The notes under the pieces are model-generated. The model was not told the origin of the DNA. It worked only from the letters and a program-made list of their open reading frames with translations, and searched no databases. The position numbers and the translations under genes are program-made. A stretch of DNA of 63,965 nucleotides, filler included, from Collodictyon triciliatum (taxonomy: Eukaryota): assembly GCA_043381765.1 (NCBI GenBank). It is 11 parts of 11 records of this genome, joined end to end, with 100 filler letters (N's around TTAATTAATTAA, not from the genome) between each part and the next. Parts side by side here need not be neighbours in the genome. Positions count along the whole stretch, not along the records: positions 6,058 to 12,011 come from JBHJMP010004809.1; positions 12,112 to 18,064 come from JBHJMP010004810.1; positions 18,165 to 24,125 come from JBHJMP010004811.1; 8 more parts are not named here. One strand, written 5' to 3'. Below, piece by piece: positions 1 through 63,965 of the stretch. Every line of letters begins with the position of its first letter. The stretch's first letter is position 1.

Positions 1-276
1 ATTTTTGATATTTTTGATATTTTTGATATTTTTGATATTTTTGATATTTTTGATATTTTTGATATTTTTGATATTTTTGATATTTTTGATATTTTTGATA
101 TTTTTGATATTTTTGATATTCTTTATTTTTTTGATATTTTTGATATTTTTATTTTTTTTTGATATTTTTGATATTTTTGATATTTTTGATATTCTTTATT
201 TTTTTGATATTTTTGATATTTTTATTTTTTTGATATTTTTGATATTTTTGATATTTTTGATATTTTTGATATTTTT
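1..276. repeat. 9-bp tandem repeat (ATTTTTGAT)n
   Basis: Directly visible array at the window start; it produces the spurious (IFL)n ORF. Confidence 0.95.
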
Positions 277-351
277 CTAGTCGATAATTTTTTAATCTCG
301 ACTTTTATTTACTCTTCTCTTGTCTTCTCTTTTTTCGAGTCATTTCATTTA

Positions 352-579
352 CCTTGCAAAGTGGACTCCTCAACCATGGCCTTCTTTTCGCAGGAGGACT
401 TGATGGCCCTCTTGAACTGAGCGATGCGATCGGCGCACTTAAAGTCCTTTGAGCTCTTGAAAAGAGAGGCACACTCATGCGCGCTGAACTTGATCTCTTG
501 CTCAACGGCAGTGCGCGCTCCTTTCATTGCCATTCTCCTGTTGTCTCTTCTCTTGCGGCCCTCTCGCTTCTCCTTGCCT
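352..579 (-). CDS. Probable internal exon of a truncated gene of unknown function
   Basis: Open charged frame (...RRMAMKGARTAVEQEIKFSAHECASLFKSSKDFKCADRIAQFKRAIKSS...) bounded by a CAG acceptor and a GTAAAT donor on the minus strand. Confidence 0.4.
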
Positions 580-836
580 CTGTAAACGCAGAAATAAATG
601 CGTGTAATAGAAGATGAAAAGAGTATTGTGTCTTTGCTTCGTTTTCATCCACCTCTGCTTTTCGACGCTCATCGAGATCTTTTTCTTTATTTTCGTCTTC
701 TTTTTTTCATTTTTCTATCGCTCTTTCGAGTGATTGAGTCTTGTGCTGAAATTGCGCTTCGTTTCGTAAAATTTTTGAATTTTTGTGTGTTTGAATCTTT
801 GTGCGTTTGAATCTCTGACCGATTGTGGAAATTAGT

Positions 837-4275
<3,439 letters not shown>

Positions 4276-4359
4276 GGTTCCTGTAAGTGTTTATCAGAGT
4301 TGCAGGTTACTATCTGACGTATACATGAATCAAGGAGACGAGGTTTTCGAGGCAAATAA

Positions 4360-5706
4360 TTAGGAATATGACGACACTAGTAAGTGGACATAAAGGATGC
4401 AGAAGATGGAAAAGGAGACTAGCAAGGGTGTATAGAGTGGTTTCCATTCAGCCAAATGGCGTTGAGTTATATATTTTTTGTGAGCATGAAAAGAAAGAGA
4501 GGCAATATCCCCCAAAAACTCAAATGAAAGCTGAATGATAATCTGATAGAAGCAATCCAAGAGAGACGGGATTGTTTGAAATGGGGTATCAGGATATATG
4601 TTGAACAGAAAATACATCAGCAAAGGCGCGATAAAAATAGAACATAATTCGGAACTGATATCATCAAAAACATTTCTTGAACGAAACTTGATCGATTCAT
4701 CAATGAAAGAAGCCCTTTTTGGGTCCACCAACACAAAGAGGCTTGCATCTAATCTGCTTTCATCAACTGGACTCATTTCAAGAGGGACTATCTTATCTCT
4801 GCGAATAAGTGATGATATACACGCCGAAAATTGAGCAAAGAATAGCCTCGCATCATACGCCCATGAAAGTTGATGATGTATTGTGGCTGTAGACAGCATC
4901 CCAAGAAACGACCCAACCATATTCACCAGGATATACTTGTACGAACCGGACCCGCTAGTATTCAGATTGGACAAAAATAAGCGCTCTGCGAAAGCCATGT
5001 AGAAGCTGCATACTTTCAGAGTGATCAAGCGGCGTTCCATATGCTCCCTGGATAAGTTGAATATCACAAACGTCTGATACCATTTGGCCAATGCAAAGCA
5101 GAACGGGAAGATGAGGAAGCGGAAGAGCAGCTGTATGCGAAACGGCGAATCCAGGTAGAGCGGAAAGGCGTTTTGAAGCAGAAAGTTGACCAGGCCGAAC
5201 ATGACTAGCAGCCCTTTCAGCAGGGCCATCGGCGTGCCGTCCTTTGTGACGATGTGAAGGATTTCTTGTGTCCCGTCCGCAGCGGTGGGTTTCTCGGCCT
5301 TTGAAATCCTCATCAAGCCGAGTATCAGCCCAAGTACGACTGTCGCACTTGAAATCATGTTGAACTCAAACAGCGGAATCTGCACAAAAGCGCACAGGAC
5401 AAGATGCAGCGCCATGAGAAACAAGGCGATGGAAATTGCCTGGCGGGAAAAGAGGAAACCAAAAGTCTCTGTATACATCAGGCAGATGCAAGGCCAAAGG
5501 CACATGATTGTAAGCACGTTTCTGACAACTTCGTAGAGCGCGGGGCTCACAAGTGAGAGCAGCTTTGTTGTCAGCACTCTCGATGGTAGATAATACAGCC
5601 ACATAAGCAGCACTATCGCAATTATCCGTGGCATCGTTTGGGTGAGAATGCCTATCCAAAGGATGCATGATTCTCGCACGGGGTTTGTAAAGTTGGCCCG
5701 AGGCAT
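4360..5706 (-). CDS. Uncharacterised multi-pass membrane protein (probably the terminal exon of a longer gene)
   Basis: 448-aa ORF with about 10 hydrophobic segments; a TAG acceptor lies just upstream of the ATG and the contig ends shortly after. Confidence 0.7.
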   Translation of the reverse strand: MPRANFTNPVRESCILWIGILTQTMPRIIAIVLLMWLYYLPSRVLTTKLLSLVSPALYEVVRNVLTIMCLWPCICLMYTETFGFLFSRQAISIALFLMALHLVLCAFVQIPLFEFNMISSATVVLGLILGLMRISKAEKPTAADGTQEILHIVTKDGTPMALLKGLLVMFGLVNFLLQNAFPLYLDSPFRIQLLFRFLIFPFCFALAKWYQTFVIFNLSREHMERRLITLKVCSFYMAFAERLFLSNLNTSGSGSYKYILVNMVGSFLGMLSTATIHHQLSWAYDARLFFAQFSACISSLIRRDKIVPLEMSPVDESRLDASLFVLVDPKRASFIDESIKFRSRNVFDDISSELCSIFIAPLLMYFLFNIYPDTPFQTIPSLLDCFYQIIIQLSFEFLGDIASLSFHAHKKYITQRHLAEWKPLYTPLLVSFSIFCILYVHLLVSSYS

Positions 5707-5814
5707 TCTATTTTTAAGATTTATGCCCTTGTATGTGTTTGTTTGTTTTTTGCGTCTTTGCGTTTTTGCGTTTTTCTTTTGTCTTTTCTATTGTTTTTGC
5801 ATATTGTATTGTAT

Positions 5815-5957
5815 GTTTTTATGTTTTTTTATGTTTTTTATGTTTTTTATGTTTTTTATGTTTTTTATGTTTTTTATGTTTTTTATGTTTTTTTATGTTT
5901 TTTTATGTTTTTTTATGTTTTTTTATGTTTTTTTATGTTTTTTTATGTTTTTTATGT
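5815..5957. repeat. (TTTTTTATG)n tandem repeat at contig end
   Basis: Directly visible. Confidence 0.9.
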
Positions 5958-6057
5958 NNNNNNNNNNNNNNNNNNNNNNNNNNNNNNNNNNNNNNNNNNN
6001 NTTAATTAATTAANNNNNNNNNNNNNNNNNNNNNNNNNNNNNNNNNNNNNNNNNNNN
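5958..6057. other. Artificial contig spacer N44-TTAATTAATTAA-N44 (also 12012-12111, 18065-18164, 24126-24225, 30176-30275, 36226-36325, 42274-42373, 48320-48419, 54365-54464, 60408-60507)
   Basis: Identical 100-nt linker with six-frame stops. Contig lengths between linkers fall almost monotonically from 5954 to 5943; the one exception (5961) contains an internal 20-N gap. Confidence 0.99.
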
Positions 6058-6103
6058 ACTCTCGTCTTCTTGACAGGATAAAAGCAAAGAGTCTTGGAGT
6101 CAC

Positions 6104-9100
6104 ATGGTGGACGTCAGGTTTGCAGTTCTTTGTTTTCTTTTCTTCTTTTCTTCTTTTCTTCTTTTCTTCTTTTCTTCTTTTCTTCTTTTCTTCTTTTCTT
6201 CTTTTCTTCTTTTCTTCTTTTCTTCTTTTCTTCTTTTTCTTATCACTTAATACCTTATTCCCAAATCTATAACCATCATTTTGGTTTCATACCGGTCAGT
6301 ATTGTACAGCTGTTGTTTGATTCGAAGGATTTGGCAGACCAGGCTTTGTTTGATGAGCAAGGGCAACTGGAAGAGGTTCTTGATGACATCACATCTGTGC
6401 ACAGACATTCCTACGTCGACTCACTTTTGTTTTGTTTTGTTTTGTTTTGTTTTGTTTTGTTTTGTTTTGTTTTGTTTTGTTTTATTTTGTTTTGTTTCAA
6501 TAAGAGTTCGTAGTTTCTGATTAGAAATGAATGCATCCTTGTGCAGGATTACCAACAGTATCTGGCCGACCTTGCCTCCTACAGCCTGGAGCAATTGTCG
6601 AAGGCAGACTTTAATACTTCACATTAAAATCTACTGGATATAAGCTGCAAGACACCATTCGTTCATAAGTGACTCCTTTCTTTTCTTTTCTTTTTTTGTT
6701 ACCTAGCTTTTCCTTCCCTTTTTTTTCTTTTTTTCTTTTTTCTTTTTTCTTTTTAGAAATATAATGGAATGCCATTTCATTTGCAGGAACCAGATTCTCT
6801 TAAAATGGAGCTGAATGTTGCAAAACAGAAGCTTGAAGACCTTGCATCCAAAAACTACAAGTCATTTGTAAGAACGTATGAGACCGTCGTCGGGGTTCAT
6901 CAAGGGGTCCGTTGTGGATCATTTTTTTAAAATACAAAATGCATGAAACGCCTCTTTAATTGACAATTGGCAGATATTTCTATTCTACTTGGGGACGTTA
7001 TCATTAAATGATCCACCCAAAATATAATCGTGATTATCCAGAAAAGTAACGTTTTTTTTCTTTTTGTGATTTATACTTACTTGTCAGATGAATCATGTGA
7101 GTTCGTCACTCGGCTCTCTCATCAAGCACATTCCATCTTTATCGGAAGCAATAAAGTCTTTTGAATCTAACGCTAAAAGCATATCTCAACTTCGCCGCGC
7201 CAACCAAGTGACTCTGCAGAATTATACACAGCTGATCGAGGTATTATTAACTTTGATTTTATTTCTGGTTGATATAATTGATTTTATATAAAAAAATCAA
7301 CAAAAGGCTGTATCATTTTTTGTTCCACATTGATTTATTGCACATATTCTAAAAATGTCAAATCAATTTTTACATATTTTACTAATAAATGATGATGGAT
7401 TTATACATATCATTTTTTTTTAAAAAAAAAAAACTCCTGGAGTACATTTTATCACTAAATATTATACTTAACGAAGAAATTTGATATAGTTACTTGAAGT
7501 TCCCCAACTGATGGACAACTATGTGCGAAACAAGCTTTATGATGAGTCCTTGGAAATTCTGAGCTTTTCTCAAAGACTTTCAACCCTTCACCCTGACATA
7601 TTAGTCATCACCAACTTGGTAGGTCCTCACAATATATTCAGTGTAGCTTACCATTAAACGTGCATTTTACTTCAAACATTTTCATATGAGAAAACTGAAT
7701 AGATAATTATTTGTCAACTGTTCTGATTCCATCCATCTCTCTACTTGCTTCGTTCGTTTATGATATAATTCATGAAATTACACTTTTTTGAAATTGTACT
7801 CTCGCAAACCACTCAGGTAAACGAAATTTCGGCATCATCAAAGAACATGCAAGAACAGCTTATGAGCGAGCTGCAGTCCAGTTCACAACTTCCTGTCTGT
7901 CTTCGAGTTGTTGGCTACTTGAGGCAATACTGACCTTTTGTTTTCTTTTTTCTTTTTTCTTTTTCTTTTTCTTTTTCTTTTTCTTTTTCTTTTTCTTTTT
8001 CTTTTTCTTTTTCTTTTTCTTTTTCTTTTTCTTTTTCTTTTTCTTTTTCTTTTTCTTTGTATTTCCTGATATTCATGAATAAAAGGCGAAAATAATTAGT
8101 TTTTCCTTGAAAATTTTATTTTGATACCAAATTTTGGCAATTTTTTTCATAGAAAGTTTTAATAAACTCTTTCATAACCTTCTTTTATTTTACTTTTCTC
8201 TTCACTCCAACCCCAAGGCGCCTGGCAAATTATTCTGAACTTGAGTTGAGAATTTGCTTCTTGAAATGCAGAGAAAACTGGTTTTACAGCATCATCGATA
8301 AAATACCAACAGAGGACCCCTATATTTTTGTAAAGTTATTAATACAATACAGTACGAATTCAAATTAAATATAAATGTCAAAATATTCCATTCATTTTAA
8401 TTATTTATTTGTGATGGAATAGCTGAGTAAATTCATCGATGCCTGTCGCGTGCATTTGTTTGAAATCATCACACATTTTCGAGCAATTTTTGCTGATGAT
8501 GGCTCAGATGTTGACGACGTATGTTTAATGCCCAAAGATATAATCAATTATGGACATGGATGCTGCTATGATGCTGACCTTTTTCTCCTAAACAAACAAA
8601 TAATATTTATAATGATAATTGAAAGGCATTCCGCGAGAGCAGCGTATTGCATGGATGGGTAGCAGAGAAAATCAACTCTTTCTTGTTCACGTTAAAAAAG
8701 TAACAGAATAAGTTTCAAATTTAATTTGCGACTTACAATAATGATTGGAAGCAGGCATTGATATTTCAAGTTCTGTGGTTGACTAAAGTTGTCAAATTTC
8801 TCAACAGCTCATTGCCGCTTATATCGGATGGAGGTTATATATCAAACATTCTCGAGCAATGCATGTATTATGGAGATTCACTCGGGCGTACTTTTGTTGA
8901 CTTTCGAGGTATATTTTGCTCGTGTGTTACATATTTGATTCCTTCTTTCTCAGGAGAGATTTGTTGTATCACCACCCCATTACCATGTGTCCTATCAGTT
9001 CCAAATTGGGTGTCAAGACAAAATACAGTTATATTAGCGATGCATCAGTGAAAAAGAAAGCACATACCAAATGTTTAGCTGTGAATAACGGCATGGAGAC

Positions 9101-10779
9101 GATAATCAAATGTTTCTTTGCTGAATACAATGATATAGCGTTGTGTTAATCGAATATTTGTATTAGGCTTGCTTCCACCTATCTTCGAAGATGTTGTGAC
9201 CAAAATGTTTTCAAAACACATGTCAAATGCATTGTCTTCGTTGAAACAAAACCTAGAAAACACGAAATGGATGACCTCGTCTTCATTTCAATACTCTACC
9301 AACTTGCCGACAGGTTTGACTGTGAATAAATAAGCAATTCTTTTCTTACAGATATCAAATTAGTTCAAGTCCAGAGTTTTGTGTCTTGTATTCGTGGATT
9401 TTTTTCAAGGATAAAAACTGTGTAGATATCGTTCGTTTCTTGTTCGCCTCTTTGTTTTGTATTTGTTAAAATCGAAATCATTCTCAATGTAGTATATCCC
9501 CTATCTTTCTTTATGACACAGGTGATGAATCGGACCTGTCGCCGCCAACCGTTTTGATGCAATACCAACCCCTTGCTCTGTTCACCAACGAAATTCTCTC
9601 AGGCTTCAACGAGCTTAGGTTGAACATTCCCCTGCATCAAAGACTATATAATTAGTTTTGTATATGTTTAATCGGTAATATCACCACTATTGTTAAATGT
9701 ACTTTTGGGACGTACCGAAGTGTATCAGAAGAGTAATAAAAGAAAAATCCATTAATCCAGACAGTGCGCTCTTCTCTCCATTCAAGTCCAGCTGGGCCAA
9801 ATATTTTATTTCACATTGGTAAAATGAGTTACTCATAAAATAAACATAATCTTCTGACTGCGTACTTAATTTCCGCCATCGGGCTCCTCAAACTTTTTTT
9901 TAAAGGTCGAGTTTGCGGACAGAATCGAACAGTATCGGGTATCAGTTCCACAAAAAGGGAGCGAGGAAACAGTACTGAAAGGATTTTGCAAGGTGACCAT
10001 TAAAAAAACAAAATATTCATTACTCTTTGAAATACATATAAGTATATCTTCTTTGGTAATTCCAACATGAAGAAAGGAAGAAAAAGGAAGGATTTTTTTT
10101 TACAATACAACACCCCCAAAACGAGCATGTTTGTCTCCTCTGTGACTGCTTTTCTTGTATTTCATAAGGCGGCGGTCGAAGTATTTTTACCATATGTCCT
10201 CCGGTGTTACGATACTGTCTTTGGCTCCCCGAGACCACTGATTGATAAATCGAAACTGGTACGAACGGCCCAACTCTTACTATTTCCAAATACCTCCATT
10301 TATGATTCCATCATGCAACTTGTTGTCTGACTGACTTTTATTCATGTTTGGCTGCTGCACTCGCCTTTTTTTGTTTGAGATTCTGATTTGAGCTGAATGC
10401 GCTCTAGATTGACCACTTTTCCAAGCTGCACAAAACCGAAATGATTGAGTTTGGTAGTTTGCTTTTCTCCAAGGCCGCGACAAAGGAAGGATTTGAGACT
10501 GTTCACAAGAAAGTGGTAGTGGGTGAAATGGACGACCACCTTATCGCTGGAGAAGCAGCTTTGACAAAAGAAGAGGACGAAAAAGATGAGAAAGAGAAAG
10601 ATGCGGAAGAGGAGGACCTGGTTGACCGCGTTCTACGGAATTCGGGAGAGGACTCGAACCAAGAAAACCATGAACCTCCGAAGCAAGACTCATTGACTTC
10701 TGCTGATGAATTGACCAGCAAGTATGCAACTGGAGAGGCCGATGGCTGGGATGAGCAAGACGCCACACCAAACGATTGA
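6104..10779 (+). CDS. COG8: Conserved oligomeric Golgi complex subunit 8 (Dor1 family), many exons
   Basis: Exon peptides SLEQLSK|EPDSL..LEDLASKNYKSF, LLEVPQLMDNYVRNKLYDESL, SQLPVCLRVVGYLRRL..ELELRICFLKCRENW, RVHLFEIITHFRAIF, ILEQCMYYGDSLGRTFVDFRGLL and PPTVLMQYQPLA..TNEIL..FNELR match the COG8 pattern. Acidic last exon 10472-10779. Confidence 0.9.
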
Positions 10780-12116
10780 CAGCGCTCTGATTGAGTAGCT
10801 TTTTTCCCTTCCATTTGGATTTTATTCTAATGTCCTTTTGTCTGAAGCACAGAAATAAAATAGAATGTGACTGGGGAAAGAAAAAGCGTATCGGTCGGTA
10901 CTTTTTGTGTGTTGCTTGATTGTGTTTATAAAAGTAATAAATTTGTGTATGTATTTGAATGGAAAGGAAGGAGAAAGATGCGCTCTATGCAGCAAATGGG
11001 ATGATATGGTTTATCCTTTTTTGCTGTTCTATTTGTTTCCTCCTTCACTTCTTTCTGGGGGTTCTTTTAGAGGTGGTGTTAACCAAATAGGCGCGCTTTT
11101 CTCCTGAGGTTGAGAATGAGTGACACTAACGCACGCAATTTTCTCTCCCCATACTCCTCACACAAGGGTCTGACTCTGTTATTCGCAGTGTGGCATACTC
11201 CAATGTCTAATAATCAAATTCAGCCTTTTTTTTTAAGTTGAGCGTGGGTATCTTCCAATATCCTTTTTTTTTTTTTTCATTCACTTTTTTCTTGTTGATT
11301 GTAATCATTATCTAACAATCATTCCATTTGGCATGTGAACACGCGACTATCTTGACTAATTTATCAAAAACCAAGCATAATTGTTCATAATTTTTATTTC
11401 CTTTTTTCTTTTCTTCTTTGTGGATATGCAAGGCGGGAAGATTTCGGACGCAGAGATACTCATACGATGCTCATATAATCCATTGTTCTCTACATCATGG
11501 TATACGAATCAGATGAATCACTTGGCCAAAAATATCCAATAAAACTTTGTGTTTTCTACTGGACTCTGGTAGAATGGACTCAAGTTCGAGCTCTCGTTTA
11601 TGCACTGTGCCTTTTAACTCTGAGTCAAGGGCAAGTAGCTCTGAAATCTAAGATATTTATAAATGAAACGGATTCAATGCAGGAAGAATAATCATTCAAA
11701 CACCAGGATGCATCCAATATGAAGGAAACAATTATTGGCGACGAAAACTAACAAAGACAACAGTTTTAACCTAATTTTAATTCATTCATCACCTCGTTTT
11801 GTGCAGCGTTGAGTATTTCGAGATTGCGAAGTCTGTTTATAGAATTGGGTAACCTTGATATCTGATGGATGTTTCATATATTTTAAAAGGCTTGCTATAA
11901 ATAGATATCTGCTCACATCCATAAATGAAAAGAAAAGAAGCTCATGATAATCTCAATTTTACGTTACATGGTTGTACGAGATGTCAAGGTGAACAAGAGA
12001 TGAAATAGAGCNNNNNNNNNNNNNNNNNNNNNNNNNNNNNNNNNNNNNNNNNNNNTTAATTAATTAANNNNNNNNNNNNNNNNNNNNNNNNNNNNNNNNN
12101 NNNNNNNNNNNATTTT

Positions 12117-12132
12117 CCCCAAAATTTTGGGG
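12117..12132. terminator. Perfect 16-bp palindrome CCCCAAAATTTTGGGG downstream of the last viral gene; possible 3'-end hairpin
   Basis: Palindrome is directly visible about 35 nt past the stop of the minus-strand gene run; function is inferred. Confidence 0.4.
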
Positions 12133-12165
12133 TAAGTATATAAAAAAATGGGCCAGTCTTCAACT

Positions 12166-12330
12166 CTAGATATTTATTTTTTCAAGCTCACGGTCAGGAC
12201 TAGGCTCACGCGTTTCCATCACGCTACCACAACACTGAGACTTGCGAACGTGTTTTAAATAATACTTCATCGCACGCTCAGCAATCAAACACAAGTTAAT
12301 AATCAACGATACAATCAACACCGGGTCCAT
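12166..12330 (-). CDS. Small viral single-pass membrane protein with KSQCCG motif (54 aa)
   Basis: MDPVLIVSLIINLCLIAERAMKYYLKHVRKSQCCGS... Start moved from the track's GTG (12354) to ATG 12330, which carries the shared TCTT-N9-ATG motif and removes the overlap with the fibre gene. Confidence 0.7.
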   Translation of the reverse strand: MDPVLIVSLIINLCLIAERAMKYYLKHVRKSQCCGSVMETREPSPDRELEKINI

Positions 12331-12346
12331 AAAATAAAAAAGAAAT

Positions 12347-14488
12347 TTATCCACCGTACCGTGTCAACAACCAACCAAATTGGCCCCCTATTAATTCAGT
12401 AAACACACAATCATATTGTCGGGCTAGTGAACCACTATATGCAATAAAGGATTCTCCAGGCGCCTTATTATCAACAGACCCACTAGCGATTACAACCATT
12501 TGAATCCCTGAACCAGCTGTTGCCCCGTTTGTAAATGATATATCAGGGCCAGTGCCTCCAAAAATATAAGACACAATTCTTATTTCAAATCCAGCAGCTT
12601 CTCCCAACCAACTAGATGATTGTTTTAAATCTGGAAATATAATATTTCGTGTGCTGGTGTTTCTATTCAAAACTAAATATCTAGGTGAATTAAGATTAAT
12701 GGTATAATCACCTGTTGAAGTAAACCGCCCTGTTACTATTCTACCGTACTCTGTTATGTCTCGTACAATCCAATAACAATTAGCAGCGCTTCCAGCCCAC
12801 ACAAATGTAGCGCGAACTCTAAAATTATTTGTAATATTTTGAAAAAGATTATCGGTAGCTGTTGTATAATTTGCTGTAGTATTTTTTATAACTGGTCTGC
12901 CATCTCGAGGAAAAATATATCCCCTTGGTTGAACTAATGTAAACCTTACACCATATTGCATATCATTGCTATTTCCAAGCAATTGATATTCCATTTCAAA
13001 CCCATCAAATGATGCACCCATATTATCAAGTGTCACGAGTTTATTTTCTGTTATATTTTCAGATAAGAGCAAGGTTGCAGGGGAAGGATTACTTGTATTA
13101 TAAATATAAGCGCTTGCAGTCCCTCCTGGAACAACTTCAACTTTTTTAACTAATGATGGTGTTGATATACTTCCTGATATTGTTCCGCTTACTGTAAGGT
13201 CTCCTGTTATACTCATCCCTGAATTATTAATCTCAACCCTCTGAACTCGTGTCGGTAAAGTAGCACCTGTACCTGTTGCCCCTAGAAATCTAAAATACGT
13301 ATTCCCGTGCTCAGTTACAAATATTTCATTTGTTCCAGTACCACCAACTAGCCTACTCATAACCGTTTCAGTAGTTGGCCAGTTTGTGTTATTACCCAAC
13401 CTGTAATTTGCTACCGTTCCTGTACTAGAATCATTGAATGACAACTGTATGTAACCTGTAGCGCCTCCTGTACTTCCAATAAACTGAATTGTTTGACTTG
13501 GATTGCTGACATTATTACGAATTGTGCTTCCACCAGATAATCTAAAATTACCTCCAACAAATGCACCAATTTGAGTTCCTGCTGCAACTATTCCGACACC
13601 GATGTCAGCGCCGACCGCTGTTCTTACCAAACCTGTATTTGTAGCGTTAATAAAATTTAATCCGCATGCTGCAGTTGCCCCCACACCTCCATCTGCTATT
13701 GACATCGGCACAGATACCTCCACTTTTTGCGAATCTACAACTGGGACACTTCCAGATGTAACCATATTACCTGATACTGTTATGCAATTTGTTCCACACG
13801 CTCGTATAACAGTTTGGTTTAATTCTGTTCCGGAGACAGGATTATTTGGGAGTCTAACAAAACGAAATCCAGACGACGACATATTTGAACCCATTATACC
13901 GGAAGCGTCGTCACTTCCATTAACTGTTGTAATTCGAGACAATGCTACCAAACCATTATTATTTATACGTAGTCTAGCGGTTCCATTTGTAATTAATTCC
14001 AATTGATCATTTATTCCATTAATACCAGAGTTTGATTGTGGATCGTCAAATCTCAAAGAACAGTCTGATGTAGTTCCGACGTGTGTGATGTTTATCGGAA
14101 CACTACAAGTTAAAACATTGCTGACTAATGTCGGAGTAGGTGCCCAACTTGCTGCGCTATTATTTGATGTAAGAAATTGCCCATTATTTCCTGCAGTTTG
14201 TCCTGGCACCTGCGAAACTGGACTCCAAGAAACATCAGTTCCATTAGTTTGTAAAAAATTACCGGTCTGTCCTGCTTGCGGGGGTAATTCTCCTTCAATT
14301 CCGGTATACTGGTATCCGGTTGCTGTATCATTTACTTCCAAAAATTTATTTGCATCGGCTGCTGTTATTGTTGGCAAAATAAAAGATGTTTCTGTTGTGT
14401 CAGTATACTCTGAGTTTGTCCCGTCTGTTACAAAACTATAATCATAAGGGTACCTGCTCGAATTTGATCCGATTTCATATGAAGTCAT
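12347..14488 (-). CDS. Putative virion fibre/spike protein (713 aa)
   Basis: G/T/N/S-rich beta-type composition; three LP..aG..gxFLxxN..xxW-type shaft repeats; LELITNGTARLRINNNG and GDLTVSGTISG segments typical of viral fibres; directly downstream of the penton gene. Confidence 0.75.
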   Translation of the reverse strand: MTSYEIGSNSSRYPYDYSFVTDGTNSEYTDTTETSFILPTITAADANKFLEVNDTATGYQYTGIEGELPPQAGQTGNFLQTNGTDVSWSPVSQVPGQTAGNNGQFLTSNNSAASWAPTPTLVSNVLTCSVPINITHVGTTSDCSLRFDDPQSNSGINGINDQLELITNGTARLRINNNGLVALSRITTVNGSDDASGIMGSNMSSSGFRFVRLPNNPVSGTELNQTVIRACGTNCITVSGNMVTSGSVPVVDSQKVEVSVPMSIADGGVGATAACGLNFINATNTGLVRTAVGADIGVGIVAAGTQIGAFVGGNFRLSGGSTIRNNVSNPSQTIQFIGSTGGATGYIQLSFNDSSTGTVANYRLGNNTNWPTTETVMSRLVGGTGTNEIFVTEHGNTYFRFLGATGTGATLPTRVQRVEINNSGMSITGDLTVSGTISGSISTPSLVKKVEVVPGGTASAYIYNTSNPSPATLLLSENITENKLVTLDNMGASFDGFEMEYQLLGNSNDMQYGVRFTLVQPRGYIFPRDGRPVIKNTTANYTTATDNLFQNITNNFRVRATFVWAGSAANCYWIVRDITEYGRIVTGRFTSTGDYTINLNSPRYLVLNRNTSTRNIIFPDLKQSSSWLGEAAGFEIRIVSYIFGGTGPDISFTNGATAGSGIQMVVIASGSVDNKAPGESFIAYSGSLARQYDCVFTELIGGQFGWLLTRYGG

Positions 14489-14504
14489 ATAAAAGCATAT
14501 AAAA

Positions 14505-15380
14505 TTATTCTACGGGAACGAGCTTGAGCGTAATGTCAACACTTGCCGTCTGCGGGAAGTTAACTAGATTGTTGTACTGGTCAATAAATGTTATATTGAA
14601 TCGTGTAGGCAAAACCGAAAAGACTTGTTGCGTAAATTCTTCACTTGCTTCTTCTACGAATGTGTACTGGTATTTACTATTACTTAGATTCAATGGACAC
14701 CGATAAGCAATATCAAAACGCTCAGGGACATCTGTGTTGAAATTCAGATTTGTAATTCCCTGGATAGTCATAAAAAAATAAGAGTACGGTTGTAAATTTC
14801 CAGGATTCGGCAGATATTTTTTAGGAGTTGTTTGCAGAGGTAATTCAAATTCTGTGTTGTAATTGCATCCAATCACATAAGACCCACCGAAACCAAATTC
14901 ACCCTGGTACTGACTAAATTCATTATTAGATGTTATATAAACTCTTATTGCTGGTGTCGCAACTGTTTTTCTTTCAAAATAAAACCGATTGCGAATATCG
15001 TCATATCCCATATCATACTGGTCGTATCCAAAGCTTGCTAAAAAAGTATTTAATGCCAGGGCAACCGCTTGGGCATATTGTGAAGTGTTATATGTACCCT
15101 CATTAATTGTAATTGTTGAAAAAGTGCTTATAGTTGTGTTTGTATTCAATACTCGAATTCGCAATTGATTGTATTGATACAACTCTGTTATTTGGTGTAT
15201 CGTCGTGGGGTAGTACACATTTTTTATATATAGATTATATGACTTGTTTTTGATAACTGGGAAATCTGATAAATCAAAGGTGAAATTGTTGTTTGACCCA
15301 CTCACTCGTTTCGATTCCGAATTAATAAAAAGATAATTGGCCTCATTTGTATTTCTCTCGTTTAGCAGACGGCGTTGCAT
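14505..15380 (-). CDS. Putative minor capsid protein (penton, single jelly-roll), PLV/virophage type (291 aa)
   Basis: Pattern YLFINSE..SGSNNNFTFDL / VYYPTTIHQIT / TITINEGTYN..YAQAVALALN / NLQPYSYFFMTI / IAYRCPL / FNITFIDQYNNLVNF..DITLKL resembles PLV/Polinton pentons; size and position next to the MCP agree. Confidence 0.8.
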   Translation of the reverse strand: MQRRLLNERNTNEANYLFINSESKRVSGSNNNFTFDLSDFPVIKNKSYNLYIKNVYYPTTIHQITELYQYNQLRIRVLNTNTTISTFSTITINEGTYNTSQYAQAVALALNTFLASFGYDQYDMGYDDIRNRFYFERKTVATPAIRVYITSNNEFSQYQGEFGFGGSYVIGCNYNTEFELPLQTTPKKYLPNPGNLQPYSYFFMTIQGITNLNFNTDVPERFDIAYRCPLNLSNSKYQYTFVEEASEEFTQQVFSVLPTRFNITFIDQYNNLVNFPQTASVDITLKLVPVE

Positions 15381-15413
15381 AAATTACCATAGAATTTTTT
15401 TCTATATCAAATT
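15381..15413. promoter_or_regulatory. Bidirectional 33-bp viral promoter with symmetric TCTA boxes
   Basis: CAT-AAATTACCA-TAGA-ATTTTTT-TCTA-TATCAAATT-ATG: TCTA lies 9 nt upstream of each divergent ATG. Confidence 0.65.
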
Positions 15414-15788
15414 ATGGAGCAAGAATATGAAGAAGATATTGAACTTCCTGTTGCCGTGCCCGAAAAAAAGAAAAGAACACTGACCCCCAAGCAGCTCAAA
15501 AATTTGGAACTGATGAGGCAGAAAAAGATGGCCAAAAAAAAAGCATCTCAAATGATCGAGGAATCTGTTAGAAATTCGGCGAGAGACGCAGAGACCGAGG
15601 AATTCTCTAATCTAAAAAGTGAACTCTCTGAGATAAAAGAGCAACTAAAAAAGAAATCCAAACCCCGGGAAATTCCGAAGAAACGAAAAAAAGCTGAATC
15701 AGAATCAGAATCAGATGAACCAGAACTTGGTACAAGTTACAGACAATCAACAAATCCATACTTGAATCAACTTGTAAGATTTAAATAA
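15414..15788 (+). CDS. Small charged viral protein (124 aa), possibly nucleic-acid binding
   Basis: Lys/Glu-rich; KKKRTLTPKQLKNLELMRQKK motif and a short coiled coil; exactly fills the gap between penton and MCP and has the shared upstream motif. Confidence 0.75.
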   Translation: MEQEYEEDIELPVAVPEKKKRTLTPKQLKNLELMRQKKMAKKKASQMIEESVRNSARDAETEEFSNLKSELSEIKEQLKKKSKPREIPKKRKKAESESESDEPELGTSYRQSTNPYLNQLVRFK

Positions 15789-15815
15789 TTATTTTTTTAT
15801 AAAACAATTATTTAA
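15781..15815. terminator. Hairpin spanning the convergent stop codons of the 124-aa gene and the MCP
   Basis: TTAAATAATT-a-TTTT-tttat-AAAA-c-AATTATTTAA: 10-bp stem, one mismatch, 4-bp stem, 5-nt loop. Confidence 0.55.
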
Positions 15816-17593
15816 TAAAGAACTTGGGCGTTGTCTTTTCCGACGTCAAGAATACGTGTGTGCTCGATGATGACCCAGCAAGTATAATTATCTACAGGTG
15901 AGACATTTGAAACAGCAGCAGCAGCATTTTTTGCACTTGTGGCAGTTCCACCTGCTGTAACTTGATGCCCTTCTGGGCAAGAAGTACCAAACTGTAGACC
16001 AACCTGTACAATTCCAGAATTGGAAGATGCGTTGTATCCACTGAGCTCAAACTCGTCAGAATAATCTGATCGAGTCATTGACCACCCCAGTGCAAAATAA
16101 GTGGGAGTCTTCCAATATATTTCTTCACATTCTAAAGGTGAAGCTCCAAAATTGGCCGGCATTCTATTGGAATTAGCGCCGGCGGCAATTGCTCCAGTGT
16201 CAAACATGTTTGCCATTACTGCTTTATTCTGAGCATAATACATTCCAGCCCCTGATGTTGGAAAAACAGTCGGGACGTCAGCTCCAGTAACAATAAGTGG
16301 TCTTCCACAAACTTGTCCGAAATTCACCTGGCCAAGCATCTCAGCTGACGTATTGTATCCCAACGCTTTCATTAAATAATTAAGGGCTTCTGGTTGTTGA
16401 CATCCTGCTTGTCCATTAATTCCAGATGTCAAAAATCCAGATGCTGTTCCAGCAGCGGATGTTAAACTTGCTCCAGAAGACGGATATGTTAAATAACTTG
16501 GTCCATTCAGCAAAATTGGGACAGACGGGGAAACTTTTCCATTTATTGTAAGTCTTGCTTGAGCTAAACCTTCAATCGCATGAAGTCTGTCCGTTCCTAG
16601 GTATGATAATGTTCCTTGTTCAATATTTCGTGTAAAAATACAATAAATTGCGTTAATATTTGAGTACTGAATTGAAATATTTTGTGTAATCCATCCAGAT
16701 GAATTTTTTGGGATAGGAAATTGCGTCATGAAATAAGTTTCTATAGGTATTTGAAGATTATTATTGATCAGATATTGACTAAGCGCATTGTTATAGCTAG
16801 GTTCTGTTTGAATGTAATTAATATTCATTCGTATATTTGAAAGTCGATAAGATAAAGTTGTCTCAGTAACACCTGAAAAAGCAAAATAATTCCTAACAGT
16901 ATTTGCTGCTGCAGAAACCGTTCCATGAGTAAAACATTCACTAGCGGGTGACAACCAAATACGGATTTCCAATGAATTTGGCCCTAAAAGGTAAGCAGGT
17001 AAGAGAGTTTTGATATTCATAAGTCCTAAGTATCGTAACGGAAAACCGATTTGGATTGTATTGCTTGTAGTACTGTCATCAGGTATACCAACCAACAATT
17101 CACGACTTCTATCCAAAATAGATTTACCTACTCCCATTCCTCCACTCATTAGATTTACCCAATTTTGATTATTGCACCAATTGTGCTTGAAAGTCTCTAA
17201 ATACGAATAATTGTCTATGCGTTCCAATTCTGAGCCATTTAAGTAGACGGCGATGCGATAGATAAAACTTTCATAACTTTCACAAGGTGCCAGAATAGCC
17301 ACACTATCATCAGCTGTTAAAATACTATTTTTTAAATTTGCTACATTAGCTGCATCAGTTACTGCAGCTGTCAAATTCCGCACTTGCAAATCAGCAACAA
17401 TATGAGCGCTGTCCATCTGAATCGACCATTCATTGTCTATAGGCACGCGAAAAACAATTTGGGGGCCACTACTAAAACCCGCAGTCTGCTCCGTTCCATT
17501 GCTGGGCAAAACTTGCCTCATTTGCTTTTCCAAAATAGTTTTCTTTTTACTTGATACATTTCTAAACTGTAGCTCCTCCGGTAGTGAATCCAT
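15812..17593 (-). CDS. Putative double jelly-roll major capsid protein, PLV-like (593 aa)
   Basis: Pattern RQVLPSNG..FSSGPQIVFRVP / SFIYRIAVYLNGSELERIDNYSYL / KTLLPAYLL..LEIRIWL / YRLSNIRMNINYI / ARLTINGKVSPSVPI / C-terminal VIIEHTRILDV..AQVLY resembles PLV MCPs. Confidence 0.82.
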   Translation of the reverse strand: MDSLPEELQFRNVSSKKKTILEKQMRQVLPSNGTEQTAGFSSGPQIVFRVPIDNEWSIQMDSAHIVADLQVRNLTAAVTDAANVANLKNSILTADDSVAILAPCESYESFIYRIAVYLNGSELERIDNYSYLETFKHNWCNNQNWVNLMSGGMGVGKSILDRSRELLVGIPDDSTTSNTIQIGFPLRYLGLMNIKTLLPAYLLGPNSLEIRIWLSPASECFTHGTVSAAANTVRNYFAFSGVTETTLSYRLSNIRMNINYIQTEPSYNNALSQYLINNNLQIPIETYFMTQFPIPKNSSGWITQNISIQYSNINAIYCIFTRNIEQGTLSYLGTDRLHAIEGLAQARLTINGKVSPSVPILLNGPSYLTYPSSGASLTSAAGTASGFLTSGINGQAGCQQPEALNYLMKALGYNTSAEMLGQVNFGQVCGRPLIVTGADVPTVFPTSGAGMYYAQNKAVMANMFDTGAIAAGANSNRMPANFGASPLECEEIYWKTPTYFALGWSMTRSDYSDEFELSGYNASSNSGIVQVGLQFGTSCPEGHQVTAGGTATSAKNAAAAVSNVSPVDNYTCWVIIEHTRILDVGKDNAQVLY

Positions 17594-17615
17594 ATTCTAA
17601 AAAAGAAAATAATTT

Positions 17616-18026
17616 TTAATAACCTATTTTATTTCTGATATTGTCGTCGTATGATTTTATGACTTTTCCCAGGGATTCGTTTCGTTGTGCAGCTCCGCGA
17701 ATTACAGGCGCGTATTTATTTACTTGGTCAACACCTTTTTTAAATTGCCCCTCGTATTTTGTCCCTTCTACAAGACCCGCAACTGTTGCGCCTTTTTTTC
17801 CTTCTGCCAAATCCAAGCCTTTTTTCACGTATCCTTTATTTGCATTGTACACCTTCAACGCCTGCTCCGACAATCCACCCGTGGCTGTACGAGCCAAGTC
17901 CCTCAATCCCCCACCGGTTGCTTTATCAACGGCATTGACTACTTTCTCACCGACATTCATCCCCTTCCTAACAACTTTTACTAGACCTTTTGTGAATCCC
18001 CTCAAGCTTCTCCGTGTGAATACCAT
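17616..18026 (-). CDS. Basic Gly/Lys-rich viral protein with amphipathic N-terminus (136 aa); candidate core/membrane-lytic protein
   Basis: MVFTRRSLRGFTKGLVKVVRKGMNVGEKVVNAVDK; two ATGG sites; immediately upstream of the MCP; has the shared upstream motif. Confidence 0.7.
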   Translation of the reverse strand: MVFTRRSLRGFTKGLVKVVRKGMNVGEKVVNAVDKATGGGLRDLARTATGGLSEQALKVYNANKGYVKKGLDLAEGKKGATVAGLVEGTKYEGQFKKGVDQVNKYAPVIRGAAQRNESLGKVIKSYDDNIRNKIGY

Positions 18027-18179
18027 ATCATTACTTATAAAAAAATCTAGGTCAACTCCTCCTCNNNNNNNNNNNNNNNNNNNNNNNNNNNNNNNNNNNN
18101 NNNNNNNNTTAATTAATTAANNNNNNNNNNNNNNNNNNNNNNNNNNNNNNNNNNNNNNNNNNNNAAAAAAAAAAAAAAA

Positions 18180-18210
<31 letters not shown>

Positions 18211-18318
18211 CCCTGCATACAGAATCATATTTTATTAAGATTATGTTTATCAATCATTTTAGCTAAATTTGATTGATTCTAATTGAATGAAAAAATTCAT
18301 TTGCATATAGGTATATCA

Positions 18319-18494
18319 CCTTTGCACCCAGAGACTGCAATAAAGTTTAACAAAAGATGCCCCTCTCCAGACCCCAGGTCGAATACACGGTCAGGTTCGG
18401 TCAGACCCATGGACATTGAGGCATCTTTGGCAACTTGAACTGGACTTGAAACAATTGGGGACACAAATCTACTTGTCCAGTCAAAGGCAAACAT
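18319..18494 (-). CDS. Class I SAM-dependent methyltransferase, 5' exon (3' part beyond contig)
   Basis: PIVSSPVQVA...DRVFDLGSGEGHLL contains motif I (DLGxGxG); followed by a GTGATA donor. Confidence 0.7.
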
Positions 18495-19085
18495 TTTCTT
18501 TTCCGGTTGGGGTTTCTATTGTCCTTCCTCTTCTGTAATCGGTGTGTCTATTAGTGCAGCTTCCAAATTATCGTTCTCCTGGATTTTTTGGTTCCACTGA
18601 GCCATCGATATCTCTTTCCTCAAAGTCAGTACCGGAATATATTTTATGGATCAAATGGCTCTGGCCTCCATCAAACTCCATGTTTGCTCCGATAATTGAT
18701 GATAGAATGTTGATAGAATGCTTTTAAACACCTATGATTGTTTTTTTCCCTGACAGTTAAGAGATATTTGAATAATGTAATTGTTTTGTTATGTCTCTTC
18801 TAACTATCTCCTTTTCTGATTTTAATATTCGCAATGGGTAAAAATTTATAATAGATGTCGATGGGTAACCGAGGTACCACGGTTTTGAGAATTTATTCTG
18901 AGTGATTAAGTTTAACTTTATTTTCAAAGAGAAGGTGGTATGATGTGGTCAGTTTAGGGATCTTTTTTTTTTTTCACGAACAAGCAATGAATCTGAGCTC
19001 TGAGGCGAACATATATCTGTGAAACATCCTTGGAATTTATTATGATTATCTTTTAGTTATAAAAAAACCACGTAAAATTCGCTTC

Positions 19086-19961
19086 TTATTCACTCAATTT
19101 TAGAATCTGGTAAGATTCGTAGAATATTTCTCTTGACCCTCCTATGAAGGTTTCGTCGTAATAAAACAGAAGCGTAATAATCGACACAAATGATAAGAAC
19201 ACTGATATTAATACTGCATTAAACCCATCTTCATTTGACCGAATCTGGTTTTGTAGTCCACAAGAATTAAGAGCAGATGTGATGCTTCTGTCCCCGTAGT
19301 CAACCCAGATGGATATGGCGCTAACAATAAATACACTGACAAGAATCCAAACGGTAAGGAGCACTCTCCGAACAATCTTTATCTTTCTAACATACATGGG
19401 GAGCACAAATATGAAGGTCATACTTGAGATGCTAAATAACAACGCAAAAGCCATCAAAAATGCAGCCACTAATCCAATCAGAAACAGTTCCTCACAAGCA
19501 TCACCAGAGCAATCAGAATAACTAGATCCGGGCGGATCGAAGCCCTCTGATACGGCGCAAGCTCCACAAGTTCCAGCTACCTTGTAATCCAAAATCCAAA
19601 AAGAAAGCCGAGCCGTAGCATTTCTTGTCTCGTATTTTTTCACATGTTTAGAGGAGGATAGAGCTGTCGAAGTGTACTGGCTGCTTATTTCGATTCCATC
19701 TCCGCAACAAGTTTTATCAAGTAGATCATGTTGACCAGTAAACTGCTCATATTTTGCTGCCGATTCGCTTCCAGGAGAGAAGTTCACTACATCGCCCTGG
19801 GTTTCAATCGAGCAAGTGACTTGGTATACATTCCATTCTCTGAAGAATCCAAAACAAATGCATATAATCACACCAAGATTCAAGCAAAAAAGGCTTATGT
19901 GGATCGGTGTGAGGATTTTGAGCCTTTGTGCACCATCGCCAAGGTGGGGCAATTCCTTCAT
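19086..19961 (-). CDS. Four-TM claudin/PMP22-like membrane protein (291 aa), intronless
   Basis: TM1 followed by W, a large Cys-rich loop, then three further TM helices. Confidence 0.6.
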   Translation of the reverse strand: MKELPHLGDGAQRLKILTPIHISLFCLNLGVIICICFGFFREWNVYQVTCSIETQGDVVNFSPGSESAAKYEQFTGQHDLLDKTCCGDGIEISSQYTSTALSSSKHVKKYETRNATARLSFWILDYKVAGTCGACAVSEGFDPPGSSYSDCSGDACEELFLIGLVAAFLMAFALLFSISSMTFIFVLPMYVRKIKIVRRVLLTVWILVSVFIVSAISIWVDYGDRSITSALNSCGLQNQIRSNEDGFNAVLISVFLSFVSIITLLFYYDETFIGGSREIFYESYQILKLSE

Positions 19962-20066
19962 TTCTTGGACAACCGCTTGGTACTTTCGGCTCTTTCGCTA
20001 GAGTTCTGACTCCGGCAGACTTGATCGCGTACCTATCACAGACATTACGGTTGGTTAGCGCGCCAC

Positions 20067-20181
20067 GTTTATTGGTATTATTGGTATTATTGGTATTATT
20101 GGTATTATTGGTATTATTGGTATTATTGGTATTATTNNNNNNNNNNNNNNNNNNNNTATTATTGGTATTATTGGTATTATT
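20067..20181. repeat. (TTGGTATTA)n tandem repeat with an internal 20-N gap
   Basis: Directly visible. Confidence 0.9.
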
Positions 20182-21417
20182 ATCCCCATTATAAAAACAA
20201 AAAGGGTTGCCATAGTCTTTCTTTCTTATGGTTTGTTTGGGTAAGTTGCCCCAGAAGTTTTTTACTCTTTTTTTTTGATCTATTGATGGCCTCACACTCG
20301 ACCACTGGGAAGTTCGTTTGATTTTTCAACTTTGCCATATCATGATTGTATTCTGGTCAAATTCCATATATAATTATGAAATAGTTTGTATAGCGATACA
20401 TTTTGTTTTTGAGAAGCTAGAAAATGATAAATCAAGCAAATAAAGTCATCAATATTATGTTTTCCAGATATGTTCATTCGGCAATACCCAGCCTCGCCCA
20501 AAAGCACTGAAAGCACGACCACGAACTCCCCAAGCAGCTTTCTCTCGACCGTGCCAAATACTGTGCCATCATCTTATTTAAATCAGCCGAGCGCAAAGTT
20601 ATGATTCGGTATCGATTAGATCCAGTTGTAGCAAATCGGCAGCGCCGCTGTGCCGCATAGCTGAAGACCTCGGTAAATACCAATAACTTATCGAGGCATC
20701 CCCCTGATGGGATTTTGAAAATGGAGGATTCATGAGTGGAAATCATAAATGAAGTAAGCTTCTGGTACTCTTAGCAATAGAAAAAATGGCAAAAGCGCAG
20801 CTCTGTTTAGTCTCTCGATACTTTAAAATGATTTCGTTTCACAGACTGAGCGACAATCACACACCGCACACATGACGGACTCTAAATGACAGCAATCTTA
20901 TCCTCTTTTTTTTTTTCTTTACCCAAACAAAAATGATCTTAGATCACTCCTTTCTCCCTCTCTTTTGCCTTCTCACATTATCCTCTTCCTCATGTAAGCG
21001 ACATCTGAAAGGTGACAGGCTTGCCCCAACCAGTTATATCTCGCCTACGCCGCATGTCCTTTTGTGTGCGTGCTTTCTTTGTCGCTTGTCTCTCCTTAAC
21101 CCATAAAAGGAATGAAGAAAAAAATGGAAAATACCCTAAAAAATAAGACAAGAAAAAAAGAAATTCCCAACGAGTCCTTTTTCCGACCCTAAAGTCCAAG
21201 TAAAGGCAAACAGACCGGGTTTCCTTGTCCTCGCACAAAGTCGTTGCCGTAGCAAAGTACAAGAGCATAGAAGGCTACCAAGTCATCAGACAACAATCAG
21301 AGCTGAGCAAAAAGCCCAGTCGATTTCAGTGCTTTATATAAAGTAAAATAAAATATATTGAAATAAACATATGTATATCCATTTCGTTTTGTGGATTGAC
21401 AGGACACTGAAAAAGGG

Positions 21418-23978
21418 ATGCAGAAAGCCTTCTCTGCTGGGCAGTCCAGTGGCGATGGTGCCTCATTGAACGCCAGAAACCCAACAAAGGACGGAGGCTC
21501 ACTCGAACCTATACGAATCGAACAGATTGGAGCGGATGCTTCACCAACAGATCGACTTGGGAGTGCAGGCTTTCGTATGAAGATAATGAAGAAAGAAAAG
21601 GAGGTGCCCAGCATGGCCACAATACAGCCAGTAGATGTCGAGGTATGCGTATGTGTTATTCTTTTATGCATTTACGTTAAATTGCTCATGTTGTGATTAT
21701 TCGTTTAGTATTTTTTTTCATGTAGTCCAAGAACGCCATATTTTATTTTATTTTATTTTATTTTATTTTATTTTATTTTATTTTATTTTATTTTATTTTA
21801 TTTTATTTTATTTTATTTTATTTTATTTTATTTTATTTTATACTTCACTGTGCATGTGCCAGGTAATTGGGATAGACGCATTCAATAGATATATGGTTGA
21901 TGGATTGCTTGAAAATGCAATAACCACTATTTAGTATAGTGTATCACTTGTCTCCAGTCTTATTATTTATGTTTTCAGGTTGAAAATAAAGTGAAAAAGT
22001 TGGACAAATCATCCCAGAGCACCCCTTTTGCTTCTGATTCGGAGTGGAATCCTTCCAGACTAACTGATGTGGATATAAGCTTAGTTTGTCATATATTTAT
22101 CTCAGTATTCGTTTATCATCAATCTCATTTTGTACAAATTGTGCTGGATGTATCTTAATCCAATTTCTACAACATACCTATTTATATAATTTTTCGACTT
22201 TAATCAACATGAAGCAGACAAAACTGACAAAACTATTTACTTTATAAAATCACACTATTGGTGCTTCAGCTTATTTAAAAAACTATTTGATATCGCAGTA
22301 TGGATGTGATTGTTTGGATGAAGTAGAGAGATCTATGATTCGAAGGGCTCTCTCTCAAAGAGCCATCGAAAAAGAAACTGCAAATGTAACCTCTGACCAC
22401 CCTGAGGTAAGATCTTATTAGTTGTTTTCCTCAGCTTCGTAGCCAAATAACTACAAAGTATGGCATTTAATCAACTCTAATGAACTTGTTTTGTCGTAGC
22501 AAAAATCAATCGTGCCTAAAATGGACCCTGATTCAACCTCATGTAACTCTGGCCGGTCAAGGCATATGCGTTTGGTGGCCCAGTCCAAGGAATCTCCGAG
22601 GACAGTAAAGACAAAGTCGGTAAAAATCAAACCCGCACCGCCTATCCTTGCGCGCCAACAAACGGGGCCGCTTAGCGCTCGGTAATTAAAAATAATTGTG
22701 AAAAACAAACATATATCTACATTTCCTTGATATTATTAGAATCAGTACAAGTTATAAGTATTCGATAAACTTTTCTCATGAATTGACTTGTTAATTTGGT
22801 CTACATCTAGTGTCACAAAGAGCGAACTCATTGAATACTCCAAAAGTATTAATCATGATTCCAGTTCAAGCCGCGATGCAACTCCAAATTATGGAGACGA
22901 AAATGAGACAAAAATGCTAGTATCTGTTCTTCCTCTTATTGGTTTGTTTGAGATACCAACATTACTGGTCATTTTGTCGATTCAAACATCCAAAAAAAAT
23001 AAATTACAGAGCTTAGATTAACAAATGAACATTTTTCATGTAGACAGTAAAAAACTCTCCGAATCTGAACGGAAGGCGATATTCATTCCTGGTTTACGCA
23101 AAAAACCTTCCAGTTTTCGAATACCAAGGTCTCATAAATCATCCGGATCAAAATCAGATGATTCTAAATTTCCGCCAATCAAAATGAAAACAGGTACGCC
23201 TCTAGGTTTCTATCATGCATCAATAGAATTTTTTTATACCCAAAATTAATTGTTCGATAGCTCTTCGGAAGCCTCCCCCGCCCACTTCATCAATATTTCC
23301 TCGCGTAATAGATTATTTTTAATGTGGAAATTTTTTTATCATAAATGCATTATTTGGATTATTCATATGTGGGGGAATCAATGACTCCCTATTCAATCCA
23401 TTTTGTTTAATTATAACTAAACTGTCCATACTTATCCATTAGAAGGGGACAATACACCACAATATTATACAAACTGTACAAGACCCTCTTGATATTCAAA
23501 GAGATAAAGATGTTCGAAATATTATGTCACGTATTTGTTTAATCTTTATTCATATTTATAAGTAACGATAAAGACAAGGACGAATTTACAATACCATGAT
23601 AAGGGAAAGTACAATCGATGGTTCTTTTCTTTTTTTCTTTTCTTCTTTTTTATTTTTTCTTTTCTTTTCTTTTCTTTTCTTTTCTTTTCTTTTCTTTTCT
23701 TTTCTTTTTTTCTTTTTTTTCTTTTTTTTCTTTTCTTCGTATGTCGTTTTGTTCTCTCTCTCTTTTTTCACTGGGCTCATGATTTTAAGATTATAAATCT
23801 CTACTTAATAGTTGCCAGGGAGTTTCAAGATACCCTTGATGAAAATTGGATATGGGAGGTTGCCGACGACGAAAGTGATCTTTTGTTTAATTTATAGATT
23901 GATACTCCCCGTTTCTTTCCAGACTATTGATGTAATTAACATTTAGGAGATACGGTATCAAGAGAAGTCGGATTTTCG
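21418..23978 (+). CDS. Multi-exon gene of unknown function, hydrophilic/disordered; boundaries approximate, 3' truncated
   Basis: Series of GC-richer open segments with GT/AG borders (e.g. 21418-21642, 21979-, 22499-22681, 22811-22919, 23044-23193) separated by AT-rich introns. Confidence 0.5.
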
Positions 23979-24035
23979 GTAAATAAATCTTAATAATAAT
24001 AAACATCATTTAGCCGGGCCCTCTAACTTTTCGCT

Positions 24036-24118
<83 letters not shown>

Positions 24119-24762
24119 TTTTTTTNNNNNNNNNNNNNNNNNNNNNNNNNNNNNNNNNNNNNNNNNNNNTTAATTAATTAANNNNNNNNNNNNNNNNNNN
24201 NNNNNNNNNNNNNNNNNNNNNNNNNTTTTTTTGTTTTTTTGTTTTTTTGTTTTTTTGTTTTTTTGTTGTTTTTTTTTCTTGAGCAGTTTGAACTTCATTA
24301 GCCGAAATTGAAACGAATGATTCTGAGAAAAGGAGTGTGCATATCTCTTTATTCTGGAAAATATACATAAAAATCTGCACTTAATTGCACATGTTATTAA
24401 ATTAGTCAAATAAATCAAATACTAAACACGCTGCAAAGGATTATTATTTTAAAAATTGTAAATTAAATTTGTTGGTAACCTCTTGAATGTTTAAGGCGAT
24501 TTGTTGCTCCAGATGGGTTCACTTGTATTGTGGACTTTGGCAGCGATTTTGCCCACTATTTTTTTTTTTCACTATTTCATTTTTTCATCTTTTCATTTTT
24601 TCATTTTTTCATTTCTTTTTTTCTTTTTTTCTTTTTTCTTTTTCTTTTTTTCATTTTCTTTTTTTCATTTTTTTCATTTTTTTTCATCTTTTCTTTTTCT
24701 ATTACTTTTTCTTTATCTGAACTGCTAAATGCCTGCTGATCTCTAGAACGCAGCCTGGAGGA

Positions 24763-50632: not shown

Positions 50633-53600
50633 TTTGCAGGTACCCATAACAAGAGGGCAATTTTCAAGGCAGTTCACATCACGACGGAGCAAATGACTCA
50701 AAAAAAAAAAAGTGGCCACACAGGCAAGAAACTACATCCCATCTGTGGAAAGGGAGGGCTGATATCCTGGGTGCACCTGGAAAAGACAAACGCAGCACCA
50801 AAGTTGACTGATGATGCAGAGCAGGGCTGAAGTTGCTGTAAACAGCTCCCAAATGAATCAAAATATGCACTATTGTTCGATTAATTTATCAATATAACCG
50901 CGATTGTTTGTGAGGGGCGAGCATCATATTCGCATTTGGCATCATCTTTACGTACTCTCGTGATTAGTATTTAATCATTATCTGCTTCGAATATGATATA
51001 AACTCGGTTGAAATGTAACAAGTAACCACAAGGATTATTCATACATATTTAATACTGTTCCCTATGGACCGAGTTGCACAGTGAATTTCTTCCTTTTTTA
51101 ATTTATGGTTTGATTCCAGCAAGCGAGCATTGATATCTGCCCAGATTCTGTGCCATAAAGTACTTCTTTTCTTTTTATACAGATTTGTAACCGAAGGTAA
51201 AGGGAAGTGTAAATTGTTTTCTTTGTTTGTTTGTTTGTTTTTCAGGGGCACTAGACATAATATGAATATCAAGGGCCGGTTAGGGTAGGGTTAGCTTGGG
51301 TTAGGATAGACTCAAAGTGCGTGGTGTGTAGGTAGTTGAGGTGTTATTACAGAGTTAGCTGGTAGAAGGTATGAACGGTCACTATCAAGAGTGGGAAGAC
51401 AGATAGGAAGGCAGAGTGAATGATTAGGGAATAAGCGCAGCAAATCGAATGTAATGAAGCGAAGCTATAAAGCAAGAGGCATGAGTGCATGACATGGAGT
51501 GCAAATATATGGTAGTCGATATCAATTGATGAGAATATGTGCAGATTAATGTGGATGGAGTAGGAATGACGAGAAACTATTAGAATGACGCAAATAATGC
51601 AGATAGATGTGATTTGGTGGGAAATGGCACGCATCGATCGGGACAATATTGTGCAAGATAATTAACAGAATATGAATACACATTGAAATCGCAGATAATA
51701 AATTAATAGTATGACACATCATCTATGATTGATACTGACTTTTTTAATTTTCATGTTACTTTTGTTGCGTCAAGAATGTTTTTTTTTTTTGGTGTTCAAA
51801 ACGTATAAGGTAGATTCTATTATTTGGAATTCGAGGAAGTTAATTACAACGACGCTGATATATTTTTAGTGAATAAGTTGGCCTCGAGGCCTTTAATGCT
51901 AATGAATTTGTATAATTATATATGTCAAAAGAAATACTAGACCGGTGTGATTTGTTTTTATATTGTTTTAAAATAAAGTCTTATGCACAATTACTATAAT
52001 TCGATGAAATCTGGCCATGGATGATATTGCAGTCTAGATTCTTGGTTATTGTAGCTTTATATGCGAAGAGGTTATTATTGATACTTACTGAACGCATAAG
52101 AGGGAACCCTTAATTCAGTTCCTGTTCCGACCAAAAATGTAACCAAATTCGACTCGTGTCACTGCTTTTTAGCGAAGGCACACCTGTAATATTGGGCTGT
52201 AGAAGAAAAAGTAATGTAACAAAGCCAAAACTTCCGTCACCTTGCACAAATTGAAAAGGAGAATAAAGAAGAAAAGGTAATACAAAGTCAGCTTTGTTAA
52301 ATCGAAATAAAGTACAAAATGGACATGCAAATGTTATTATCAATATATATATATATATATCGAACTTTAGGACGGTGTAGGTACGTTCAAATATAGGGAC
52401 GCGCCTATGTTGAGTAAATAAATAAAAAGAGTCTATTATCATGTAAATTTTATATTCAACTTTATTTAACCAAATCATTTATTATTATTGCTTTGATTTA
52501 CGTGTATCACCAACACCACTACTACTACGCGAATACGTTGAAACCTTTTCTTATAAAGGACTTACTTGAGCTGTCCTATAACTATTGGCTCTTGAAGACC
52601 GCGATTACGCTTGCAGTGTGCAGTGACTTATTAATATATCAAATTCTTATTTTGCATCATTTGTGAATAGCTTATAAAGAAGAGCCGAATGGTTGAATAA
52701 ATCACGTGTCTCGTTAATATTTGAGACGAAATGAATATAATATAAAAAGAGTACTCATTTTTCGTGAAATATATTTATTGGTAAAATTCATGTATAGCAT
52801 TTGATTATGTTAAAAAAAATCCAGTACGATGAAAGTGAATATCTAGTTTTTGTGCCGAAAATATGATTTATACCGCGTTATCTACTACATTTGGTATTTC
52901 TGATTGACTACTTGCAGGAAAATGATAAGGCAAATTTTACTAGAAATAAACTGTTCATGAAGTCTTGTTTATTGAACCTGTGTCATCTTTGATATATTTT
53001 TTGATTTTTTAAAAGGTTGAATTCAATTATCTGGTAAATACAATTTTTGAAGCATTGAAACGACGACTTATTATTGCAAATAATGACGACAGCACGATTT
53101 AAAATAGTTTGAATGTCCTTGGGCACACGTTAAGCTTATGAGCAGTTTTTTTTTGAAATACATTAAATACTACCGAGAGTTTTTATTTATTTATTTATAT
53201 AGCATTAAGGCGATACATTAGCGTGTATGCATAGTCGCAGAGTGGATAAAATTTTTGGTGAATTTTCTTATTGTAGTATTTGGCTGAGATGTTTTTATGC
53301 TTGAGCGAGTATGGCTTGATAGTATTATGATGGCAGGGTAATATCTTATTGCTATTAACAGTGGATATTTAATGTTAATTTATGGAAAATATACAATGAT
53401 TTCGTTATGTCTATGTTAAAATGTTCCATGTTTTTTATGTTTTTTTTTTACTTGAGGACTTAATTATTTTTGTCTAGCTTAACCTTTTGATTTCTTTGTG
53501 GTTCAATATAGTATTTTTTTTTCGTTTAATTACTGATATATGATTAAAAGGTTAAAAATGACTTAGTTTGCTAACCATTTTTTTTTGGTCTTGAGTTAAT

Positions 53601-54464
53601 TTATTTTCTATCAGCCATAATCTAATGCACATATCCAAACATAACGAATACGCATCCATACTTGAATGATGAGGGATGTGATTAAAATGTAAGAAATAAT
53701 TATAATCGCCTAAGGCATCCAAAACAGTCTTACGTTTAAGTCGACGATATTGAATGTGAAAATGGATGTCGTGTACAGTACTATTGGAAATACTAAGTAT
53801 TTGGTGAAAACACACTCACCCCAGGTTACCTACCCCAGTTTATTTGAACTTCATTAAGAGCAATCGTGCTTAGATAATTGCATATTTTAAAAAGTGTTGT
53901 AGAATAAAATCATTTAGCAGAGTATAATCTTAACATATATAAAAATGTCTTTTTTTCACAATATTTTATTATTAGGATATGCAAATCATATACTCACAGA
54001 CGCAGCCTACTTGAGGGTATGTTACATGCATAGCTCTATGCAGATCTGTTTCATAATATGTAAGATTAGCAGTGGGTGGCAGTTTGTAGCATTGCTAGTT
54101 ACTGTGTTTTACGCCAGCCTCCTCTGGTATTAATTATTAGTGAATGATGCAGCATTATAATTATTGCGTTTGTGAATATAAGATGGTGATACGATTTATA
54201 TAAGATATAAATATCGATCTTATGTTATAACTGAACAGCTTTACAACTCAAGTTACTACTTACCTAAAAGCATAACAAAAAAAAATAAAAAATAAATGGA
54301 GGTGAGCAAAGAAAAGTGAGAAAACAAATGAAGCAAAATATTAAAAGAAAACAATAAAAAAAAANNNNNNNNNNNNNNNNNNNNNNNNNNNNNNNNNNNN
54401 NNNNNNNNTTAATTAATTAANNNNNNNNNNNNNNNNNNNNNNNNNNNNNNNNNNNNNNNNNNNN

Positions 54465-54576
<112 letters not shown>

Positions 54577-55087
54577 AGGAAAAAGGAAAAAGGAAAAAGA
54601 AAGACTCAGAGAAGTTGCAAGAAACGAGGTTTCCCAGTGCGACTATGTGACACCACGATTTCTTCATGGCGGATTCAACTGGCGACATTTTCCCTTCGTT
54701 TTTGTTGAACTTGCGCAGTGCGTTGCAAAAGTCTTCTAATACTTCGTTTCCTCACCCCTGTTCCATTCATTTTTTATTTTCTGCTGGTTTTGTTTGCACA
54801 GAAGGTCAGGTTAGCCGCTGGAGTCGATTCGGCGCATGAAGCCAAGCAGGCATCGAAAGTTGGCGGTTGGGCTGCTATGGAATCGTTTTAGGCCTTTGCT
54901 ATTGCTTGGTGTTTTCTTCCACAGCCCAAATAGATGCAGAAAGCAAGGAAAGTATGCTTAAACACAGACTTGGTCAGTAAATCAGCTATCGAAACAGCTT
55001 ATCTTGTCCTATGCCTACCAGTGTCCTCGATTTAAAGGAGAGTCACACCTATGCAGTTTTTGATGCACTCTGAGACGTAGAAAGTCC

Positions 55088-55335
55088 CTTACATTCTTGC
55101 GTAAACCCTATGTTCTTAATTGCTCAGACCCTTTGAGAAGAGATATTGGAAAGAGACTGAGAAAGAGATTAAACCTCGCCTTACCTCTCTCACGCAAGCA
55201 CAAGACTAAGGCCATAGACCAAAGCACAAGATGCAATTCCTGATTACCGACTACTTCTCCGCCACCCGGCCAATTAGCGTCCATGCAAACGATGGCTAGC
55301 GAACCAAAGCCAACACCCTCTAACCTTTTGCACAA
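55088..55335 (+). mobile_element. Degenerate 3'-end fragment of the L1-like LINE family
   Basis: Aligns by eye to the reverse complement of 60508-60660 (CTCAGACCCT.TGAGAAGAGA.AT..GGAAAGA..CTGAGAA.GA.ATTAA.CCTCGCCTT...TCTCTCA.GCAAGCACAAGAC...GATGCAATTCCT); contains a frameshift and a stop. Confidence 0.75.
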
Positions 55336-56759
55336 AATTGAAAGGAATAAGTATAAAATGAAAAATAAATAACCAGACCGATGCTACAGTAGCCAAGTAT
55401 TGGTGCATGAGCTCTTTTCAAAAAAAAAAAAATTGTGTATAGTATCTAAAGACCACCACGAATCGCTCAATTTGTTTATGGAGCTTCTCTTGAATACACT
55501 AGTGAAATTCGCTGATTGAAAAACGCTCTGGGAAAGTTTACATATCTATTTTTATTTATACTTCATGCTACCCACAATTATAGATCCTTTACAAACCATG
55601 GCCCATTTACCAAATTGTAATCATTTACATTCCTGGATGTTGTAATCGCAGGTTGAGAACCGAAAACGACGAACTTTACGCTAAATATCAGCAGAAAAAC
55701 ATCTGCAGAAGATGCAGTAACATGGAAATTAGGTAATTATTTCATATTCATTTATCTATGACCCAATACATACACATCAACATATTAAGTATGTATTAAA
55801 TGCGAACGTTTCAGTTAAGTAAATGATATAATGAGGAGGCTAACGAACGGCGACTAAAGATTTTTTTCTTTATTGAATTCAAAAAACGGCGACTTAAGAT
55901 AAAGGCATAATACAAAGAAATAATTATCGACTTTTTTGGTTCCTTCCGTTTCCATTTCTTTTATCAACTTTTCTCAACAAATTACAGCATTAATCAAGGC
56001 TAGAGATGTGCCAATTAAAGGTCTATTGTGACTTTTTCTTTCAGTTTTTTTCTGTGGTTTGTCACAAAACCACCAAAAATAATTTACAAATATAACGATT
56101 TTTTTACGCGCAAAAAACGTGGACACTGCACCTTCTTTGTCTCAGATGGGTGGAAATGGGAGAGTAAAAAAAAAATAAAAAAAAAGGACTTTGATTTTAT
56201 AATAATGGATGGTTTAGAGGATTTTAAAAGGTATTTTAGGTGAGTTTTCCTTTTAAATCCAGCAAAATATATCCTACCTAGAATCCCTCATCAAAACAAC
56301 AAAATACATTCCCTGAAAGATTTTTCAATTTGCAAATACCAAAGCCCCAGAGGATACAGATTGGAAGATGAATCACATAACAGCTTTCCTATTAACCGAA
56401 AGGATATGGACCACCTAAAGACTTCGGTCAGTGTGTAAAAAAAGAAACAGGTACTAGAGGCTGCTCGATCAAAGAGACAAAGAGAGCGGGAAAAGGTGGA
56501 TGGTAACTTTTTGTTATGTAAAAAAATTGTCAACTTTTCTATTTGAAAACTTTAATATTTCAGTAAATTCGATAAAAATATTTTCAACCAAAAATCAGTT
56601 CCCTGGTTAGATTTTGGTCATGATATTGTTAAATATAATTATATAACTGTCTTGCCAAAGGAATATAGGTAGTGAAAACGCACTGTGGAAATATTTGAAA
56701 TTAGTACACACTCTCATTATGAGGAAAATGGTATATATCCTAATGTTATTCTTTTCCAA

Positions 56760-57790
56760 AAAGGTACATCATATAACTTTCCTGAAGTACCCACAGAGTC
56801 ACACCAACTACAGCTGTCCTGAACAACAAAGGAGAATGGCGCTCACGTCGCCCCATCTCATACGGAGCGCCGTCCCCATTTTTCTTTCGCCTGAAGAACC
56901 AAAGGCGGTCCATTAAACCTGACTCTCCGCAATTCTCGATGGCCATGGCGTACTCCAAGCTGTTTCGATATAAAATCATCAGTCCGAATACCTACACCGG
57001 AGAAAATGAGTCGTTGGGCCGAAACCATAGGCATTATAGACCCGCTGATATTCAAAAGCTGGAAGCAAGTCCGTATATTTCAGCTACTCCCGAAACACCA
57101 CGCCCTACTGCTCAATATCTCCAACAGAGAGCTGTGAATAGGTGCGCGTGTAGTCCATGCAGCAACGACCTCCCCAGAATGCACCATGTGCCATAGTGGA
57201 GATGACTCTATCGAACACACATTTGTGAAGTGCTCTCTTGCTCAAAAAGTGACAGAGTCTACCCACAAGATGCTCTCTGAGCTTGATTATGCTCCCAACC
57301 GACCCAGCGCGTCCGACATCCTGTTTGGTGCACACTAACAAATGACCCACGACTCTAGAATACTCTGGACAGTCACAAGGGGACATATGCTGTGGTCCTT
57401 ATGGAGTTTGTGCGTGCATTCTCTCGCTCTAGTGATTCACCCGAACGAGAAATCAATGTATCCAGGCTTGAGAGCCTCGTGCAATACAGCTTCCTGAATA
57501 GCCTGCTGAAACACGTGCGCATTCTTCGCTACTCTGACCGCAAGCGAAGAGAGATGTGGGAATGTGTCGTAAGATATCTCCCACAGCATATACAACCACT
57601 GCTACCCACGCAACCAATCAACCAGTTGGGACGCCCACCTGACCAACTCGCTATCACTGACTTCTTTCCAGTGCTACCCTCTCCACGGTAGTGTCTTCCC
57701 CTACTCGCGTTTGCTCTCTCCCACGCACACCTATCTCGCCCCTTTGTATGGCGTAACCCTTGCAGCACTTTGAATCAAATATGAAGGGCA
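56760..57790 (+). mobile_element. Degenerate L1/Tx1-like LINE ORF2 C-terminus with zf-RVT-type zinc knuckle; boundaries approximate
   Basis: WKQVRIFQLLPKHHALLLNISNREL*IG...ECTMCHSGDDSIEHTFVKCSLAQKV (CxxC-x7-H-x4-C) with in-frame stops and frameshifts. Confidence 0.78.
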
Positions 57791-60241
57791 TCTTTACTTT
57801 CAATCTGTTGATTTATTTGGTTGAGATATATATTTTCGTATGATATTTTGTCCTTTTTATGGGTTTTTTATGGGGTTTTGTGCTTTTTGCTGTGTTTTGC
57901 TCGAGATTTTGTGAGCTCCAGCCCGCGCGGAGCATGTCTTGTTTTAAGATACACGAGCCCCAACCCTATTGTGTGGATAAATACGAGTTCTCGCTTCTGC
58001 CAGGCATTCCGCACCAATCAGTCAAAAAGGAATACTAACAGGACAGTGACCGACACTGAGTGTATGCGTCAGAATATTTTGAAGGCGCACGAGAGAGACA
58101 ACCTGTTTGTGTTTCCGTTCGAGAGGACTTCGATATTCCCGTAAGCATAACTTCGAGAAGACTCTGAGTATTTCGCATCGCGCGAATCTTTCAACAGCCA
58201 AAACGACATGAAAAAAAAATAAAAAGCCTCACGAAATAAGTCTTTGGCAGATATGTGGGACATGAAATGTACATTCACGTGACGCAAGGGACATTTCGAA
58301 TGCTGTTCGAGTGACTTTCTCTGATTAATAGTGAGTACTACGCACTGATTCTTTTCCATGCTGTGCATACGCTGGTACTTACATCTCGCACCTGACTTCC
58401 TTTATTCTTTTGTCATGGAATCAGCGGGTGGTAGTATTTCTGGTTGCGCCCCAGTCTTCCATCGCGTTATGGACCTTTGAGTGCGAAACAGCTGTGTTCA
58501 GGCTGTTGTTCTGGTAGTTGCTGGGGAAACTCTGTGAGGTATCGGATGAGTCATAGGTTTTTTTCATATAAGATGATAAAGAAAAAAATGTTAATGTTTA
58601 GGGGAATTGAAATAATAGTATATCTAACCAGGCAATACAAGAAACTCATATGAGTATTAAACCAAGATTGAGCAAAGGACATACCTTCGTAAATGCACCA
58701 TATCTCCCATAGAAGCTTTGAGGAATTTCGTGTTGGGTGGGTGCGCGGGCACCGATGACAGATGAGCTCGTTGCATACATGAGATTTCTCGACGCAGATT
58801 TGTGTTTCAATCCTAGAGCGCAGTGGCGTGCGAAAATAACAGAAATACATATGCATGTATCAGCAAGGGGAAATATAGATGTATAATTTGATTTTTGGTC
58901 CGTTCCTTGATTCTGGCATTAACGTGAGAAGGCTGTAGTTTTTTGTTTTTTGTGAATATATATAGCCAAAACAACAGAACATGAATAACCCGGTGGACGA
59001 CGACGATTGATTTGTTCCTTTGTGTGCGTGAAGCTCAATCCAGGAAGCTGCTCCAAATCAAGCGATGGAAAGAGTTCCAGTAAAATTCGGTCTCCGAGGG
59101 TGTTTCCAAACCCCCACTATATTAAAAATGAAACAAGCTATCTTGAGGAAAAGTTGACATCATGTATTACGAGGGTTGAAATGGGGTTGAGTATATAATT
59201 TATAATTTTTTGGAAACTGTTGATATTTTGTATGACGGTGTATTGCTCTTTGAGATAGGAGTGTTATAACCTCTATTCCTTTGGCACAAAGTCGGTCACA
59301 AAGCTGATTAAAATTATCAGTTTATCAAACAAATCCCCATTAAAATTTATATTCGAATATGTATAATTGAAGAGAAGGCTCTCCAACCTCGGCTACAGGG
59401 ATAATCGAGTCAATTGATGGACCACATAAGCTCTTAAACTCGGCTTCCTGAAATGCGATTGTTTCAATTTAATATTAATGTCATGGACGCTTCAGAATCA
59501 AAATTTCCGTCCGATTGGCTGAAAAATAGATAGTAGCGTGAGCTCAAGAAACACTGCGGGTCACATTCAATATGCACCTTCTCTGCAAAGAGGTCGGATA
59601 TGAAGAGAATTTCAAGCAACGTGTGCTTGTCAACTAAGAGAGGTAGATAACTAGTAAATTGTCTATTTGGTGCACAATAATGCACGAAATACCATAATGC
59701 ATAATTCTGATTTTAAAATAGTGTAGAATTATTGTAAAACTACTCAATCATGATTAAAATAACCTGCATTGGTGAGAGTCTCTGCGAATGGATGATCAGC
59801 CAACTTTGCTGTGCGCCCACGAGCATCTATCAAGCAATTTCTTTAGCTCGTGCTTAACTTACGTTACCCAAATGAAAAGAATAAGATGCAGCAATATATA
59901 CTCCATAAGAAAGGATATATATTGCATCAAAGGTTGTAAAGTAGAGTTGATGCATTTACTAAAGAAAAAGTAACAGGTAAAGCATACCTTTGGGGACGTA
60001 GTTGGATGATACCACGTAGTCATTGAATGAAAATGTATCAAATGTATCCTAAATTGCGATATACACAAAAAAAATTTTTATATTAGCTTATTTATTTAAC
60101 ACCACCAAGACATTCACGATATCATAGTTGAGGATTTTGAATTTAAATGGCTAGTGTGATGAGTGAACCCCATAAGCTAGGGATTAACTATATTTTAATA
60201 AGGGGTATTGATTTAATCGTGAATATTGGAAAATGTTGATT

Positions 60242-60317
<76 letters not shown>

Positions 60318-60507
60318 AGGAAGAAAGAAAGAGAAAGAGAAAGAAAGAGAGAGAAAAGAGAAAGAGAGAAGAGAGAGAGAGAGAGAGAGAGAAAAAAAAG
60401 AGAGAAANNNNNNNNNNNNNNNNNNNNNNNNNNNNNNNNNNNNNNNNNNNNTTAATTAATTAANNNNNNNNNNNNNNNNNNNNNNNNNNNNNNNNNNNNN
60501 NNNNNNN

Positions 60508-60746
60508 AGGAATTGCATCCTGCGGTTTGGCCTGTAGCCTGGGTCTTGTGCTTGCATGAGAGATACAAGGCGAGGCTTAATATCCTTCTCAGCTTCTTTC
60601 CACATGTCTCTTCTCACAGGGTCTGAGGGGTAGAGAACGTGCAGGTGGCGAAGAAAGCTATTGAGGAAAGAGATTTGTATGATGTCATTCAGCCTGTTAT
60701 CAGGAATGGGTTCACCTCGGGTAGAATAGTCTACGTGTGAGAACAC
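60508..60746 (-). mobile_element. 5'-truncated LINE ORF2 C-terminal fragment
   Basis: RLNDIIQISFLNSFLRHLHVLYPSDPVRRDMW is homologous to RLESLVQYSFLNSLLKHVRILRYSDRKRREMW at 57464-57560. Confidence 0.75.
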
Positions 60747-61614
60747 TTTCTCTCTTTTCTATTTTTCTTCTTTTCTTCTCCCAAAACACGAAAACTCCAA
60801 CCAAAGAAGAAAAACAAAATAATAGTACCTTACGTGGTAGTATAAGTTCAGCTTATGGATAGCATTAAGTGTTTTTTTTTTTTTTTAAAAAAAAAAGGCT
60901 TCTTACTAAAGCACAATATATTTTTGAGGTGCAACAGGAAATATAATTCCATCAAAACCGAAGGCATTTTATTAGACACAATCAATGTTAATATTACAGA
61001 AGTAAACAAATGAAGAAGAACATGAACAAGAGAGGAGTCCTAGATATTGACAAAGCATTAGGAAGAAGAAAAAAAAATGGAGCAAGAAAGAGGATTTATC
61101 TACCCACGATGTTTCTACTCCTTATCGCATGCGCGCATGAGTACCAAAAGGTCTGCAGCTAAGCGAGACAATCGGGCATCAACGCTCCATCGATACTCCG
61201 CTGAACCCTGATTCGCACTTGGATAACGTGACCACATCCAGTTTGCCTGTATGGCCAAAGTGACGTATTTGAACTGAGCGCCCAACTGCGTCACCTTCTG
61301 TGGTCAGAACAAACCGTCCGCACCCCTTTTGCTCTCCTCCTTTTCGATCGCGCGGGTTTCGGTGGCGGCAAAAGGCAGGGAGTGGCGCAGGCCAAAAGCG
61401 TGATCAGAGGCCATGGGGCTGTCTCTGCAAGGCCAGGACAGAAGACTCGAGATCGAAGCGGCTCGGGCCTCTCGTCCTTGAGCCGCAACACGAAACAGCC
61501 AACGCTCCTTTTGCAGAGGCGGGTTTCATGCCCACCGTGTTGACAATGCTTCCTTCTCTGATCTATGCTCTCCCGTGGCTTTTTTCTGCCGATGGCCGAT
61601 GCACCAAAGGAACC

Positions 61615-63796
61615 ATGGAGGAAGAGTCTGTCTCGCTGCCTTTGATCCAATCTCCTAGGGTTTGTCTATAATCAATCGACCGCTTGAGTCTCCTCCTCCT
61701 TCTCCCTTTCGCCTCCTTTTCCTCAACCAAACGTTTGTTGCAGGAAACAACAAAGGACAACCTATTCTTTCATGAGAAGTACTTTGTGGAGCCGCTTCGC
61801 GTATTCTTCCGAAAGCTGGGGTACTTTGTGGCTGAAAATCCTTTTGTCATCATAGGAATCTCCTTAGCAGTGACAATAGCAATAAGTAAGTTGGTTTTCT
61901 TTTGTGTTTCTTTCTCTTCAATTCTGTAACTTATGTCTTGTTATCACACTGCGACGGCGATCTAGGCTGCGGGGCACTTTTGATCGAAAATGAGGACAGA
62001 CAGGAATATCTCTGGGGGCTGCAAGGAAGTGAGAGGTGATGGAACGATGCATTAGAGATATCGTTGCTGATGTCGAATACTTCCGATTCAAGACATACTC
62101 GACATTGCCTGCTGATTATTGAATATAAAAAAAATCTTAGCCAAGTGTTTCTAAAAGGAAAGAGGGACTTTCTTTCTTTCTTTCTTTCTTTTTTTATTGA
62201 TAAGTATTTCTTCATTTTTTTAACTTATTTTGATTAACATCGATATCAAACTAGCTGGGACAATTACCAACTTCGCATGGATTTGTACGGTGCAAATAAC
62301 CGAGTCAACACAATAATGCTTGTGGGCAAAGAAAGCTCTGGGACGGAAAACCTCTTGGATTTGCGTGCGCTTTTCCTTGATTCATTTTATTTTGAGCATA
62401 TTTCACACATAATTATCAGTATACATCTTATTACCTGAAACACTTAATCCATGAATACATGGAAATGGATATAGGATACTAATTGTCTACTTCATAGCTG
62501 TTTTTAGAGATATCTATCAGATTCACAAAGATGTCACTCAGAACGTCATGTATGACAACGGAGCAAAGTCTTATCCCGATGCTTGCCAGCAGGAGTATGA
62601 CGGTGGTCCATGTATTCTGAGTAATTTATTTCTCCTGTGGGGCTATAACGAGACCTTAGTTATGCAGGCCACGTAAAATCATATTATACACACTATAATG
62701 ATTCCCTTGCCTCTGTTTCTCCTTTATTATATGATTATCGTGTCTTTTTACATTTCTTTTTACATTTCTTTTCTTTTATCTTTTTTTTTCCTTTTTCATT
62801 TGATCATAAATTCAGAAAAGATTCGACGCTGTTTTCAACAAAGTATCCAAAATATTAGTAATAGCAACAATAATTTGCATAGACAACCCGAAATCTACCT
62901 CCTGATCAACCAATATGAAGAATTTCTCCCGGGACTCCTCGGTGGTGTTACACGCGATTCAAATGGACGAATTATTTCAGGTTAGAGAATCTATTGTCAC
63001 AATTACCCTCTAGTTTATCGGATGCATTTATATTCGCAATATTTTTTTCCTTCATTCGATTCAAAGTCTAATTGTAAAAGTCTATAACGTATATGAACAA
63101 CCCTTCTGAATCGCTTACACATAGTGAAATCAACTCTCTTTTCATACTACACTGATTCATCACGCGAGAGTGAATCAAAGAGATACGAGGACGTCTTTCT
63201 GGATTACGGATTTCTTGGTCGTCAAGGATATGATATGGCAGTTGTGGCTGCTGTATGAAGTTTTCCTTCTGATTCATATATTTGTGCAGTTGACTACCAC
63301 CTAGCATCACTCTAAATCATCTATACCTCCCCATCACTGCTATATTCATACATCAATTCACAGAGAAGTTGGACTGATGAAATCAACGAACTTCTTGTTA
63401 GTGATCAGAACTTATTCGCTGGAAGGTTGATAAAAGAAATATATACACCCAGTTTTATTTGATGATTATGGTTTATGTGTCGCAAGCCTTATTCTTTTCT
63501 TTCATTAGTATTATCCTGACATTAATATACACCAGTATTATTCTTGGAAAACGTAGCAGTAAGTGAAAAAATTATGACATATATGATTCCAAAAAAGAGG
63601 AAAATATAACAAAATATCATCAAAACTGAACCAGTAATAAAAGAATGTGATATTCTGCTTTAAAATTTCTTCATTATTCTGAAGTATTACTATCTCGCTT
63701 CCTTCTCGGATGTACGTCGATGATTGCTGTATTGTTCTCTCTTGGTATTGCCTTTGGAATGTCTGGCTATGCTGGTGTTAAATTCACAATTCTCAG
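61615..63796 (+). CDS. Patched/NPC1-family (PTCHD-like) sterol-sensing-domain protein, 3' truncated by the window
   Basis: LRVFFRKLGYFVAENPFVIIGISLAVT, IENEDRQEYLWGLQGSE, NLLD, SYPDAC..GPCILSN, LLGGVTRDSNGRII and SSD-type SRFLLGCTSMIAVLFSLGIAFGMSGYAGVKFT; multi-exon. Confidence 0.85.
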
Positions 63797-63965
63797 GTTG
63801 GTAATCCTAGGGTTCAATACGGCCTTTCACAATCCATACATTCTATTCTGATAATAGTAATTGACATTATATCGTTAAACTCAGTATGGTATGCACCTTC
63901 TTTTTTTTTTTTTTTTTTTTTTTCAAATATTTTTATTTTTCTTCTTTTTTTTTTTCTGTTTTTTT

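Follow-up and report, generated by a model that had tools for sequence, protein, structure and literature searches.

The contig at positions 12112–18064 of the window (the whole stretch of DNA analysed, 63,965 nucleotides) very probably holds the morphogenetic module, with the virion genes, of a polinton-like virus (PLV). Such viruses infect eukaryotes, have small dsDNA genomes and belong to the adenovirus/PRD1 double jelly-roll lineage. The structural models of its two shell proteins, the remnant of a packaging gene at its edge and the order of its genes in relatives all bear on this identification. The virus is real but ordinary, a new PLV of the kind expected in a very large known group, and the main value of the contig lies in a possible host link.

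Coding Content of the Contig

The window strings together contigs of ~5.95 kb, separated by spacers of the form N44-TTAATTAATTAA-N44, and the contig in question is a single piece of 5953 bp. The first-pass annotation had described it as nearly completely coding, with genes for a basic protein, a 593-aa protein, an opposite-strand charged protein, a 291-aa protein, a fibre-like protein and a small membrane protein in this order. The ORF list agrees with that description, the coding fraction being 0.97. The longest open frames observed were 720, 594 and 292 aa, as compared with a mean of 106 and a maximum of 182 aa in 500 shuffles. All genes of the contig are intact, and their dN/dS values of 0.05–0.31 against relatives indicate purifying selection. 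The element may be active, as the annotation had supposed from the intact ORFs, and its source may be a protist.

The contig had also been described as unlike its neighbours. Its compact coding was confirmed, but compactness alone does not set the contig apart, because two neighbouring contigs, 30276–36225 and 42374–48319, also hold long open frames (588/537 and 696 aa). The neighbours are clearly eukaryotic, as they carry an EMP70 gene, present as two separate frames ~950 bp apart, and encode a Roc-COR GTPase, a kinase and a DOMON-EGF protein. The GC content of the contig is 0.381, and that of the neighbouring contigs ranges from 0.326 to 0.463.

Predicted Capsid and Penton Proteins

The product of the gene at 15812–17593 (minus strand), 593 aa in length, is by its modelled structure a double jelly-roll major capsid protein, as the annotation had proposed. 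The AF2 model (pLDDT 80.6, pTM 0.84) has the double jelly-roll fold, and both Foldseek and VIA-align agree with the assignment. Foldseek returned 238 matches with E ≤ 0.001 against PDB, led by the capsids of Singapore grouper iridovirus (SGIV, 1.4e-14), Sputnik (1.5e-13) and mavirus (5e-13), and 102 matches at the same threshold against BFVD. In VIA-align, PBCV-1 reached a Z of 19.6 and faustovirus one of 19.0, ahead of Sputnik (16.3), mavirus (15.2), the adenovirus hexon (12.9) and PRD1 P3 (12.5); these alignments all cover both jelly-rolls, and the matches obtained by the two methods span residues ~15–593. The proteins matched by structure were solely capsid proteins, namely those of NCLDVs (Nucleocytoviricota), virophages, adenoviruses and PRD1-type phages. 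Giant-virus capsid models of Pfam matched neither the 593-aa protein nor 10 of its distant relatives, and sequence and profile comparisons gave no match to the Sputnik and mavirus chains of PDB. We found 38 homologues of the capsid protein, and dN/dS of its gene was 0.05–0.14.

The penton gene (14505–15380, minus strand) follows the capsid gene downstream at a distance of 431 bp, a gap that holds one small gene. The model of its 291-aa product, of moderate confidence (pLDDT 74.3, pTM 0.65; 12 aligned sequences), shows a single jelly-roll that carries an insertion domain and identifies the protein as a minor capsid protein of the vertex. In Foldseek the mavirus penton occupied ranks 1–6 (best E 2.3e-11), ahead of adenovirus penton bases (E 2e-8), Sputnik and PBCV-1, while in VIA-align the PBCV-1 penton scored a Z of 14.7, mavirus 12.2, fowl adenovirus 11.9 and Sputnik 10.0. 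Only 7 of 48,161 chains reached Z ≥ 8, and each of these belongs to the capsid structure of a double jelly-roll virus. Two independent methods place viral pentons at the top, in line with the function and fold that the annotation had assigned. The protein is 41–46% identical to the syntenic proteins of two related loci, L008 and L001, and dN/dS of its gene was 0.06–0.13. Both shell proteins were modelled with the folds claimed for them, and no tailed-phage or cellular hits appeared for either.

A Probable Truncated Packaging ATPase Gene

The last 18 bases of the contig (18047–18064), read on the minus strand, encode EEELT*, in which the annotation had seen a sign that the element continues. 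This tail most plainly reads as the last five codons and the TAG stop of a gene for an A32-type (FtsK-HerA) packaging ATPase, cut by the contig end; the assignment is a sequence-based one, made by synteny and an identical C-terminus. In the related locus L006, a 240-aa protein encoded at the same position matches Pox_A32 with E 3e-13 and ends in ...NFEEELT. Moreover, a metagenome contig (run X1) that runs past position 18049 reads ...FKNFEEELA*. ATPases are encoded in seven distinct related loci (L001, L006, L008, L009, L011, L014 and L015), with Pox_A32 matches at E about 1e-13 to 1e-15. The earlier statement that no ATPase, polymerase, integrase or host junction lies on the contig therefore stands save for these five ATPase codons: no replication gene, integrase gene, terminal repeat, host junction or target-site duplication was found on the 5953 bp.

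Fibre and Small Proteins

The 713-aa protein (12347–14488, minus strand), with its high content of T, G, S and N, is a fibre or receptor-binding protein, to judge by its homologues, a BLAST segment map and an alignment. Residues 1–62 are conserved family-wide, as an N-terminal anchor, and residues 1–119 are conserved among close relatives, while the segment map of 21 homologues shows that distal modules (~240–446 and 417–713) are exchanged between relatives. The protein is a mosaic fibre with a conserved N-terminus of 60–120 aa and swapped distal modules. Searches of Pfam, including the adenovirus fibre families, and of PDB sequences gave no match. Peptidase_S74, collagen and laminin domains have been reported for the fibres of many PLVs, whereas Pfam detected none of the three in this protein. 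Its neighbours in the protein atlas are viral hypothetical proteins, which we take as a lead only. Close to its N-terminus lies a short tyrosine/proline-rich motif similar to the tail motif by which adenovirus fibres bind the penton, likewise only a lead.

Between the capsid and penton genes, on the plus strand, lies the gene for a K- and E-rich charged protein of 124 aa (15414–15788; pI 9.3) with two basic NLS-like clusters. Its homologues occupy the same position in seven loci and share invariant K20, L23, Q27, L31, M34, R35 and K41, as well as a conserved C-terminal NPYLNQLVR motif. As a guess, it could have a scaffold or DNA-associated role. The basic protein of 136 aa (17616–18026, minus strand; pI 10.1), rich in K, G, A and V, has homologues always encoded directly upstream of the capsid gene in 11 distinct loci, with 34–83% identity; 9 of the 11 loci were taken into the alignment. 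Searches of Pfam and the protein atlas gave no informative match, and we infer as most likely that this protein serves in the virion core, in association with the DNA, or as a minor component of the capsid. The small hydrophobic protein (12166–12354, minus strand; stop TAG) would comprise 62 aa if translated from a GTG, or 54 aa from the ATG at 12330. It has one predicted transmembrane helix (Kyte–Doolittle maximum with a window of 19 of 2.15, residues 6–24). Metagenome contigs cover the region of this ORF, and no homologue was found in the relatives' loci compared.

Relatives, Environmental Spread and Module Exchange

The order small basic protein, capsid protein, opposite-strand charged protein, penton and fibre is kept in L001, L008 and L009, the loci long enough to show it, and persists down to 33–37% capsid identity. 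Syntenic contigs from metagenomes, 12.9 and 15.6 kb long, also encode D5/SF3 helicases, and further genes of the relatives encode D5_N or DUF5906 helicases, GIY-YIG and ThyX. The longest contigs carrying family members are 12.9–24.9 kb. The 15.6-kb L008 has 69-nt terminal inverted repeats, 91% complementary, and contains both replication and morphogenesis genes. It also encodes a protein of 1262 aa, which has the size of a replication protein. Its match to the rve integrase is weak (22.8 bits against a Pfam cut-off of 32.6), and no rve match was found in the other relatives. Neither pPolB nor a protease family was detected in L001, L006, L008 and L014, and at E ≤ 0.01 no protease family, cysteine protease included, was detected in L001 and L008.

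The annotation had called the element probably undescribed, but relatives are already present in public collections; L001 is found in IMG/VR, within a giant-virus bin. Parts of the contig occur in 20 of 24 listed metagenome runs, from 12 studies, and no listed run contained half or more of the sampled words of the stretch. In the four runs compared, 47 of 209 contig pieces were at least 99% alike, and near-identical fragments come from freshwater metagenomes of at least three studies. Searches of Pfam, PHROGs, PDB (sequence and profile) and a phage collection gave no sequence link to a named virus or family, and the identification is one at the level of the fold.

The genes of the module do not appear to share one history. 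On the same contig pair, dS was 0.53 for the penton gene and ~3 for the capsid gene, and this far smaller divergence of the penton points to cassette exchange. The unequal divergence gives a concrete case in which to study the reshuffling of vertex, fibre and shell genes.

Comparison with Known Viruses and Alternative Explanations

PLV genomes are small linear dsDNA molecules of about 14–40 kb, often with terminal inverted repeats. With PLVs of aquatic protists (Aquintoviricetes and related groups; Gezel-14T/PgVV, Tetraselmis viruses, and metagenomic or endogenous elements of cryptophytes and others) the contig shares the capsid and penton, the presumed end of an A32 ATPase gene and a modular, phage-like fibre. 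Its relatives share 13–25-kb genomes, a replication module that varies in type (SF3 helicase or other), in some cases an integrase and terminal inverted repeats, and the freshwater distribution. In contrast, there is no detectable sequence similarity to the named isolates, of which Tetraselmis viridis virus S1 gave a partial fold match (E 3e-11, rank 36 in BFVD). In published surveys, PLVs combine just this core of capsid, penton, A32 ATPase and phage-like fibres with variable replication modules (PMC12220804; bioRxiv 10.64898/2026.06.19.733378). The adenovirus penton base is alike in fold (Foldseek E 2e-8, Z 11.9), and the long fibre gene of the contig adjoins its penton gene; however, the adenovirus chains listed by Foldseek have 403–472 residues as compared with 291 aa here. 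Adenovirus fibre families gave no Pfam match with the 713-aa protein, whose attachment to the penton is putative.

Maveriviricetes (Lavidaviridae) are characterized by a virophage-type capsid recognizable by sequence, a cysteine protease, and replication that depends on a co-infecting giant virus. That the contig comes from such a strict virophage is very unlikely, even though its capsid and penton folds match those of Sputnik and mavirus (6g45, 6g41, 3j26), the capsid with Z 15.2–16.3 over 375–387 aligned residues and the penton, whose insertion domain is matched as well, with a Foldseek E of 2.3e-11 and Z 12.2 and 10.0, and even though L001 sits in a giant-virus bin, the sole hint at dependence on a giant virus. 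The structural alignments show only 7–13% identity, similarity to virophage capsids is absent at the sequence level and at the profile level against the PDB chains, capsid Z is higher for giant-virus capsids (17–19.6), and L001 and L008 lack a detectable cysteine protease. A virophage-like lifestyle as such is possible. Those higher scores lead to the giant viruses. Nucleocytoviricota have large genomes and core genes that include a giant-virus-type capsid, VLTF3 and polymerase B, and their capsids (PBCV-1 Vp54 and penton, faustovirus, ASFV p72, iridovirus) gave the highest structural scores (capsid Z 19.6/19.0, penton 14.7). PBCV-1 and faustovirus are among the best matches of both capsid proteins. 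Nevertheless, the giant-virus capsid families of Pfam miss the capsid protein and its 10 distant relatives, the A32 ATPase and a D5-like helicase were the only genes of the core set seen in the relatives, and giant-virus genomes exceed those of the relatives by a factor of about ten or more. L008, moreover, is bounded by its terminal inverted repeats at 15.6 kb with replication and morphogenesis genes inside, and no family contig exceeds 24.9 kb. An origin from a giant virus or a mriyavirus-like genome of 35–45 kb, rather than from a 13–25-kb PLV, is thus highly improbable, for all that the giant-virus bin of L001 would suit it and small viruses with giant-virus-like capsid modules were recently described (bioRxiv 10.64898/2026.06.19.733378).

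We likewise see very little chance that the contig is a Maverick/Polinton proper, that is, a self-synthesising transposon with pPolB, an rve integrase and an adenoviral-type protease. The capsid, penton and ATPase core would be the same, and L008 offers its weak rve match and its 1262-aa protein, but pPolB and the protease were not detected in the four relatives searched, and most relatives have D5/DUF5906 SF3 helicases instead. On this contig itself, the pPolB and integrase genes would not be expected. The state of the PLV DNA is another matter. It could be an endogenous copy that has inserted into the nuclear DNA of the eukaryote sequenced, rather than episomal DNA or DNA of free virus particles sequenced along with it, a reading to which we give slightly less than an even chance. 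PLVs often have many integrated copies in protist genomes (PMC12220804), the distant relative L008 combines terminal inverted repeats with the rve match, and the GC content of the contig falls inside the range of its neighbours. On the contig, however, neither a host junction nor a terminal repeat nor a target-site duplication is seen, and the intact genes under purifying selection, as well as the wide occurrence of close strains in metagenomes, fit either state.

Proposed Virion, Genome and Host

In the virion of this PLV, the double jelly-roll protein would form trimeric pseudo-hexagonal capsomers and the penton would form pentamers at the twelve vertices. The fibre may be anchored at the vertex by its conserved N-terminus and recognise the host by its exchangeable distal modules. 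The gene of the small membrane protein comes last in the module when one follows the coding strand of the capsid gene. Judging from the relatives, the whole genome would measure ~13–25 kb, and the remainder, lying beyond the ATPase end, would contain a replication module with a D5/SF3 primase-helicase or another replicase, and perhaps the integrase and terminal inverted repeats seen in some relatives. The lineage would be a swarm of recombining strains that circulates in fresh water. If depth and junction data agree, an intact capsid module found in a named eukaryote's assembly could link this common freshwater lineage to a host. A fuller scenario is improbable in its entirety, although worth stating: a PLV that replicates in the sequenced eukaryote or has recently integrated into it, which would give a widespread freshwater lineage its first host, with a capsid and penton structurally nearer to giant viruses than to virophages, no sequence tie to a named virus, and an exchange of penton and fibre cassettes among strains whose capsid surfaces differ greatly.

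The opposite end of the contig from the ATPase tail (12112–12165) is non-coding, as read directly from the sequence, and lies downstream of the last gene. It contains a perfect 16-nt palindrome, CCCCAAAATTTTGGGG, at 12117–12132, which has no inverted-repeat partner on the contig. This end may lie close to a terminus of the genome, or it may mark a break in the assembly; in L008, the genes for the fibre and the small protein are found close to the right-hand terminal inverted repeat.

Gene content and right end of the contig

The contig at 12112-18064 (5953 bp, GC 0.381), to which the finding is exactly confined, carries on its minus strand the genes for a basic protein of 136 aa and pI 10.1 (17616-18026), a 593-aa protein (15812-17593), a 291-aa protein (14505-15380) and a 713-aa protein (12347-14488), followed by a small ORF that contains a single strongly hydrophobic stretch (12166-12354). 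The plus strand encodes a charged protein of 124 aa (15414-15788), and the whole list of ORFs reproduces the gene order of the first-pass annotation. Over 500 shuffles, the longest open frames had a mean length of 106 aa and a maximum of 182 aa, as compared with observed frames of 720, 594 and 292 aa. The stop codons on the contig are TAA (five times) and TAG (twice). None of the six proteins gave anything above the cut-offs in Pfam or PHROGs. The contig had been described as nearly all coding, which its coding density of 0.97 bears out, but compactness alone does not set it apart, as two neighbouring contigs also have long frames (588 and 537 aa in one, 696 aa in the other).

Direct translation of the final 18 bases of the contig (18047-18064, minus strand) gives EEELT followed by a stop codon, which had been taken as a sign that the element continues. 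In L006, a metagenome locus with a capsid protein 68% identical to the 593-aa protein, the gene directly upstream of that for the small basic protein encodes a 240-aa ATPase of the Pox_A32 type (E 3e-13). The C-terminus of this ATPase reads ...NFEEELT, its last five residues being identical to the tail in the contig, and a metagenome contig from the sequencing run X1 extends past 18049 and translates as ...FKNFEEELA-stop. The contig thus contains only the last five codons of a packaging ATPase gene, plus its stop, and the element continues beyond the contig end, as had been proposed.

Capsid protein and penton

Searches of the 593-aa protein against Pfam, PHROGs and PDB sequences gave no match, and nothing relevant was found in PDB sequence searches with single proteins or with profiles from two alignments (A1 and A2). 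Nor did tblastn match the capsid protein to any of 50,697 phage records, and in the 10 distant capsid relatives, out of 26, that were run against Pfam, no capsid family was found. The protein is nevertheless a member of a genuine family: a word-indexed search found 38 related proteins at E<=1e-3, ranging in identity from 91% down to 33% and encoded on contigs of up to 24,938 bp, and HMMER, run exhaustively on 1.84 billion cluster representatives, matched 26 clusters.

An AlphaFold2 model of the 593-aa protein, based on a 37-sequence alignment, reached a pLDDT of 80.6 and a pTM of 0.84. Foldseek gave this model 238 matches in PDB at E<=0.001, the best being the capsid proteins of Singapore grouper iridovirus (SGIV; 1.4e-14), Sputnik (1.5e-13), ASFV (p72), faustovirus, mavirus (5e-13) and PBCV-1. 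In BFVD it had 102 matches at the same threshold, to capsid proteins that included adintovirus, virophage and giant-virus entries. VIA-align gave Z scores of 19.6 for PBCV-1 (338 residues, rmsd 3.2), 19.0 for faustovirus, 17.8 for ASFV, 17.7 for SGIV, 17.6 for vaccinia D13, 16.3 for Sputnik, 15.2 for mavirus, 12.9 for adenovirus hexon and 12.5 for PRD1 P3. Each of these alignments spans residues ~15 to 593, so both jelly-rolls are covered. By its predicted fold, the 593-aa protein is thus a double jelly-roll capsid protein, as the first-pass annotation had proposed. Among the 18 closest relatives, its variation is concentrated in discrete patches (residues 61-100, 161-180, 221-240, 361-400, 421-480 and 541-560) with a mean identity of 0.27-0.59, and the blocks between them show an identity of 0.77-0.99, except for one of 0.69 and one of 0.70. 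Such a distribution fits exposed loops on a conserved core.

Only five homologues of the 291-aa protein were found in the word-indexed search. The proteins encoded at the syntenic position in distant relatives are nevertheless clear homologues, with 41% identity for that of L008 (E 2e-76) and 46% for that of L001 (E 4e-89), a metagenome and an IMG/VR locus, respectively. Its model, based on a 12-sequence alignment, had a pLDDT of 74.3 and a pTM of 0.65. In Foldseek, the mavirus penton occupied ranks 1-6 (best E 2.3e-11), followed by adenovirus penton bases (2e-8 and weaker), the Sputnik penton (1.8e-5) and a PBCV-1 vertex chain. A VIA-align search of the model against all of 48,161 chains, which is independent of Foldseek, gave Z scores of 14.7 for the PBCV-1 penton, 12.2 for mavirus, 11.9 for the penton base of a fowl adenovirus and 10.0 for Sputnik. 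All seven chains with Z>=8 came from capsid structures of double jelly-roll viruses, and the next scores (Z<=6.5) belonged to generic beta-sandwiches. With viral pentons as the top matches of both methods, the earlier assignment of the 291-aa protein as a penton is upheld at the level of the model. Neither of the two outcomes that the first-pass annotation had named as refuting its reading was thus observed.

Relatives and polinton-like identity

Relatives of the capsid gene were found in 14 metagenome loci and one IMG/VR locus, L001, a contig that also appears as L010. When IMG/VR was scanned with the capsid alignment and with the penton alignment, L001 alone was returned each time. The order of small basic protein, capsid protein, opposite-strand charged protein, penton and fibre is kept down to a capsid identity of 33-37% in the loci that are long enough (L001, L008 and L009). 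Beside the capsid module, L001 (12.9 kb, 1-12855) encodes a GIY-YIG nuclease, ThyX (E 3.5e-44), an A32 ATPase and a D5-like helicase, and L006 and L014, another of the related loci, encode SF3 helicases of the DUF5906/VapE type. L008 (15.6 kb, 1-15603) carries a run of genes for a protein of 1262 aa that Pfam matches only at residues 530-574 (endonuclease VII domain), a weak match to rve integrase (22.8 bits as against a Pfam cut-off of 32.6), and then the A32 ATPase, capsid protein, penton and fibre. Because it has terminal inverted repeats of 69 nt (1-69 and 15486-15554, 91% complementary), L008 appears to be a complete or nearly complete linear genome.

The gene combination of this family matches that of polinton-like viruses in published surveys, which describe a conserved module of capsid, penton and ATPase together with phage-like fibres and with replication modules that change from one group to another (PMC12220804; bioRxiv 10.64898/2026.06.19.733378). 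The finding is real, and the reading of the contig as the virion module of such an element was right in substance; it belongs to a known, very large kind of virus, not to a new kind. The structural scores of the capsid protein are somewhat higher for giant-virus than for virophage capsid proteins, and L001 is filed in IMG/VR inside a giant-virus metagenome bin, which is either mis-binning or a hint of an association with a giant virus. A full-text literature search with the IMG metagenome number of L001 returned no paper. Groups of the size of polinton-like viruses, with giant-virus-like capsid modules and placed in giant-virus bins, are described in a recent preprint (bioRxiv 10.64898/2026.06.19.733378), and the family of the contig may be one of them.

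Fibre and small proteins

T, G, S and N are abundant in the 713-aa protein, which had no match among Pfam families or PDB sequences. A BLAST segment map of its 21 homologues revealed a mosaic: five align over the full length at 33-81% identity, four share only residues 1-119 (72-80% identity) and a fifth shares residues 1-115 (75%), the middle parts being unrelated. Modules at ~240-446 and 417-713 recur in other combinations. Residues 1-62 are kept even in L001 and L008, with Y15, G23, D30, E33, P39, T42, A46, L50, V52, N53 and T57 invariant. From this pattern, the protein would consist of an N-terminal virion anchor and exchangeable host-recognition modules, an arrangement that we liken to that of adenovirus and phage fibres. 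Docking of two penton copies with fibre residues 1-65, without alignments, ended in 'no answer' (score 0.01), which says nothing either way. The neighbours of the fibre in a protein atlas were viral hypothetical proteins at 0.92, among them one cluster in which 11% of the members carry T4_gp9_10_N; all of this is a lead only. At 14120-14290 (fibre residues ~67-123), the motif G-x-x-G-x-F-L-x-T/S-N-G/N-x-x-x-S-W occurs twice. It recurs several times in P0120 and P0121, two otherwise unrelated long proteins of the segment map, and may represent a widespread shaft repeat of viral fibres.

In 11 distinct loci (34-83% identity; nine of them aligned), the gene for the 136-aa basic protein immediately precedes the capsid gene, and the 124-aa protein, which is rich in K and E and has two basic clusters, is encoded on the opposite strand between the capsid and penton genes in seven loci. 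Neither Pfam nor PHROGs assigned a function to them, nor did the protein atlas to the 136-aa protein (best score 0.87, uninformative). As a low-confidence guess, both could have virion-internal roles, as DNA-associated, scaffold or minor capsid proteins. The basic clusters of the 124-aa protein (15414-15788), PEKKKRT (within the conserved N-terminal block) and PKKRKK, resemble classical nuclear localisation signals. Should they act as such, they would favour a nuclear phase over replication in a giant-virus factory.

Unequal divergence of the capsid and penton genes

Compared with the contig of L005, a metagenome locus, the capsid protein is 68% identical and the penton 91% identical over the 208 residues present. 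The synonymous divergence (dS) for this pair was 0.53 for the penton gene and about 3.0, which is saturated, for the capsid gene; the likeness of the pentons is therefore not merely due to stronger constraint on the protein. Sliding nucleotide identity was 0.51-0.81 over the capsid gene and 0.55-0.66 over the gene for the charged protein, 0.73 across the start of the penton gene and 0.87-0.91 further inside it. The same trend was observed with L002, another metagenome locus (dS 1.57 for capsid and 0.78 for penton). At 90% identity, the penton falls into a cluster of 47 members, some of them on contigs listed at 16,000, 24,938, 7,532 and 7,285 bp, which are the listed lengths of contigs with capsid proteins 70-72% identical to that studied here. 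The simplest reading of these comparisons would be recombination that transfers the penton gene together with the fibre anchor among strains whose capsid genes have diverged, and the contig would be a clear example of capsid-module exchange.

Physical state and environmental occurrence

The ORF list and a repeat search revealed no host junction, terminal repeat or integrase on the contig. Its left end, which is 54 bp past the last gene, holds a perfect 16-nt palindrome, CCCCAAAATTTTGGGG (12117-12132), five bases from the end, which could mark the vicinity of a terminus or simply the point where the assembler stopped. This string (C4A4T4G4) bears a superficial resemblance to ciliate telomere units, but a telomere of the ciliate type was considered for this end and rejected: the palindrome is single, with no repeat array, and the genes stop at TAA and TAG. 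Spirotrich ciliates read these two codons as an amino acid. We regard an integrated copy and a free or episomal one as about equally probable, and the value of the contig lies in its possible link to a host.

Parts of the stretch are present in 20 of the 24 public runs listed; these runs come from 12 studies, whose labels are freshwater, wetland, riverine, aquatic, aquaculture or subsurface metagenomes. With a best share of 0.45, none of the 24 contains half or more of the sampled words of the stretch, so the source sample is not among them, and the runs marked RNA contain small shares. When Logan contigs of four runs from three studies were aligned to the contig, 47 of 209 pieces were at least 99% alike, and 10 of the 32 pieces listed showed no differences. 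A likeness of 85-95% was common among the other pieces. Strains very close to the contig, together with a cloud of related ones, thus circulate in fresh water, which has no bearing on whether the copy in the assembly is integrated.

Neighbouring contigs

The window of 63,965 bases is not a single locus but several contigs chained together, each of 5943-5957 bp (~5.95 kb) and separated by spacers of the form N44-TTAATTAATTAA-N44. As these are separate contigs of near-equal size, neighbourhood within the window has no genomic meaning. Rfam and tRNA scans found no RNA genes in the window. Most neighbouring contigs have microsatellites or homopolymers at their ends, and they carry eukaryotic nuclear genes, namely an EMP70/TM9SF gene that falls into two frames separated by ~950 bp, a Roc-COR GTPase adjoining a protein kinase, and a DOMON-EGF protein, which identifies the assembly as eukaryotic. 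At 31914-35364, the Roc-COR GTPase (588-aa open frame) is followed directly, on the same strand, by the protein kinase (537-aa open frame), and the two may be parts of one host ROCO/LRRK-like gene; the intron-free stretches of this contig are unusually long compared with those of other host contigs. At 41256-42273, near the end of a neighbouring contig, a second and almost identical copy follows the DOMON-domain ORF and runs into that end (41955-42273), and this repeat is a tandem duplication or an assembly repeat in host sequence.

Follow-up and report, generated by a model that had tools for sequence, protein, structure and literature searches.

A start-proximal motif before all six genes of a polinton-like virus contig in the Collodictyon triciliatum assembly and its possible reading as a late-type promoter

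Genes and setting of the viral contig

The window, the whole stretch of 63,965 nucleotides analysed here, contains at 12112..18064 the part drawn from JBHJMP010004810.1, a stand-alone contig of 5,953 bp whose neighbours are unrelated eukaryotic contigs. Linkers of the form N44-TTAATTAATTAA-N44 occupy either flank (12012-12111 and 18065-18164); ten such linkers recur in the window at an interval of about 6.05 kb, and the sizes of the contigs between them descend from 5957 to 5943. Because the viral contig stands alone and is glued to the others by artificial linkers, integration in a host genome is unsupported, and the "element" named in the original prediction becomes a separate contig. What might be read as a viral element in a eukaryote genome is here a loose contig in a concatenated assembly, not countable as an integration. 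Its coding features are as follows.

18047..18064, minus strand: terminal six codons (EEELT, stop) of another gene lying upstream and truncated at the contig end, compared with the relative L003
17616..18026, minus strand: gene of a 136-aa basic protein, with a homologue directly upstream of the capsid gene in all relatives
15812..17593, minus strand: major capsid protein (MCP), double jelly-roll, 593 aa (AF2 and Foldseek)
15414..15788, plus strand: gene of a 124-aa Lys/Glu-rich protein, with a small reverse-oriented homologue in L001-L006
14505..15380, minus strand: putative penton (minor capsid) protein, 291 aa (Foldseek on a low-confidence AF2 model)
12347..14488, minus strand: fibre-like protein, 713 aa (composition, position after the penton gene and swapped body in relatives)
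12166..12330, minus strand: gene of a 54-aa hydrophobic small protein; the region 12194-12350 is kept in the contigs of relatives

Pfam and PHROGs searches with the six proteins of the contig returned no significant family, and the structural proteins were classified by fold. The AF2 model of MCP (pLDDT 80.6, pTM 0.84) matched the capsid proteins of iridovirus, Sputnik, mavirus and PBCV-1 in Foldseek at E values of 1e-12 to 1e-20. MCP has 38 homologues; a profile built from 37 of them matched no PDB sequence, and a cluster look-up of six returned "hypothetical protein" or no name. The 291-aa protein, whose weak model reaches a pLDDT of 58.9, is probably the penton, a single jelly-roll minor capsid protein encoded next to MCP: its best named BFVD matches are the mavirus minor capsid protein (6.8e-10), Tetraselmis viridis virus S1 and minor capsid proteins of virophages and NCLDV, and penton homologues lie at the equivalent position in L001, L007 and L009. 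For the 713-aa protein, composition, the place after the penton gene and a body swap in relatives suggest a fibre-like role; one relative's contig has 2578 other letters in place of 12350-14329. The hydrophobic "TM protein" gene first described for this locus keeps its upstream motif, and its start is the ATG at 12330, which gives 54 aa, rather than that of a longer GTG-initiated ORF.

On its gene content, the contig is a fragment of the genome of a freshwater polinton-like virus (PLV) and holds the morphogenesis module only. This assignment is made because a double jelly-roll capsid protein and a penton are encoded here, together with an A32 ATPase and a D5-like helicase in relatives. Pfam searches of 44 ORFs from the relatives detected an A32 ATPase (Pox_A32 in L007, L008, L009, L010, L013 and L135), a D5/DUF5906 helicase and a weak rve match. 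The A32/FtsK-type ATPase gene is not on the viral contig, whose end cuts 38 nt upstream of the 136-aa gene. Virophages (Maveriviricetes) count a cysteine (maturation) protease among their hallmark genes; no protease family occurred among the Pfam matches of the 44 ORFs, which come from possibly incomplete contigs. The PLV-type capsid originally proposed is thus borne out by the Foldseek matches of MCP and penton and by the Pfam matches in relatives. Metagenomes from 12 studies, of freshwater, wetland, river and other aquatic origin, contain near-identical words of the lineage.

A motif at a fixed distance from the start codon

Each of the six complete genes is preceded by T[C/A]T[A/T] at -13..-10 (TCTA, TCTT and TATA, twice each), and T also stands at -14 in 6/6, so that TT[C/A]T[A/T] spans -14..-10 throughout. 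The distance from motif to ATG is 9 nt at every gene, and the six upstream strings agree exactly with those transcribed in the original prediction.

18036..18040, minus strand: TTATA at -14..-10 of the 136-aa gene
17603..17614, minus strand: AATTATTTTCTT, the longest conserved upstream block, before the capsid gene, with TTCTT at 17603-17607 (-14..-10)
15390..15394, minus strand: TTCTA at -14..-10 of the penton gene
15400-15404, plus strand: TTCTA at -14..-10 of the 124-aa gene
14498-14502, minus strand: TTATA at -14..-10 of the fibre gene
12340-12344, minus strand: TTCTT before the 54-aa gene, directly after the fibre stop codon
15381..15413, no strand: 33-nt divergent spacer between the penton and 124-aa genes, with two inverted signal copies, ATAGAA ... 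TTCTAT

The arrangement of the spacers bears on what kind of signal this may be. An end-of-gene or RNA-processing signal (a terminator, a poly(A) signal or a splice-leader acceptor on a polycistronic RNA) would lie near the ATG simply through tight packing of the genes, and at three tandem junctions the motif does fall within 16-22 nt of the upstream stop codon. Further points in keeping with such a signal are a pyrimidine run followed by AG at the capsid-gene and 136-aa sites and an RNA-library contig that spans the penton gene into the fibre gene, though a contig is not equivalent to a single transcript. Against this, the divergent spacer contains no gene end and yet holds two motifs, one per start and each 9 nt from its own ATG, whereas the convergent spacer between the 124-aa and capsid genes contains two gene ends and no motif copy, with a hairpin instead. 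The distance is fixed to the ATG and not to the preceding stop codon, since the stop-to-ATG spacers at the tandem junctions measure 16, 16, 20 and 22 nt. The AG after the run occurs at 2/6 sites only and is lost before the capsid gene in L001, L003, L004 and L006. A processing or end-of-gene role is accordingly most unlikely.

Controls for chance occurrence

A functionless by-product of short AT-rich spacers and shared ancestry would also be a conceivable source of the pattern, given a short, degenerate motif and pooled intergenic sequence of about 78% A+T (146/186). In the shuffle control, each 30-nt upstream string was shuffled separately and the best 5-column block was taken at any offset, a procedure that thereby corrects for post-hoc motif choice. 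The best observed block was -14..-10 with a score of 34.2; the shuffle maximum was 33.7, and 0/5000 of these composition-preserving shuffles reached the observed value. With the offset fixed, T[CA]T[AT] never appeared in 6/6 strings in 20000 shuffles, the maximum being 4. A (T)AGA(A) block at -24..-20 also beat the shuffles but is not claimed as an element: its copies at the divergent pair are simply the neighbouring gene's TCTA in reverse complement, and the copy preceding the fibre gene is formed by the last penton codons.

Background frequencies are low. On both strands of the viral contig, TT[CA]T[AT]-N9-ATG occurs at 7/161 ATGs, six of which open the six genes, and the seventh lies 10 nt inside the fibre gene. 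The window's other contigs carry the motif at 18/2190 ATGs (0.8%), or 6/342 (1.75%) where upstream A+T is at least 75%, these ATGs not being known gene starts. Among called genes of 119 unrelated IMG/VR loci, which are the matches listed of a AAATTATTTTCTW-N9-10-ATG pattern scan reused as a control, the motif precedes 14/1144 (1.2%), and 10/685 in loci with GC of at most 35%. The positional enrichment that the original prediction called for is therefore present, with no shuffle equalling the observed block and a background of 0.8-1.75% in unrelated sequence, which counts against a by-product even in AT-rich surroundings.

Conservation in related loci

Gene calls in relatives rest on a crude picker that takes the longest ATG ORFs without overlap and with a minimum of 50 aa, so that some gene starts are wrong. 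In close relatives, whose counts are not independent because ancestry is shared (a point in favour of the by-product reading), T[CA]T[AT] starts at -13 in 8/14 genes and at -14 in 4 more; in relatives with 33-42% capsid identity it starts at -13 in 8/24 genes. The offset profile forms a sharp peak, other offsets from -30 to -4 holding at most 5 each, and the motif-to-ATG distance is 9-10 nt; the position is preserved in relatives as distant as 31-38% capsid identity. The T at -1, expected at every gene from the earlier reading, holds in 6/6 genes of the contig and fails to generalise, being found in only 8/14 and 13/24 genes of the two groups of relatives.

The capsid gene retains the longest block, with AAATTATTTT followed by [C/A/G]T[T/A] upstream of it at 13/16 loci. 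The block persists in L010, L012, L013, L135 and L136 at 31-41% capsid identity, and yet the intervening 9-10 nt before the capsid ATG differ among loci, a contrast not expected of a by-product. At the capsid gene, TCTA is found in L004, L005, L010, L014 and L136, and TCTT in the window contig, L001-L003, L006 and L012. The 136-aa gene has TTATA also in L003 and TTCTT or TTCTA in L010, L012, L013, L014, L135 and L136; the penton gene has ATATT in L001, L004 and L006 (TATT at -13..-10). Since these two genes switch between lineages, C and A at -12 appear to be functionally equivalent. The 124-aa homologue in L001-L006 carries TCTA or TCTT at -14..-11.

Only structural genes lie on the contig, and the contrast between gene classes comes from L135. 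There, TT[CA]T stands at -14..-11 before 5/6 genes of the block with the A32 ATPase and the capsid gene and before 0/7 genes of the helicase block, of which 3/7 carry AACTTAAAGA at about -33. Restriction to one gene class also speaks against a by-product, whereas L007-L009, the most AT-rich relatives, show no peak at the motif offset, as a by-product would allow. L013, a GC-richer relative, has TTTCA, TCCA and GCGCA at the same offset. With these observations, the already disfavoured by-product explanation becomes scarcely credible, and the motif is very probably a real, conserved cis element associated with gene starts.

Hairpins and palindromes near gene ends

Two palindromic features were recognised on the contig.

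15781..15815, no strand: AT-rich palindrome in the convergent spacer of the 124-aa and capsid genes, a predicted 15-bp hairpin on capsid-sense RNA
12117..12132, no strand: perfect 16-nt palindrome CCCCAAAATTTTGGGG, 34 nt downstream of the last gene, a 6-bp hairpin

The hairpin between the capsid and 124-aa genes folds with dG -9.5 and z -4.2 (0/200 shuffles). In 6/8 relatives folded (L001, L003, L004, L006, L007 and L008), the capsid stop codon is followed by an AT-rich hairpin whose sequence differs; L010 folds a GC-containing repeat there, and L009 has none of note. At the four tandem junctions, folding found no significant hairpin after the 136-aa, penton, fibre or 54-aa genes. The CCCCAAAATTTTGGGG palindrome may be a 3'-end hairpin, its 57-nt stretch having a z of only -0.5, which is not significant. 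Scans for sigma-70 promoters and intrinsic terminators gave results near shuffle expectation.

A candidate promoter and its reader

In its simplest reading the motif is probably a promoter or initiator. A minimal core promoter or initiator would then precede each of the six genes separately, consisting of a brief T/A-rich stretch with T-T[C/A]T[A/T] at its end, and its version at the capsid gene would be AAATTATTTT[C/A]T[A/T]. Transcripts would begin at the tetramer or immediately downstream of it, leaving leaders of about 10 nt or less, and leaders this short would explain both the fixed offset and spacers as small as 16 nt. The signal would be specific to morphogenesis genes, other genes (as in L135) using a different motif at about -33, and an AT-rich hairpin would mark 3' ends at the only convergent gene pair.

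As to the reader of this promoter, the leading candidate would be the late machinery of a co-infecting giant virus, because the tetramer, the AT-rich setting, the offset and the hairpin match those of CroV/ChlorV-type viruses and virophages; the likelihood of a giant-virus polymerase, argued by analogy, falls slightly short of even. The A/T-rich flanks on both sides and the position about -14 that mark CroV/mavirus-type promoters are found here, and the late promoter TCTA originally proposed agrees with the CroV, mavirus and ChlorV reports in its core, AT-rich setting and place. That proposal does not extend to the exact sequence, since TCTA itself occurs at only 2/6 genes, and the penton gene of close relatives has TATT, both of which count against a CroV-type reading. 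Weighing against a giant-virus reader as well are the absence of the mimivirid early motif AAAATTGA from the contig, the missing offset peak in L007-L009, the failure to find hairpins after the other four genes, and the yield of chance matches only from the IMG/VR pattern scan.

Transcription by the host's RNA polymerase II from an initiator-type core promoter is the main competing account: the virus would be self-sufficient in a protist or alga, and its likeness to CroV would reflect convergence of short AT-rich initiators. Half of the sites have TATA or TATT instead of TCTA, and the L013 strings at the motif offset resemble the pyrimidine-A initiator consensus. Host transcription would also be in keeping with the replication of at least one PLV independently of a giant virus, described in PMC10945749, and with the lack of a helper virus among the matches listed of the IMG/VR pattern scan. 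The two-class layout (about -33 and -14) and the AT-rich 3' hairpin, on the other hand, parallel features reported from viruses of the mimivirid type and from the parasites of these viruses. Nuclear genes of most eukaryotes do not usually have leaders of only some 10 nt or spacers of 16-33 nt, and the motif precedes only 0.8% of ATGs in the window's other contigs, which are not established as the virus's host and whose ATGs are unverified starts. Host polymerase II is for these reasons a rather unlikely reader. The explanation preferred overall, a PLV fragment with a minimal promoter per gene and giant-virus late machinery as its reader, is judged about evenly balanced between right and wrong. 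More tentatively, by analogy, the widespread freshwater PLV lineage could be a hyperparasite of CroV/ChlorV-like (aliimimivirine) giant viruses that has copied their regulatory grammar, namely a late promoter at -14 of all morphogenesis genes, a second motif at about -33 elsewhere and AT-rich 3' hairpins.

Searches for a helper virus and RNA-library contigs

The IMG/VR scan with AAATTATTTTCTW-N9-10-ATG, directed at a helper giant virus, returned at least 119 stretches and chance matches only. In nearly all matches listed the ATG opens no ORF, and none is a capsid relative; each locus listed, including 8 giant-virus-bin loci among 80 listed, has at most one site at -14/-15, namely the ascertained one. 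A scan of IMG/VR with the capsid protein alone gave no match, and one with the capsid alignment gave only L015, on the same contig as L009. L009 itself appears in IMG/VR under the name of a giant-virus bin, which lends weak support to a giant-virus link.

Within one study, two metatranscriptome runs (X19 and X20) have contigs that match four genes of 85-95% relatives, namely the penton, capsid, 136-aa and 54-aa genes. Transcript starts, ends and strand cannot be read from RNA-library contigs, and such libraries may contain DNA; stretches of the fibre gene that lack coverage carry no information. One X20 contig starts some 41 letters past 15348, close to -9 of the penton ATG, and is not counted as evidence. 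The DNA-like contig X14 continues across the spacer where this X20 contig begins.

Implications

PLVs are mostly known from sequence only, and whether a given PLV needs a giant virus is usually not established. Where a short motif that matches a known giant-virus late signal keeps a fixed position and marks a single gene class, it offers an inexpensive, testable means of predicting a giant-virus-dependent lifestyle and the helper lineage. If the proposed reading is true, late-promoter mimicry, so far reported for virophages, extends to a PLV clade, and a sequence rule becomes available for pairing uncultured PLVs with their giant viruses.

Comparison with known systems

The late promoter of poxviruses, as described in PMC5294985, resembles the present motif in its T-rich core and start-proximal initiator with almost no 5' leader. 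It differs in the sequence and spacing of that initiator: the poxvirus promoter combines a T-rich core and short spacer with TAAAT at the ATG, and no TAAATG is found here.

The "hairpin rule" of Mimiviridae, as outlined in PMC7031253 and PMC4402537, is paralleled by the AT-rich palindrome right after the capsid stop codon, although it is supported here only at the convergent pair and not at the four tandem junctions. Virophages and transpovirons are described as bearing the late promoter and terminator hairpin of their host virus (PMC7031253).

PgVV/Gezel-14T is likewise a PLV, in which AT-rich intergenic stretches and a giant-virus-type promoter are said to indicate monocistronic transcription by the helper (bioRxiv 10.1101/2022.07.28.501842). 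According to the same account it uses the mimivirid early motif AAAATTGA, whereas the present contig has a late-type motif instead; the early motif (AAAATTGA or ATAATTGA) occurs 0 times in the contig, and the copies in relatives are scattered and mostly intragenic.

Mavirus and EMALE04 are small double-jelly-roll viruses that carry a giant-virus TCTA motif, by the descriptions in PMC8547959 and PMC10945749. The CroV motif is reported there from mavirus and type-4 EMALEs, and reactivation by CroV only for elements that carry it. These are marine virophages, whereas the present lineage is from freshwater, its relatives have the A32 ATPase, the D5/DUF5906 helicase, a weak rve match and no protease match, and its capsid protein matches no solved structure in sequence.

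The closest likeness in motif is to the late promoter of CroV and ChlorV, whose T-C-T-A core recurs exactly at 2/6 genes here and whose AT-rich setting and place before structural genes recur as well (PMC5294985, PMC13196603, bioRxiv 10.1101/2025.11.19.688996). In CroV, the late motif is given as TCTA with A/T flanks (PMC5294985); the TCTA in PMC12945077 occurs only within a qPCR probe. The core here is degenerate (TCTA, TCTT and TATA, twice each), the AAATTATTTT block is longer than the motif set out in the text descriptions of the CroV and ChlorV promoter, and it is a small capsid virus instead of a giant virus that carries the motif. In ChlorV-1, the legend of Fig. S6 (bioRxiv 10.1101/2025.11.19.688996) gives a TCTA peak around -14 and an early motif around -34; the late peak, said to be common to CroV, corresponds in position to the signal found here at -14..-10.

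Composition of the window

The window carries ten copies of TTAATTAATTAA, spaced about 6.05 kb apart and each flanked by runs of N. These linkers take the form N44-TTAATTAATTAA-N44 and occupy 12012-12111, 18065-18164 and eight other sites. The stretches between them shrink stepwise (5957, 5954, 5953 ... 5943), and the ordered lengths together with the linkers therefore identify the window as loose contigs chained artificially. The adjacency of neighbouring stretches is artificial, which bears on any reading of context in GCA_043381765.1. Most of the other contigs have microsatellites at their ends, and these contigs code for eukaryotic proteins, including a Roc-COR protein beside a kinase, a DOMON-EGF protein and an NHL-repeat protein. 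At 31965-35364, a Roc-COR GTPase ORF precedes a protein kinase ORF in a ROCO/LRRK-like order, which is ordinary eukaryotic content unrelated to the virus. The viral contig is a separate contig, and nothing shows either its integration in the assembly's genome or that this organism is its host. Its features are as follows.

12112-18064: viral contig, 5,953 bp, one of the length-sorted contigs
Viral contig, minus strand: genes for proteins of 136 aa, 593 aa (capsid), 291 aa (penton), 713 aa (fibre-like) and 54 aa
Viral contig, plus strand: gene for a 124-aa protein, between the 593-aa and 291-aa genes
15781-15815: AT-rich 15-bp hairpin between the convergent 124-aa and capsid genes (z -4.2, 0/200 shuffles)
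12117-12132: perfect 16-nt palindrome CCCCAAAATTTTGGGG at the left contig end, 34 nt past the last gene

Gene content and virus type

Six ORFs fill the viral contig, which is cut at both ends; its right end truncates a further upstream gene of which only the last six codons remain. Pfam and PHROGs assign no family to any of the six proteins. The 593-aa protein has 38 homologues in a large protein collection, all without names, and only 26 representatives in a library clustered at 50%. Compared by structure, its AlphaFold model (pLDDT 80.6, pTM 0.84) hits a range of double-jelly-roll major capsid proteins at E values of 1e-12 to 1e-20, among them those of iridovirus, Sputnik, mavirus, PBCV-1 and ASFV. 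The 291-aa protein yields a poor model (pLDDT 58.9), whose best named structural matches are the mavirus minor capsid protein, Tetraselmis viridis virus S1 proteins and minor capsid or penton proteins of virophages and giant viruses.

The relatives compared comprise 14 metagenome loci, one IMG/VR locus (L015) and two contigs of a pond metagenome-assembled genome (MAG; L135 and L136). The longer of their contigs also code for a Pox_A32 packaging ATPase, a D5_N or DUF5906 helicase-primase, GIY-YIG and ThyX; the match to an rve integrase is weak, and no protease family turns up among the Pfam hits of 44 ORFs from relatives. The gene set is that of a polinton-like virus (PLV), of whose morphogenesis module the window holds only a part.

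The basic protein encoded at 17616-18026 measures 134-145 aa across its homologues (L003, L007-L010, L012-L014, L135 and L136), and in all relatives with a contig extending that far, a gene of the 136-aa type immediately precedes the capsid gene. The 136-aa protein, which lacks a family assignment, may be an uncharacterised core gene product of the lineage. One relative's contig retains the stretch with the 54-aa gene and the opening ~50 fibre codons but has 2578 other letters in place of the 1978-nt fibre body (12350-14329). The distal fibre has the look of a cassette open to exchange, which is what a receptor-binding part would lead one to expect.

A motif tied to gene starts

The motif T[C/A]T[A/T] occupies positions -13 to -10 from the ATG in all six genes of the viral contig, and T stands at -14 in all six as well; exact TCTA occurs at only two of the sites. 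The upstream strings are identical to those in the original prediction, which held that six viral genes share this tetramer at a fixed distance of 9 nt. When each 30-nt upstream string was shuffled and the best block left free to fall at any offset, the five-column block from -14 to -10 (score 34.2) was equalled in none of 5000 shuffles; with the offset fixed, the maximum in 20000 shuffles was four matches out of six.

Along both strands of the viral contig, TT[CA]T[AT]-N9-ATG occurs at 7 of 161 ATGs, six of which are the gene starts. The motif is not equally common elsewhere. In the other contigs of the window it precedes 18 of 2190 ATGs, or 6 of 342 when only ATGs with 75% A+T or more in the preceding 30 nt are counted. 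A set of 119 unrelated viral loci has it before 14 of 1144 called genes, and those loci with GC at or below 35% have it before 10 of 685. The arrangement of genes points the same way. The penton and 124-aa genes diverge from a 33-nt spacer in which the motif occurs twice in inverted orientation, 9 nt before the ATG of each gene; no gene ends in this spacer, which ties the motif to starts. The 23-nt spacer on which the 124-aa and capsid genes converge lacks it, and where a stop precedes an ATG the spacers (16, 16, 20 and 22 nt) leave barely enough room for the motif at that distance. These results show a genuine motif associated with gene starts.

The motif in relatives

Counts in relatives omit L002, which is close to L001, and L015, which is the same as L009. 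Among close relatives (61-90% capsid identity), T[CA]T[AT] starts at -13 in 8 of 14 called genes and at -14 in four more; at 33-42% identity (L010-L014), it starts at -13 in 8 of 24 genes. Every other offset from -30 to -4 accounts for at most five genes, and the density of TTCTW upstream is six times that in coding sequence. The three most AT-rich relatives (L007-L009, GC 24-27%) show no offset peak, with TTCTW at scattered distances.

Ahead of the capsid gene, a block of AAATTATTTT followed by [C/A/G]T[T/A] occurs at 13 of 16 loci and is kept in L010, L012, L013, L135 and L136 at 31-41% protein identity, while the 9-10 nt separating it from the ATG vary. The T at -1, also part of the original prediction, reads as described in the six window strings but is not conserved in relatives. 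The 136-aa gene reads TATA in the window and L003 but TCTT or TCTA in six loci further removed. For the penton gene the window has TCTA, and L001, L004 and L006 have TATT. Thus C and A at -12 interchange within one gene.

The 12.4-kb contig L135 separates its genes by motif. TT[CA]T stands at -14 to -11 before five of six genes in the block with the ATPase, the 136-aa homologue and the capsid gene, versus none of seven in the helicase-holding block, and therefore the -14 motif marks one gene class in L135. Three of those seven instead carry AACTTAAAGA about 33 nt ahead of the ATG; they are consecutive, at 2745-3560 of L135, within this non-structural block. AACTTAAAGA is a second, distinct promoter-like motif in L135; it was not found at gene starts of other relatives.

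Hairpins and the contig end

Folding of the sequence just past the capsid stop in eight relatives gave an AT-rich hairpin in six of them (L001, L003, L004, L006, L007 and L008), with sequences that differ; the same region gives a GC-containing repeat in L010 and nothing of note in L009. Similar hairpins occur at 3' ends in mimivirids and their parasites. Folding supports no hairpin at the remaining four gene ends of the viral contig. The CCCCAAAATTTTGGGG palindrome may be a 3' hairpin or a terminal structure, or may have arisen in assembly; contigs of relatives depart from the window sequence left of 12194.

Distribution and filing of relatives

Among the matches listed, near-identical words of the viral contig occur in 20 runs from 12 studies, labelled as freshwater, wetland, riverine, aquatic, aquaculture or subsurface metagenomes. 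The shares of the contig in these runs range from 0.07 to 0.45 and are at least 0.21 in 18 of the 20; contigs of relatives confirm the presence of the lineage in four runs. The pond MAG holding L135 and L136 is labelled Bacteroidetes, and L009 (the same contig as L015 in IMG/VR) is filed in a giant-virus MAG. Both labels probably arose through binning by AT-rich composition, and the latter filing could reflect co-occurrence with a giant virus.

Proposed promoter function and comparison with known systems

In the simplest reading, every gene would possess a minimal core promoter or initiator, with transcripts starting at, or just past, the tetramer and leaders of ~10 nt or shorter. Tandem genes lacking a hairpin may yield 3'-coterminal transcripts that would end at the next hairpin.

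The putative late promoter of Cafeteria roenbergensis virus (CroV) is TCTA with A/T-rich flanks, preceding 124 late genes (PMC5294985). The motif is reported from mavirus and all type-4 endogenous mavirus-like elements (EMALEs) and as absent from other EMALE types (PMC8547959), and CroV is reported to reactivate only type 4 EMALEs (PMC10945749). In ChlorV-1, TCTA peaks 'around -14' and the early motif AAAAATTGA 'around -34', and CroV is said to share the sequence and position of both (bioRxiv 10.1101/2025.11.19.688996, PMC13196603). Set against these descriptions, the element has flanks and an offset like those of the CroV type, and it resembles that type in part in its core, gene class and accompanying hairpin; four of its six sites depart from exact TCTA.

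Because of this agreement, a reader from giant-virus machinery is put first, though at somewhat short of an even chance, since only two of six sites are exact TCTA and at least one PLV is autonomous. Reading by the host cell's own polymerase is the main rival and is judged less likely. The original interpretation, a late-type promoter read by a giant-virus RNA polymerase, is partly supported.

Among passages found by searching the literature on virophage, PLV, CroV and mavirus promoters, none reports that a polinton-like virus has a TCTA-type motif at -14; the single well-studied virophage-like PLV uses the early motif instead (bioRxiv 10.1101/2022.07.28.501842), and a survey matches PLVs to the early motif only (PMC11502894). 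Virophages and transpovirons are described as containing the late promoter and terminator hairpin of their host virus (PMC7031253). The viral contig adds to the small capsid viruses that carry giant-virus-type regulatory signals, a kind already known.
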